Of a stretch of 64,000 nucleotides of DNA, positions 1 to 64,000 are shown one piece after another. The notes under the pieces are model-generated. The model ran no database searches. It worked only from the letters and a program-made list of their open reading frames with translations, and had not been told where the DNA came from. The position numbers and the translations under genes are program-made. Every line of letters starts with the position of its first letter. Position 1 is the stretch's first letter. Origin of the DNA: Porphyridium purpureum (Eukaryota); NCBI GenBank assembly GCA_008690995.1, contig VRMN01000002.1:1798001-1862000 (forward strand). Direction: 5' to 3'.

Positions 1-442
1 AGCAACAACAAGGCGCACACACACGCCCCAATCGATACGAACGAAGTTGATATACCCCCGGTTTTAAATGGGCTCTTCAGAATGCGGTCCTTTTTGATAT
101 GGAGCACGTCAGCCTACGAACTGAACCTTTGGTGGTCACACTGTACCGAACGGTTCAGTGAAAAGCGATGAAGCGTGACTGGTAAAAAGGGGGCGCGCGA
201 TGATACGCGTGTGCTTTCATGGCAGCGTGTGTGTGTGCGTGTGTGTTTTGTGATGTGAAGGGGAGAGAGGAGAGGGACAGAGGGAAGGTGGGGTGTACAG
301 TGGTGATGGTGAAGGGGAAAGAGGCGGTAGGTAGTGCGGGAAGGAGGGATGGGGGGGAGAGGAGTCGAAAGGGTGCGGATGGTGGGTGGGTGGGTGGGTA
401 GGTGGGTAGGTGGGGAGGGATGTTGGGCGCGGAAGAGGTAGC

Positions 443-1126
443 ATGAAGGTGTATGCGTTGGTGGTTGGCGAGAGCAAGAAGCATGAGCTAGAGGTAGGGA
501 CGGCGGAGAGTGCGCCGCGAGTGGATGATGTGCGGAAGCAGGTGTTTGCGTGCGACGCGTTGAAGCTGCGGCCAGATACGCACCATGTGCGGCTCATTGC
601 CGCGGGCCGCGTGCTCAACGACGCGGCGGCGCTTCTCGACTCGGTCGGCGTGAAGGACGGCATGGTCATTCATGTGCAGGTTGCTGACGCAAAGATATTG
701 CGCGACCGAGACGTCCAGGGCGCGGCGGAGAGACATTGCGCCACGACAGGCAGCACCGACAGCGACTCGACCAGTCCTGCGCACCCGCCCGGAATGCATG
801 TTGTTGAAATGGGCGAACTGGGCGGCCAGAGCGACGAAGACATTTCAAACTATAGATTACAGTACATGCTGGAGCTAATGCAGGCCGAGGACGACGAGTC
901 GTTCTTGCTCGAAGACGGCATGCTCGAGGAGCCGGGCGGCTCCTGGATTGATTTCGTGTGGGGTTTCATGATTGGGTTTCTGTTTGGCGTGATCATGATC
1001 ATCCTCGCGCGCGACCAAACGATTCGGCTGTCGCGGATATGGCGCTCTGGCATCTTGTTCGGCGTGTCTGTGAATGTGATTCTCGGGATGTTTATGCTCG
1101 TCGCCGAGAAGCGGCACCGAATCTGA
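443..1126 (+). CDS. Ubiquitin-like domain protein with two C-terminal TM helices (DSC3/DUF2407-like)
   Basis: ATG at 443 within ORF 410..1126. UBL motif VRLIAAGRVLND...GVKDGMVIHV; C-terminal hydrophobic WIDFVWGFMIGFLFGVIMII and GILFGVSVNVILG. Confidence 0.65.
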   Translation: MKVYALVVGESKKHELEVGTAESAPRVDDVRKQVFACDALKLRPDTHHVRLIAAGRVLNDAAALLDSVGVKDGMVIHVQVADAKILRDRDVQGAAERHCATTGSTDSDSTSPAHPPGMHVVEMGELGGQSDEDISNYRLQYMLELMQAEDDESFLLEDGMLEEPGGSWIDFVWGFMIGFLFGVIMIILARDQTIRLSRIWRSGILFGVSVNVILGMFMLVAEKRHRI

Positions 1127-1238
1127 GCGCCGTCAGACACGCGTCCACTTTTTCTGGCCACATGTGTGAATCTGACTTGATGGAATCTCGACATCCAGAT
1201 GAAAGCGCGTCCTTGTATTTATATATATCTTAAAGCCC

Positions 1239-2450
1239 TTATCTCGCGGCGGCCGGTGCCGCACTTTCCTCGTACAAGTACGCGCGCGCCTGCTCGCAGA
1301 ACAATCCCACGGCACGCTCAGGAGTGCCCTGCACGACGCCATGGCCCACGTTCAAAATATGCCTTCCGGTGCCGGCAGCGCGACACACACGCTGCACCTC
1401 CCGCTTGATGTGGTCGTCCGAGCCGAGCAGCACCAGCGGATCCATATTACCCTGCAACACAGCGTCCTTCCCAAACGTCTTGCGCGCGTCAGCCATGTCG
1501 GTCGCCCAGTCAAGTCCCACGACGTTCACACTGGGTGCCAGCTTTTGAATGAGCTCAAGCTTGCCCGCACCACCGTTTGCGAAGAAAATCAACGGGGTGT
1601 CTAGGTGCCTGCGGCGCGCAATTTCAATGCTGCGCAGAGTGTACGGAAGCGAGAACTCGGCGTACTGCGCGGGCGTCAGGTGATGCGCCCAGCTGTCGAA
1701 AAACTGGAGCACCTCTGCACCAGATTCTATTTGGAAGCATGCATACTCTCCCACCATGTCAGCCAGCTTGTCTAGCAGAGAGTGGAGAATCTGCGGCTCA
1801 GAATACATCATGCGCTTGGTGGCTGGGATTTCCTTCTTGCTGGAGCCTTCAGTTGCATATGCGGCCAATGTCCACGGGCAGCCCACAAAGCCCAACAAAG
1901 TACACGCATCACCGATCTCGCTGCGCAATGCAGAGAGCGTTTCGGCCACAAAGGGCAGCTTGGAGTGCGGATCAAAATCCGAGACGGAGAGCACGCGATC
2001 AACATCGGCCTGTGAACGCAAGGGGCTTTCAAATGTCGGTCCGCGGCCCTTGACAATGTCAAACTCGATACCGATTGCCGGTAATGGCGTCAAGATATCG
2101 GAAAACATGATCACCCCGTCGGTCTGGAACGCGCGCCATGGCTGCAGCGAGAGCTCGATCGCAATCTCGGGGGTCTCAGACCTCTGCCTGAACGGATACT
2201 TATCGCTATACTCGCGGAACGCGCTCATGTACCTGCCGGCTTGCCTCATCAACCACACAGGCGGCCTCGACACCTGATTTCCGCGCGCGCAGTCGAGCAG
2301 AATTTTGCCCTGCCCTTCCGCAACCGGAGCGACGGGCGGGGACGCCGCGCACAGAACGGCGTGCTTCGCAGCTCTTGAGCCGCGCACGACTGTCTGGCGC
2401 CGCTGTAAGCGCAGCTCGCCACCATTCACCACCGGTACAAATGCCTCCAT
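1239..2450 (-). CDS. hemE: Uroporphyrinogen decarboxylase, plastid-targeted
   Basis: Motifs PPVWLMRQAGRY, FSDILTPL, GFVGCPWTLAAY and HILNVGHG; MEAFV transit-peptide-like start (ATG 2450). Confidence 0.96.
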   Translation of the reverse strand: MEAFVPVVNGGELRLQRRQTVVRGSRAAKHAVLCAASPPVAPVAEGQGKILLDCARGNQVSRPPVWLMRQAGRYMSAFREYSDKYPFRQRSETPEIAIELSLQPWRAFQTDGVIMFSDILTPLPAIGIEFDIVKGRGPTFESPLRSQADVDRVLSVSDFDPHSKLPFVAETLSALRSEIGDACTLLGFVGCPWTLAAYATEGSSKKEIPATKRMMYSEPQILHSLLDKLADMVGEYACFQIESGAEVLQFFDSWAHHLTPAQYAEFSLPYTLRSIEIARRRHLDTPLIFFANGGAGKLELIQKLAPSVNVVGLDWATDMADARKTFGKDAVLQGNMDPLVLLGSDDHIKREVQRVCRAAGTGRHILNVGHGVVQGTPERAVGLFCEQARAYLYEESAAPAAAR

Positions 2451-3264
2451 TGCGTTCCCACCGCTTTCGTTGGAGTGCTCCTCCAGGCACCTGCTTGTCC
2501 GCACGTCACTGCCGACTTCGACACAACGCCAAACACCACCACCACGAACCCACAGCGTGCCAGCTCTCCCACTCGTCGTCTCCCACCCCGGAGCTCGCGC
2601 ACATTTCTAATTTTTCATTCTCCGATTTTATCTCCGGCCGCGGGGCGCGGCGCGTGTTCAGTGCGTCCAGACGTTCAGTTCAAGTACAGTTCATAACTGT
2701 ACGTACGGCGCAGCTTTTTGACGAGGATGCACATCTTCTGCGGGTAGCTTATCTCTGTGACCTGCGCACAGATCGAAGCAGATGTTACGCCGCACGGGTC
2801 CTCGCTGAGGACACCCATCTTGCTTTCTGGCAGCGCATTGTAAACTCGAGTTGGGCCTGCAGACTAGAAACGAAGAAATACAACCATTGCGAGAAAGTTT
2901 GGTAGTCGGTGACGCCCGCAACTGGCTTTCATGAAAACCGTTCTGGATCTTTCGTCACTCCCATATAATGTGAGGGCCTTCTTTCTGCTCGCAGAATTAG
3001 AGCGTAAGACGCTTTATATTATACTGGCGTATTTTGGAGTGGCGTTGTCTAGTCTCTGTTCGCCGCAGATGCAGGAATGATCGTCTCTTTGGGTCACAGG
3101 GCAGACCTGACATTGCAGTCGTTTCAAGCAATAAACCTGAATCTCTCTCCCTCCAAACACGCGCGAACGCTAGCGCAGAAATGTTTGTTTGCATTTTCCT
3201 GACCCATTCAATTTCACAACACGAACGCGCGGCAGGTCGGTCTCAGCGGGGTTATGGGGTCCAC

Positions 3265-3987
3265 TCATGCCGCGCTCGCGTGGGTGGTGTACTTCGAATT
3301 GTTGAGCACGGCTCGCAGGGACTGCTCGATCTGCCCACCACAGTAAGGCAATGAGCCCTGGCGGTGAGCGAGCGCCACGAGGTTTGGGTTCGTACCGAGT
3401 CGATCGCACAGGGACATGACTCTTGGCATATGTTGCCGCAGTATTGGAGACAGCTGCGGGAGAGCTGCCTGCATGGTGGCAAAGACTGCGTACAGAGTGC
3501 TATCCGCATAGGTGGGGCCCTCCTTGTTCCCGAGGTAGTAGCAGGGCTCAGTTCGGCCGGCGGCCTTTTGCCGAGCAGTGTACTCAAAGATGGCCAGCCA
3601 GCGCAAGAAGCGATCGGAGACGAATGCATCGAACGCATCCTGGGTCCACATCGCCGCGCCACAATCGCAGGTCAGTTCACGAATGAGATCGTTGCCGTTA
3701 TTCACGACCATATCCGCTGTAGCAATGTCGTGATTGTCCGTTGGCATCATGCCGCACTTGCGTGCCAAGTAAGACACGATCGCGGGTGTCTGTGCGATGA
3801 AAAAGCCGTCATCCTCCAAGAGTGGCGGCGCCATAAACAGCGCTTGAGACGCCTGGCTCGGAGGCTGTGCCTTGAGCGCGTACAACTCGGCGCTGGGCAC
3901 CTGCTCATACTGCTCATTTGCCAACTCTAGGAGACACCGAACAAACTGCCCGCGAAAGAGGATGTCGTGGTAGTACAGCTTGTACAT
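3265..3987 (-). CDS. Glutathione S-transferase, bacterial-type family
   Basis: MYKLYY...FRGQFVR start, APPLL...QTPAIVSYLA (GST N domain), PTYAD N-capping motif, C-terminal YCGGQIE. Confidence 0.85.
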   Translation of the reverse strand: MYKLYYHDILFRGQFVRCLLELANEQYEQVPSAELYALKAQPPSQASQALFMAPPLLEDDGFFIAQTPAIVSYLARKCGMMPTDNHDIATADMVVNNGNDLIRELTCDCGAAMWTQDAFDAFVSDRFLRWLAIFEYTARQKAAGRTEPCYYLGNKEGPTYADSTLYAVFATMQAALPQLSPILRQHMPRVMSLCDRLGTNPNLVALAHRQGSLPYCGGQIEQSLRAVLNNSKYTTHASAA

Positions 3988-4151
3988 GGTCCTGCCGCTG
4001 CTCGCATACGCTGCGCGCGAGGATGCAAGCGAGCCGGTCACCAACACCAAGACATCCAAACACGCAAACACCTAGACAACCGTCTCAGCTCCCAATCCCC
4101 AATTTCGAAATGCGCCATTTCAAAAAACCAAAAAAAAAAACCAAAAACCAA

Positions 4152-4159
4152 AAACCCTA
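4152..4159 (+). promoter_or_regulatory. Telo-box-like AAACCCTA next to an A-rich tract in a divergent intergenic region
   Basis: Exact AAACCCTA at 4152-4159; another copy at 17501-17508 just upstream of the gamma-COP start. Function is inferred only. Confidence 0.3.
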
Positions 4160-4402
4160 GTCCCCTTTTCCAAATGGCGGTCATATTGAGAAAAGTGTGT
4201 TTCGTGGTGCTTTTTTGGGTTATAAGAAACGATGTGATCCTACTATGAAAAGTACATCTGACGTCGAATAGAGGGGTTCACTAAGAAAATCACAAAACGA
4301 CCTCATTTTCATAGGATTTGTATATACGAAACCGAAAACGCCAAGTTTTGCGCGCGATTGATGAGCAGAGACGGAGGGAATGGCGGACGCAGTGCGCCGT
4401 GC

Positions 4403-4428
<26 letters not shown>
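4403..4428. repeat. (AG)13 microsatellite
   Basis: Read directly from the sequence. Confidence 0.95.
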
Positions 4429-4433
<5 letters not shown>

Positions 4434-4474
4434 GGACGTGTGCGCTTCTTTGTGCTTGTGTAGAGCTAGGCGAG

Positions 4475-5287
4475 ATGGAAATGGGGATGGCGATGGCAAG
4501 GCAAGAGCGCGTGCTGACAGACGTGCAAGGCGTGAGCATCGATAGCGCAAACGACAAGTACCCGCAGCCACACATGCTCCGCTCCGCGCTCGCGGTGCTG
4601 AAGCATGGTGGTGTGCACATGCTCGGCGCGTCCGAGTATGACTGCATGCCGCATGTCGTATACGGGGAAATGCGCCTCTTCTGCGCGGTTTGGTTTCTGC
4701 AGACCGAGCGCACTCGCGAGCTCTTGGCGCTGCATCATGCACTGCGCCCAGGCGACCGGCTCGCGAGCAGCATGAATGTCAATGCTCGTTTCCCACTCGG
4801 CGACTTGGGAAACCGCTCGTGCTTGCACTGGCTGTGCTCCGGAAAAATGCCTTCCGGCTTCAGCTACTCATTGTCCAAGCAGCACGCCGCTTTGTTTGAC
4901 GAGTTGGTGGGCATCGTCGCGTCCGTTCCCGGGGCTGATCTTGTGTCGCCCGACCCGGTGACCGGGCTGTGCCCCATTGTGCTTGCAGCCGAGAACGGAA
5001 TGGAAGGCTCTTTCGCGGTCCTCGTGCACGCAGGTGCCGCGGACTCGATGATTGAGAGGCTCGCCCGGTTTGTGCAGCAGTCATTAGGCGCCCAGGTCAG
5101 CGACACCAGTCGCGGCCTCATGCTGCGCTCGCTCGCCATCCGGTATCGAAAGCTTTCAAGCGACAATCCTTCTGATGGGAGTCCGTACGCACCATGCAAA
5201 AAACGCATTCGCGTCATGCCAGCAAGTGGCGTAGAACACCAGTACCGTCAAGAACTCGAAGTGCTGTCAAAGCAGGACTTCTTTTGA
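4475..5287 (+). CDS. Hypothetical protein with degenerate ankyrin-like repeats
   Basis: Long ORF (4358..5287), ATG at 4475. NVNAR...GNRSCLHWLC and TGLCPIVLAAENG resemble ankyrin repeats; basic KKRIR near the C-terminus. Confidence 0.55.
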   Translation: MEMGMAMARQERVLTDVQGVSIDSANDKYPQPHMLRSALAVLKHGGVHMLGASEYDCMPHVVYGEMRLFCAVWFLQTERTRELLALHHALRPGDRLASSMNVNARFPLGDLGNRSCLHWLCSGKMPSGFSYSLSKQHAALFDELVGIVASVPGADLVSPDPVTGLCPIVLAAENGMEGSFAVLVHAGAADSMIERLARFVQQSLGAQVSDTSRGLMLRSLAIRYRKLSSDNPSDGSPYAPCKKRIRVMPASGVEHQYRQELEVLSKQDFF

Positions 5288-5943
5288 TGTGCAGGCAGAA
5301 TAACTTAAGTGACTCGACGCGCGGCCGCTGGGCTCACAATTTGAACTCTCGTTTGCCTTACGACTGCGCGGTGCCGATGTGAAACCACAAACCGCATCCG
5401 ACGCCAGAGTATGCTGAATGCTTAACAGGATGAATTCGTTGACTCTGTCGACTCTATTTTGTCAGTGGTGTCCGCGCACGATGCTTGGGTTTACAATACC
5501 ATTGCAATATTGTGACTTGAAAGTATCACTGCTCAGAGCAGAAGTCGTTCGATTGGTGATCGATGTGATCAGGTCGAGTTGATGCGGCTTCAGCAACGCT
5601 TTATGCCTACCCCAAGAGCTCTTATCAAGCCGACGGTGATGCGTCGACAACGTAGATGTATTTCGACGCCATTTTACGCCACGCTCGAGCGTGAAGACTT
5701 GGCCTCCTCTCGCTCCACGACGATGCTCGGCAAAAAGGAGTCTTTACACTCGCGAAGCATACGTGTAGCCTTTTGAAGACCTCAGTGAGGCCTTCACGCC
5801 GTCGCATGACCAGAAAATTTTGTCAAAAAGCCCAGTCTCGCTCAATCTTATACGATGTACTTCCAAGCCGAGCCCTGACGCCTTGAAACTGAAGAAAGCG
5901 CGGATATGTAAAACAGCGAAAAGCGGGAAGCAGTCCGTGTACT

Positions 5944-7068
5944 CTATACACGCCGTAGCACCCGAATGGAGGACGTGTCCTCTACTTCGGCCACAGCGTC
6001 ATCTACAAGCATCCACTTCCGATGAACTTCCGAGCGAGATAACCAATCTTCAAGCTCCTCCTCAACGGTCAAAAGAAAAGCGTCGTACACTGTAAGCTTT
6101 CTTGACGTGCTCATGAACTCTCCAATATTTCGTTCGACAGTTGCACGCACGCCAGCCACCTCCAAGAGTCCGCGGATCGCGGCGTCTTGCGCTGTCTCGC
6201 CAGACTCGAGCTCGACTTTCACCAGAGTCGGTACGCCTTTTGAGTCCTCGTTTAGAATTGTCAGAACAAACAATTCCTGACCAACACGGCGCACTGGGAC
6301 ACACAATGCCTCCTTCTTCATATCCCGCGGGCGCGCGACGTCGTTATTGAGATCGCGATATTGGCGAGGTTGGTATGCTTGAATCGCGACCGCGGCCGGA
6401 ATGGACGGTGTCCGGTGCTTGCCAAAGTCAACCTGATCATCCTCATCGTCCGAGGCACCGGCGAGCAATTCAGCAGGCACTACAACGCTGGACTGGAGTT
6501 CTTTGCGTGCGCGCTGCACGACCAGGCCAATTTTTGTGTGAAACTTTTGGTAGTTGAGCACGTTTGCTGTGTAAAGAGACTGCGTCTCTGCATCCAGTAC
6601 CTTGTCGTGTTTCTTGAGCGACTTGATCGCCGTGGTGTAATTGACGGAGCAAAACTCTTGGAACATGTCCAGATGGTCCTCCATCCGCTCGTACGTCAGC
6701 TTGACAAACGCGCCGCGAGCCTTTTGCTCCTTGAGCTTCTCGAAGAACTCTGCGGATTTTTGCTCGAAGAACGTATTTATCTTGAGCAGTTCCTCGTTGA
6801 GAATCTCGAGAAACTCGAGACTCTCCACAGTCATCTGCGAGACGAGGCTAAGCTTCCACTCCCACCCGGCATGACACGCCAGTCCCTTCATATCAAAGCG
6901 GTTATACTTGAGCTCCGTATCATCGTCAGGCAAGCCCGCGTCGACGCGCGCGCCTTTCTTCCTGTCGACTTCGCTGATCACATACTTTAACCGCTTGTAA
7001 TTGATGTAATACTGAGTCCATGCCGGCGCTTCGTTGGCAACCGCATTCAAATACTTGCCCCACTTCAT
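5944..7068 (-). CDS. SPX domain-Nudix (DIPP-like, degenerate) fusion protein
   Basis: SPX motifs MKWGKYL, YYINYKRLK, ELLKINTFF, NYTTAIKSLKKHDK. C-terminal ESGETAQDAAIRGLLEVAGV...FLLTVEEELEDW...HRKW matches the DIPP Nudix pattern. Confidence 0.9.
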   Translation of the reverse strand: MKWGKYLNAVANEAPAWTQYYINYKRLKYVISEVDRKKGARVDAGLPDDDTELKYNRFDMKGLACHAGWEWKLSLVSQMTVESLEFLEILNEELLKINTFFEQKSAEFFEKLKEQKARGAFVKLTYERMEDHLDMFQEFCSVNYTTAIKSLKKHDKVLDAETQSLYTANVLNYQKFHTKIGLVVQRARKELQSSVVVPAELLAGASDDEDDQVDFGKHRTPSIPAAVAIQAYQPRQYRDLNNDVARPRDMKKEALCVPVRRVGQELFVLTILNEDSKGVPTLVKVELESGETAQDAAIRGLLEVAGVRATVERNIGEFMSTSRKLTVYDAFLLTVEEELEDWLSRSEVHRKWMLVDDAVAEVEDTSSIRVLRRV

Positions 7069-8311
7069 TTTCCACGGAGCCCCTTCCCTCTGTCACCCCC
7101 TCCTTTCGTCACGCTCGCACAGGGACGCACGAGCACGAAACACCTGCTCTGCTCCGGTCGAGCCTGCTCCCCTGCTCCCCCTCACTTTTCAATAAGCATT
7201 CACGTCCACACACAAACTATCACCACGCACATCCCAATGTCTTCTTCACGCCTCGATGTCCCAACAGACTCTCAGCACGCTCGCGCGATGACGACAAACC
7301 TGGTGATGATCATGGGAGAGCGCCAAGAGGTTCGAAACCGTGAGACAAGGAACTGAATCTTCGCAATGTAAGCTCGAATGGCATGCCATGTGGTGGCAAG
7401 GGCAGCGGCAGTGCCAATGCCGGTGGCACGGCGTGCCGCTCGCGCGACGTTTTCAGTGGCGCGACACGCCGCCGCCTGGCCGCCCAGGCAGAGAATGAGC
7501 TGTATTGGCGAATAGGATCGGCGATGCGCAGTGGCGGATGATACAGCCGCAGGAGAATGTGAGAACTGGCACACGACGCGGGCACGAGGAACTGCAAGTG
7601 CTGTAATGTGGGAATAGAACCGCGTTTGGGGATGCACGCGCAGACACGGCGCGAGTTGCCGGGTTGCATCTTCGTGTATGCTGACCCATCGAGCGATGTA
7701 TATTGACGTAGTGATCTCGACAGCCCAACCCGAAGAACTCTTCCCGGCTTCTCAAGCCAAAAACCCAAAAAAAAAAATAAAATGAGGAAGAGGTTCAGCA
7801 ACCACTAGATGAACAAAAGCCCAGTTGCCACCCCGCCGTTGTACGGCAGTGACTTTTCCTTCACATAGCCGCGACATGATCACGGAGGCAGACAGAAGCA
7901 GGCCGCGCGCCTGAACGGAAGCGCAAGTCCCGTCGCCCTGGATGTCTGCTCGTCATCCTAATTCCCCAATACCACACTTGCCACACCGCAGCAGCGCGTT
8001 CGCGCACGCAAAGCATTCCGTTCAATGCACTGTACCGTATCTCACCGAGCGCTGTACACCGATCTTCTAAAACCCGCCCGAAAAAGGGGGAATCTTTCCA
8101 GATTCGGCGCTATGAGAAATGGCGCTGATTTGCTATATTGTCCTCCGTCGTTCGATGCACGCTGTACACTACTGGCGGGTGCATGTGTACAGTTGGTAGC
8201 ATGGATCAGTATTGAACCGTTAAGACGAACCACCGGAATTTGGAAGGGAAAAGTTGAAGGCCAGGGGGAGGACGGGGATAACGGAGAGAGAGAGTGTGTG
8301 TGTCGGGGGAC

Positions 8312-8314
<3 letters not shown>

Positions 8315-8348
<34 letters not shown>
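8315..8348. repeat. (AG)17 microsatellite just upstream of the PPK1 start
   Basis: Read directly from the sequence. Confidence 0.95.
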
Positions 8349-8354
<6 letters not shown>

Positions 8355-8362
8355 GGGGGAGT

Positions 8363-11362
8363 ATGGGGCCGAATATTCCCGGCGGTGAGGAGGACGAGGG
8401 GATGGGTTTGGGGTCTGTGCGGATCGCGGACTCGCAGTCGGTTTGGAATCTGAGGATGGAGGGGCAGGTGCGCGGGCTGCCGCCCCGCGAGGCGCAGCTG
8501 CATAAGTACAAGGTGTGTCCGCTGGACGCCACCACGCATTACGCGCCGGAAGTCGAGTACGAGCATATGAGTAATATGGAGCTGGCGAAGAGTAAGCTCA
8601 TCTTCACCCAGGAGTTTGGCGAGCTGAGCTTCAACCAGCGCGTGCTGGCCGCCGCGCTCGATCAGGACACGCCGCTGCTCGAGCGGTTCAAGTTCTGCTG
8701 CATCGTGTCTTCCAATCTCGATGAGCACTTTGCCAAGCGATTGGGGAATATTCCAAAGGTGCAGGCCGACGAGGACGACGCGCCGGACACGTCCAAAATG
8801 AAGGCGTCCATTCGGCCGCGGACCGAGTTTGAGGAAAAGTTTAGCGAGGCGGTGACAAGCATTGTGAACATTCAGTACAAGTGCCTCATGCGTGATATTC
8901 TCCCCAAGTTGCAGGAACACGGCGTAAAAATTCTGCGGTACCGCGACTTGGACGACACGCAAAAGGCCGACATGGACGAATACTTTCGCAAGAAACTGTA
9001 CCCTATGATCACGCCCTTATCCGTGGACCAGACGCACCCTTTCCCAATGATCCAGTCGCACGGGATTTACCTCGTGATTGTCGTGCTGAATCCAGAAACG
9101 TCGCGCACGCGCAGGCTCTACTTCCGCATTCCGAATGTGAAACCGCGCGTGCTGCCAGTCGGATCTGATCGGCTGTGCTACCTGCCCATCGAGGAAATCT
9201 GCATCGCCAATGTGGACAAGATCTGCGAAGGCATGGAGCTGCTCAAGGCGTATCCGTTCCGCGTGACGCGTAACGTGAAGCTCGTTATTGACGACACCTT
9301 GTTTGGAGAGTCTGACAATCTGCTGGACTTTGTATGGGAAGAGGTCCACCGACGACGTTCGGCTCCGGCGACGCGCTTGGAAATCACTAAGCAGATGCCT
9401 GCCGACATTCGCAGCCTGCTTGTGCGCGAGCTCTACCTGGATGATACGGACGTGTACACAATCCCAAACAATTTGCTGGGCCTGGCCGACTTTTTCCCGG
9501 TTTCCTTTTCGCCTGTTGCGGAATTGCAGTACCCGCCGCACGTGCCCATGGTGCCGAAGCGTTTGGTCGGGCTCGAGGAGCGTCTGCATGAAGATCCGGG
9601 CAAGATTTTCTCCGTAATCCGCAAAGAAGACCTTCTGGTGGACTATCCGACCATGTCTTTTAACGAGTCGTCGTTGCTCTTTCTGCGCGCTGCCGCGCGC
9701 TGCCCCAAGGTGCGCATGATCAAGTGTGTTCTGTACCGTGGTGGCTCGGACTCACCGCTGGTGGCCAGTCTCATCCGCGCCGCGAAGAACGGAAAGGAGG
9801 TCAGCGTTCTGGTAGAGCTCAAGGCTTCCTTTGACGAGGTGCAGAATTCGACTTATGCCAAGCAGCTCATGGACGCCGGCTGCAATGTATCGTACGGTCT
9901 GGTGGGGCTCAAGACGCATTCAAAAATCATGCTCATCGTGCGCCAGGAGGAGAATGGCTTTCGGCAGTACTGCCAGATCGCCACGGGTAACTTCAATCCG
10001 TCCACGGCGAAAATTTATACCGACTTGGCACTGTTCACGTGTCGCGAGGACATTTGCGCGGATGTGCTTGACCTCTTCAACGCTTTGACGGGATTCAGCC
10101 GCAAGCGGCAGTATCGCCGCCTCCTGGTCGCGCCGGTGAACATGCTCGACTCTTTCATTGAATTGATCGATAACGAAGCCGAGAATGCCCGCAAGGGGCT
10201 ACCCGCGCGGATCATTCTGCAGATCAATGGGCTCACTGAAACTGAGTGCGTGTCACACCTTTATGCAGCCTCGCAGGCTGGCGTGCAGATCGATTTGATC
10301 TGCCGTGGGCTGTGCGCGATTCGACCGGGCCTACCGGGCAAATCGGACAACATTCGGGTCTTTTCGTGGATCGGGCGCTTCCTGCAGCACCGGCGAATCT
10401 TTTACTTTTTAAATGGCGGTCGCGAGAAGTATTTCATCGGGTCGGCTGATTGGCGCAACCGCAACCTTACGGCGCGCGTGGAAGTTATCACGCCCATCGA
10501 TGACGCCAAGATTCAGCGGAAGCTCATGAAGATGATGACGTTCTTTTTGGAGGATGAGTTGAACACGTGGGAAATGGCCAGTGATGGCAAGTATTACCTA
10601 CGCAAGCCCGAGACGATCGACCGCGAATCCGAGGCTTCTTTGATCGGCAAGGCGGGCACCTTGACGGCGCAGGTTCTGATGATCGACAAGGACGAGCAAA
10701 TCGCCAAGTCAGAGGATGTTGCGAACCCGGTTCGAAACACGGGCTGGACCAAGGAATGGACGGTGCAAATCAAGGGTGTGGACATATTTGTTTCGGATAT
10801 CGCTTACGGATGCGTGCCGATTCGCTTTGTAGATGAGCACAAGGTTGACCCAGAGCTTTTGCTTGTTTCGAGCAGCAAGGGAAGCGAGGACTGGTCCTTC
10901 ATGTCAGCGGATGGGAAGGAAAGCGAGACACCCGTAGACGTTTCAAAGCGATGCGCAGCGCAGCGCGGCGGCGTCAAGGGAGGAATCATCGGCAACCTGG
11001 GCTGGTTTCTCAGGGGCAAGGACAGCAAGAAGGCGGTGCAACTGTTTGTGATGGATGCCGAGTCAGAACTCGATATCGAGTGGCCAGAGCAATACGTTCG
11101 TGACCGAAAATGGATCCACCTCAGTGACGCGCAAGTCATGGACGAGCTCTCGTCTGACCCGCTGGTCGAGAGCGTGCTTTCAGCGCTTGACGATTGGGTG
11201 AAGTCGCATGCGAATGCGACGAGTCAGAACGGCGCGGTACCCGTCCCACTAATGGAAGAAGCTGCCCCACCAGTGGAAGAACCCATCGCACCAATGGAAG
11301 AACCCATCGCACCAACGGAAGAACCCATCGCACCAATGGAAGAACCCGTCGCGGAGGAGTAA
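8363..11362 (+). CDS. ppk1: Polyphosphate kinase 1 fused to a C-terminal DIPP-like Nudix domain
   Basis: PPK1 motifs ELSFNQRVL, SSNLDE, HPFP, FRVTRN, GLKTHSK (phospho-His), TGNFNPSTAKIYTD, GRFLQHRRI, GSADWRNRNL. Nudix-like tail YGCVPIR...LLLVSS...WPEQYVRDRKW. First ATG at 8363; the true start could be 8402 or 8456. Confidence 0.95.
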   Translation: MGPNIPGGEEDEGMGLGSVRIADSQSVWNLRMEGQVRGLPPREAQLHKYKVCPLDATTHYAPEVEYEHMSNMELAKSKLIFTQEFGELSFNQRVLAAALDQDTPLLERFKFCCIVSSNLDEHFAKRLGNIPKVQADEDDAPDTSKMKASIRPRTEFEEKFSEAVTSIVNIQYKCLMRDILPKLQEHGVKILRYRDLDDTQKADMDEYFRKKLYPMITPLSVDQTHPFPMIQSHGIYLVIVVLNPETSRTRRLYFRIPNVKPRVLPVGSDRLCYLPIEEICIANVDKICEGMELLKAYPFRVTRNVKLVIDDTLFGESDNLLDFVWEEVHRRRSAPATRLEITKQMPADIRSLLVRELYLDDTDVYTIPNNLLGLADFFPVSFSPVAELQYPPHVPMVPKRLVGLEERLHEDPGKIFSVIRKEDLLVDYPTMSFNESSLLFLRAAARCPKVRMIKCVLYRGGSDSPLVASLIRAAKNGKEVSVLVELKASFDEVQNSTYAKQLMDAGCNVSYGLVGLKTHSKIMLIVRQEENGFRQYCQIATGNFNPSTAKIYTDLALFTCREDICADVLDLFNALTGFSRKRQYRRLLVAPVNMLDSFIELIDNEAENARKGLPARIILQINGLTETECVSHLYAASQAGVQIDLICRGLCAIRPGLPGKSDNIRVFSWIGRFLQHRRIFYFLNGGREKYFIGSADWRNRNLTARVEVITPIDDAKIQRKLMKMMTFFLEDELNTWEMASDGKYYLRKPETIDRESEASLIGKAGTLTAQVLMIDKDEQIAKSEDVANPVRNTGWTKEWTVQIKGVDIFVSDIAYGCVPIRFVDEHKVDPELLLVSSSKGSEDWSFMSADGKESETPVDVSKRCAAQRGGVKGGIIGNLGWFLRGKDSKKAVQLFVMDAESELDIEWPEQYVRDRKWIHLSDAQVMDELSSDPLVESVLSALDDWVKSHANATSQNGAVPVPLMEEAAPPVEEPIAPMEEPIAPTEEPIAPMEEPVAEE
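11252..11359 (+). repeat. 21-bp coding tandem repeat (about 5 units of xEEPIAP) at the PPK1 C-terminus
   Basis: MEEAAPP-VEEPIAP-MEEPIAP-TEEPIAP-MEEPVAEE; DNA core gaagaacccatcgcacca recurs every 21 bp. Confidence 0.9.
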
Positions 11363-11430
11363 AGCATCCCGCGTTTTGTATTATTGTTGATTAGTTGTGG
11401 TTCGGATTTGCATGAAGGGCATCCCGGCTT

Positions 11431-12972
11431 TCAGAAAATTCGATGCCAGATGTCGTTAGCCATAATGGATACCGCAACAGCAATCATAAAGGCCAGCGTG
11501 AATTCCCCGCCCGGCACAAGCTCGGGCATCGTTCCTGGGTTACCGACCAAGCTAAGCGAGGCTTCTTCTGCCTCTTCTCGTTTGCGCTGGCGGCGCAGCT
11601 TGCCAACCATGGTCGCAGGTATGATACCAAACAAGACGGTCATTCCAAATGTTCCGGTAAGGTCAATGGCAGAGAAGAACAGATTGGGCGATGTGATTGC
11701 AAAGCCCATCGCGGGAAGCAGTACGGAAAACTGAACCGGCCGAGAAGACAACGCGCTGCGTATCGTTTCGTTTGCGACATTGTTTGATATGTCCTCCAAA
11801 AACTCCGCGATCCCGAATACAAAGCCGATAAAAGAGGTCACTATCGCGATCTCACTAAAAACGGACACCGCTATCCCAACCTGGTCGCCGCTTTTTCGTA
11901 GCAGGGCGAGAGGGTCCAATGTCTCGCCGGAGACCAGGAACTGACTCAAGAAATCTGGAGAGACTGTGCCCAAAATGACTGCATTCCAGACAATAAACAT
12001 GCTCAGGGGCAAAAGCGTACCAAGCACGATCGCGTATCGGACCTTGACCACGTCTCCTTTTAGCTGCGCGCAGATGACCGGTACAATTTGGTGATATACC
12101 AGTGCCACAAGAATCGTGGGCAGTGCTGGGATAACCGCGGCCCAGTTTGTCCCGGCCAAGTAATCCGGATGCACGCCCGGAGACACCAGCGAAACGAGCG
12201 CGATGAACGTCGCCACCAAAACTCCGACGAGGATATTGTTTGTGCTCTCGACTAAGTCTTGATTTGCCACGTATAGGAAACCACCAACGCCAAGCGTGAA
12301 TGCACTTGCGCCTTGCCAGTACGGCGCATGCACGCCCTCTGCCAAGATGCCTCCAGCCTGAGCAATGTACGCGATAAGCAACGCTAACATGATGAACAGG
12401 TAAAACGCGGAGGATATTTTACCACCAATGGAACCCAGAAACAGATCTGTCATGGATAACATGGACACAGATGGCCTCTCGTACTTGCGCATGGTATACA
12501 GGGAAGCCTCCGCGACGAGCAACGCAGCACATGTCATATACATCCAACCTCCAATTAGAGCCGCCGTACTGGGTACAAACCCGGCTCTCCAAGTCACGCT
12601 TGGAAGCGCCAAAACTCCAGCGCCTATCATCGTGCCAGCCACTAGCGAAATCGCCGCAACCAGAGAGGGCTCTGCTTCGGCCTCATCCACCGCAGGTTCA
12701 TCACCTTCAGCGAGGGGCTCACCGTTTTCCGCTGAAACCTTTTCCAGTATCCGCTCCTCCTTCTTATCTTCAATACGCCCACTATTCTTGGGAGCTGCCT
12801 GCCGGACCAGCAGCGACGAGGAGCGTTGTCTCGTACGACGCACTGGGAGCGTGGAAGCCGATTCCACTCCGCGTGGTCGACCACGATACCAACATGTGGC
12901 TCGGTTTGTCAGCCGCCAGGACAGACCGTCAATCAGGCACGTCGGGGCTGTATCCACAATCTGAAACGCCAT
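11431..12972 (-). CDS. tyrP: Tyrosine/tryptophan permease family transporter (TyrP-like), likely plastid-targeted
   Basis: ISLVAGTMIGAGVLALP, AGFVPS, YHQIVPVIC, AIVTSFIG; many TM segments; MAF start (ATG 12972). Confidence 0.88.
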   Translation of the reverse strand: MAFQIVDTAPTCLIDGLSWRLTNRATCWYRGRPRGVESASTLPVRRTRQRSSSLLVRQAAPKNSGRIEDKKEERILEKVSAENGEPLAEGDEPAVDEAEAEPSLVAAISLVAGTMIGAGVLALPSVTWRAGFVPSTAALIGGWMYMTCAALLVAEASLYTMRKYERPSVSMLSMTDLFLGSIGGKISSAFYLFIMLALLIAYIAQAGGILAEGVHAPYWQGASAFTLGVGGFLYVANQDLVESTNNILVGVLVATFIALVSLVSPGVHPDYLAGTNWAAVIPALPTILVALVYHQIVPVICAQLKGDVVKVRYAIVLGTLLPLSMFIVWNAVILGTVSPDFLSQFLVSGETLDPLALLRKSGDQVGIAVSVFSEIAIVTSFIGFVFGIAEFLEDISNNVANETIRSALSSRPVQFSVLLPAMGFAITSPNLFFSAIDLTGTFGMTVLFGIIPATMVGKLRRQRKREEAEEASLSLVGNPGTMPELVPGGEFTLAFMIAVAVSIMANDIWHRIF

Positions 12973-13152
12973 GTCGTCACGGACAAGATAAGGGCTTGAC
13001 GCACCATTCGTCTTCGACGTTGCTTGCCGCCGCGCGCCTTCCACCTTCCCAAGTGCGGCTGTCCCCCCCTGTTTGTCGCGCAATCTCGTGCACAGAACAA
13101 TTTCGAATTTTTAACTGTACTTCTTCGTTCGCCTACTTTTTGGAGCAGGACG

Positions 13153-14238
13153 TCAGAGCTGATGGCGTGCGTCATCCACTTGGAGAATCAGCCTACCACC
13201 GTGGCGCTCCAAGGCGCTCTCTGCCTGCGTTGGTGACCGGTGGATGACGGCGTGTGGCCACTGCCCAGAGTCATTCTTCCAGCGAACGCCTTTCAGGAAC
13301 AGAGCTTCGCGTGGAGCAGCGGCAGCAAAAGCCACGGCTGCATTGGCTTGACTGCTGCTCTGAGCCTCTATAGTGGGTTCCGCACATTGGATGCGCTTTA
13401 CGGATCCAGTTGGGCTTGACGAATGGAATAGCTCCGACAAAAGGGCGTCATAGGCATCGGCTGCAGGGGAGGGTTGATTTCGATACGACAGAAATGCGTC
13501 GCGGTTCACAAATTGCTCGTTCGCCACTACCGTGCCAGCACCAACGAGTGTTGCAATGGTTCGCAAACGCACATTGTCAACATGGAAACGCGGGCACTGG
13601 ACACGATCAATGCGCGCTAGACGCACCACATATCCTTTTCTCGTGGGCTGTGGCAAAACTCCCAACCTTTGCGATGTTTCTCCCGACGCGGCGTGCAGGT
13701 CTAGCAGTCGTTGCGCCGCGAGTGCGCTGAGGTGGACTATGTTGTCATCCACTGAGCCCGTTGCATCTGCTAGCTTGTGCTTCAAAAAGTGTAGCGAATT
13801 TTCCCCTGCAGGCACATCAAAACACACGTCAAATTCCGGTCCCGGCTTGGCCATGAATGATTCCCACGCGCGCCCAGCCGCTTCCAAGCAAGGATCACGT
13901 GTCAAGCGCACCGCATTGTATCGCTCATCCAGCAAAGAGGTTTTCGCCTGGACGAGGTCGGAGCATACAGCACAGCCAGCGCTTTCAACTGTCGCGGACG
14001 CATCCGAACGCAACGTCGCGCTGATGCGTGTCGCTTCGTGTTTGGCGCTCTGCAGAATCCCGCGGTGCGTTTCTCGACGTACAGTCTGATCCGCCCGCAC
14101 TACTTTTCGTCTCGCCAATGTCCTCTGAGCGCCAGCGGACACCGAGTCGTTGCGCGACGTGCTCGCGACGCCCGCAACGCAGAACGCACCAACATTCACG
14201 GACGTGCCGAATTGCAAGCAAAAGCCCATTTCCGTCAT
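13153..14238 (-). CDS. DUF1826 family protein, probable organellar transit peptide
   Basis: CPRFHVDNVRLRTIATLVGAGT, LFLKG, VIHRSP, RLILQVD; start uncertain (14238 or 14229). Confidence 0.8.
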   Translation of the reverse strand: MTEMGFCLQFGTSVNVGAFCVAGVASTSRNDSVSAGAQRTLARRKVVRADQTVRRETHRGILQSAKHEATRISATLRSDASATVESAGCAVCSDLVQAKTSLLDERYNAVRLTRDPCLEAAGRAWESFMAKPGPEFDVCFDVPAGENSLHFLKHKLADATGSVDDNIVHLSALAAQRLLDLHAASGETSQRLGVLPQPTRKGYVVRLARIDRVQCPRFHVDNVRLRTIATLVGAGTVVANEQFVNRDAFLSYRNQPSPAADAYDALLSELFHSSSPTGSVKRIQCAEPTIEAQSSSQANAAVAFAAAAPREALFLKGVRWKNDSGQWPHAVIHRSPTQAESALERHGGRLILQVDDARHQL

Positions 14239-14673
14239 GCCGTGCACGTGAAGTGGACTGAATACCCCGACCAGAACCAGGCAGTTCCTCGCCTGGTGCC
14301 CAGCACGCTTGGTACAAGTAAGCCTGCCTCTCACACTAGCACGGTGAGCTTTGGAGCCTTCGGGCACAACGCTGTTGCTGACCCGGTCGAAATTCTCGCG
14401 GTATTCGAAGTAGGTGTTTAACGTGGAGACATCACAAGGAAAGGACAAGGGCTGTGGACGATCAGTCAATGCGTTCTGGCGCTATGAGCCATGCATTTTT
14501 GTTTCTGTCTGAGTCGTGCGTTGGGCTCTGTCATGGGTCTGACCATGCCAAATAGGGGGGGCTGCAGGCCCTGGCAACATAGACCACAGGAGCAGCACGC
14601 TAGCTGGTTTTCTATGCTCGAAGCGAAACCTTTTACCTCAATAAATGCGCCAGCAAACAATACCAAGGGTTTA

Positions 14674-17487
14674 TCACGGAGCTATGCAAGATGCGATGAC
14701 GCTCGACACGGCCTCACTTTCTGACCGGATCAGCAATTGGAGATCCACGCCGCCTTCCGGAACAAGCTGGAACTGAGCTCGCACTAAGGCCTGCTGATTG
14801 GGGACCATGAGTCCTGTCAAGAGAAGCACGTGCTGTTTTGCGCGTTCATTCACACGATCGGTTCCCTCGCACGGCGTCATAGCCAAGAACGAGCTCACTG
14901 CTGCCACTGCTTCGGCAACCGTCTTGTAGTCAGAAAGCGCAAGGTCGTCTTGTACCTCGAACTCGTCCCCAAGCTGTTCCCACGCATTCTTGAAGTTGCT
15001 CGGCAGCTCTCCCGGCGCCGCCATCAAGTCACCGATTGTTATTGCTAGATCATCCACCGCATATTCGTCCTCGTAATCATCATCTGCCGAGAACTCGCCC
15101 GTGTTCGGGTCGGTTTCCATGGGTACATACTTCATGGCACACGTCATGGCGCCATTCATGAACACCTCCCCAGGTGCTTCACAGAACAACACCGTGAAGC
15201 AAGATTCTGGGGTGCCGTACCGCACAATGGGAGCCGAGACATACGCCACCTTGGCAACACCTTCGACGTCTGCAATATCTACCTCCACGCGCACATTGGC
15301 CAGTGAGACCGTGTTCATCGTGTTGACGATTGAAAACTCAAGAATGACTGCTTCGGTGTAGACGTGCTTCACGCAGCGCACCTCGTACTCTGTGTCCTCC
15401 TCAGTTAAATCGATAGGAGGCAAGCAGCTCTTGAATGGCCGGTTCACAAATCCAAGTGCCGCGATTTCCGCCGAGGCGCAAACCTTTGCCGCCGGATCAG
15501 CCGACGATGCCACGCCTCCAGTACCATCACCTGCCCCCGTGTTATCGTCATACGCAGAATGGTCGGCATCCATGGCATCTTCTGCTGCACCTCCGCCATA
15601 CCCTGCGGCAGATTTGCCACCGCCGCTGCCCGCGGTCTTGTACGAGTGCCCCGGTAGTGCTGCCTTGGACACTGCGTTTAAATCAAAAGGCGAGGCGGCG
15701 GTGCCCGCCACCTGCGAGTTGACGTACCTGATCAAGTCTGCCTCGAGATTCTGCACCGGGCAAGGTAGCTTGAACAAAAGATCATACGGCACTGCTGGCT
15801 TCATAGGCGTTTCGCTCACAGGCACCTTGTTCTGCACGGCGCTCATCACATCGTCCAAACCGAGTGCTTTGACGTAGAATGCTGCGCGGTCGCGCACTTC
15901 ATCGTCATTATCCACCAAACTTTGCTGAAGGAGCACCACAACCGAGCGACGCAGCGTTGGGCTGGTGTCAGTCATTGCGAACGAGCAAAGCGCGCTGACC
16001 GCCGCCGCGCGAACCATGGCGTTCTCCAAGATAATGCGATTGAAAATATAACGCACATATTTTCCCGGGTACGGCATCGTCGGTCCGAGCTCGCCCAGCA
16101 GGTACAGCACGCGAGCGCTCAAAGAGGTGTGCTCGCAGTCCTCGATAAACTCACACAGATGACTAAGTGCAATCTCTTTCGATTCCGGAATGCGCGAAAG
16201 AATCGACACATAAGTATTCACGATCGTCTTCTTAAACGCAAAGCCACCTTCCTCGCGCAATGTGCTGCCCAAGAAGTTTAGCAGTGCGTACAGCTTGGAC
16301 GGGAACTTTAGGCAGAGCTGGTGAATGGCGTCCACGACCTTTGTCTTGAACTCGTCGCCAAGCTCCGGCAAAAAGGTCTGGATTTGCTTGAGCAATCGCT
16401 CGATCGAGCTTTCCGATCCCGTGCGCAAGAGCACGGTGATGGCGAGCGTTGCAATCGAACGGTTGGAATCCTGCAACAGCTGCTCCATGTCACCATTCAC
16501 AGGCGCAAGCGCTGCCGGGTGCGTCGCGGCAATGCGATTCAGCAGCCGCATCGCCGAAAAGCGCAGCGTTACCTTCTCCTGTACTAAGAAAAGCTGCATG
16601 ACATTGACCACCGGCTGCAGCTCTATGGAGTTGACTTCGGGAAGTGCCACAATCTGCCTGGCCGCCTCATGCACAACCATATCGCTGCGGTGCCTGAGGC
16701 AAGCCTCGAGAAAGTCAAACAATGCACGAGGCTGGCCTGGCGTGACCGGCACATCACCGCACGCCTTGCCTACCAAACGGAGTAGCATGACGGTGGCCAA
16801 CGGTGTACGCTGGCCGCTGCGCACGAGCTGCTGGATCATTTTGGTCACGGAAAGCTTATCATTTTGCCGAATCATATACATGAGGCATAGGGCGTGATAC
16901 TGCACCATCTTGTTCGGGTGTTCCATGGCCTGCGCAATTTCGTTGACCCAGCGACGAAGCACTTCTCCCTTATTGTCCCTGAGCAAGTACTGCCCAGACG
17001 TGAGTGCGGCCGACGCGACGTAAGGGTTTTTGTCCACAATCTCCTGATTCAGAAAACGCTCGATGGCTTGGATGCTCTGCCCGTCTGTGATGCGACACAG
17101 GACGCGCGTGGCATTGGCGCGCAGCATATCCTCCTTGTTATTGATGTCCTTCATCAGACAGTTTGTCACAATAAACACGCTTTCTTCCGCGGCCGCGGCA
17201 AGCTCCTTGATGGCCAGATACACCAGCCGCCGGAGCGAATGGTCCTGGCTCTGAAACAGCTTGGTGACTCCGAAAAAAACCGTGCCTCCTTCATCGATCG
17301 TCAGCTTCTCTCCCTGCATCACAAGGTATAGCAGGCGGGTCAGTGCTTCTTCGCACTTGGCCGTGTTCAACTTTTGATCATTGAAGACGCGGCATTCCTG
17401 CAGCACCTGTCCCTTCTGAATGCCTTCAAACGGAGACACGTACGTGTAGCCCCACGTATCTTCATCCTTGTACTTCACATCCCCCAT
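14674..17487 (-). CDS. COPG: Coatomer subunit gamma
   Basis: VLQECRVFN, FFGVTKLFQS, LCEFIEDCE, YVRYIFNRIILEN, DEVRDRA, LTEEDTEYEV; 937 aa. Confidence 0.97.
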   Translation of the reverse strand: MGDVKYKDEDTWGYTYVSPFEGIQKGQVLQECRVFNDQKLNTAKCEEALTRLLYLVMQGEKLTIDEGGTVFFGVTKLFQSQDHSLRRLVYLAIKELAAAAEESVFIVTNCLMKDINNKEDMLRANATRVLCRITDGQSIQAIERFLNQEIVDKNPYVASAALTSGQYLLRDNKGEVLRRWVNEIAQAMEHPNKMVQYHALCLMYMIRQNDKLSVTKMIQQLVRSGQRTPLATVMLLRLVGKACGDVPVTPGQPRALFDFLEACLRHRSDMVVHEAARQIVALPEVNSIELQPVVNVMQLFLVQEKVTLRFSAMRLLNRIAATHPAALAPVNGDMEQLLQDSNRSIATLAITVLLRTGSESSIERLLKQIQTFLPELGDEFKTKVVDAIHQLCLKFPSKLYALLNFLGSTLREEGGFAFKKTIVNTYVSILSRIPESKEIALSHLCEFIEDCEHTSLSARVLYLLGELGPTMPYPGKYVRYIFNRIILENAMVRAAAVSALCSFAMTDTSPTLRRSVVVLLQQSLVDNDDEVRDRAAFYVKALGLDDVMSAVQNKVPVSETPMKPAVPYDLLFKLPCPVQNLEADLIRYVNSQVAGTAASPFDLNAVSKAALPGHSYKTAGSGGGKSAAGYGGGAAEDAMDADHSAYDDNTGAGDGTGGVASSADPAAKVCASAEIAALGFVNRPFKSCLPPIDLTEEDTEYEVRCVKHVYTEAVILEFSIVNTMNTVSLANVRVEVDIADVEGVAKVAYVSAPIVRYGTPESCFTVLFCEAPGEVFMNGAMTCAMKYVPMETDPNTGEFSADDDYEDEYAVDDLAITIGDLMAAPGELPSNFKNAWEQLGDEFEVQDDLALSDYKTVAEAVAAVSSFLAMTPCEGTDRVNERAKQHVLLLTGLMVPNQQALVRAQFQLVPEGGVDLQLLIRSESEAVSSVIASCIAP

Positions 17488-18215
17488 GCTGACGGCCTCG
17501 AAACCCTACACACTTGCCGATCCAACGGGATCGGTCCCCTGATGTAATGTCGGTCACCCTGCTTGTTCGCGATACGCAACAGTTGTATGCTCTTGAGGAG
17601 CGATCTCAACACACCCACGCGGCGTCCAAACAGGAAGATCCGCAGCACACCAAATCACGCAACCTCCCCGAACCCAACTGCAACCCGCAGCCAGTGCGCG
17701 CCTCCCTGTGGTCGCCCCTTCGCGCGCCCCTCCAACCCAACCACCACGCCCTTCCTTTCTCCTTCTCCCCCTTCCCGCCCTTCTTCATCCCCTTTCACTT
17801 TCACAAAGACACGCGTTTCATCCATTGCCACTGTTTTGCCACGAAGCGTCTCTGCTCTACTACAACACCACGGTTTCTATGATGAACCATCTTTCATGCT
17901 AAATTTATGATAAGCACTGAACTTTTAAGTACACGCAATTCTTAAAAAAGACTTTAAAAAATATTTCTCTCTATAAACGCCATGGTTTTATTATGTTTTG
18001 TTCATAGACAACTTTCTGTTCTTGGTTTTTAATGAGTACAGGCGGCGCGTTGTGGCGACTCAGGAAGCAGGAGGAGAGGCTGAGAAAGGGGAAGGAACAA
18101 AGGCGATTCACACCGAGCGCGAGGTTTTGTCTCGGCAAGCGGCGCCGGAAACGCGGAAACAGAATCGTCGCGAGGATAGCGTCTTGCGGCGCGCCCCTGT
18201 TTTTGATCGTCTAGC

Positions 18216-18812
18216 ATGTATTCGGTGAACGCGTCGGCCGGACTGATGTTCTTCTCGGTCGTCGGGCTCACCGTTGCTCAGTACTTGTTTTACACGTCGG
18301 ATTTCTACGAGAACAAAATTCATCAGCGCGCATCCAGCTACGTACGTTTGAGGTAACTTCTTTCAGGAGATTTTGATCCATTGGATGCTCGTTGACAGAT
18401 GCCTTTCTGAGCGGCTGTGTAAAGGTGTTGAGTCTCGGCAACATGGCTGGCGTGCTCGTGTCGCGACTTTCGTGCGAGGTACCCCTTTTACTCGGAGATG
18501 CAGAGCGATGTATTGCGCTGCGCGGCTAGCATGGCAATGGCCTTGACTGCGTCCCTTTCGTTTTGTGTTCCTGCGATCAGTGGCTGACTGGAATCCCTTG
18601 TTTCTTTCTGGTTCGTGTCTTATGCCCCAATGCCGTAACTGTAATTTCTTCGTTTTGCTGTTCTTTGATGCATCTCGGATGCCATGACTGCCGCTCTCTC
18701 ATGCCTTGTTACTTAATGTATACAGCTCAAGAAGAAGGAGGAAGAGTACCAGACACTCCTCGCGTACCGTGCTAAGCGTGATGGCTTGGCGTCCCTCGTG
18801 CAGGATGAATGA
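18216..18812 (+). CDS. Predicted small two-exon single-TM protein (70 aa)
   Basis: Exon 1 18216-18341 (MYSVNASAGLMFFSVVGLTVAQYLFYTSDFYENKIHQRASSY); intron 18342-18725 (GTACGT...CTTAAT...TACAG); exon 2 18726-18812 (LKKKEEEYQTLLAYRAKRDGLASLVQDE*). The phase-0 join is in frame. Confidence 0.6.
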
Positions 18813-18935
18813 TGCAAATGGTTGTATAATGGCCGCTCGCAAGCTGCTTTGCGGGCGGATGATGCGTTCGCAGCGCTCATGCAGCGATGAGTTCTGAATA
18901 AAGCCGAGCCACCCGACGCGCACTCACGTCTTGCC

Positions 18936-20870
18936 ATGGTTTTGATCTCGGCGTTCCACTGTACTCGATGTACATTTTACACGCGGAGCTCCAGTGTGTG
19001 TGTAGGCGGCGCGCAGGACCAAGGGACGTGTGCAATGATTATGGAGCACGATCGCCCAGCAAGGCCCCCGCCGCGCCAATGGGGCAGTCAGGCGCTCGCG
19101 GGCTTTCACTCCTCGTCCTTATCGTGCCGGTCTGGAGCGGCTAGAACACAATGCATTGTGCCTTTCTGGATGGCACGTGTCTTGTGCAGAAAGACGGGGA
19201 AAACAACGAGAGCGATAGCCCGAAAGCGGGTTTTATACACGTCAGTCGTCGGGCCGGCATATGATGGGGGCATGAACAGCACATCCTGTGGAGATGCCCA
19301 CGCGCGGAAAAGATTCTCAGTGACCTCTATGGCAGAGCAGAACAACTATCATGACCGGATGCAAGGCGCAGCCACGACCGGGAACGAAAACGACTGCTCG
19401 TCATCGTTCATGCGGCGTCAAGACAGCGCGCAGCCCAGAGCAACTAGTAGGAGATCGTCGATGTCTGGCGCTGCGCAAGCATTCCCGCTACTTGAACCAA
19501 TACCTCTCGATGACTCAATGCGGGAAGCTCTGCAAGGTGCTCTCGAGAGACTATGTGCGGAACAGCCGCTGATGCAGATGCGTATATGGGAGCGACTGAA
19601 CGAGTATGGGAGCGTGGGCGCTGAGTGGCGTCATGTCATCGAGTGCTTGGTCGAATACGAGTTTCGCGGAACCTTGATCGCACGCATCTTGGAGAGGGAG
19701 CCTCAACTGCTTCGCGCTTCTGTTAGAAAGCATATCTTACCCGTGCTTGAATTTTTTAGGCTCGTCTTGTCTCTGCAGCGCCCCGGAATGGCGCAAATAC
19801 TGCGGCATTGTCCCGCGCTTTTGCTTGAGCCGGTCGACAAGATGAAAGTTGTGCTCGCCGTGCTGAAAACGCTCGATTTTCGCGACGAGGATTTGCAATT
19901 CCTCCTAAAAGATTTCCCGAGCCTGTTTTGTGCGAAGCCGGAAGACATGTGCACTTTGATAGAGCTTTTGTGTGGCGAAGAGTTTTCAATGAGTCGGCGC
20001 GAATTGCGCCCCATTGTTCGTCGGGCTCCGTGGATTCTGACTTTGGATCCACACACGCAAGTGATTCCGGGTCTGACCTTTCTGCGCGCATTGGAGTTAC
20101 CTTCTGTGAGAGACGCTGTTCGCATAGGACCGCAACTGCTTCTACCAGAGTCTGTCGACGTGATGACCCGCGTTTATGAATACTTAATGAAGCTGGGCAT
20201 ATCGCAAGCTGGAATCCGTCGCTTGGCGCCATTATATCCGACCATTTTCCTGGCAGATCCAGATCAGGAGCTGGAGCCTGTTATCCAAGTTCTCCGCGGC
20301 ATTGGCTTGTCGCAAGAAGAGTTGTGTCGGGGGATAGTAAGCTTTCCCAACATGTTGATGCTCAGTGTGGAAACCCAGATCATTCCCGTTGTTGAATTTC
20401 TGCGATCCAGAAATGTGCAAAATGTGGCTCGCGTCGTCGCGAAAAATCCAGCTGTATTAACGTACGATGTCACGACTGTGCTTGCGCCAAAGGTAGACTA
20501 CCTTGAGAACAGGCTGGGCCTTTCTTCTTTTGATCTCTTGATCTTTCCGGCGTATTTCTCCTACTCGCTCAGCGATCGGATCGTGCCGCGTACCTTGTTT
20601 CTCAAAAGACTAGGCATTAGTATTGCCGACGCGGGTCTTTCGAACGCCATCTCTTTGACGGACGAGGACTTTTGTCGCTGGACTGCTCGTGTGCCCCGTG
20701 AAGAGTACGACAGCTTTTTGAACTCTGCAGGTCTAATGAGTATGGAGGACTCGAGGCTGTCTCGGAGAGCAGCTCGCCAGCGAAGGCGAAGACGGCGTCA
20801 GCGGTTGTTACGCCACGCAAATTCGAGTTTGAAAGAACATGCGGCTGCAAATAAGACGGGAAGGTCCTAG
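18936..20870 (+). CDS. mTERF family protein (organellar)
   Basis: Repeated ~35-aa units with P-x-LL / PVxxFL (e.g. NPAVLTYDVTTVLAPKVDYL, FPAYFSYSLSDRIVPR); start uncertain. Confidence 0.9.
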   Translation: MVLISAFHCTRCTFYTRSSSVCVGGAQDQGTCAMIMEHDRPARPPPRQWGSQALAGFHSSSLSCRSGAARTQCIVPFWMARVLCRKTGKTTRAIARKRVLYTSVVGPAYDGGMNSTSCGDAHARKRFSVTSMAEQNNYHDRMQGAATTGNENDCSSSFMRRQDSAQPRATSRRSSMSGAAQAFPLLEPIPLDDSMREALQGALERLCAEQPLMQMRIWERLNEYGSVGAEWRHVIECLVEYEFRGTLIARILEREPQLLRASVRKHILPVLEFFRLVLSLQRPGMAQILRHCPALLLEPVDKMKVVLAVLKTLDFRDEDLQFLLKDFPSLFCAKPEDMCTLIELLCGEEFSMSRRELRPIVRRAPWILTLDPHTQVIPGLTFLRALELPSVRDAVRIGPQLLLPESVDVMTRVYEYLMKLGISQAGIRRLAPLYPTIFLADPDQELEPVIQVLRGIGLSQEELCRGIVSFPNMLMLSVETQIIPVVEFLRSRNVQNVARVVAKNPAVLTYDVTTVLAPKVDYLENRLGLSSFDLLIFPAYFSYSLSDRIVPRTLFLKRLGISIADAGLSNAISLTDEDFCRWTARVPREEYDSFLNSAGLMSMEDSRLSRRAARQRRRRRRQRLLRHANSSLKEHAAANKTGRS

Positions 20871-21400
20871 TTCGCTTGCGATCATGTCGGCCGCGTGTTT
20901 GGAACTCCTTCTCTTCTGCGGGAAAGGTCTTGTTTCATGGAATGGATGGAAAGCGTCCAGGAAATGGTCAGAAGAGTACTGTGGCTTCGTGCTGAGTTGG
21001 TGGCTTTCCAAGCTCAGCATGCCCTCCGGTGCGCACGGGCCAGACTTGAGGACCCAGGGAGTGCCTCGCGATCGTCAAAGTAAAGCTGGTTAGTTTCAGT
21101 ACTTGTCATGGCCGATACGGCCGGGGACTCTGTATTGTGAAAGAGTTCAAGTTGTGTCTGAATATTTTCGATGAAAGGCGCGCATGCAAGCAAGAGCTTT
21201 TCGTTACTTGGTCGATCTAAGAGTTCGCATGGTCATTATGATGGTCGGTCAAAGGACATCGCGGTTGCGCAGCCGTGTCGCGTGCGGTGCAGCTTTTCAT
21301 GCCGTCCTGCGTGTGATACGCCGCGGAAAGTTCTGTCTGATGATTGTCGTCTGATTAAACTCTTGACGTCCTCTGGACAGCGTGTCCGGACGTGCAACTA

Positions 21401-21913
21401 TCACTCACAGAAACGTTCTTCCTTTTCATGAGTTTCAACGTCACGCCTTCCGTCCTCCGTCAATTCCTGCTCCTCGATTGGCGCCTTGCGAGCGGCCGTC
21501 GTCATTGTCTGGGTCGACGGGATCTCCGCAGCTGTCGCTGCGACATGCAAACCCGTGTAATACCCTGCCGAGTAACCCGCTTGATAACCTGTCTGGTACC
21601 ATGAAATCAAAAGTGCGTGCAATTGCGCATAGTCTGTGATTCCATTCAGCGGCGGAGGCGCAGGTATCAGAAGAGCGGGTGAATCATCGCCACACTCTGT
21701 CTTTGCTTCCTGGTGAGAGGCACCTTCCGCCCGTCCGGTTTCCGGGGCCGCTGGGTGGGTGCTTCGAATCTTGTCTGCCTGTTTCTCCGAACGTGCATCT
21801 GCATCGCTATCGGCACGTCTGCTACGCTTTTGCTCATCAGCTGCTGATGCGTATGATGCCAGTGCGTGGTCCCACGCTTCGATCAGTTCCGTGTCGTCCC
21901 ACACTTCATTCAT
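21401..21913 (-). CDS. SMN: Survival motor neuron (SMN)-like protein
   Basis: N-terminal Gemin2-binding VWDDTELIEAWD; PAPPP; YG box LLISWYQTGYQAGYSAGYYTG. Confidence 0.88.
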   Translation of the reverse strand: MNEVWDDTELIEAWDHALASYASAADEQKRSRRADSDADARSEKQADKIRSTHPAAPETGRAEGASHQEAKTECGDDSPALLIPAPPPLNGITDYAQLHALLISWYQTGYQAGYSAGYYTGLHVAATAAEIPSTQTMTTAARKAPIEEQELTEDGRRDVETHEKEERFCE

Positions 21914-22082
21914 TCTTCACTTTCTATAAGTGTCCGTGACGTTGCAGCAAGCTAATGGAGCCCGGATGTGAAAGAGTCTTTATACAATCAGCTATATATT
22001 CAAGTGCCGAAGCCTGTGCATTCCGGAAGTCGGTCTTTTCAACAAAGTCCAAGCCGTGCGTCGCAAAGCCATGGCCAACGCA

Positions 22083-22589
22083 TCACTTGCGAGAAAAGAT
22101 GTCCAGCAACTGGCGGTTATTTGCCTTCAGAAATTGATGACGTTTGCCACCAGGGACCATCAGGCCTTCTTTTCGCTGGCTGCGCCGCTCAAACACCTGC
22201 TGCGCGGTCCTGCGGTTGCGCGGTGTCTGTTCGCAGGGATCCTGCTCCTCCAGCGATGGGTTCGCAAGATTCTGGCAGCGCGAGGTGAGAACACCGCGTT
22301 CGATGCGTACCGCGAAAGCGCCTTGAAAGCCCAGGTTCGAACCCACCGCTCTCCCCGAGATTCCGCCAGAATCTGTGTCGTGCTGCACCAGCAAGACTGT
22401 GTCATTTCTGTCCTCAGGCTCCGTCCCGCTGCTATCCTGGCTGGACGAAAGATTCGAGACTGCAACAAACCGGCGCGCCTTGCGGTCGTCGTCATCGAAC
22501 GTTCCCACGTGCAGCGAGCTGCACCGGTCTTCGTTCAGGCTCCATACAGCAGAAGCTGCCTCCATGTCGATCTCGTCTCGCTTTCTCAT
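22083..22589 (-). CDS. Hypothetical protein
   Basis: 168-aa ATG ORF between SMN and CWC25 on the same strand; no recognisable motif. Confidence 0.35.
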   Translation of the reverse strand: MRKRDEIDMEAASAVWSLNEDRCSSLHVGTFDDDDRKARRFVAVSNLSSSQDSSGTEPEDRNDTVLLVQHDTDSGGISGRAVGSNLGFQGAFAVRIERGVLTSRCQNLANPSLEEQDPCEQTPRNRRTAQQVFERRSQRKEGLMVPGGKRHQFLKANNRQLLDIFSRK

Positions 22590-23010
22590 TATACGCAGCT
22601 GTCCCCCTTGGCTGTCTTCGCGTCCCTTCCCTTTGTGCCGCTGCTTGAACGATTTAGCGAGTCAACGCTCTCACGTGCGGCATCCCGCCGAGTTTTAGAG
22701 AGCGCGGCAGTTCCAGCAGTCGCTACGAACGTTGCCATCGATGTGTGGTCACTCGTCCACTGCACTGCTCTCATGTTCTCGCTCATAAGCAAATGGCGTG
22801 GAAGCCGAGGAACAAATCGCACATCACTGGAGTCAGATTGCTTCACAACGGTAATTTCTACACGAACGTGCACTGCGTGTGTGAAGTGGAGCATGTTGTA
22901 CTTATTGTTCGGGGTGGATATCAGGCACACACACACACAAACACACGCTCTATCTCTTTATCGCAAATATATCCTTCCGCGTGTAACAGGACTTGGCAGG
23001 TACCATTCAA

Positions 23011-23952
23011 TCACTTGCGCGACTTTTTCTCGCGCCGCCGAGAGCTCCTGCGGTTTCCCGAAGAGGAGGAGCAGGATTTTTTCGAGCGGTTCTTGCTCGT
23101 GCTGCCGTTCCGCTTGCGCTGGCGCTTCCTCTCCCGCATTCCTGATGTATCATCGCTCGAGCTCGAGCTCGAGAAGCGAGCATTGTCGCGAAGACTTTCA
23201 CTGTCGCTGCTGTCGCTCGAGTACTCGCTCGGTCTCGGGCGGCGCCCGAGCGGATCGAGGCTCTTTCTCACCCTGCGCACGTCACCGTTTGCGCGCCGAG
23301 ATGACGTCGAAGCATGCTTGCGTTTTCTCGGATTCAGGTTCTGCGGAAATATGTCCACGGTATCCTCGGCAAGCCCCGAGTTGCACGCGTCAAATTCAGA
23401 GATCGACTCACTGGGACGTGGGATGGTACCCATGGTTACATTTGTCATTACGAGCCGGTCCTCTTCTACCTGCATCATAGACAAGGGATCTTCTCGGACT
23501 TTGGTCGCTGCATCCACGAGCCGAACGTGATCGAAAGGTTCGGCAGTGTTCGGGCTGATCTCATGGCCCAACGACGCACCGCTGGCTGCCGCATCCAGCG
23601 ACACTATCGCGGGCTGCTGAGCCTTGTCACGCGCTGAAAACGAGGCAGCGCGTTTCCCCAGCAAAAGCTCTTCGCGCTCACCGTCCTGTGCGTCTTGCTT
23701 GCCAAACTCATACATCCATTCTAATTGTGTACGGCTCTTAAATGCTGCTGCGGTACGGCTTGCGCCGTTACTTACCTCGGCTCCGATTCTCTGCAAATCC
23801 TCAACGTGGCGCTCATGCTCGATTTGCTTGCGTAGCTCTGCCACGCGCTTTTCCTCGAGCGCATCCCGCTGCTCGGCTTGCCAGACGCGCTCATTGTTCC
23901 TTAGCGTGCGCGTGTGCCACGACTTTTTGTTCAGGAAACTCAGCGCTGACAT
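23011..23952 (-). CDS. CWC25: Pre-mRNA splicing factor CWC25-like
   Basis: FLNKKSWHT...NNERVWQAEQ (Cir_N), LEWMY, KVREDPL, Ser/Arg/Lys-rich tail; ATG 23952. Confidence 0.88.
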   Translation of the reverse strand: MSALSFLNKKSWHTRTLRNNERVWQAEQRDALEEKRVAELRKQIEHERHVEDLQRIGAEVSNGASRTAAAFKSRTQLEWMYEFGKQDAQDGEREELLLGKRAASFSARDKAQQPAIVSLDAAASGASLGHEISPNTAEPFDHVRLVDAATKVREDPLSMMQVEEDRLVMTNVTMGTIPRPSESISEFDACNSGLAEDTVDIFPQNLNPRKRKHASTSSRRANGDVRRVRKSLDPLGRRPRPSEYSSDSSDSESLRDNARFSSSSSSDDTSGMRERKRQRKRNGSTSKNRSKKSCSSSSGNRRSSRRREKKSRK

Positions 23953-25176
23953 CCAGGCGAGTTCGGGGTGGGGCCGGGAACCCTGCGCCTGATCTGCGGC
24001 GAAAGAAAAGCGAACGGCTCCACGCGCCCTTCCGTGCTTGAACAGAACGCCAACGTCCCCCCGAGACACAAGGCGCCGTCACAACTGAGGAACAACGCCA
24101 AACAGAACGTATGCGCGCCGCGCCAGTTCCAACCTCATAAACGAGGGCGCCGCACGCGCGCCACACTTTGAGCAAGTCTGCGACACGCGCCCCGATTCGT
24201 CCGACGTGTCAGATGCGCCGCCCACCCGCCACGGTCACCGCGCAACCCACTTGCGTCGTGTCCGGCTGCGCCTCCTCCCCTTCCGCGCGAGTCTTGGCGC
24301 ATACGTGCGTGCGTGCATGCGAGCGCGGTCGACCGCCTTTCTTCTGTCTCCTATCCCGCTCTCTCTCTCTTCCTCATCAAACGTGAACTGAGTGCCTTTT
24401 TCCTGTCGCTGGTGCCAACGCCGCTTGCCACTCCGTATCACGAACCGCTCTTGTTCACCACACGACGCCCTTCAGTGCACACCGTTTCCGCCACTCCGAG
24501 TGGAACCCGCGCGCGCGTGCTATCAAAAAAGGCCCGTTTCATGATCGCCACGCCGTCCCGCTTACAATCCGCTGTTCATTCGACGCTCTGCCTCCTCCAC
24601 CCGCGCTGGCGAAAAGCCAGCGTGGTGATAGGCTTCAAACACACCACTCGCAACCACCGCACTCGCATCACCAAACGAGCGCGTTTGGTCATAAACATCC
24701 GCCTGTGGGTGCCAACGCGTAACAAACAGAACCCACGCAGAAAAGTCACGCTTAGCTCAAAACGACAATGATGGCGGCTGTACACTACACAGAAATGTCA
24801 GCTGTACTTCAATGGAAGGTTTGCGAAGCAGATGGAGCCTCATTTCGGGCAATTGGCCATTGGCACATTGTCGGCGTGCCGCATGGGGTATGGTTCGGTC
24901 TGATGGTTGGTCGCACACATCGCGCGCGCGTTGGTCGGGCGGTCGTCTGAACGCAATTGGCGCCTCGTTGACGCTCCTTCACGCTTCTTCACGCTTGGTT
25001 TTCTGTGAGCCGTATAAATGACGCACACACCCACACCCACACACACAAAGCTTCGTGCTGTGCTCGCGGTTGCCCGGAGCGGCTACATCAGCTGTGCACA
25101 GACGCATTGGCCCTTCGCGTGTTTCAGCGGAAAGAGGGATAAACAGAGCAAAGCTACGGCCGGGCGGGGATCTGCA

Positions 25177-25992
25177 ATGATGCTCGGCAAGCCGAAAAGC
25201 TTCGCGCGCCCGCGCGCCTCGATTGCGTGGGCAGGTACGATTGTCTTCGTTTGCGTATGCGGCTTCCTGGTGACTCTGGTCCGAAGCGCGCCATTGCCGG
25301 AGAACGGGGCAGAATCGCCTTCTGGTGGTATCACGTGGAGAAACGCAGCCTCCAGAATAGCAGCTCTTCTTGGGATCAAAACGATTCACGGTTACGGAAG
25401 TGAAGAGTTCGGACCGCTGGTTGCTCCCATGGCTGCCTTGCCGCGCAGCGCTGCCCACGCATCATTTTACGCAAAGGACCTATCAGTCATTGGAGGAGTT
25501 GCAGACATGTACACTCGCAGAGCAGTGGAAACGGCTCCTCGTAAGCATTTGCTGGACGATGACCCGCCACGGAAGACGAGGGAAATGACTGTTCAGCGCA
25601 AGTGGCAACCAATCGACTTTGACGGGGTTATTGCTGCCGCCCCTCGCCGACGTCTACTTGCTGAACCGATAACAAACGGCAGCAACGAAACCGGAAGCCG
25701 CAGCCAGCCTCGGCGCGAGATTGAAACGGGTTCCGTGATGTCTCCGGCGCGCAGCCTGGCCGGCTGGGCCGAACGTCCGCAGTCGATGCAGATTCAGTCG
25801 GCTCCTCCGCGAAGCGAGGCGACGCTACTTGTGAATCCCTGGCTCATACTCATGTCGTGCCTTGTGCTGGGGAACACGGGGGGCGTTGTACTTCAAGCCT
25901 TGTCTTTGCGTGCGCAGATCCGCCGGGATTCAGAAATTCTGAAGAGCGCTGACATTTGCAGCTTTCCCACCTCGTCTGTAGGGTATGCATGA
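25177..25992 (+). CDS. Hypothetical membrane protein (N-terminal signal anchor, C-terminal TM)
   Basis: Hydrophobic IAWAGTIVFVCVCGFLVTLV and LLVNPWLILMSCLVLGNTGGVVL; recurrent RxLLA motifs. Confidence 0.55.
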   Translation: MMLGKPKSFARPRASIAWAGTIVFVCVCGFLVTLVRSAPLPENGAESPSGGITWRNAASRIAALLGIKTIHGYGSEEFGPLVAPMAALPRSAAHASFYAKDLSVIGGVADMYTRRAVETAPRKHLLDDDPPRKTREMTVQRKWQPIDFDGVIAAAPRRRLLAEPITNGSNETGSRSQPRREIETGSVMSPARSLAGWAERPQSMQIQSAPPRSEATLLVNPWLILMSCLVLGNTGGVVLQALSLRAQIRRDSEILKSADICSFPTSSVGYA

Positions 25993-27012
25993 TTGGAGGA
26001 GCTTACAACAACGTACCCTATGCCAGCGCTACCTTGCCATGCTAGCCCAAAGGGACAAATCGCGTTTGCTCCTGTTGTGGTCAGTTTTCAGTTTCCTTGT
26101 CGCTGTCGTAGAACTTGGAGCGGAACAGAGCGAACGCGTGGTTGCGTCAGCAGCGCCGCTGTCCGTGTTCCGTTCCACGCCCGTAAATGTGTGCGCCGCT
26201 GTCGGAACACGCGGCGGGTGCGTACTTGTTGGTCACGTCGCGGAAACGCGCAGGGTGCACGTCACCACCTAAAAGCCCTAATCGCCCGCACTCTATACTG
26301 AGACGTGCGTTCAGCTAGATCTCTCCACGCGATACACAACCTCGTATCTGAATCTGACTCCACCAACGTCCAACACTCTTCCTACCAGCGCGCGTGGATG
26401 CGTGTTTGCGGGTCAAATTTAGCTAGGTAGCTCGCGCGAAAAGTGCAGTCGGCCGTGGAAGAAATCAAGGACGTTGGAATCGGACGATGCTTCCAGGTCC
26501 GCACGGACTGACTCACCCGCACCAAAAATGCGAGGAGCGAGCGCGGCGGTCTATGCAAACTCTCGCGCTTTCTCATATCGTGTTCCACCCTCCGCGTCAC
26601 CCCGCCATCTCGTGTGTTCTTCGTGCCCTCCGCCGAAGCGACGACTCGACCATTCCTTTCATTTCCTAGCGCCAGCCGTTTTTTTCGGTCATGCTGGTGT
26701 AGTGTTGGATGCATGCATGTCCAGCATATGCATACATACTAGTAGCGCCGCCATTGCACTTGCGTTTATTTTCGTCTTGTTTCTCGGTTTTCTTCTTTTT
26801 CTGTGGCGTTTACCCACAAGAGAGAGAGAGATGCATTGCGGGTATTTAAACGGGCGGGCAAGCATTGCGTCGGAGTGGATGGGGATACCAGCAGAGGAGG
26901 AGGGAGTGAAGGAAGCACGGCAAGGCGGTGAGAGTGAGGGAATGCCGGCCGGCTCGCTTCTTCGACACAGACGGTCCGTCGATGTGTAGCGTGCGCGAGG
27001 CGTGAGGAGAGA

Positions 27013-28986
27013 ATGGGGCTCGTGCATTCTGGCAGGACGCTCGAAGGCGAGCGGAGGAACAGCACGGACGGCTCCGCCGAGAGCGGCGCGGGCGGTGCGT
27101 CGGTATCGTCCGCGAATAGTGGCTCGGTGTGTGGTGCCGCACTGCCAAGTGCAACTTTGCCGATTCCCACCAAGGCGGGCGGTGCAAGATACGACGTGGC
27201 CGCGCGCGCGCGCTCGCTGGGCGATGGCCACGGCAAGGAGCATGAGCCGGCGCCCGATTGTGACGACGAACAAGAGAGCAGCAGCTACATTGAACACGAC
27301 GAGGCGGCTTACTGGGGCGCGTCAATGCAGTCACGGCCGTCGCTGACGAACAGAATCAAAATCCCGGACGTTGAGAGAGCCTCGACCCAGCCGAACGCGG
27401 TGCCGTATGAGACCACCAGTTTGGGTGATGAATCGGGAGTCGCGGCGCCGCGTCACGGCTCGTTCCTGGCAGCTGGCCCAATGCTCGCAGAATGTGTGGG
27501 CTCGGGGCTGACCAGACGATCAAGTTCCAAGGTCGAATTCAGCAAGCGCGTGTTAGAAAACTATTTTGCAGACCTCGGGCGTTGGCAGCGCGAACGCAGA
27601 TTTCGCTTGCAGCAGCACAGAATGCTGCTCTCGCTCGAGGCGGACGAAAATGCCCGGTTCCGCTTAGAGTGTTTATTCCGAGAACAAGAGCGTGAGCTCT
27701 TTTACGAGCAGCGCAAACCAATTGGGCCACAAGACTTCATGAACATATTTGTTGTCGGTCGAGGCTCTTCGGCTGAAGTTTCTGTGGTTCGTTGTTTGCG
27801 AAATGACCGCTTCTATGCGATAAAGAAAATGGCCAAGGCAAGCTTTTGCCGGGGCAAATCGCGCGCCGCGCGCGCGTGGATTGAGCGGCAGGTTCTGTTG
27901 TACTCGGAATCACCATTCCTCGAGCAGTTGCGCTTTTCATTCCAGGACGCCGAGTTTTTGTACCTGGTGCTTGAATTTTCGGCCGGCGGCGACCTCATGT
28001 CCATGCTTATTCGAGAGCACGTTTTGCCCGAGCGCGAGGTCAAGTTTTACGGGGCAGAAATCCTACTAGGAGTTGAGGCTTTGCACAACATGGGCATCAT
28101 CCATCGTGACCTCAAGCCGGACAATATCTTGTTCAGCAACACTGGGCACGCCAAAGTCTGCGATTTTGGACTTTCTAAAAGCGTTTGGCTAGATGACGAC
28201 AGGGGGACGCTAGACAGCTGGCCGACTTCAATTGCGGATGTTCAGGATTTGTCTCAAACAGAGCGCGCGGCGCTGTGGCGCCAATTGGCACGCAAGCAGA
28301 AAATGACAATCCTCGGCACTCCAAACTATTGTGCTCCAGAGGTGCTTGAGGGTGAGTACGATACTTCTGCAGACTGGTTCAGTTTTGGATGTATTTTGTA
28401 CGAGATGCTGGTTGGCTACGCCCCATTTTCGTCGCAAGACGTGGCGAGCACCTGCTTCAAAATTGCGCGTCTAGAGGAGTTTTTCGAAATCCCAGAATCG
28501 GCGGGCTTGAGTGATGAAGCATGTGACCTGCTGTCATTGTTGATCTGCCGGCGCGCGATGCGCTTGAATGCCGCGAGCATACGAGCACATCCTTTCTTTG
28601 CGGGCATCGACTGGGACACTTTGCACTTGAGCGAACCTCCGTTTGTGCCGGAATTGGAGAGTGAGATCGATCTGCGCTACTTTGAAGACTTTCTCGAATC
28701 GAACTCGCAGGCCGCGGGTCCGGACCATGATCAGACAAACTGTCAGTTTTTGTCGCCCCTTAAAAATGCAGCTCTCTACTCTGAGGAGGAAAATGACTTT
28801 TGCACAGTTGCTTCTCGTATCTCGCCGGAGAGTAGCTCGATTGCCTCGCGGAAGAGCTCGCGACTTGTTTTCAGCGACGTAATTACCGATCTGGATGTCT
28901 CCTTTGCGGGCTTTACGTGCAAGAGACTGAACGGGCATTCGGGACGAAGGAAACTGGAGTACAGCATGTTTGATGCAGCGCATTAA
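27013..28986 (+). CDS. NDR/LATS-family AGC Ser/Thr kinase
   Basis: N-terminal LENYF...ERRFR regulatory segment; YAIKKM, HRDLKPDN, DFGLS, GTPNYCAPE; PPFVP; hydrophobic motif FAGFTCKR. Confidence 0.93.
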   Translation: MGLVHSGRTLEGERRNSTDGSAESGAGGASVSSANSGSVCGAALPSATLPIPTKAGGARYDVAARARSLGDGHGKEHEPAPDCDDEQESSSYIEHDEAAYWGASMQSRPSLTNRIKIPDVERASTQPNAVPYETTSLGDESGVAAPRHGSFLAAGPMLAECVGSGLTRRSSSKVEFSKRVLENYFADLGRWQRERRFRLQQHRMLLSLEADENARFRLECLFREQERELFYEQRKPIGPQDFMNIFVVGRGSSAEVSVVRCLRNDRFYAIKKMAKASFCRGKSRAARAWIERQVLLYSESPFLEQLRFSFQDAEFLYLVLEFSAGGDLMSMLIREHVLPEREVKFYGAEILLGVEALHNMGIIHRDLKPDNILFSNTGHAKVCDFGLSKSVWLDDDRGTLDSWPTSIADVQDLSQTERAALWRQLARKQKMTILGTPNYCAPEVLEGEYDTSADWFSFGCILYEMLVGYAPFSSQDVASTCFKIARLEEFFEIPESAGLSDEACDLLSLLICRRAMRLNAASIRAHPFFAGIDWDTLHLSEPPFVPELESEIDLRYFEDFLESNSQAAGPDHDQTNCQFLSPLKNAALYSEEENDFCTVASRISPESSSIASRKSSRLVFSDVITDLDVSFAGFTCKRLNGHSGRRKLEYSMFDAAH

Positions 28987-29557
28987 CTTGGATAGGTGTT
29001 TGGCTGCATGACGCGCGCTGGCTGTCCGTTCTCATGTGGCTGGGCGATGCGCTCGACATCATGCGGCTTGTGTACAATGGCAGTTTGATTATAAATATGT
29101 ACGTGTATTTTGTATTAAGATATGCAAAGTGGGCTGAGGCAGAGTCGAGGAAAGTGCGACCAATACGAATTAGGGCCAATCAATCACCGGGTAACACGTG
29201 CGGGATCCGCGTGGTCCCTGCGTGGCCACACAATATCGGCGACCACATCATCACACAATCTGCCGGTCTCACTTTCACGTTTGACGTTAATAAATACGTG
29301 AAAAAATGCCTTGGAAGGAGATAAAGTTGAAGTGTTCACCAGATTTGATCATTTCATTTCCTGGTGGAAGGCGTGGGACGGAGTTGCGTTCGGGAAGACC
29401 TGTTCAAGCTCGTGTTCTTTTAACTGTGCTGAGTCTCCTCGAGCCATTGCGAGCGCTGCGTTTCACCAAGCTCATACGAATCGGGTCTGATCTCACGGCC
29501 TCATTCATTGCGTTCTTTTGTCTCGTTTGACATCACGAATTGGTTTCCCCGCTGCTG

Positions 29558-30070
29558 ATGGCGTTCTCGGCGACTCCCGCTGTCTCTACTGCTGCTGCAG
29601 GAGCAGCAAGCGCGCCGCATACCGTCGTATGTTCCGTCAAACGCGAGGCCGCCGTATCGCGCCGCGCTGCTTTAGCGTCTCTGGGCGCGATCGTCGCGAT
29701 GGCAGGCGCGTCTGGCGCGCCTGCAGGCGAGGAAGAGCAGCTAAAGGTGCTTGAGGATAAAGTGGGTGATGGGCCGCAGCCAAAGCCGAACGATATGCTC
29801 AAAATGCACTACACGCTTTGGCTGAACGACTTCAACGGCAAAAAGATCGACAGTTCGCGCGACCGGGGGAAGCCGTTTCGATTCAAGCTCGGCGCTGGGC
29901 AGGTGATCAAAGGATGGGATATTGGCGTAGCGGATATGAAAGTCGGTGGGAAGCGCAGACTTGTTATTCCTCCCGCGCTTGGGTACGGAGCCAGGGACGT
30001 CGGAGGCGGATTGATCCCGCCGAACTCGACACTTTTCTTTGAGGTTGAACTGTTGGGCATCAACAAGTAG
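29558..30070 (+). CDS. FKBP-type peptidyl-prolyl isomerase, thylakoid lumen
   Basis: MAF transit start and twin-Arg SRRAAL; HYT, IDSSRDRGKPF, GQVIKGWD, IPPALGYG, IPPNSTL. Confidence 0.95.
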   Translation: MAFSATPAVSTAAAGAASAPHTVVCSVKREAAVSRRAALASLGAIVAMAGASGAPAGEEEQLKVLEDKVGDGPQPKPNDMLKMHYTLWLNDFNGKKIDSSRDRGKPFRFKLGAGQVIKGWDIGVADMKVGGKRRLVIPPALGYGARDVGGGLIPPNSTLFFEVELLGINK

Positions 30071-31024
30071 GCAACCCGTGGACTACTTTCCGCAAAGTAA
30101 ACCTGGAGTAGAGTTTTGGCGTAGACGAAGACAGCGCTCCGCATGCATCATCACAGACGTCGTCCCATTCTTCGTAGGGAAGGGCAAATTCCGCCCCTAT
30201 TTATTCCGGGAACCAAGGTGTATTCACGATCAGATGTCATCGGAGGAAGGAGAGAACAACGAGAGGCGCTCCGTGAGAGGCTATTGTACACGCAAATATG
30301 TGGCAGATTGCAGATGCGCACAAGTGGGTCGGATGAAGAGCAGCGAAGCCTGAGCCATGAAAGAGCAACGCACGTCGTGCGAAAGCGAGCATGTGCCACA
30401 TGATCTCGAGCACCAACCGTCAGGATCTCTGCGGAATGCCACAAGGACATTCTTAAGCATTTAAAACCACGAAATCGCGTGACCTCTGGCGTCGCATGGC
30501 TGCATACCTCTTCATGAAATAAAGAGACAAGTAGAAAGCTATCACTCCCTCTTCCAGCATGTCTCCGGTCTTCATAGCGCCAGAAGCTGCCACAATTCTT
30601 CCTCGCTCTGACCTACACGGCTCTAATGATTGCGCCGATACCTACTGCTCCATGACTAGGAATCGAAAAGTCATCCAACTCGCTGTGGTCATTCTCGCTC
30701 GTGCCACGGACGAAGTTGATCTCCGTCCAGACAGACAAATACCTCTTCGGTCCGACACGCAAAGACTCAATTAAACGTCGCTCCTGAGAACGAGCTTCTT
30801 TCAGCACCGAGCAGCTCTACTTAGATGCCGTTCGACACCGACTTATTCTACTGTCGTACAATCGTGCTTGCCCGGCGCGCCATACTTACTGCCGAAAGCT
30901 TGGTGGGAATCTGGCGTTGACAATCACTTTTTGGTGCGAAACATCGAAAAGGGACAGGCTGATCTACAGGACGGTTCACACGTCTGTATTTCGGAACGAG
31001 CGAGTAAGTTTCCGGTGCGGCACC

Positions 31025-31509
31025 ATGGCGGCAATCACCGCGCGCGACTTGAAAATCCAGACCGACGTCGTGCGTCGGCTGTGCAAAGAGCTCGACTCGT
31101 ACAAAAGTGAGCTTCACGCACACGAGGAAAAAGTCAAGCAGCTGAGTGCCGAGGGCGAGGACGAGGCGCGCTTGCGACAGTGGGTAAGTTTCCGTTGGCT
31201 TTCTTTTCTAGATTGTGTGGGGTTTTGTGCCAAGGGCGGAACTGAATATGTGCTTGAGCATGGATATTAACGTTGTTGGCTTTTGTTGTGCTTCATTCTC
31301 GGGATTTTCGGAGATTCTCTTGCCGCCGTTTCAATTTATAGAGTAACGTGATCGAGGAGACACGCAATATGATCCCGAGCACAGAGGCACGGCTCTCGGA
31401 GGCGGTGTCAAAACTTGAGGACACGCTGGCACTGGCACAAACGTCAAGCAGCAGCGAGATGCAGAAGCAAATTGTCGAGACGGAAAATGTCCTGGAGAGA
31501 GCCAAATAA
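31025..31509 (+). CDS. TBCA: Tubulin-binding cofactor A (2 exons)
   Basis: Exon 1 31025-31183 (LKIQTDVVRRLCKEL...RLRQW); intron 31184-31341 (GTAAGT...TATAG); exon 2 31342-31509 (SNVIEETRNMIP...RL). Confidence 0.92.
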
Positions 31510-32612
31510 GCCATGCGCATGGCAAGCACGCGAGGTTGCGGCCTTCCTGCGGAGGGTGCTGTTTACCCAAAAGAGGATTCTTGATGGGTTTGTCATGAAC
31601 AGGAACAAGATCTCGATTGGGTGTGACTAAGAGGAGTCCTAAACTGCCGCAATCTCGCGAACTCATCGGTTTCAAGCAGAAGCGGCTCCCATTGAGGGGC
31701 TGTGAAAGCCTCCATATCTATGCGAGCCACCTGTATCGTGGGAACTTTAGACCAAGTGTGTGCTCAGCTCCGTGTAGTTACACAGTGGTGCTCTCTATTC
31801 ATAATCCGTGCTCAAGACACGCCTTGCTGCTAGCGCGCTGACGGACGTTGTCTTGCTTTGACGAAAAATTATCGCGAATGGTCAATGCCTGGCAGCAATC
31901 TGCGCGCATGCGCGTGTGACCCCTGCTTGGTTCCTCAACGACCCCAACAGGGCACAGCTCCGTGACCGCCCCAGGCTCTGGGAAGTTTGTGGCCGGATAT
32001 CCTGCTGCCCCGTCCACATTTGCGCGCCAGAGTGCTACTTGTGCCAACTCGTTCCAGTGTCGTAGGCTTCTGCGCGACCGGCCGGCACGCCCACTGCCAC
32101 ATAATGGAAGCAGAATTTCGTTTCCATGCTCATTGCTGCGAAGTAGAATCTTCGAAATCAAAGTTTGGCGAATGTCGCACCCACCCACTAACCGCCACCC
32201 GCGCTTGCTGCGCTTTGAGCTACGCCGCGCCGTTTAATATGCTGCTCGTAGAAAGTGGGGATTTTCTCGAGCGACCTGCGTTTGTGGCCAACGCAGTGCC
32301 TTGCACGAGGGGTAGAATTGAAGCTGCGTGCAGACGGAACGGGGAAGGCTTCGACCGATGACGTCGCGATCATGTTGGTGCGGTTGTGCGGCGGGTTTCG
32401 GTGTGTCTCGGGCAGGTGAGGCTGGCGCATCTGGGTTTCCGGTCTGTGCCAAGGCTCTCGTGTCTGTGAGAATTGGAGAAGCATAGACACACGGGACGCG
32501 GCGTAGCCGATCTTGGCGGCTGCCAGATTCGAGCCAGCGATCCAGCACCCACACACACACACAAGGCGCCATTAACGGTGCCGGAAGAGGCCGATTTACA
32601 GAAACGACCCTT

Positions 32613-33035
32613 CTATTCGTTCTTTACACTTGGAGAGGAAGGCCGCTCTGTCGGACGGAGACTGGAACAGGATTCCAGCAGACGCACCAGCTCCAGGGTT
32701 TCGAGCACAAGTTGGTTACTGGTTCTGTTCTGGTTCTCGTCGCCGACACATCGGGGGAGACTGCCTGCGCGCGCTACAATAGAATCGTCTGTGCAGTGCG
32801 TTCCATAGAGATTCCTTGCGGTGCGCTCTTTCAGAAGCGTGTGCTCGTGACGCGCCTCGCTTCTGGACCGCTTCCGCATAATACTTTGTCTAATCAACTG
32901 CTCGCGCTTGCTCGACGACAGGCTCCACTCTGCGCGCACACGCGGGCGACCCCTGCTCGGCGGCAGCACCGCGCCTGTGGTGCAGATCTCCATGCTTCCC
33001 TCGGAATCTGGCACAGAACTTTCACTGACCTCCAT
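32613..33035 (-). CDS. Hypothetical protein
   Basis: 140-aa ATG ORF preceded by a purine-rich leader like other genes here; no motif recognised. Confidence 0.35.
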   Translation of the reverse strand: MEVSESSVPDSEGSMEICTTGAVLPPSRGRPRVRAEWSLSSSKREQLIRQSIMRKRSRSEARHEHTLLKERTARNLYGTHCTDDSIVARAGSLPRCVGDENQNRTSNQLVLETLELVRLLESCSSLRPTERPSSPSVKNE

Positions 33036-34268
33036 CCAAACTGTATCCTATTCCTTTTCCCCTTCCAATCCGCGGCGCACGTTTGCTGTGTTCCTTCTTC
33101 TTTCGTGCCAACCTGCGTGCGAGTCGCAGCCCTACTTCTCCACCACACCTGATCATATACCGCTCCACACCGATCCGGCGACCATGAACATGGGCAGCCT
33201 CACCGGGCATCTAATTACACGGGCTCTAATGCAGCGCAAAAAGCAGCCGCGTCATGCGCGGGCACGTTAAGATCTCGCCCGCATTCTCGCACAGAGGCGA
33301 GTTGCATGTGCGCACCGCCACGTCCCCTAGCCGTAGAAACGCGCCGCCTGAGCTCAACGGCTGTACCCCTGTGAGCATGTGCACCAAACCGTAGGGTACA
33401 GCACACGCATCGAGCACCGAGGTGTAACCGCTTTGAACCATTGTCCCGCGATGTAAGCGCCAGGCGGAGCGATTCATGTTTGACGCGGGACAGAAGCACA
33501 CGGCACCCACCGCAATCTCGGCGCCTCAATGTGAGCGGCGCGTTTCGACGTGCGACTCACACACACACCGTCAATCCCGTTCTCGCCAAACCTCGTGCAC
33601 GTAGCTCGTCGCTCCGCTTTGCGTCTTGCCGCTTTGCCGGCGCCGTGCGATCTCTGCACAGGCACGAGAAACCATGCACAGCCTGACCATGTGCGGAAAT
33701 GCGCGCAAGCACCTGCCTCTCCAGGCATATGCGGGTCCGAATATGATCTGCGTAGAGTGGTGATGGAGCCCGCTGATTTGCTAAAGCAGACGCAGGAGGC
33801 CATCAAGGCAAACGAGTATCATGCTGCTCGCATGTGCGCGAGCTGAAAATGTCGCCTGGCACTTCATCCAGTGCTGCAGGCAGCCACGCCCGGCAAACAG
33901 TATCATGTATGCCACAGTTGTCCACGCTGCCATTAGCAGAAGGCCGCATGCGCGTCGCAATTGCTCGCGGCGGACAAGGGACAAATTCTGCCAGACTAGC
34001 CAGTCTTCTCGTGTCTTCAGGAACTATCTGCACCAGTGGAAACAAAGAGCACATACCGTCATGGTCTTTTAATCGTATCCGAGGACACGAATTATGTACT
34101 CGAGCTCGAGCAAGACGAGTCCAAACGCGGGGCGTTGTGTGAGCCTCTGTGAATTTTAAATGTCTCGAAGATTTTTCCAGTTTCTCGTGCATTGGAAAAT
34201 GAACGATGCTTTCTATCCGACCGCGGTTCACGCATTGAAGCATTCGATTGTTTACGCTTCTTCAAGCA

Positions 34269-34670
34269 TCAGCCTTGAGACTTCGGTGCCACCAGTACCG
34301 AAACAAAGATGGCAAAGAAAGCGACCCCAAAAAGGAAATCGCCGGCGCCGTATGTGTTGTAGAACAGCTTGGCGAGTGGGTCTCTGTTCACGAGCGGCGC
34401 CCAGGTTGCTTTGGATCGAAAAGACCTGATCCAGTGCACGAAGTATACGCATTTTTCCAGCGCAAAGACGAGAAAAAGGAATGGTACGTCACGAAAGTTC
34501 CACGCCACCGATAGGTAGGCCGCTCCCCACGCTAGAACAAGCAGGCATCCTTTCCTATCAAACAGAGGGTCGACGCTAAGAACTACGTCGTTCGTAAGCC
34601 CGGAAGTCACAAAGAGAAGACTAAAGTTAAGTGACGATGCGAGAAGTGTTATAATCGTCTGCCAATCCAT
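34269..34670 (-). CDS. Small 4-TM membrane protein resembling an uncharacterised marine bacterial family
   Basis: Four hydrophobic helices; WGAAYLSVA, VFALEK, FYNTYGAGD. Confidence 0.7.
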   Translation of the reverse strand: MDWQTIITLLASSLNFSLLFVTSGLTNDVVLSVDPLFDRKGCLLVLAWGAAYLSVAWNFRDVPFLFLVFALEKCVYFVHWIRSFRSKATWAPLVNRDPLAKLFYNTYGAGDFLFGVAFFAIFVSVLVAPKSQG

Positions 34671-34889
34671 CACTGGTGCAAGTTGGCCCCTCCGCGCTGA
34701 GATGTCGAGAAGCTTCCGCTAAAAGTTCCAGTTATCGTTCTCTCAACTCGTCCGCGTTAAATCGCTGAATGGCCTCCTCCACATCCGGTAGGCCCATTCC
34801 TTCGGATCAACGGGCTTCTGATCTCGCAACGGTCCTGCTCAATTCTGAGGCAAATTTCGAGTCAGCCAAGAACGTTTCCGCAAAAGCTT

Positions 34890-35996
34890 ATGGCGTATGG
34901 ATGGCTCGATGGCGGCGCGCTCGCGGTAGCAGCCTTGATTCTGCAGAGTCTCGCGTACTGTGCAGTCCTCAGGAGCGGCTATAGCAAAGGCCCATGTCTG
35001 GTGGTATGGGCACTGATCAGCGCATGTGGCATACCGCTTCCTCTTGCGATCTTTGATCCAGAGACGCACATAGCTGGTGTTGCTTCAGTGACGGCCGTCG
35101 CTTGCTGGTGGCTTCCGCTTCGTACTTTCGGCGCGGTGTTCGGATATGGGCCGGCGTTTCATGTGATTCATACGAGAGACAAAAACGAGCACGAGATCAA
35201 GTTCTTCGTTCGCTTCGTCCTCGTGCTGATCCTGCCTGTGAACTTCCAGATTGAGCGCAGACATCTGAATGATAAGCTCACGCAGATTCAGTCGCCTTGG
35301 TTTTACTTGAGACAGGCCGTAACGATGCTCCCTTTGGGTACGTATTGCATTCTTGCCTCATCCAAGCTCGAAGATCCTATTTATCCTCCGGTCCTTTTGA
35401 AGATATGTTACGCGCTCATTGTTTTCAGTGCCGCTACTTTCATGTTCGATACCTGTGCGATCGCGTCCATTCTGCTCGCTGGTTTGCCATGCGGCCGCAA
35501 CTTTGACAAGCCTTGGCTCGCGGTATCTTTGCAAGACTTCTGGTCACGGCGATGGAACTTGATGGCAAGTAATAATCTAAGAGACGGTGTATATCTTCCT
35601 TTGATGTCCTTCCTGGTACCGTCTTCGAGTCAGGACAAGAGTTTTGCGATTGCTCAAAAGAGGAAATACGAGCTCGCGCAAGCCGCTGCGGTATTCATGT
35701 CCTTCTTAGCTTCCGGCATGTTTCACGAATTGATCATATACAACATGACGGGCGAAATCCGGGGCGAGTGGCTCCTGTACTTTCCACTACAGGGCATTGC
35801 ATGTCTTTGCGAATACACATTGGCACGCACGTTTCCAGCGCAAGTGGCGAAAATCCCGCTTGCCGTGCGGTGGCTTATAACCATGGGCTTCTTAGTAGCC
35901 ACTTGCGATCTCTTTTATCGCCCCATTCTGCGAGGACATATCAGAGAGCGGTGCTTCGATAACATGCTGCAATGGACGAAACTTCTAACTAGTTGA
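34890..35996 (+). CDS. MBOAT wax-synthase-type O-acyltransferase
   Basis: FDKPWLAVSLQDFWSRRWNL and SFLASGMFHELI (catalytic His); multiple TM segments. Confidence 0.92.
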   Translation: MAYGWLDGGALAVAALILQSLAYCAVLRSGYSKGPCLVVWALISACGIPLPLAIFDPETHIAGVASVTAVACWWLPLRTFGAVFGYGPAFHVIHTRDKNEHEIKFFVRFVLVLILPVNFQIERRHLNDKLTQIQSPWFYLRQAVTMLPLGTYCILASSKLEDPIYPPVLLKICYALIVFSAATFMFDTCAIASILLAGLPCGRNFDKPWLAVSLQDFWSRRWNLMASNNLRDGVYLPLMSFLVPSSSQDKSFAIAQKRKYELAQAAAVFMSFLASGMFHELIIYNMTGEIRGEWLLYFPLQGIACLCEYTLARTFPAQVAKIPLAVRWLITMGFLVATCDLFYRPILRGHIRERCFDNMLQWTKLLTS

Positions 35997-36007
35997 AACG
36001 TTTATCC

Positions 36008-37333
36008 TTAAACAAGACGTTTACCGTCCTCGTCAAACCCGGCCGGCGGAGTTCCTTTCACCCAAGGCGCTTCGGTTCCCGAAAGCTCTGCCTGCACTTC
36101 CATTTCTTCGAGATCAAAAACCGACACCGAGCGGCGATGGAAAGCGTCGTCCTGGATGTCTCGGAGGGTCTTGTCCTCGAGGTTGAATAGCTTCTTGGCC
36201 ACATCCTCAGCTTCGGCTCCCAGGCTTGACAGCTTCTGCACAAATGCTTCGTCCACATTTCCAAATTCTTCGATCAACTTGCGAAGCGCACGTACAAAAA
36301 GCTTTCCGTCAATTGACGTGCCCGCAGACTCGGTATCTTGACTAATAGCAATCTTCTTCTTCTTCTGCAGAGCGCGGCGCAGCATATTTTGCCTAGCTGT
36401 AGGATCTTCCGTTCGCAGCAGTCGGCGAATAAGTGCCACCTCGGGAGTCAATGCTTGGTCACGAAGCTCTTCGGCACGGTTTTGCAACATTTTGAGCACA
36501 CGCGCCGCATTTTCGTTGCCTGCTTGCTGCGCCTGCTGCAAGTTACCAGCCAGAAGAAGCACAAATGCCTCGTCGACTTCGCCGGCGGAAGAGAGTGTCT
36601 CAAGCGTCTGAAACATGTTATCCGGTGACCCGGCCGTTAAACAGTCCCGCAGGCGCAATGACGCTCGCTCCATGCGATTCCTCATCGCCATCTGAATGGC
36701 CTCGGCCACTTTGATGGCCTCAGCGTCATTCGTCTCTGTCTTCTCTTCAAGTAGTTCCAAAAATTGCATATCAAAAGTGTCGTACAGTTGCGCCACGGCA
36801 GTATCGACCGAATTCTCGGCCTTTGCAATCTCGACCAAGTCCTGGTACTGCTGTTCATATCGCTCCATAATACGGCGCTTCTGCTCCTGTCTCACCTCCT
36901 CCATACTCAATCCTTTGAGAATCTCAGGCGGGATCGCCTTGGACATTTGCTTGATGACGTCATTGATTGCGTCCAGCAAGATGCGGAGCGTCTCGCGCTC
37001 CTCCAAGTCACCCGAGTCTGCGATTTTCTTCTGCACAAAGTTGTAGAAGTCCTCGTCCAGCGAGTTGATGTTATCTTGCACAATTTTCGGAAGAAGGTCT
37101 GGATCAGAGAAGCACATTTCTGCGAGCAGCAATTCGTTCCGATCCGCCGGCTTGATGTCCTTTGCAGAACCAGTACCGCGACCAACGTCCATCTGCATGC
37201 TAATCAAACCCAAGCGCCGCCGCACCCTACTTCCAGCGGCCGCAAGGACGGGAGTGAGCCTACTGGCTGCGCAAGCACGAGCGCCATGCACCGATACCGG
37301 CAAATGCGGCGCGAAACCTACAAACAGCATCAT
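36008..37333 (-). CDS. Uncharacterised helical protein, probably plastid-targeted
   Basis: Long ORF with MMLFVGF transit-like N-terminus; acidic, helical repeats (LDEDFY, FDMQFL, VDEAFV). Confidence 0.8.
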   Translation of the reverse strand: MMLFVGFAPHLPVSVHGARACAASRLTPVLAAAGSRVRRRLGLISMQMDVGRGTGSAKDIKPADRNELLLAEMCFSDPDLLPKIVQDNINSLDEDFYNFVQKKIADSGDLEERETLRILLDAINDVIKQMSKAIPPEILKGLSMEEVRQEQKRRIMERYEQQYQDLVEIAKAENSVDTAVAQLYDTFDMQFLELLEEKTETNDAEAIKVAEAIQMAMRNRMERASLRLRDCLTAGSPDNMFQTLETLSSAGEVDEAFVLLLAGNLQQAQQAGNENAARVLKMLQNRAEELRDQALTPEVALIRRLLRTEDPTARQNMLRRALQKKKKIAISQDTESAGTSIDGKLFVRALRKLIEEFGNVDEAFVQKLSSLGAEAEDVAKKLFNLEDKTLRDIQDDAFHRRSVSVFDLEEMEVQAELSGTEAPWVKGTPPAGFDEDGKRLV

Positions 37334-38375
37334 CGTGCACCACTCTTCTTTTTCCTCACTTGCATCCACTGCCACAATCCCCGGCCGTTCGACTTATTGC
37401 TTGGGCCGTCAGTTGCTTGACTTTTGCGGTCGCGGAGCAACTTCCGTCCGTCCGGCAGGAAGACCTCTCACACACTTTTCCTCCTCCTCTCTCGCCGTCC
37501 GCGGCCGAATGCCTCGAAAACGCGGAGATACAGACGCTCAAGTGTTATAAAATCAAATTAATTAACAAACATCCTTCAGTAAAAAGGAGGCTATTCTACT
37601 GGACATAAAATTAAATAATTCGGAGCATGCTGTGTCGGACCGACGTCCGTCCGTCTGTCCCGGCGCTTGAAGGCGCGCGCTGGGGAACAGCAGGCCATGG
37701 AGCGTGCAGCGTTGTTGGCAGACATGGACAGAGCAGTGCGTGCCACTTTATGTCATGCGTTCATGAGAGCAAGATGCGCTGTCGAGCGCCAGACCTGATT
37801 CAATGTCTTTTGGGGCATTGTTTGCAGCGAAGGAGAGCAGGCGAATGCTGGCGGTATTGAACGCGAGGACAAAACGACTTGGAGCGCTCGTCATGCGGAG
37901 ATGAGCAGGGTGCCGAGGCTTCTGCGTATAGAGTCAGCGGCATGACGAGATGGAGTCAATCGAACATGGCAACGCGTTGAAGCCTGCAGTGGCATTGGGT
38001 GATGACAATCGCTGACTGCTCTAGTCACTGAACACGCACTGTACTTTCTCGTCGGGGTTTCGGGCGTTCGAGTTGCGGGACGGAGGGCGGAAGATTGGAA
38101 TGGGCTTGATCGACGGCGCGTGTGTCGGAGGAGACTGATGGCGTTGTTTGCCAAGATCTTTCGCCATGAGATCTGCTCATTACATGCTACTGCGTAGATC
38201 TTACATCGCTGGTAGAAGTGCCCTTTGCTCTGCAGCGCTTGGACGCTTGGGTCCAGGGCGTCAGAACTGCATCTTCGGATCAACTGACCCCGACAAGCTG
38301 GACAAAGTGTGCGGAGCTAAAGCATGGATCGGGTCTACATTTACACGGTATGCTACACTTTCGCCTACCAGGATC

Positions 38376-39698
38376 ATGGACGATGATGAGACTGCCACAG
38401 AAACCCGTCTTGGAGTGGGGGAAATCGTTCCCAGAATGAAGGCCGGAGCGGTGCTGCAGAATCTTGGTGTGTCTCGTGTGATAGGAGGTGGAGAGCAATT
38501 GCAGTTCACGTTTCAGTCAGTGCGGAAAAAGTCGAAAAACGGAATATATCAGACCTTTCGCGCCTTTGTGCCAATCTGTGACAATATAATTGTAGATATC
38601 CGGACAGCGGGAAAGGCGCATTCTGCCTTGGTGAAAATTGAGTTTTGGTCCGACACCGGCATGAGAACTACATTCGCTAATTGGCTTGAACTGGTGCGGA
38701 AGTCCAAGTTGCAGGGCATCATTGAATCAAAAGGCCTCAAATACTTCGCTGGAAGCTTATTGAGCCAAGGCCATAAGTCGGGCCGAGGCCGAGGCAGAGG
38801 CCGAGGCAGAGGCAAGAAAGTGTATACGCCACGGATAGCGCCGATAGAAAAGCCTCCAGGGTACGTACATCGGAAGTACACTTTCGACGAGACAGAGGTC
38901 AAAAAACGCCGGCGTAATCAGCCGGAACCCCCCAAACTTGTCTGTCCTTCATTCGGGCTCTCCGTGGACCTGTTCTCAACAGTGTGTGAGAAGGATCCTC
39001 GCTTTGTTGCCGATCAAAAGGTTGACTTGTCTCCACAAGCTTTTGGTAGCCTCTATCACGTCATTCCAGAGAGACCAAAGATTCTTGACTTTTCAGCAAT
39101 GTCATCGGATGAAGATTGGGGCGGGGATGTCGAGGATGCAGACACTGTAGAAAGCCCAAAGCACAGCGACGTGTTTTCGTACGAAAACTGGGATGATGAC
39201 GAGGAAGCGTCGACTATGCGTATAGCTGCAAGTGTCGACGGGCAATCCGGAGGAGCGGTACTGGATGACGATCAGGCTGAGAATGAGTATCGTGACGCAC
39301 TACTCAGTGAAGATGCGGACGGCCAAGATCGCGAGGAGTTGTCGACAGAAGATGGCTTGGATTGGGATGAAGGTGAGGACCTCTGGGGAGATACAGAGGC
39401 CACGGACGTTCGTGACGGTGATAGCGACAACGAAACCGACAGCGATAGTGACAGCGACAGCGACAGCGATAGCGAAACTGAAAACGACAGTGTCAGCGAC
39501 AAAGACAGCGATAGCGAAACGGACACCGACAATGCCAGCGATAACGACAGCGACGACGACAATGTCAGCGACAAAGACAGCGATAGCGAAACAGACACCG
39601 ACACTGCCAGCGATAACGAGAGCGACGACGACCACGGCGACGAGAATGAGGACGAGGAGGACGAGGAGGACGAGGAGGAAGCGGATAAACGGAATTAA
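38376..39698 (+). CDS. Hypothetical nuclear-like protein with an RG tract and a very acidic Asp/Ser tail
   Basis: Long ORF (38148..39698), ATG 38376 chosen; GRGRGRGRGRG, KKRRR, DSDSDS tail. Confidence 0.7.
   Translation: MDDDETATETRLGVGEIVPRMKAGAVLQNLGVSRVIGGGEQLQFTFQSVRKKSKNGIYQTFRAFVPICDNIIVDIRTAGKAHSALVKIEFWSDTGMRTTFANWLELVRKSKLQGIIESKGLKYFAGSLLSQGHKSGRGRGRGRGRGKKVYTPRIAPIEKPPGYVHRKYTFDETEVKKRRRNQPEPPKLVCPSFGLSVDLFSTVCEKDPRFVADQKVDLSPQAFGSLYHVIPERPKILDFSAMSSDEDWGGDVEDADTVESPKHSDVFSYENWDDDEEASTMRIAASVDGQSGGAVLDDDQAENEYRDALLSEDADGQDREELSTEDGLDWDEGEDLWGDTEATDVRDGDSDNETDSDSDSDSDSDSETENDSVSDKDSDSETDTDNASDNDSDDDNVSDKDSDSETDTDTASDNESDDDHGDENEDEEDEEDEEEADKRN
39491..39632 (+). repeat. 72-bp tandem duplication within the acidic tail
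   Basis: tgtcagcgacaaagacagcgatagcgaaac... starts at 39491 and again at 39563 with few mismatches. Confidence 0.9.
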
Positions 39699-39837
39699 TC
39701 GCGCGCCCACGGTCACTAAAGCCACGCCCGCAAGAACCCACTAAACCTGTACTTCTACTAAACTGCTTGATGTTCGTCCATAGCTGTGCCCAAACGCATG
39801 TGAGGACGAGCGGGAACGCAAAGCTGAGCGCGAAGAG

Positions 39838-41760
39838 ATGCCGAGAAAGAGCGGAAGCGGCGCCACCGGGCGGCGGCAAGGGAGCACGCCGACCGGGGAG
39901 CGCAAGTCGGCCGGGGCTGACGTCAAGGTGCCGAATGAAGAGCAGGAGCTAGAGTATGCAGAAGAGCGGCGCGAACGGACGGTTCTGGAGCGCCGTGTGC
40001 GGCTGTTGAAGCTCGGTATGCACCGGCTGGACGCGCTGGTGCCACTCATTCGCGCAGGCAAGGTATGCAGCGAGCACCCGGAGCTCTGGATGCAAATCTT
40101 AGAGCTTCTGGGGGAGAAGGAGGATGGACTGAATGTTGAGAATGATGCAGCAAAGGACAAAGACGGTGCAGTGACGAATGCACCGTGGCCCGTGGATGAG
40201 ATCATGCAGTGGGCCATCGATGCATGTGACCGAGTGGAAGGGAAGCCACAGAATGAACGGGACGACTTCACGGTAGAGCAGGCGGAAGAGGAGGAAGGCA
40301 GTCGCGTCGAAGCTGATTTCAATGGCACGGCAGAGCGCGTGGAAGAAAATGCGCGAGGCGAAGAACGGGACTCTGATGGCGAAGAACGGGACTCTGACGG
40401 CGAAGATAATGATCACGACGATGGAAAGGAGGAAAGCACGATCGAAAAAGAAGAAGGTTTGAAAGGAAATCAAAGTGACGAATTTCGTGACGCGAAGGAG
40501 GGTCTCGACCGCTCGGACCATCCAACAAGTTTGGGAACTAGACAGGAGGATGCCCACGAAACACCGCGCTCAGCAAAGCAAGAAGAGCTTTTAATCAATT
40601 CGCATGAGCATGGGACACGCCGTGCCGCTAGGAATCGGAACAAGGTCGAGGTAGATGCTTCCCATGAGAAAGTCGTGGAGGGTTCGAATGCGGAGCCTGA
40701 TAAAACATCTGAGCCGCCTCGATCTTCGCGGGGAAGGAAGCGCAAGATTGAAGTTTTTGACGGATCTGACGATGAGATATTGACTCCACATACAGTCAAA
40801 CGTCTCATGATGTCCGGAAGTGCCAGCGCAAACAATTTGGCTCCGACGCCTTCACCGCTACCCTTGGTCTCTCCAACAGATGCCGGGACCTCAGATCGAA
40901 AGACAACGATGCGTGGTAAGCGAGAGTCGTCGCTTCTCGAATCAATTCCAAGCTCTGTCCGCGAGCAATCTGATAGTATAGTCGAATGCTACCGCGTGCT
41001 CAAAACACTTGCAGCGCACAAGCTTGCAATTCCGTTTCGCGAGCCGGTTTCGGAACGCGATGCACCTGATTATTACTCAGTAATCAAGAGTCCCATGGAC
41101 CTTAGGACACTTCGTACCATGCTCGAGAGTGGGAAGATAGAGTCACCGCTCGAATTTCAGAAGAGCTTGGTACAGATCTGCAAGAACGCGATTCAATACA
41201 ACGCGCGCGGTTCGGATCTCGACGAGTTGGCAAAGGAATTCAGGGCTCTCATCCGAGAGCATACGGATCCGCTGGTTGCTCAGTGGAAGAAGCTGTCGAC
41301 AAAGAAAGAGACGGTTGTTTCTCGCGAGGCCACAAGCACAGGTGCTTCTCATGAAAAAGCAGCTAGTGAAAAGGACGAGCCCGCAGTTGTTGTATCTGCT
41401 GGGCGCGGGCGGCCCAGGAAACATCGCCCACCTGTGAACGAGGAGGAACAGGTTGCAGTTGCCGAAGCACAGAGTAGTCCGAATCGTACGGTACGGCGCC
41501 AGACGCAGCTGGATGAACGGGACGAAGATGATGAACAACCTCAAATGCCTCTGGAAGATCCGGTCTCCAAGGGCAAGCGAGACACCCCCTTGCGCAGATT
41601 GATGGGATCATCGAAAGAATCTGAGCCTAAGGGCGCTAAAAGTACAAACTCGGCGTCCAGAAAGGGAAGTCAAGGCACCAAGCTCGCCGCATCGTCTCCT
41701 TCTGAAAAGATTTCGAGGCCTGCACGAGACAAGGGGCCGTCTTTGAAAAAGAAGAAGTAA
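39838..41760 (+). CDS. Bromodomain protein with an AT-hook
   Basis: AIPFREPV...APDYYSVIKSPMDL...NAIQYN (conserved Asn); GRGRPRK AT-hook. Confidence 0.9.
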   Translation: MPRKSGSGATGRRQGSTPTGERKSAGADVKVPNEEQELEYAEERRERTVLERRVRLLKLGMHRLDALVPLIRAGKVCSEHPELWMQILELLGEKEDGLNVENDAAKDKDGAVTNAPWPVDEIMQWAIDACDRVEGKPQNERDDFTVEQAEEEEGSRVEADFNGTAERVEENARGEERDSDGEERDSDGEDNDHDDGKEESTIEKEEGLKGNQSDEFRDAKEGLDRSDHPTSLGTRQEDAHETPRSAKQEELLINSHEHGTRRAARNRNKVEVDASHEKVVEGSNAEPDKTSEPPRSSRGRKRKIEVFDGSDDEILTPHTVKRLMMSGSASANNLAPTPSPLPLVSPTDAGTSDRKTTMRGKRESSLLESIPSSVREQSDSIVECYRVLKTLAAHKLAIPFREPVSERDAPDYYSVIKSPMDLRTLRTMLESGKIESPLEFQKSLVQICKNAIQYNARGSDLDELAKEFRALIREHTDPLVAQWKKLSTKKETVVSREATSTGASHEKAASEKDEPAVVVSAGRGRPRKHRPPVNEEEQVAVAEAQSSPNRTVRRQTQLDERDEDDEQPQMPLEDPVSKGKRDTPLRRLMGSSKESEPKGAKSTNSASRKGSQGTKLAASSPSEKISRPARDKGPSLKKKK

Positions 41761-41805
41761 GCAGCTCGAAGCGGGCAGGCAGAGGCAGTACTTGGAATTC
41801 CTCTG

Positions 41806-43533
41806 TCATCGGCGTTTCTTTCCAAGCTTACGACGCGTTCGAGGGGACTGGTTTGATGCAATGCCTAGAATCTGGCCACCTGCGAGCTCTGCCAGGGGTG
41901 ACGCAGGCGGATTATCCGTTTGGGATATTGCACCAGGACCAGCGCCCTCCCGCATTTCTCCTGACCCCTGTCTTTGCCCAATCTGTCCATACAGATCAGC
42001 AACCAGGCTCTCCAAAGCGGCCAGCTTCCTAGTCTGCAACTCCAGCTCCGCACCCAGGATTTCAATCATTTCTTGATACTGTGCACAATTCGAATCAATG
42101 GTTTCGCGTAAAGACGCTACACTGCTCATTTCTTTTTCGGCCTTCTTCAGCGCTCCGTCTACCTGACGCTCCAAGTGATCCCCAGTGCGACAGGATGACT
42201 GCAAAGTTGTAACGTTTTCGTCCAAAAGCGTAATCTGCCTAGTAGCCTCCGCCAACTCGTGATCTAGCGAGCTGATCGTGACGGCCGCTTCCTCGACCAC
42301 GCGCGCTCTGAGCTGATCAAAGTACGTGCACTGGCTTTGTAGCTGTGCTTCTTGCATGCTGCTGTACTCCAACCAAAGCGTGTTCTTCTTTGATTCAATG
42401 TGTTCTGCCTGCAAGGGCGACCATCCATCAGCGTCAGTCGACCCCGAGGCGGACACATCGATACTCGCCGTAGAGGTAGCTCCTGCATTGGTACGGTCAT
42501 TTGCCAGCTCAACCAATTTGCCATCCGTCTTGTTTGCTATCAGACGCTGTACAAAGTCGTCACCAACGTAATCCCAGACGCGGCCCGACTGCATGTCCAT
42601 GGCAAAAGTGTGGTCGGTCTCGAGGAAATGGCTCTTAGCATGGCAATTAACAGCTCGTCCGCAGCCGACGTGGCCACAAATAAGGCACATCCACAGACTA
42701 CTCTTGTGGGAGCACTCCATACACGTTTCTGATTCAGGACTGGGCTCGTGTCCAAAACGGCAAACAGGGCAGCAATTGTCGCTCCACTGAGACAGACATA
42801 CAGCGTGCATATGGTGACTACACAAGCTCGTGACGAGCGCATGTGAAGGCAGAGCATTTAAAGGCTCCAGACACACGGGACAAATGTCCTTTTCCTTCGG
42901 CTTCCAAGCTAGATTTAGGTCGATGTGCTGCGTCTCACTTGACGGCGGGTTCGCAGATACGGACGACGAGTCTTTCATGAATTTTGGCAGCGCCTTGTGC
43001 CACGAAGAGGACCCGGAAGCCATTCCAGGAGAACTTCCGAGCCTTGCGCTATCCTGTTCGTCCTCCTCGGCCTCGGGCACTGGCTCGACCGACAGCGTGA
43101 TATCTTGCACGTAAGCAATTCTACAAATCTCGTCCGCAAAGCTGTTGAACCTCTTCCCGGCCAGGGCGCTGACAAACTTGCCCGCATGCGTGAGATTTGC
43201 AAACGTCACCAGCAGCACCATGCGGTTCTGCGCGTCGAGCTCCCTCAGCAGCCTGACATGCAGGACCGTATCATAAAACGGCGCAACCCAGTGGCACACG
43301 TCTGCAGCCGACATGTACAAGGGCACTTTGTTCACGGCTACGACACACACCTGCTTCTTCTCGCCCGCGTCTGCTCGTCCGGCAGCGACAGTAGCCGCAG
43401 CCGAACTGACTCGAATGATGGCGCGCAATCGAGCCAAGCCGTTACCCCACAACACATGCAACATGTCGGTGTTGTCTGGAGCCACGTGCTCGAAGCCTTG
43501 TCCAGTGTTATGGCGCGGCGATGCGGCCGCCAT
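41806..43533 (-). CDS. BRAP: BRAP2/ETP1-type RING and ZnF-UBP E3 ligase
   Basis: BRAP2 domain (GKRFNSF...C); RING CPVCLE...CSHHMHAVCLSQW..CPVCR; ZnF-UBP LWMCLICGHVGCGR; VWDYVGD; coiled coil. Confidence 0.93.
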   Translation of the reverse strand: MAAASPRHNTGQGFEHVAPDNTDMLHVLWGNGLARLRAIIRVSSAAATVAAGRADAGEKKQVCVVAVNKVPLYMSAADVCHWVAPFYDTVLHVRLLRELDAQNRMVLLVTFANLTHAGKFVSALAGKRFNSFADEICRIAYVQDITLSVEPVPEAEEDEQDSARLGSSPGMASGSSSWHKALPKFMKDSSSVSANPPSSETQHIDLNLAWKPKEKDICPVCLEPLNALPSHALVTSLCSHHMHAVCLSQWSDNCCPVCRFGHEPSPESETCMECSHKSSLWMCLICGHVGCGRAVNCHAKSHFLETDHTFAMDMQSGRVWDYVGDDFVQRLIANKTDGKLVELANDRTNAGATSTASIDVSASGSTDADGWSPLQAEHIESKKNTLWLEYSSMQEAQLQSQCTYFDQLRARVVEEAAVTISSLDHELAEATRQITLLDENVTTLQSSCRTGDHLERQVDGALKKAEKEMSSVASLRETIDSNCAQYQEMIEILGAELELQTRKLAALESLVADLYGQIGQRQGSGEMREGAGPGAISQTDNPPASPLAELAGGQILGIASNQSPRTRRKLGKKRR

Positions 43534-43750
43534 TGCCACGTTATCACCTAATCTCCGGTGGCTTGGTGACTTTCACGCTCCCCATCTGATTCGTGTGCAA
43601 TGGACGTGTCGTTAGCCGTCTTCTACACATGTCACCTAGCCAGCTGGGTCAGCACTAGGAGCGAGGGGTGGAAGACAGCGTTGTGGGCGAAAGAAGGGAG
43701 AGGGGAAGGCGGGCACGGAAAGGAAAGCGAGAACGTGCGGGGAAGACAAG

Positions 43751-44215
43751 ATGATGTCCGGGCGGCTGATGAAAGAGTACCGCGAGCTCCAGAAGGAGGC
43801 CAGCCAGTGTTCGGACCCGGATATTGTACTCACGCCGTCTGAAAACAACTTTACGTCCTGGCGCGGCCGGATTAAAGGTCCTGCCGGTACGCCGTTTGAA
43901 AACGGACACTTTATGCTGGACATTATGATTCCATCCAGTTATCCTATGAGCCCACCGAACATCCGCTTTGCGACGAAAATCTTTCATCCCAACGTGCATG
44001 CGAAGACGGGCGAAATTTGCCTCGATATCCTCAAGACGGCTTGGAGCCCAGCGTGGACGCTGCAGTCAACGTGCCGCGCAATCATAGTTCTTCTTTCCCA
44101 TCCTGAGGCAGACTCGCCGCTAAACTGTGACGCTGGTAACTTGATTCGCGCGGGAGATGCGCGCGGCTTTGGCTCGGTCGCGCGCATGTACACGATGCTA
44201 TACGCAAGCAAATGA
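43751..44215 (+). CDS. PEX4: Ubiquitin-conjugating enzyme E2, PEX4-like
   Basis: FHPNVHAKTGEICLDILKTAWSPAWTL and PEADSPLNCDAGNL, as in plant PEX4/UBC21. Confidence 0.85.
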   Translation: MMSGRLMKEYRELQKEASQCSDPDIVLTPSENNFTSWRGRIKGPAGTPFENGHFMLDIMIPSSYPMSPPNIRFATKIFHPNVHAKTGEICLDILKTAWSPAWTLQSTCRAIIVLLSHPEADSPLNCDAGNLIRAGDARGFGSVARMYTMLYASK

Positions 44216-44301
44216 GAAAAGCTATGCTTTAATATGATAAAGTGACATCTTTCACACGCACCCGGTACTTGTGCGGCACCCTTTCGCACGTGTCTCAGCA
44301 A

Positions 44302-45819
44302 CTATACGGCTAAAGACTTGCCAAACATGCTCCCTTTCTTTTCGCCAATCTTGAAATGTTTGACCTTGTCCGCGTTTTTCTTTTTCAGCGTGGCTACTTC
44401 GTACGCGAGCTCACGCTTCTTCAGTGCGTCTGGAACCTCTTCCGTCGTATGCCCAACGCCAAACTCGAGCGCATATTCCGCATGCACATGTACATAGAAA
44501 CGCAGGTCGCGCATCAGACGTTTCACCGCATTCAGCCACAGCAGATGTACATGTCCATTGTTCGCTGCCGAAGAGTAGTATATTTGAAACTTTTCATAGT
44601 ACGGCCGCAGACTCGAGTCAATGTCGACCACATAATTCAACGGCGTAATGTCTTCGACCACCGGCCACGTCAGAACGCTCACAGCTTCCCTGACGATGCG
44701 CACGTGCTGGTCGCACCGGTCATCCATCGGCGTCTCATCCGCCACTTTCATCACCGCCGAGATCTCATGCATCGTCGGCATGAAGAGCATCTTGAGCTCG
44801 GCCAGAGAGCTGGGCTTTTGCTTGGTTTGAGCCAAGCATATGAGCTTGAATTCCTCCTTGAAAACGTCGTCGATGGATTTCATTTGCTTCCACAACGTGC
44901 CGCCAATAAGCTCCGAGTAGTACATCACACTCTGCAGCGAACCCTCACGAATGAGCACAAAGTCTGCCAGCACATGCGCGTTCTGCACAGACAACGCAGT
45001 GGCTGCTTTGTAGCCTAGCGGAACGGCGCCCTTGGTATAATTCCACTTGAGCCCGGCTCCGTGCTCGCGCATGACGTATTCGGCGAGGATGTTCATAAAG
45101 TCGTTCAAGTGCTGCGAATACTCAGAGTGGATGGGGTCGCACTCGAGCTCAATGTAGCTTGCGAGGATGTTCTCGGTGTAAATGGAAACAATGCGCTTGA
45201 AGTCATTCATGTGCTTGACCGGAGTGGGCGAAATGACCCACAGGAGGGACGATGCCGCCTCTGCGATGGACACGTAGTGATTCAGGTACGGATCTCGCGG
45301 CTTCACGTCGTCCTTGTACTCGACGACTGTGTTAATTGCCGAAATCAGCGGCAGGCATTGTGTCTTGAGATCGTTCATGTCGAGTGGCTTGGGCACGCGG
45401 CTTGCGTACACAATGAGCTCCGCGAGGGCATCGACCGCATCTTCAAAGTCGCTAAAGGCATCCTCGATTAAGTCATTCTTCTTTGCAATGGTGTCGCACA
45501 CGTCCTCGAGCTTCTCCATCGTCGGGCCGACAATCTGCAGAAAGCGCTCGCCGGGGTCGTAATCGACCTCGTCCTGCGCGAGCCTCGTGCGCAGCTGCTT
45601 CTTCTTCCGCGGGAGGAGCTTTGCGAGCTCTTCGAGCCGGTTCATGGACGCGTCCCAGTGGTTCCACAGCGCCTTTGCATTTGCGTGCGAGCGCGCGGCG
45701 ACCTGAAAGCTGCCATCGAGAGTGTCCTTATCCAATCTCTCCTTTGCGATCTCCCCCAGCGACGACACCCCCCATGTTGCCACATGCAGGATCGCGTTGG
45801 TGTCCAATGCCTGACTCAT
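44302..45819 (-). CDS. Adenylyl-cyclase-associated protein (CAP) N-terminal domain protein with two tandem HFDs
   Basis: RLE motif; repeat 1 NHYVSIAEAASSLLWV...YVMREHGAGLKW; repeat 2 QHVRIVREAVSVLTW...HLLW...YVHVHAEYALEF. Confidence 0.8.
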   Translation of the reverse strand: MSQALDTNAILHVATWGVSSLGEIAKERLDKDTLDGSFQVAARSHANAKALWNHWDASMNRLEELAKLLPRKKKQLRTRLAQDEVDYDPGERFLQIVGPTMEKLEDVCDTIAKKNDLIEDAFSDFEDAVDALAELIVYASRVPKPLDMNDLKTQCLPLISAINTVVEYKDDVKPRDPYLNHYVSIAEAASSLLWVISPTPVKHMNDFKRIVSIYTENILASYIELECDPIHSEYSQHLNDFMNILAEYVMREHGAGLKWNYTKGAVPLGYKAATALSVQNAHVLADFVLIREGSLQSVMYYSELIGGTLWKQMKSIDDVFKEEFKLICLAQTKQKPSSLAELKMLFMPTMHEISAVMKVADETPMDDRCDQHVRIVREAVSVLTWPVVEDITPLNYVVDIDSSLRPYYEKFQIYYSSAANNGHVHLLWLNAVKRLMRDLRFYVHVHAEYALEFGVGHTTEEVPDALKKRELAYEVATLKKKNADKVKHFKIGEKKGSMFGKSLAV

Positions 45820-46792
45820 CCTTCACGCCCCCTCCCCACCCCTCCCCTTCCCTCTTTACCCCCCCCCCAAAACACCTCACACACCTCTTCACCCCCCTTC
45901 CCGCATCCCAATGCTTCCCTTTCGCCCTCATCTTCCCTTTTCAATTTCCACTTGCGCTCCCTGATCAAAAATCCCGGCTTCAACCCTACCCTACACTGTA
46001 CCTCTTGAAATGATGAGGTACACCCGCCGACAGTGTACCTCGGCATCTCTCCGCGTCTTCATTCACTCGACGTCGGGAATCACTCGCTGCATTCACATAT
46101 GGCCATGACTTGCAGCTCGCTCACCTGGAGACAACGCGATGCACGCACGGCCTGCTCCAAGGTGAAGCGGTCAGCCAGCACGTGTATGTGTGTGTGCGTG
46201 TGTGTGTGTTGCCGCGCCCGCAATTGAAACAGCGCTCAGTCGCACGCGAAATGCGCCGCTGTGTACCAGCAACGACGGTTTCTGCGGTCTCGTTCGAGTT
46301 GGTTTGGTTCAAAGCGGTCTCATGCGACCGCACTGGAGCACAGTTCGCGTCAACCAGTACCGATACCGGCTCATGCTTGTCGACCATTCATCTCAACGTT
46401 GGACTGCGGAAGAAAGTATGCGACGCAAAGAAACAAAAAATAGGAAGCAGATGCATGTGTCTTTCGGATGGCTCGCGCGCCAGTGGCCCTGTTGCTTGTT
46501 CACTGGATCGCTCGCTCGCTCTGATCTGTGCGTGAAGAAGTCCGTCAATACGGACCATGCCGGTTTGTATTTCACATACCACGCAGCGTGTGTGTGGTCC
46601 ATGAGCTTCCATGCGCTCACTGCAAAAGAAATGTTCAAGTCAGGACGCTTACCGTGTGTACACCACCACTGTACTTGTGAGATGATCAAAGAGGTTGCGA
46701 CAGAGTGCGTGGGGGGCCAGGGAGAAGGAGAGTCTGTGTGAGAGAGTGTGGCGTCGTGCGCAGTCGTGCTGCGCGTAAGAGTGTGTTTGGTG

Positions 46793-48841
46793 ATGCAGGT
46801 CAGTGCGCGTGATGGTGGCGTTCGGGCATATGGGCGAAAGAGTCCGTCGCGCGCGGCTGCTGCAGTAGTTGGTGTGGCCTTAGTGGTGCTGGCAGCGGCC
46901 GCGGCTGGCTTAGCGTGTGCCAAGGATGATACCGCATTCCGGTATCGCACGTACGCTGAAATAGTGCAGACGCTGCGCAACACGTCCGCCGCGAACCTCG
47001 CGATTCTCAAGCTGGATGACGCGCAGTCGCGGTTTAGAATCGGTACCGCAGGACAGTGTGAAGAGTTTGTGGGCAGTTCGTTCAGTGACGGCGTGACCGA
47101 GCCAGTAGAGTGCAAGCAGTATTATGTCACGTTGACCAATCACGCGACTTGGTCGCAGGATAAGACACGCCCCCAAATGCTGATTTCGGGCGAGTTGCAC
47201 GGGAATGAGAGAGTAGGGCCCCACGTCAGTGTGGAATTGATCCTGATGATGGTCAAGATGTATGCGCTTGGCGAAGGCGAGGACAGCACAGAAGTATCGC
47301 GATGGATACGCTACCTCATCGACCATCGTGTCTTGGTCATCATGCCCATGGCAAACGCCGTGGGATTTGAGATGAATCATCGCGAAGAGGTGCAGGACAA
47401 CGGACACTCCTTTGATCCCAATCGTGATTTTCCCTTTAACCAAAAGACGTCGGCGTGCATGCAGACGTTCGCGGCGCGCGCTATCAACGAGCTCTTTCGA
47501 GCGCACATGTTTCAACTCATGATTACCTTCCACGGCGGCACAAATGTCATCGGGTACGAATGGGGCGACTATGGGCATTGCTCTGAAACCGGGGCGTGCG
47601 AGATGGCGCCCGATCACGCGCTTATGGACGCCATTGGCGCCCGCATGAAGCAGACTGCTGGCCCAGCAGGCACGTACGAGCGTGAATACACCCTGGGTAG
47701 CATGGGCTCCACCGTGTACCCAGTGAACGGGGGCATGGAAGACTGGGCGTACGGCGCAAGCTGGACAGGCGACGAGATCCAGTGCAATCCTGTCGAATCG
47801 TCCAGCACATATGCGCCAAAGAAAACGGCGCGCGATCCAGCTCTGCATCGTTGCGTGACTTACTTGGTAGAGACTGGCGATCAAAAGATCCCTGATGAGG
47901 GTTCACTAGGAACGGCTGATGCAATTTTAGTCAAGGGCGGCACTGGCGACGGCCACATTCCGCGTAACATTCGACTTTCGATCGCGGCCCTGGATGCTCT
48001 GCAGCCCTATGCACGGGTTGTGGGAAGTAACATGGAAGAAATGCTGAACGGACGTGCTGCTAAATTCACGCTGAGAATTGTACCTGGCGGTCTTTTCACT
48101 CTCGACGCTGCGTATTTGCAGTGGAGCACCACTAAGTCGGCCAAGATGGTGCAGTCTGGAGCCACCGATGTTCTGTACAGCGATGAGCGGCTGCAATTTG
48201 TCGGATCGGATGGAAGTGTCTTCCCGCAAAGGGTGCTAGAATTCGATTTCTTTGCTCCTCTGCCTCTCGACTCGCCAATTTATTTTCGGGCTGTTGTTCT
48301 TGCGGACTCGAAACTTGTCAGCAACGACAGCCAGAGCCACTTGGCGGGTGCTCGCTCGAAGGAAGACTGGTCGTTCTCTGCGAACTCATTTGCGGTGCAT
48401 TCTTCTGCTGCATTTGTCTCTGCGACGCACATGATTAGCTTCACGTCCTCGGGTGCCTACCTGATGGAGCAAGTTGCAAGTGATCCAGGCTGGGGTTTTG
48501 ACGGCGACCTGTACGCGAACGATCCGTCCGGGGGTGCTGGCAATGGTGCGCGATGGGCAGGTGTTGACAAGGCGGAAGGTAACGATGACGAGGAAGAGGG
48601 AGATCTGGCAGGAACGTCCGACCCCATGAAGTCTATGACTCACCCACAGCTGCTCAAGCTGTTTGGCATTATTTTCGGGTGCATCGCCGCGGCCGCCCTG
48701 ATCGTTGTCGGTCTCATTTGGGTGCTGCGAACACTCCGCAAACGAGCCGCCGCGGCGCGCGGAGGTGATCGGGCACAAGAAATGGAGACGCTCAGTGCAT
48801 GGGAGTGGAGTGAGGGCTCGAGCGAGAATGAGGAAGTCTGA
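46793..48841 (+). CDS. M14 zinc carboxypeptidase, type I membrane protein
   Basis: Signal peptide; LHGNE, DPNRDF, TFHGG, GGMEDWAY; C-terminal TM. Confidence 0.92.
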   Translation: MQVSARDGGVRAYGRKSPSRAAAAVVGVALVVLAAAAAGLACAKDDTAFRYRTYAEIVQTLRNTSAANLAILKLDDAQSRFRIGTAGQCEEFVGSSFSDGVTEPVECKQYYVTLTNHATWSQDKTRPQMLISGELHGNERVGPHVSVELILMMVKMYALGEGEDSTEVSRWIRYLIDHRVLVIMPMANAVGFEMNHREEVQDNGHSFDPNRDFPFNQKTSACMQTFAARAINELFRAHMFQLMITFHGGTNVIGYEWGDYGHCSETGACEMAPDHALMDAIGARMKQTAGPAGTYEREYTLGSMGSTVYPVNGGMEDWAYGASWTGDEIQCNPVESSSTYAPKKTARDPALHRCVTYLVETGDQKIPDEGSLGTADAILVKGGTGDGHIPRNIRLSIAALDALQPYARVVGSNMEEMLNGRAAKFTLRIVPGGLFTLDAAYLQWSTTKSAKMVQSGATDVLYSDERLQFVGSDGSVFPQRVLEFDFFAPLPLDSPIYFRAVVLADSKLVSNDSQSHLAGARSKEDWSFSANSFAVHSSAAFVSATHMISFTSSGAYLMEQVASDPGWGFDGDLYANDPSGGAGNGARWAGVDKAEGNDDEEEGDLAGTSDPMKSMTHPQLLKLFGIIFGCIAAAALIVVGLIWVLRTLRKRAAAARGGDRAQEMETLSAWEWSEGSSENEEV

Positions 48842-49127
48842 AGCCACGGAGGGCCATCCAAGTTCTGCTGGTTTGATGGGCCATCAAGTGCTACACTTTA
48901 TTCGAGAAGACCCAAGCTATGCTTATCTCGATTCCAATACAAACAAACACTAAAACAAACATTAACAAACAAACACTTCCACCATCGGCATTAAAAAGAA
49001 AACCCCCCAAAAAGAGTCTTTGGTGCATGTGGTCATCCCGTCTACCGCACCCATCGCCATTGTCACTCCAACCACCGACGCAGTCAACCCTCAGCCCACC
49101 AAGAATGTGCCCAGCCAGGCATTCAGC

Positions 49128-51290
49128 TCACTGCGGGAAAGTCTGCGGCATTGATTGGGCCTGACGCTGAGTCTGCGTATCCGAATGGACCTGAGCTTGT
49201 AGATGTGCTTGTGACTGCACAACGGTGTGGGCTTGGACATGGTCAGCCGTGTGATTGTAAGGGAAAAGCGACGCGTCCATCTGCTGGCTCTGGCCTTGAA
49301 CCGGAATAGACACTGCAGCTCCCGACCCCGGAGGCACAGCTACACTGCGACCGTAGGCGTCCGTACTCAGTGGGTAATAATACATCGCCCCATCCTGCAT
49401 GACGGGCACCACCGAATAGCCATGATGCATCGACAAGAAGTTCCCGGGCAGCATCCCAGAGTGGAACTGTGTCGGCGCTGACTCGTACACGATTGCGTGG
49501 CCGGTAATATAGCTATTTCCTGGACCCGCAGAATAGTACGGATTGTACATCTCGTAGCGCAACGCGGTCATCTGATGACTGTCCGCACCAGCCATAGATG
49601 AGGGCCCGGCGCCGCCAGAATGTGGAAAAGAACCCGACGCGGTGTTCAGAGGAACGGATACAGAGACTCCCCTGGCGAGCTGCTGTCGCTGCTGAGCACT
49701 GCCGTGCTCCCCTGGAGCCCGGCGGCTACCACCACTATTGGGTGACCCACTTGTACTGCCATGGTTTCGCTGGCCTGCGCCAGACGCGCGTTCAAGCGAG
49801 GACGGACCCGCATGGTGCGGCAGACCATGCGAAGCGTACGGGTCGATCATCGGCACCGACCGCGACCGCATGCCCATGCCCACCGCTTCCGAAGACATCA
49901 GATTACTCAATCCACCTCCGCTACTCGACTTTTTGTGAGCCTGGCCGACGCGGCGCTCGCTTTCGCGCATCTTCTTGCGCATTGTCTTTTGCTCCAGGTT
50001 GTCAGCCAGGCGCACATTCAGGGGCAGCTGCTTCAAGTCGGCAAAAATTTCTGAGCCGATCATTTCATCAATGGCCTGCAGAGCCTCGCCCACATTCGAG
50101 TATCTCACAAAGCCGCACCCGCGCGACATGCCACGCGCCCGGAGCACCTTCACATCGAGCAACTTGCCAAACTGCCAGAACAAGTCCACCATGCCCAGCT
50201 CATCTACGTGTTTCGGGATCTGTCCGACAAACACCTTTCCGGAGAGTGACGCGGCTGTCTCGGATGCGCTAGACACTAAATCCGACTCGAACTCTTCGTT
50301 CTCGAAGTCGCGAACGAGGGCGAAGAAATGTTCTGGCAGAGCGCGCACGCGATGCACCGTGATGCGCGTGTGCTGGACATCAACCTGCTTGCCATCAAGG
50401 GCCTCCTCCGTGGTCGCGTCCGCATTCTCAGGAACTGCATCCGCGGAAGAAGAAGCAGCACACTCTTTGGCTCGCGAGTATGAGAACTCGTCGCAAACCT
50501 TGTCCACAATTTCGGCGGTCGGAAATGAGCAATAGGCAAACTTGACCACTCTCCTGGCATGCAGAAATGCGCCATTCTGTGACCCTGCCTGTGGCTGGAG
50601 CGTCCTCGGCCGTAGTGCCGATACGGGAACGTCCGACTCGCTTCCAGCTCCCCTACCAGCTGGCTCATCTTCGACGCTACTTGTCTGCCTCGACGACGCC
50701 GGCGTACAGGTTGAAGACGTACGCTCCCAATCGTCCGCCACACTTGGTCCGGCCCTGTCCTGCTCCGCAGATGGGCGACCGCGATCGGCGTGCGAATGCT
50801 GGCAGTGGTGGTGCGGACGATGAGGCGCCGGAGGCGTCGGATGCGGCGGCGCTGGCATTTCGACTGACAAAATCGAGATGTCTGCGGCGTGTCCAAAGGG
50901 ACTCAGCATCGCGTACAACTGTTCCTCGGGATTTGGCCCATCCGGTACATTGCGAATAAACACGCGATGGGCTGACAGATACGACTTTGCAGCACGACGA
51001 TGCACATCCTGATCATGCTGATGCTGCACTTGACTGTGCGCGCTTGCCGACAGAAGCCGCTCCTGGGTTCCGGCAAAACCCGATTCGCCCGAATTTGTCG
51101 TACATGCACTGAGCTGCGGCGACTCTGTCCCGCGCGTCTGCTTGGGCTCCGAGTCGGTTTCGGGCTCCGGAGGATGCGGGTCTTCCTGGGCCTCTGCAAC
51201 GGCGCCATTCTGCTTCTCTTCCGCCGAAACGACGACTTCGGGCATGTCAGCAGCAGCCTGGCTCACGCCATGCTCCTCAGAATGCTGCAT
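49128..51290 (-). CDS. RRM RNA-binding protein (CELF/Bruno/FCA-like)
   Basis: KVFVGQIPK (RNP2), SRGCGFVRY (RNP1), PLNVRLAD; a first RRM (RVFIRNVP...FAYCSF) split by a long insert. Confidence 0.85.
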   Translation of the reverse strand: MQHSEEHGVSQAAADMPEVVVSAEEKQNGAVAEAQEDPHPPEPETDSEPKQTRGTESPQLSACTTNSGESGFAGTQERLLSASAHSQVQHQHDQDVHRRAAKSYLSAHRVFIRNVPDGPNPEEQLYAMLSPFGHAADISILSVEMPAPPHPTPPAPHRPHHHCQHSHADRGRPSAEQDRAGPSVADDWERTSSTCTPASSRQTSSVEDEPAGRGAGSESDVPVSALRPRTLQPQAGSQNGAFLHARRVVKFAYCSFPTAEIVDKVCDEFSYSRAKECAASSSADAVPENADATTEEALDGKQVDVQHTRITVHRVRALPEHFFALVRDFENEEFESDLVSSASETAASLSGKVFVGQIPKHVDELGMVDLFWQFGKLLDVKVLRARGMSRGCGFVRYSNVGEALQAIDEMIGSEIFADLKQLPLNVRLADNLEQKTMRKKMRESERRVGQAHKKSSSGGGLSNLMSSEAVGMGMRSRSVPMIDPYASHGLPHHAGPSSLERASGAGQRNHGSTSGSPNSGGSRRAPGEHGSAQQRQQLARGVSVSVPLNTASGSFPHSGGAGPSSMAGADSHQMTALRYEMYNPYYSAGPGNSYITGHAIVYESAPTQFHSGMLPGNFLSMHHGYSVVPVMQDGAMYYYPLSTDAYGRSVAVPPGSGAAVSIPVQGQSQQMDASLFPYNHTADHVQAHTVVQSQAHLQAQVHSDTQTQRQAQSMPQTFPQ

Positions 51291-51907
51291 GCTCCGACTC
51301 GCGCGAGCACAAAAAGTCGCGGCACGCCTCGTTCGTCCGAATCGAGCTCTTGAGCAAAGGCCCTAACCGGAAACAAGCAGCACTGCCGCGTCGCTTTCCG
51401 GAGCGGAGAAAGCCCTATGCAGCACACTGCGCGACAGAGCAGGCGAGAGCAATGCGCAGTGCACGAAAGCCACCCTACTCCCGTGACTCACAGCCACGCT
51501 ATGCAGGCTCGTTCTCCTGTTCGGATCTGCGCGTGCTCCTGGCCCCTTGCAAACGTTTCCCAAAACCCCCCTCAGTGCTCTCTCTTTCTCTCCCTCCCTA
51601 GAGCACCAGCGCTCTTTGCAGTCTGTTATCCTTTTTATCCCTGTGCAGATCTGCGGTCGCACGTCCCCGCGTCCTCGTCCCACGCGCGGTCGCCTTTTTA
51701 CGTAGCTCTGGCCGCCGTGATTTTTATACTGCGCCGGACTCGCCGAACTGCGTCGGTCCACAGCGACAGAGCGCCTCACACTCACACAAGAACACACACG
51801 GGAAAAAGCACAATAGGGACGGACACTCACACACACAAGCACAATTGGCACGCGTCCAAACAGGATGCCGCCGAATATCAATCCTCACCGTGTGCCGCGT
51901 GTTCTAT

Positions 51908-51929
51908 CACACACACACACACACACACA
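51908..51929. repeat. (CA)11 microsatellite
   Basis: Read directly from the sequence. Confidence 0.9.
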
Positions 51930-54167
51930 TACATACATGCACGGCGCCTCTCTTTCTGAAGGGTTGTGCGTGTCTGTGTATGTGGTATGCCCTGTATGTG
52001 TGTGCGCGTGTCTGTCTGTTCTCGACAAACGCGCGCTCGAGACGAGCCGTCGCGCAGCGCACCAACACCACGACCCGAACTCACGTACGAAGCACGAACG
52101 CTCGTGAACGCTGCACCAGAACTGCAGGAAGCAAAGCTCGACGCGTGTAGATGAGCAGCCTCTTGTAATCGAAAGAGTCTCGCGCTGCGCCGGCGACTTG
52201 AGCAACGCGCCCGATTCTTGTACTTGCTACACGCTAGCACGCGCCACGGCTTGCGGAACGTCGGCACAAAGGAGCCTCTGGCAAAGAAGAGCAAAAGCTG
52301 GTGGGACGTGTCCCTTCAAAGCGAGTTGAGAATGCACCACGACTTGAACAAGCACGCGCGCCAACTAGGGGCAGAGGTGCCGCTGCCCACAACACGACGC
52401 ACGCGTTCGAGCAAAGAATCAGCTCCCTGCTCCAAGGGTCGACGGACGGATTTCTGCCAGATCACACCGTGTCAAGTCCGACCCGAGCGATCGCAGTCGA
52501 GGCTCACAAACCACCTAGTTCGAGACGGTTTTCCCCCCGCACCCGCTTTTCCCTCCTTACTCCAGGCGCCACAACACGCGTCTTCGTTCATCCGCGCGGC
52601 ACGCGCAGGGTCAATTCTGTCGTTCAAGCAGCCGGTGGGTGTGTTAGACGTCCATGCACGATGGAAACAATCTTACACCACACAGGTGTCCGCTTTCCCC
52701 CCACACAGGAGCAGACGGTCTCCCCTCTTTTGCTCGGACACAATCAATCGTAGAGAAAGTCCTTGCTGTGGCCTTACCACCAACGGTTGCTGTGTGATTC
52801 TGGAGAGCGGGTCACCCATCGATCCTTTCCGCGATTTTCTCTGATCGAGCACCCTAGTCGAGGCCTGTCACCCGGACTTGCCAAAGTTGATGAGGTTGAC
52901 CTCTTGATTAAGCCTTCGCCGTATCTAAACAAAAAGTCCGTCCCACTCCGCGTCTTGCCCAGGTTCCGCTGACACGTCGTGACGCCAGCGCGCTCCTTGA
53001 AGCCATACACCATTTTGGTTCCAACATTCTGCTTTGTCTGAATGCACTGCTTTTCAATCTCCACACAGAACTATCCGATCTTGACAACTACCTTTTGAGT
53101 GGACCTACACGCCCAGCGCGGGTGCCATCCATGTGCTTCCGAACCCGAGCCCGTTCGCATCGTGAGAATTGTGAAGCACCATGTACGCGGAGTCGATCAC
53201 CTCGACAAGTCATTTCCCCTGACGCGCGGGATAACCTACAGAGGGAATAGTCCACAAGGTCACGGCGCACAAGCACACAGCGGTCGCAGGCGCACGCCAC
53301 AAACATTTCGGCGACCTTCCTAAAAGGGCCTCGCTCCCCGCGGGAGACCGTGATCTTCGGCAACACGCAATGCGATTCTCCACGCCATCGAATCCGTTGG
53401 TTGGCTGCGTGTCTGTCGGTCCCTCTTCTTCTCTGTTCCCCCTCCGACGATGCCGCGCGTGATTCGTCTTTTCCGTCCCCCAATAACGTTCTATTAATAA
53501 AAAGGGCTGATTTTGCCAGAACACTGCGAACGTGTGATTCAAGTGGCGTCGAGCATGGATTGTTGAATGTTGGAGAGGTGCCTCTTCGGATGTGGCTGGA
53601 TGTGCCAGGAGCGGCTGGATGGAAGCGGATTATACAGACACGATGTGTCTGCACATCATTGCTCAGTGTGCATGGACAGTGAGATCAGCAGGGCACGACA
53701 TGTCCAGACTGTGAGAGCATAGTCGTTCCGAGAAGTTCGTCAGTCCGGATACCGAGCATCCCGATCTGCCCGAGCCTGGTCAGAATATAACTCGTGCTTG
53801 AGCCAAAAATAAGCACGACATGTGTTGCGTCCTCTAGTCCGGCTCTCAAGATGGTAGTGTCTGTTTCGCATGTCTTTGACGTTGCCACAGGCAAACTGCA
53901 AGGACAGAAAAGATTGTGATATTTTCACGTATTTTCTGGTGTTTGAACTGTATGCTGAGCGGATCTCTTGTCCTGTCTGTGGTCGAAGCCTTTGCTCTAC
54001 GTATCGTTCCAGTCCGTCAGAGCCTCCTTATTCTGCCCAGGTCAGTTGTGACAAAAGTTTCAACAGTCATTGAAACCGAATTTCAGAAACGGTTCAGGGT
54101 TTCGCGATGTTCGGATTCGCAGATGCGGGTTCGGGTTTCGGCTGGACGATGAACATGTTCTTACGCG

Positions 54168-55753
54168 ATGGACGACGAATGTTTCAGGCTCATGGGTACG
54201 CTGATAGAGCCGCGGTACGTACAGCAGGCATGCGATGCGCGGCGATCGCATACGCAGAAGTTTCGGACGCTGCTCGCCAACCGACAGCTGCCAGAAACGG
54301 GATGGGATGCGCTCACGCTACGTCTGTTCCTGACAGACGTGGCTGCCATGGATAGCAACCTTTTTGTAGGGAATGTCGGCATGGGCGAGCGTGAAGGGCG
54401 CGTGTTTAGTGACTTGGTGAGGGAACGACATTACGGGTTTGCGCACGGAATCGGCAGGTCTGGCGATATCGGCGCCGTCCAGCCCAAAGCCGCCGGCAGC
54501 TCTCTGGTCTCTGTTCTGGCAAAAATCCTCGCTTTGGTAAGCATACATCTTCTTTGCTCTAAGAGTCTTATGGCGACGCCTCATTTGGCGCGCTCTGTAA
54601 CCGAGGCTTTAATACTCATCCAGTCGCTGACGTGGGTTTCTTCCATGCTCTCACTGCCCATTGACTGCTTTCTTGTTTTCTTCAGCATGCGCTCAGACTG
54701 GCTGGATTTCGTAGCGCCCGCTTTGGTGCGGTCATTCCGCTGGCCACAGGACTTTCTCTTACGTTGGTCTTGTCGGCGCTGCGCGGCGAACGTCCCGGGG
54801 CGACCAAGGTGATTTTCTGTCGTATCGACCAGAAGAGTTGTGTCAAGTCCATTTTGACCGCCGGGTTTGAGCCTCTTGTGATTGATGGTGTGCTCCAGGG
54901 CGACCAGGTTTGTACAAATATGGAAGAAGTATCAAACACAGTGTTGCGGGAAGGGGCCCACACCGTTCTGTGCGTGCTTAGTTGTTCGAGCTGCTTTGCG
55001 CCGCGCGCACCCGACGATGTGGTGGCCATCGCACGTTTTTGTCGCAAAAATAATGTGCCTCATGTGATTAACAATGCGTACGGGGTCCAGTCTCGACGCA
55101 TGATGCATGAGATTGACGTCGCGAGCACTACCGGTCGCGTTGACATAACAGTGCAAAGCACAGACAAGAACTTCATGGTTCCCGTGGGTGGGGCCATTTT
55201 GGCTTCTGCCCATCGCGAGTTGGTCCAACGCGTGCTCGAGACGTATCCAGGCCGAGCGTCTGGATCGCCAAGCCTGGACCTGCTCATGACGCTGCTACAA
55301 CTGGGACAGAACGGGTGGAGGTCATTGCTGGATGAGCGCGAACGCACTTTTGCGCAGCTGCACGCAAGACTCGTGCACTTTGCAGAACGCGTGGGCGAGC
55401 GCGTTCTCGAGTCTCCGCGAAACGACATATCCATTGCCCTCTCGCTCAGCACGTTCGAGACACGGCACGCCGACGTGTGCGAGCTGGGTTCCCAACTATT
55501 CCGCAGGCTCGTTTCTGGTGCTCGTGTGGTGCCACGCACGGAAAAGCAGGCAGCGATCTCGGGCGTGCGCTTTGATGGCGGGTTTGGTGCTCACCACCCG
55601 GCATATCCATCTTCTTTTCTCACAGTGGCTTCTGCCGTTGGCCACACTGACGCCGACATGGACTCCTTCTTCAACAAAATCGAGAAAGTCTTTGCGACGT
55701 CCGGGAGTAAGGATTCGGTGGCAGAGAATACAGGGCGACTTGACATCGAATGA
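54168..55753 (+). CDS. SEPSECS: O-phosphoseryl-tRNA(Sec) selenium transferase (2 exons)
   Basis: Exon 1 54168-54536 (MDSN, GEREGR, HGIGRSGD, QPKAAGSS); intron 54537-54685 (GTAAGC...TTCAG); exon 2 54686-55753 (PLATG, RIDQKSC, HVINNAYG, QSTDKNFMVPVGG with the PLP Lys, YPGRAS). Confidence 0.95.
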
Positions 55754-56123
55754 CTGCGTCTGGACAAACGTCGGACCTGGTTGGAGCAGCTCTTGCGCTT
55801 GTTTCCGCGAGCGCCAGACGTTGTCATCGCGTAGACGACATCATGACATTTTAGCTACAATCATGACATTGGATCTCGGCGATGACAAATCAATCGATTC
55901 CAGAATGACATAAAATTTGAATGTTTGAATTTTGATTTTCACGCGCGCCCGCGAAGTCTGTGCGTGACGCATGTGCTGCTGGACTGGAGAGCGGAAGAAC
56001 TGACGGGAGTCGGAGGAGGCATAGAAGCAAGCGAGTTGCGGATTCGTGACTGTCGAGTGGCGCACGCCGTACCGTTGGCATACTTGTTGGGCGCGGGTTG
56101 TGGGAACTGCAGAGACAAACAGG

Positions 56124-56963
56124 ATGGAGCTGTCGCAGTTGCGTGCTTACGTCGAATTGCCGAACGATGGCCAAAAGGTGGCAAGCGGGACTATGGTGTT
56201 GAACGTGGTCCATGCCAACTTGAAGCAAACGGCGTTTCCTGAAACGCGCTTTGACGCAAGCGACCCGGTGTCGCGTGTGCGGCAAAAGATCTACCAGATG
56301 ACCGGCACGCTGGAGAGCGATATGACACTGACATTCGTCTCGCCAGATGGCCAGACGATCCTGGGCCGAATCGGGCCGAGTGATCCAGGCGCCACGCCGC
56401 TCTGTATGCACGGCGCAGTGAATTATGGCACGCTTCGCGTCGAGGACGCAAATCCGTTTTCCGTGAGCGCAAAGGGGTGGCTTGAAAACACCGCGCTTGT
56501 TGAGAAATTTGAGCTCTCTGAGGAGGCGTACGAAAAACGAGATAACACGTACCGTAAGTACAAGCGCGAGCAGATGGCGAAAGATCCTACCTGGACTTTG
56601 CAGAAGGAAATGATGCGCCGCCAGAACCCCGAGCTCGCAGAAATGTTGGAAGCACGAGAGGAACAGATACTGGCTGTTGCAAAGGTAGGCCAGCGCTGTG
56701 AAGTGAGCCCGGGCGGCCGCCGCGGCGTGGTCAGGTACATCGGTCCTGTTCCTGGCCTTCCTGGCGGGGAAAATCGTGTGTGGATCGGTGTGGAGTATGA
56801 CGAACCGGTCGGCAAGAACGATGGTACACTGAATGGAAAGCGAATCTTTGAGTGTCGCGGCAGATCATTTGGGGCATTCATCAAGCCTGAGCATATCACT
56901 GTAGGTGATCACCTTGTCGAAAGGTCCCTTTCCGACTTGGAAGACGAGGACGAAGAGCTGTAG
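56124..56963 (+). CDS. TBCB: Tubulin-folding cofactor B (UBL and CAP-Gly)
   Basis: N-terminal UBL; VEKFELSEEAYEKR; CAP-Gly WIGVEYDEPVGKNDG. Confidence 0.95.
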   Translation: MELSQLRAYVELPNDGQKVASGTMVLNVVHANLKQTAFPETRFDASDPVSRVRQKIYQMTGTLESDMTLTFVSPDGQTILGRIGPSDPGATPLCMHGAVNYGTLRVEDANPFSVSAKGWLENTALVEKFELSEEAYEKRDNTYRKYKREQMAKDPTWTLQKEMMRRQNPELAEMLEAREEQILAVAKVGQRCEVSPGGRRGVVRYIGPVPGLPGGENRVWIGVEYDEPVGKNDGTLNGKRIFECRGRSFGAFIKPEHITVGDHLVERSLSDLEDEDEEL

Positions 56964-56969
56964 TCGATT

Positions 56970-57686
56970 TCAAGCCTGACGTGGGAATATAGGATAAAAT
57001 TCAGCCATGGACGTGTATGTACACACTCGCGGCAACCCGCACTCCAAGCAGCCTGGTTCACCGGTCTTACTGCGAAGCGCCGATTGAAAAATTTCGAGCA
57101 CACGCGCATGCGCGGCTCTATTGCCCTCCACGGCGTGTCGATCGAGGAAATATCCCAGCGTGATGTGCCACTCTTGTGGTTTGAACGACTTTTCTGCACC
57201 CAGGCACGTTCGCTCAAGGTGGCGCAAGGCCTCTTCATCTCGTTCGCTTAAAGTATTGAGTAGCACCAATGAAGCCGTAGGACTGGAACAAACGTGTTCG
57301 GCGGGGACAAATCGGATGGGATTATCATCCGCAAACAAGATAGCAGCAGTCCGCTCTACTGCTAGAAAATGACGAGCTTGTTGTTCTTCATTGTCTCCCA
57401 TCGTGTGCTCGAGACCTGTCAGAGTCACATGCCATGACCTGGGTGGCAGCAAGACCATTGCCTCGTCCACTTGCTTCTCATCCTTGAGCGCTGCAAACAC
57501 CTCATTCGCGAAGGTTTCCCGTACCACGGCCATAATACATGACACGCCGTCCAATGGCACAAAGCTCTTGGTTGCGGTGTCCAACTTTTTCATTGGTTGT
57601 CGCGAGTCGCGAGCCGCTTCACGTGAACGTGTGACTGCGGCGCAGAGTTGTGCCGCGGCATTCGAAATAAGTTCATCCGATGACAT
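56970..57686 (-). CDS. 2H phosphoesterase family protein (DUF1868-like)
   Basis: Two HxT motifs: LLPPRSWHVTL and WHITLGY. Confidence 0.8.
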   Translation of the reverse strand: MSSDELISNAAAQLCAAVTRSREAARDSRQPMKKLDTATKSFVPLDGVSCIMAVVRETFANEVFAALKDEKQVDEAMVLLPPRSWHVTLTGLEHTMGDNEEQQARHFLAVERTAAILFADDNPIRFVPAEHVCSSPTASLVLLNTLSERDEEALRHLERTCLGAEKSFKPQEWHITLGYFLDRHAVEGNRAAHARVLEIFQSALRSKTGEPGCLECGLPRVCTYTSMAEFYPIFPRQA

Positions 57687-59377
57687 GTGTCAAATGAAAT
57701 ACACACGAGGTGCCACGAGTACAATCACAGAAGAAAAGAGCAGCTGAGTGAAGAGCTAGGTTCTCCTGGTTCTCCTGGTTCTCCGAGTCTGCCCGAAACC
57801 TCCTGAACCAGAGCTCAAGTACTTCCTGAAGTAAGACAAAACTACCGACTCTTTGCTGGCAAAGTTTCTTTTCAGAATCGATTTTTTCTCCCATGATGGC
57901 GAGCTTGTCGGTAATAGATTCCGTTTCCCTCAGAGCAATATCTAAGCACGGGCTCGATGCAGACTTTATTTTCTTACATTCAGTACTTGAAAGCTGTGGA
58001 TGTCCGCACAGCCTCTTCTTTCAAATGCTGCATTGACAAGAAGGACTTGCTCCAGTGGTCCGACTGGGACTAAACCCCGTGCCTTCCGTGTGTTTGTCAA
58101 ACTAGACTGTCCGAGCCTGAATGCTTGTCGTGCACTCACGCGCCACAAGCTCCTAATTTGCGCCCAACTTCATGGTGTACAAACACTTTGGTGTGCCTCC
58201 GAACGACAGGTGCTGTTGCCGGCAGGAACGACGAGTTTTCTTGCTCTACATGATCAGCGACCCTCTGAATCAGGCAGCCTCGATCCAGTATTGCGTGTTG
58301 GACTTTCGCGATGCATTTTAGGTCCTCTGTCGGACATGCGGTTGTTCGCAAAGACCAGCTCTTTCACCTGAGCCAAGGCAAGTCTCTTGGAGCTGTGTGT
58401 TCGTAAGGTTGAGGCGAGCCGGCTTGCACCAAAGGTCAAGCCTCACATCCTCTTTGGAATCTACCGGATCAGAGCTTGGCAGTCCTAATGTTTTAGGACT
58501 GAATGCTGTGTCTGTATTGGGCGTACCTTGCAGTGCGAGCTTGAACCGCCCTTTTTCGGTAATGAACGGTTCGACTACCCGGACGAATGCTTTCTGTCTA
58601 GTCGCCAGGCGCGAAACAAAGACGGACGACAAATGTATCTTCGAGGTGCAAATCTTTCGGAGACCCCATATCGACGGCTTTTCGTCGTGCCGGAAGCTTC
58701 GCGAACAGCTGTTCATGGCTCAGATTCGCGAGCCGCCATCTTCCACTGCGAACCCTGCATGGCGAGCTGCTGCTTTCGAATCCTCTGACCACGTGCGTGA
58801 GTGTATTTTTATCGGCCAGCCGAACCGTGTTAGCGAGCAGAGTTTCGTAGACAGGGCGTCGACAACAGTTCTCCGACATATTGCGTTGCCGTGCCAACGA
58901 CTCTAAATATTCGCTTCGTAAGCAGCTTATATGGGAGACAAATGTGCCATGCAACTTCTGTACTGTCTGCGGAAAATGCAGGGATATGTGCACTTGGATG
59001 AGGTGAACTCTCCAAACGCGTCGGCGATCGGAAACCTGGTCTTCATGTCTGCATTTTTTGCCCCCAGTAGACCGGGTCTTCGGCTTCACACTTGCATGTT
59101 GAGAAAGATAGAGTTGGAGGCAAATGAGCGGAAGCCATTTCGACCAGAAAATGGAGCAGCGACGTCGCTTCCCTGATTTCTTTTCTTTTTTCCCTTCTCT
59201 ACTGATGAATAAGTAACCTCCAAGAACGCACAATCAACCAGACATACCCAAGGCGACCCAGTTCCGCCGAGCTGTTTGCAACTTCACACAGGGAGACATC
59301 AAGAGAGTTCGACGAAAACCGGACGAGATTCTCCAGCCTGGACAGCAGGCACACAAGTAAATGCCCCGAACATGTCT

Positions 59378-59881
59378 CTACTGCGCCTGGGCCTGCACCT
59401 TGCCACCGCGCGGAGGCAGCCCAAAGTCGACACTGAATGGGATCTTTGCGTCACGGAGCTTGGCCTGTACAGCGAGAGGAGATTCTGGCGTTATGGGACT
59501 TTCCTTAGGATATCCCTCACCGAGCAGGAGCTTCTTCCCTCCAGCATATACATATGCGCGATTGTACTGCGTGCCTTTGAATTCCACCCGCTCAATAGCT
59601 CCGGGCGTCTTGATCATGTTGAGGAATTCCTTCACCGTCAGCGTTCCGTCCGTACTTTCCTGTGCGCGCACGACCTGCGGGATAGCGGCAAGGAAACTTG
59701 CCACCGTCAGCGCCACGAATGCTCGGCGCGACGCGACACTCTGAACCGAATGATCACCACAACTCATGCTCAGATCGCAGCGACGGCCGAGCGGCGCGTG
59801 CGACCTCACGAGACTGCCGTAGCCGGCTTGATTTGCGGCGGCACTCCATGAGCCACTGAAACAAAGAGAGGAACCACCCAT
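59378..59881 (-). CDS. Small thylakoid-lumen protein resembling an isolated FtsH lumenal domain
   Basis: Twin-Arg SRRAFV, hydrophobic helix and VRA cleavage site; LTVKEFLNMI...IERVEF...LRDAKIPF. Confidence 0.6.
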   Translation of the reverse strand: MGGSSLCFSGSWSAAANQAGYGSLVRSHAPLGRRCDLSMSCGDHSVQSVASRRAFVALTVASFLAAIPQVVRAQESTDGTLTVKEFLNMIKTPGAIERVEFKGTQYNRAYVYAGGKKLLLGEGYPKESPITPESPLAVQAKLRDAKIPFSVDFGLPPRGGKVQAQAQ

Positions 59882-59960
59882 CGCCGTAAAAATGCTCAGA
59901 CACTCCAAACGTCTATTTCTCCGTCGATCTACTCTGACCTACGACCAACAAGTCCTGGCT

Positions 59961-60671
59961 TTATTGTGACTTCTTCGCAAGTTCTCCTGCAGCTGAAACT
60001 GGCGTTGAAGACACGCGACGCGAGTAGGCAATCAAACAGAGCAAGGCAAATGAGTTGAGCATCAGACAGCCGACGGACAGGAAGTCCAGGTTTAGCGGTC
60101 CTTCACCGATGCCACGCATGCGGAGTCCAATCAGCCGATCAAAGAAGTAAATGTAGTATAGCACCACGAGGTAAACGGCGCATGCGGTGGCCAGCGGGCT
60201 GTAGTAAGGCTTGCGTGTGCCGAGATGTGGCCCGAATACGCGCTCGAGAGGTAGCATAACAAAGCACAGCACACCGAGCCCGGCTGCAGCATAGTACGCC
60301 TGATAAGGCACGATACTCCACAGTGGGTGGTGCGAAGTTACCGTGGGGACTACTTTGGGATTGAACACGTTCAGATCGCTCCAAAGGATCGCCAGATGCA
60401 TGAGCTGCCCTGCCAGCGCGAGTACTGCGCCGAGAATCGAGGCCAGGCTGGATGGGGGCATCATGCAGAAAAAGACAAAGAGAAAGAACGACATTCCTCC
60501 TGTGATCCTTGAAGCCACGCGTGCCCATCCGTTGTACTGGTAATGGTCCATTGTCACATCCTTGCGAAAGATAAACACGGCCACAAGCGCAAAGTAGCAC
60601 ATCACCATGCACAACACCCACAAGATCAGCCCTAGCGCAAAGCGCTTTCCCGCGGAGTGAGATACTGCCAT
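59961..60671 (-). CDS. Hypothetical polytopic membrane protein (about 6 TM)
   Basis: Long hydrophobic ORF; ATG 60671. Confidence 0.7.
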   Translation of the reverse strand: MAVSHSAGKRFALGLILWVLCMVMCYFALVAVFIFRKDVTMDHYQYNGWARVASRITGGMSFFLFVFFCMMPPSSLASILGAVLALAGQLMHLAILWSDLNVFNPKVVPTVTSHHPLWSIVPYQAYYAAAGLGVLCFVMLPLERVFGPHLGTRKPYYSPLATACAVYLVVLYYIYFFDRLIGLRMRGIGEGPLNLDFLSVGCLMLNSFALLCLIAYSRRVSSTPVSAAGELAKKSQ

Positions 60672-60856
60672 CTTGATCAAGGCCAGCACGAAACAAAGAC
60701 GGTACAATCTCGCTCCCGAACCCTGCACACAATCCAACACGTCTTCAGTCCCTCTCCCCTCCCTGTCTTGTTCGTAGACCCGCGAAGCAGAATTGCAAAT
60801 CGTGTCCGACGGAGAAAGAAGCGAGGGGAAGCGGGGAAAACAGAGCTAGAGTCGTC

Positions 60857-63712
60857 ATGGCGGACGCAAATGCTGAGACCGTTTTGACGGAAGCGGTGGT
60901 ACATTTTGTGGCTGAGAATCCCGCGCAGCTGAGAACTGTCCCGGAGCCCCCTTTGCCGACAACAGCATCGGTGCCGTTTGAGTGTGTGTTTTGCTTTGAC
61001 ACACCGTTGTGCGAGACCGGCTTGTACACGTCGCTGCGCAGCTGGCGATCGTACTCTGCCGATCATTTGCAACATGAAAAGGAGAAGCACGGACAGCGTC
61101 TCTTCCTCTTGCAGAAACGGACCCGCGTCCCAAAGGCCCGAAAAGCCGAGAGCGGACCCCAGCAATCTTCGCGTGGTGCAGGGGAGGCGCAATCGCACAA
61201 CCAAGATGTGCTCATGCTCGAGCTTTCACTGGAAGAATCCTACGAGGAGAAGAAAACCCTGAGCTTGGTCATTTTGGACTCCGCCTCTAGTGTGGATGCG
61301 CATGGCATCGCCGCGGGCGCGCTCCAGATTCCATTTCCAACACTTGACGTACATTTAAATGCCCAGGTGGACGGCATCCTCGCGCGATTGGAAGAATCGC
61401 ACAGTCACATGTACGCGAGCTCTGCACCCAGCGACTGGCAGGAGGAGCGCAAGCCGACAAAGTATGCTGAAGCGCTGATTCAGTTGGATGCTGGCGAACG
61501 AAAAATTTCACCGGATCCGGCGTCATGGGCGTGCGAGAAGTGCGGGAATAAGGAAAACTTGTGGCTGAATCTCTCGGATGGCTTCATCGGCTGCGGAAGG
61601 CGAAACTGGGACGGCTCTGGTGGGTGCGGAGCCGCGCTTGTGCATTACGAGGGGACTGGCGGACTGTATCCGCTTGCAGTCAAGCTCGGCACCATTACTG
61701 CGAAAAGTGCAGATGTGTACTCCTACGCACCCGACGAAGATGACATGGTCACTGATGCGGCGCTCGAAGCGCACTTGAACCATTGGGGAATCAACATGTA
61801 CGTGATGACCAAAACGGATAAGAGCATGACGGAGCTCCAGCTCGACCTCAACAAGTCATTTGAGTTTCAACGTATCACCGAGGCAGGCAAGGACCTCGCT
61901 CCGGTTTCTGGAGCTGGGTTGATTGGCCTGGTGAATCTGGGCAATTCGTGCTACCTGAATTCCGTGGTTCAGCTGCTGTGTTGCGCTGTAGAAATTCCGG
62001 AAAAGTACATGATTGCCGCTCCTATAATCTTTCAAAACTACACTCCGCCGCCAGAAACCGATTTTGTGTTGCAGTTTGTGAAGCTTGTGTCGGCAATGTG
62101 GACCGACCGATACCGACTGCCTGGAGTGTCTGATGCAGACATGGATGCAGATGGTCACGACGATGTGTGCGGTGTTTGCAGAGAACCAGGGCAGTTATTG
62201 TGCTGTGATGGATGCCCAAAGACGTCGCATCTGATGTGCGTTCAGCCGAAAATGAGCGCACTTCCAGAAGGCGACTGGTTTTGTGACACGTGTACCGCGG
62301 CGGGCGTGTCTGGTACGGTCGTAAGCAAGAAGCAGCTCGCGCGACTGAATGCGGATGTGGTTCGACCGCACTTGTTCAAGAGGCTTGTGGGGCTGCATAA
62401 TCAATTTGGAACCGCCGAGCAACAGGATGCGCTTGAGTTTTTACAGTTTTTCCTAGAAAAAGTTGTGCGCGCGGAATTCACTTTTCAGCAGCGAGAACAA
62501 ATGGCTTGTATTGATGGGACTGAGCAGCTTTTTACCTTTGAACTCGAAGACCGGTTCCAGTGCCATCAGTCGTCGAAGGTTCGTTATCACACGAGAAAGG
62601 ACAATGTGCTCAGTCTGCAAATTCCACTCGACAAGGCTGTGAACGACTTCCCTGTCGCGGCTCGCAAGAGGCCGAGAGGGTTGACAGACTCAGACGGAGC
62701 TGCAGAAACCGAGGACAATGCGCGTCCTAAAGTGCCTTTTAGTGCATGTGTGGAACAGTTTGAAATGCAGGAAACCATCGCGGACTTTTACTCCTCTGCG
62801 ACCAAATCGAAAGGCCTGGCAACGAAGCAGACGCGATTCAAAAGCTTTCCGCCGTACCTTCTCGTTCACTTGCGTAGGTACTATGTGGCTGAGGACTGGA
62901 CAGCGAAAAAGCTGGATGTTTCTGTGGAACCACCGCGGACGATCAATCTCGAACACCTGCGCTCTGGGGGAGGTGTCCAGCCTGGTGAGGAACTGTTGCC
63001 GGAGGAGAGTGACGGTCCTGCTGGAGCATGCAAAGCTGGTGTTCCGACAGGTGCACCGTCCGCAGCTCTTGAACCAGATCCAAGTATTGTCGCTCAACTC
63101 GTGAGCATGGGATTTTCGGAAAACGGGAGCAAGCGTGCAGCGCTATCAACCAAGAATGCAGACGTCGAGACGTGCACGAACTGGGTGATTGAACACATGG
63201 ATGATCCGGACTTCAATGATCCACCAACTGTACTTACGGGATCCTCTGCTCCAGCTTCTGCGGTATCAGTGTCGGAGCAGCACCCGGCAGTATCTGCTGA
63301 ACATGTGGCCTCGCTCTCAGACATGGGCTTTACGGTAGCGCATGCCTCTGCGGCGCTGGCGCACTGCCAGAATAACCTTGAACGCGCAGCAGACTGGTTG
63401 TTCAATCACGCCGATAACTTGGACGACGCGGTGAAAGAAATCTCGTCACACGTCGAACGGCCCGAGAACGCGGGCGTGTCTGGCGCATCGTCGCACGCTG
63501 CCGGCCGCGCCGCTGTCATCGATGGTGCTGGCAAGTACGAGCTGATCGGGTTCCTGAGCCACATGGGCAGCAACACCAGCTGTGGCCACTACGTCGCTCA
63601 CCTGCGCCGTGACGGCAAGTGGGTTCTCTTCAACGATGAAAAGGTCGCCGTGTCCGAGAACACGCCGTTCGACTCGGGCTACATCTACATGTACAGACGC
63701 ACTGCCCCCTGA
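60857..63712 (+). CDS. UBP14: Ubiquitin-specific protease USP5/UBP14 with an inserted PHD finger
   Basis: ZnF-UBP NLWLNLSDGFIGCGRR; Cys box GLVNLGNSCYLNS; QQDA; two UBA domains (MGF); His box SHMG...GHYVAH; FNDEKV. Confidence 0.95.
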   Translation: MADANAETVLTEAVVHFVAENPAQLRTVPEPPLPTTASVPFECVFCFDTPLCETGLYTSLRSWRSYSADHLQHEKEKHGQRLFLLQKRTRVPKARKAESGPQQSSRGAGEAQSHNQDVLMLELSLEESYEEKKTLSLVILDSASSVDAHGIAAGALQIPFPTLDVHLNAQVDGILARLEESHSHMYASSAPSDWQEERKPTKYAEALIQLDAGERKISPDPASWACEKCGNKENLWLNLSDGFIGCGRRNWDGSGGCGAALVHYEGTGGLYPLAVKLGTITAKSADVYSYAPDEDDMVTDAALEAHLNHWGINMYVMTKTDKSMTELQLDLNKSFEFQRITEAGKDLAPVSGAGLIGLVNLGNSCYLNSVVQLLCCAVEIPEKYMIAAPIIFQNYTPPPETDFVLQFVKLVSAMWTDRYRLPGVSDADMDADGHDDVCGVCREPGQLLCCDGCPKTSHLMCVQPKMSALPEGDWFCDTCTAAGVSGTVVSKKQLARLNADVVRPHLFKRLVGLHNQFGTAEQQDALEFLQFFLEKVVRAEFTFQQREQMACIDGTEQLFTFELEDRFQCHQSSKVRYHTRKDNVLSLQIPLDKAVNDFPVAARKRPRGLTDSDGAAETEDNARPKVPFSACVEQFEMQETIADFYSSATKSKGLATKQTRFKSFPPYLLVHLRRYYVAEDWTAKKLDVSVEPPRTINLEHLRSGGGVQPGEELLPEESDGPAGACKAGVPTGAPSAALEPDPSIVAQLVSMGFSENGSKRAALSTKNADVETCTNWVIEHMDDPDFNDPPTVLTGSSAPASAVSVSEQHPAVSAEHVASLSDMGFTVAHASAALAHCQNNLERAADWLFNHADNLDDAVKEISSHVERPENAGVSGASSHAAGRAAVIDGAGKYELIGFLSHMGSNTSCGHYVAHLRRDGKWVLFNDEKVAVSENTPFDSGYIYMYRRTAP

Positions 63713-64000
63713 AACCTTCCTCGCGTCTGTCGACACCGTTCCAAACCTGGTTCTCGTGAAAAGGTCAGCTGTCACTGTACCTCACCTTAATTTAGTACAG
63801 TAAATGCACTGTAAGCGCTCAAAAAACCCCAGAAAAGGCGGTTCAAAGTACGGTTTAGCTGTACATTTTCCGCAGGCACGAAAAATTTCGGCCGAGATTT
63901 TCGTGCTCGCGGGGTGGTCGAATGGCTGCGCCGGAAGCGGACGCCCAGGAGCAGCCGCGCACCTAGACACAACAGCGAGCGACTCTGTTTTGTGCGCTGT

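What the first reader, a model, noticed from the sequence alone, without database searches (positions are those of the whole stretch)
5944..11362. Head-to-head SPX-Nudix and PPK1-Nudix pair: candidate phosphate-sensing polyphosphate system
Seen: two divergently transcribed genes whose starts (7068 and 8363) are about 1.3 kb apart. One is SPX plus a DIPP-type Nudix domain; the other is bacterial-type PPK1 plus a DIPP-type Nudix domain. Known: SPX domains sense inositol pyrophosphates and switch on polyP synthesis in the VTC complex, and DIPP/Ddp1 Nudix enzymes act on PP-InsPs and polyP. As I recall, a PPK1-Nudix fusion is the polyP synthase of Cyanidioschyzon and red algae lack VTC4. Inference: the SPX-Nudix protein is a dedicated regulator that links PP-InsP status to PPK1, possibly through Nudix-Nudix contact and shared-promoter co-expression. 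That would be a convergent rebuild of VTC logic on a bacterial enzyme. I know no description of this partner or this gene arrangement.
Basis: partly seen in the sequence, partly recalled or inferred. Interest (0 to 1): 0.92.

Follow-up and report, generated by a model that had tools for sequence, protein, structure and literature searches.

The report
Red-algal SPX–pseudo-Nudix sensor beside PPK1
A red alga carries, head-to-head with its polyphosphate kinase gene, a gene from a red-algal family joining an SPX domain to a Nudix domain that lacks its catalytic residues; it likely senses inositol pyrophosphates and may switch polyphosphate storage on or off, a link that is untested.

Summary
Both ORFs are real: SPX+Nudix (374 aa, 7068..5944, -) and PPK1+Nudix (999 aa, 8363..11362, +). 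The PPK1-Nudix fusion is published (Cyanidioschyzon). I found no description of SPX-Nudix in the library searched. It is a conserved red-algal family: 9 representatives at 50% identity, named in Porphyridium, Compsopogon, Rhodella, Rhodochaete and Pyropia. Its InsP-binding residues are intact. No SPX-Nudix member has the last catalytic Glu (0 of 10). PPK1's Nudix box is intact in only 7 of 41 eukaryote-type proteins, all named ones Cyanidiophyceae; here it is eroded and acidic. SPX-Nudix is therefore likely a non-catalytic sensor/adaptor. The link to PPK1 rests on adjacency in one genome. In Pyropia vietnamensis the genes lie on different contigs and its PPK1 lacks the Nudix domain, which argues against obligatory linkage or Nudix-Nudix contact. 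Divergent orientation and the 1.3-kb gap are ordinary here, and the Nudix tree is unresolved on sisterhood. Verdict: new SPX architecture and pseudo-enzyme pattern; direct PPK1 control about 0.4.

The parts
5944..7068 (-). SPX-pseudo-Nudix gene, 374 aa (P0001), no sign of an intron
6493..7068 (-). SPX domain (about aa 1-192) with PBC Y24/K28/K153 and KSC K149/K152/K156
6340..6357 (-). Linker motif RDLNND (aa 238-243); R238, N241, N242, D243 invariant in 13 of 13 aligned family rows; lies in a low-confidence segment of both models
5947..6321 (-). DIPP-like pseudo-Nudix domain (aa 250-374); Nudix box at 6216..6148 with G51>V, E66>G, E70>V (human DIPP1 numbering)
7069..8362 (.). Divergent intergenic region. 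RNA-like contigs reach up to about 7950-7970; 7971-8277 is uncovered in them (candidate shared promoter, weak hint); GA repeat 8314-8353; no Rfam family
8363..11362 (+). PPK1-Nudix fusion gene, 999 aa (P0012)
8591..10609 (+). PPK1 core (N, H, C1, C2 domains); H519, H676, E707 invariant in 43 of 43 aligned rows
10769..11212 (+). Eroded, acidic (net -10) DIPP-like Nudix domain; box at 10907..10975 lacks G51, E66, E69 and E70
11239..11352 (+). 21-bp tandem repeat (5.4 copies) encoding an acidic, proline-rich C-terminal tail

Best explanation
The left gene encodes an SPX domain joined to a Nudix domain that lacks its catalytic residues, so it is likely a non-enzymatic inositol-pyrophosphate sensor that would act in trans on the neighbouring polyphosphate kinase. 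Shown from sequence: intact SPX ligand residues, a degenerate Nudix box across the family, a conserved linker motif, intact PPK1 catalytic residues, and an acidic eroded Nudix domain on this PPK1. Inferred: when phosphate is plentiful, InsP7/InsP8 loads the SPX basic surface. The RDLNND linker and the conserved pseudo-Nudix surface dock the protein on PPK1, more likely on the kinase core than on its Nudix domain. The ligand-bound state then releases or stimulates polyP synthesis, as SPX does in VTC; the sign of the effect is not known. Shared upstream DNA would keep the two genes in one phosphate response.
For: SPX PBC/KSC as defined in PMC9911596 (passages): the four-lysine pattern in 9 of 10 full-length family members (Rhodochaete has three) and Y/K in 8 of 10. 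Nudix box (PMC13573052): G51 0 of 10, E70 0 of 10, E66 2 of 10, while structural E57/R65 are 10 of 10. The domain is still more conserved (0.57) than the SPX C-half (0.48), with surface patches at 0.69-0.73, so it is under selection for something other than catalysis. The usual targets of soluble SPX proteins are reported missing in red algae: VTC4 and coiled-coil PHR factors (bioRxiv 2022.04.15.488190, passages). The two genes that carry a DIPP-like domain are direct neighbours; my rough chance estimate is about 1e-3, from no call and not corrected for scanning many windows. Complementary pattern: the PPK1 group of this window, Rhodosorus and Pyropia has an acidic eroded (4 of 41) or absent (1 of 41) Nudix domain, and SPX-Nudix is named in Porphyridium and Pyropia. 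Groups whose PPK1 Nudix is intact (7) or dead but neutral-to-basic (29) have no named SPX-Nudix. This is one or two evolutionary events, so it is weak.
Against: In Pyropia vietnamensis SPX-Nudix (MMPV_008032, contig 741,799 bp) and PPK1 (MMPV_005304, contig 1,285,458 bp) are unlinked: linkage in 0 of 1 other genomes testable. PPK1-Nudix is present in lineages where no SPX-Nudix was found, so PPK1 does not need it everywhere. Divergent orientation and spacing are ordinary. The SPX domain scores best against stand-alone rice SPX2/SPX1 (70, 65 bits), which regulate transcription factors, versus 32 bits for Vtc4. No PP-InsP synthesis genes could be checked (no genome held).
Confidence: 0.4

Rival explanations
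1. SPX-pseudo-Nudix is a PP-InsP sensor/adaptor with another target (a MYB-SHAQKYF factor, a phosphate transporter, or an active DIPP or VIP1 enzyme). It sits beside PPK1 because both belong to one phosphate-responsive programme driven from shared upstream DNA, without the proteins touching.
For: Closest solved SPX relatives are stand-alone SPX1/2. The family is kept in Pyropia with its Nudix surface although PPK1 there has no Nudix domain and is unlinked. Conserved divergent pairs in fungi and animals tend to share function (PMC2871058, abstract). Red algae have MYB-SHLQKY/F factors without the coiled coil, so a new adaptor surface could replace it.
Against: Does not explain why both neighbours carry the same DIPP-like domain, nor the erosion of PPK1's Nudix domain in the same lineage. 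No P1BS-type element lies in the intergenic region; the two nearby matches are inside the PPK1 ORF.
Confidence: 0.35
2. The adjacency is a relic of an old local duplication of the Nudix domain, or chance, and SPX-Nudix has no functional tie to PPK1.
For: Unlinked in Pyropia. A clade of SPX-Nudix plus non-cyanidial PPK1 Nudix domains is not rejected (p-AU 0.336). All other Pfam-assigned genes in the window are unrelated to phosphate.
Against: A recent duplication is rejected: the window's two Nudix domains as a clade give p-AU 1.6e-6, and they are only 26% identical. The family spans four classes (class names recalled), so unselected linkage would have had to survive a very long time.
Confidence: 0.2
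3. One or both Nudix domains are active DIPP-type hydrolases, making SPX-Nudix a ligand-gated PP-InsP or polyP phosphatase.
For: Fold is DIPP-like. The Ddp1 K63-equivalent is K or R in 9 of 10 members and E66 is kept in 2 of 10.
Against: E70 0 of 10 and G51 0 of 10. The TS/SR phosphate-anchoring motif seen in the DIPP and bacterial rows is lost, and 9 of 10 domains are net acidic. The review names these two Glu as critical Mg ligands.
Confidence: 0.05

Closest known systems
CmPPK1, the PPK1-Nudix fusion of Cyanidioschyzon merolae (Yagisawa et al., Plant Mol Biol 115:9, PMID 39699696; seen only as a title in reference lists and through a review's passage; paper not held)
   Same: Same architecture; PPK1 catalytic residues conserved; orthologous by similarity and tree.
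   Different: The Nudix box is intact in Cyanidiophyceae but eroded and acidic here, and an SPX-Nudix gene lies next to it. The unseen paper may already remark on degenerate Nudix domains in other red algae.
VTC complex (SPX-Vtc4)
   Same: SPX sensor plus polyP polymerase; same PBC/KSC residues.
   Different: Different polymerase fold (PPK1, not TTM), no membrane channel, and the SPX is on a separate soluble protein that is closer to plant SPX1/2 than to Vtc4 by profile score.
Stand-alone plant SPX1/SPX2 (regulators of PHR)
   Same: Best-scoring solved SPX relatives; soluble; share the Q-x-F motif after the lysine cluster.
   Different: Carries a C-terminal pseudo-Nudix domain and an invariant linker motif; the PHR coiled-coil target is reported absent from five red-algal genomes. 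Nudix is not among the SPX partner domains listed in a survey that included three red algae (PMC8717665, section 5 and supplement rows).
DIPP/Ddp1 Nudix hydrolases
   Same: Fold and sequence family.
   Different: Catalytic glutamates, first box glycine and phosphate-anchoring motif are lost.
Non-catalytic Nudix domains such as vertebrate TRPM2 NUDT9-H, TIRR and KRIT1 (recalled, no call)
   Same: Nudix fold kept as a ligand- or protein-binding module.
   Different: Other Nudix subfamilies, no SPX, no known tie to polyP.

Membership tests
SPX-domain InsP sensors | SPX helical bundle at the N-terminus | tested here: met
   Pfam SPX in 13 of 13 family rows; model helices; PDB SPX hits
SPX-domain InsP sensors | PBC (Tyr, Lys, Lys) and KSC (three Lys) | tested here: met
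   Y24, K28, K149, K152, K153, K156 in P0001 (definition)
SPX-domain InsP sensors | Binds InsP6/PP-InsP | not testable with these tools
   needs a binding assay
DIPP/Ddp1 hydrolases (SPX-Nudix domain) | Nudix fold with DIPP as nearest family | tested here: met
DIPP/Ddp1 hydrolases (SPX-Nudix domain) | Intact Gx5Ex7REUxEExGU box with Mg-binding Glu | tested here: not met
   G51 V, E66 G, E70 V; E70 0 of 10 in the family
DIPP/Ddp1 hydrolases (PPK1 Nudix domain) | Intact Nudix box and basic substrate cleft | tested here: not met
   no E66/E69/E70, net charge -10
PPK1 | N, H, C1, C2 domains | tested here: met
   PDB 2o8r, 1xdo E<1e-90
PPK1 | Catalytic His (E. coli H435), H592, E623; labels recalled | tested here: met
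   H519, H676, E707 invariant in 43 of 43. The H454 position is Q here and not His in any of the 43 rows; P. gingivalis PPK also lacks it
PPK1 | PolyP synthesis from ATP | not testable with these tools
   needs an assay
Red-algal PPK1-Nudix fusions | PPK1 core fused to a C-terminal DIPP-like domain | tested here: met
   40 of 41 eukaryote-type representatives carry it
VTC complex | TTM polymerase and transmembrane channel | tested here: not met
   neither protein has a VTC or TM-channel Pfam domain
Conserved divergent gene pair | Linkage kept in relatives | tested here: not met
   unlinked in the single other genome testable, Pyropia vietnamensis; a second PPK1 copy there is not excluded

The most novel reading that the evidence does not exclude
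Red algae rebuilt VTC-type control on a bacterial enzyme in steps. PPK1's fused DIPP domain is an active hydrolase in Cyanidiophyceae, a dead but basic anion-binding module in florideophytes, and an acidic or lost remnant in the lineages that hand sensing to a separate SPX-pseudo-Nudix subunit. That subunit would be the first SPX regulator of a PPK1 and the first trans-acting PP-InsP switch on a soluble polyP polymerase.
Probability: 0.3. Interest if true: 0.85.

Novelty: new variant of a known kind. Interest (0 to 1): 0.62.

Why it matters
How eukaryotes without VTC4 tie polyP synthesis to phosphate status is open. The pair names a candidate regulator and two testable surfaces (SPX lysines, RDLNND linker) in an alga genus that can be transformed (recalled). 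Even if the PPK1 link fails, SPX-pseudo-Nudix is an SPX architecture absent from the lists I saw. The loss of the catalytic box in 33 of 40 PPK1 Nudix domains also warns against extending the Cyanidioschyzon result to seaweeds.

Tried and rejected
Complex prediction: SPX-Nudix with PPK1 aa 780-955, folded without my alignments, scored ipSAE 0.00 twice; no verdict, not used either way, and the PPK1 core was not included. No whole genome is held, so paralogues, VIP1/ITPK and VTC4 could not be checked. Metagenome scan (stopped at 22 of 64 parts): 65 loci, all plain SPX; 0 of 65 with the family's Nudix domain. Region search for PPK1's Nudix domain found only the query. Bacterial origin of the fusion as an operon: 1 of 66 bacterial ppk1 loci had a Nudix hit within 5 kb and 0 of 80 DIPP-like loci had ppk1; not supported. 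Sister-paralogue tests were inconclusive: p-AU 0.336, 0.142, 0.123, 0.246, with only one eukaryotic DIPP (Physarum) as outgroup and no site-mixture model. P1BS scan: 13 matches in 64 kb, none intergenic. Rfam: nothing at gathering score, one E 0.85 chance match. Atlas: nearest clusters are plain DIPP (0.78) and plain SPX (0.93); no SPX-Nudix cluster shown. Contig depths cannot give expression levels or strand, and uncovered stretches prove nothing alone. Neither AlphaFold model placed the linker (pLDDT<50 over about aa 200-248; pTM 0.52, 0.53). The PPK1 tree is the quick version, 35 chosen rows.
Full report
Observation. The window is gene-dense eukaryotic DNA of about 55% GC. Both ORFs exist as stated: 7068..5944 (-), 374 aa, and 8363..11362 (+), 999 aa. 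Both lie on a 2,407,698-bp contig record. The nearest named relative of the left protein is Porphyridium aerugineum (45-49%), so the source is probably a Porphyridium-like red alga (inference). Pfam gives SPX plus a sub-threshold NUDIX for the left protein and four PPK1 domains for the right. PDB searches place both Nudix domains nearest human DIPPs.

Transcription. Two runs on record as RNA (one study) give contigs over most of both ORFs without joints. Five runs whose RNA status is guessed or unknown, from four studies, stop at 7898-7970, while a DNA-like run goes on to 8277. This is a weak hint of a long leader or upstream transcript on the SPX side and a 300-400-bp untranscribed core. The 883 bp upstream of the SPX start hold 9 ATGs on the minus strand. 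Strand and level cannot be read from contigs.

The SPX-Nudix family. The word-based search gave 6 proteins of 5,074 candidates, the query included. A profile search over 1.84 billion representatives gave 1,984 hits, of which I saw the best 150. Nine have both domains (one is a fragment); scores then fall from 158 to 92 and 89 bits into plain SPX and plain Nudix proteins. Named members are P. aerugineum, Compsopogon caeruleus, Rhodella violacea, Rhodochaete pulchella and Pyropia vietnamensis; the others are unnamed records. No named florideophyte or cyanidiophyte member appeared; the 1,834 unseen weaker hits could hide very divergent ones. A survey of SPX proteins in Cyanidioschyzon, Galdieria and Chondrus lists no Nudix partner (PMC8717665, section 5 and supplement rows). 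The SPX ligand residues are intact: Y24, K28, K149, K152, K153, K156 (definition from PMC9911596 passages). The four-lysine pattern holds in 9 of 10 full-length members and Y/K in 8 of 10. A linker motif (R238, N241, N242, D243) is invariant in 13 of 13 rows yet sits in a low-confidence stretch of both models, as a binding motif might (inference).

Both Nudix domains look dead. The box is Gx5Ex7REUxEExGU, and two Glu bind the catalytic Mg (PMC13573052, passages and section 29). DIPP1 numbering is counted from the alignment. In 10 full-length SPX-Nudix proteins G51 is kept in 0, E70 in 0, E66 in 2, and E57 and R65 in 10; 9 of 10 domains are net acidic. The domain nevertheless stays well conserved. 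For PPK1, the search listed the best 120 of 982 hits, 41 of them at least 900 aa. Seven have an intact box, and all named ones are Cyanidiophyceae. Twenty-nine lack both catalytic Glu but keep the glycine motif and are neutral to basic; the named ones are Gracilaria and Agarophyton. Four are eroded and acidic (-8 to -10: this window, P0013, the Rhodosorus cluster, P0015). One cluster, Pyropia/Porphyra, has no Nudix domain. In one search Rhodosorus keeps E66 and E70 but has lost G51, E57 and R65. The PPK1 core itself is intact. In a quick tree of 35 chosen rows the four acidic forms group at 99 and join Pyropia/Porphyra at 89.

Is the pair a system? For: two DIPP-domain genes of one nutrient pathway are neighbours. 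My rough chance estimate is 1e-3, using a recalled gene number and no correction for the many windows scanned. The usual targets of a soluble SPX are reported missing in red algae: VTC4 (PMC12526157, passages and section 5) and coiled-coil PHR (bioRxiv 2022.04.15.488190, passages). SPX-Nudix is named in the PPK1 group whose Nudix domain is acidic or lost; no PPK1 was identified for Compsopogon, Rhodella or Rhodochaete, so the pattern rests on few taxa. Against: the only other genome with locus tags for both, Pyropia vietnamensis, has them 2,728 tags apart on contigs of different length, and its PPK1 lacks the Nudix domain while its SPX-Nudix is complete. A second PPK1 there is not excluded. 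Divergent pairs are 9 of 28 neighbour pairs in this window and 1,294 bp lies inside their range. No other phosphate gene was found among the 37 ORFs scanned. In a 43-row Nudix tree SPX-Nudix domains form one clade (100/97) and non-cyanidial PPK1 domains another (97/93), with an open backbone. A recent local duplication is rejected (p-AU 1.6e-6); ancient sisterhood is not (0.336).

Mechanism. Shown: anatomy, conserved SPX site, degenerate Nudix boxes, intact kinase. Inferred, about 0.85: SPX-Nudix binds InsP/PP-InsP and works in phosphate homeostasis; about 0.9: it is not a hydrolase. Inferred, about 0.4: its target is PPK1, more likely through the kinase core given Pyropia. Rivals: another target with shared transcription (0.35), relic or chance adjacency (0.2), active hydrolase (0.05).

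Comparison with what is known. The PPK1-Nudix fusion is published (Yagisawa et al., PMID 39699696); I saw only its title in reference lists and a review's passage, and the paper and its supplements may bear on the degeneracy claim. PMC3680246 (passages) covers eukaryotic PPK1 without mentioning Nudix or SPX. Searches for SPX+Nudix+Porphyridium (0 papers), 'SPX-Nudix' (0) and SPX domain+Nudix+red algae (2 papers; the passages read show no such protein) found no description. The library lacks most subscription journals, and bioRxiv supplements were closed. It would work like VTC if the link holds, but it is not a VTC member, and neither Nudix domain passes the DIPP hydrolase test.

Verdict. Observation confirmed; interpretation partly supported. 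New variant of a known kind: a new SPX architecture with a pseudo-enzyme domain, next to a known enzyme. Interest 0.62; 0.85 if direct control of PPK1 is shown.

Noticed in passing
P0016, P0133-P0145 (Pyropia/Porphyra PPK1 cluster): Bangiales PPK1 ends in a short acidic tail and has no Nudix domain, an exception to the fusion being general in red algae.
   Followed up: partly
P0017-P0045, P0081 (florideophyte-type PPK1): 29 PPK1 Nudix domains share a fixed substitution of both catalytic Glu (by Ile/Val and Lys) while keeping the glycine motif: a candidate non-catalytic polyP or InsP binding module in seaweeds.
   Followed up: partly
window 7069-7970: RNA-like contigs extend about 900 bp upstream of the SPX-Nudix start, with lower-depth separate contigs in two runs and 9 upstream ATGs on the minus strand; possible uORF-rich leader or separate RNA. 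Small indels in other strains (7326, 7767, 7778) argue against the 119-aa ORF being conserved.
   Followed up: partly
window 54168-55753 (+): SepSecS is split over two ORFs in different frames (intron, frameshift or assembly error); suggests selenocysteine machinery in this alga.
   Followed up: no
window 13153-14238 (-): DUF1826 protein, a mostly bacterial family (recalled), possibly plastid-targeted or horizontally acquired.
   Followed up: no
window 3265-3987 (-) and 11431-12972 (-): A glutathione S-transferase (GST_C_8) and a Trp/Tyr permease flank the pair; no link to phosphate seen.
   Followed up: no
window 10781, run X15: One contig has a 255-base loose end at this point of the PPK1 gene, near the core/Nudix boundary; chimera or strain variant.
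   Followed up: no
L191, frame +0 near 9283: A Nudix gene lies about 2.3 kb downstream of ppk1 in an Opitutales MAG, the only such case in 66 bacterial ppk1 loci.
   Followed up: no
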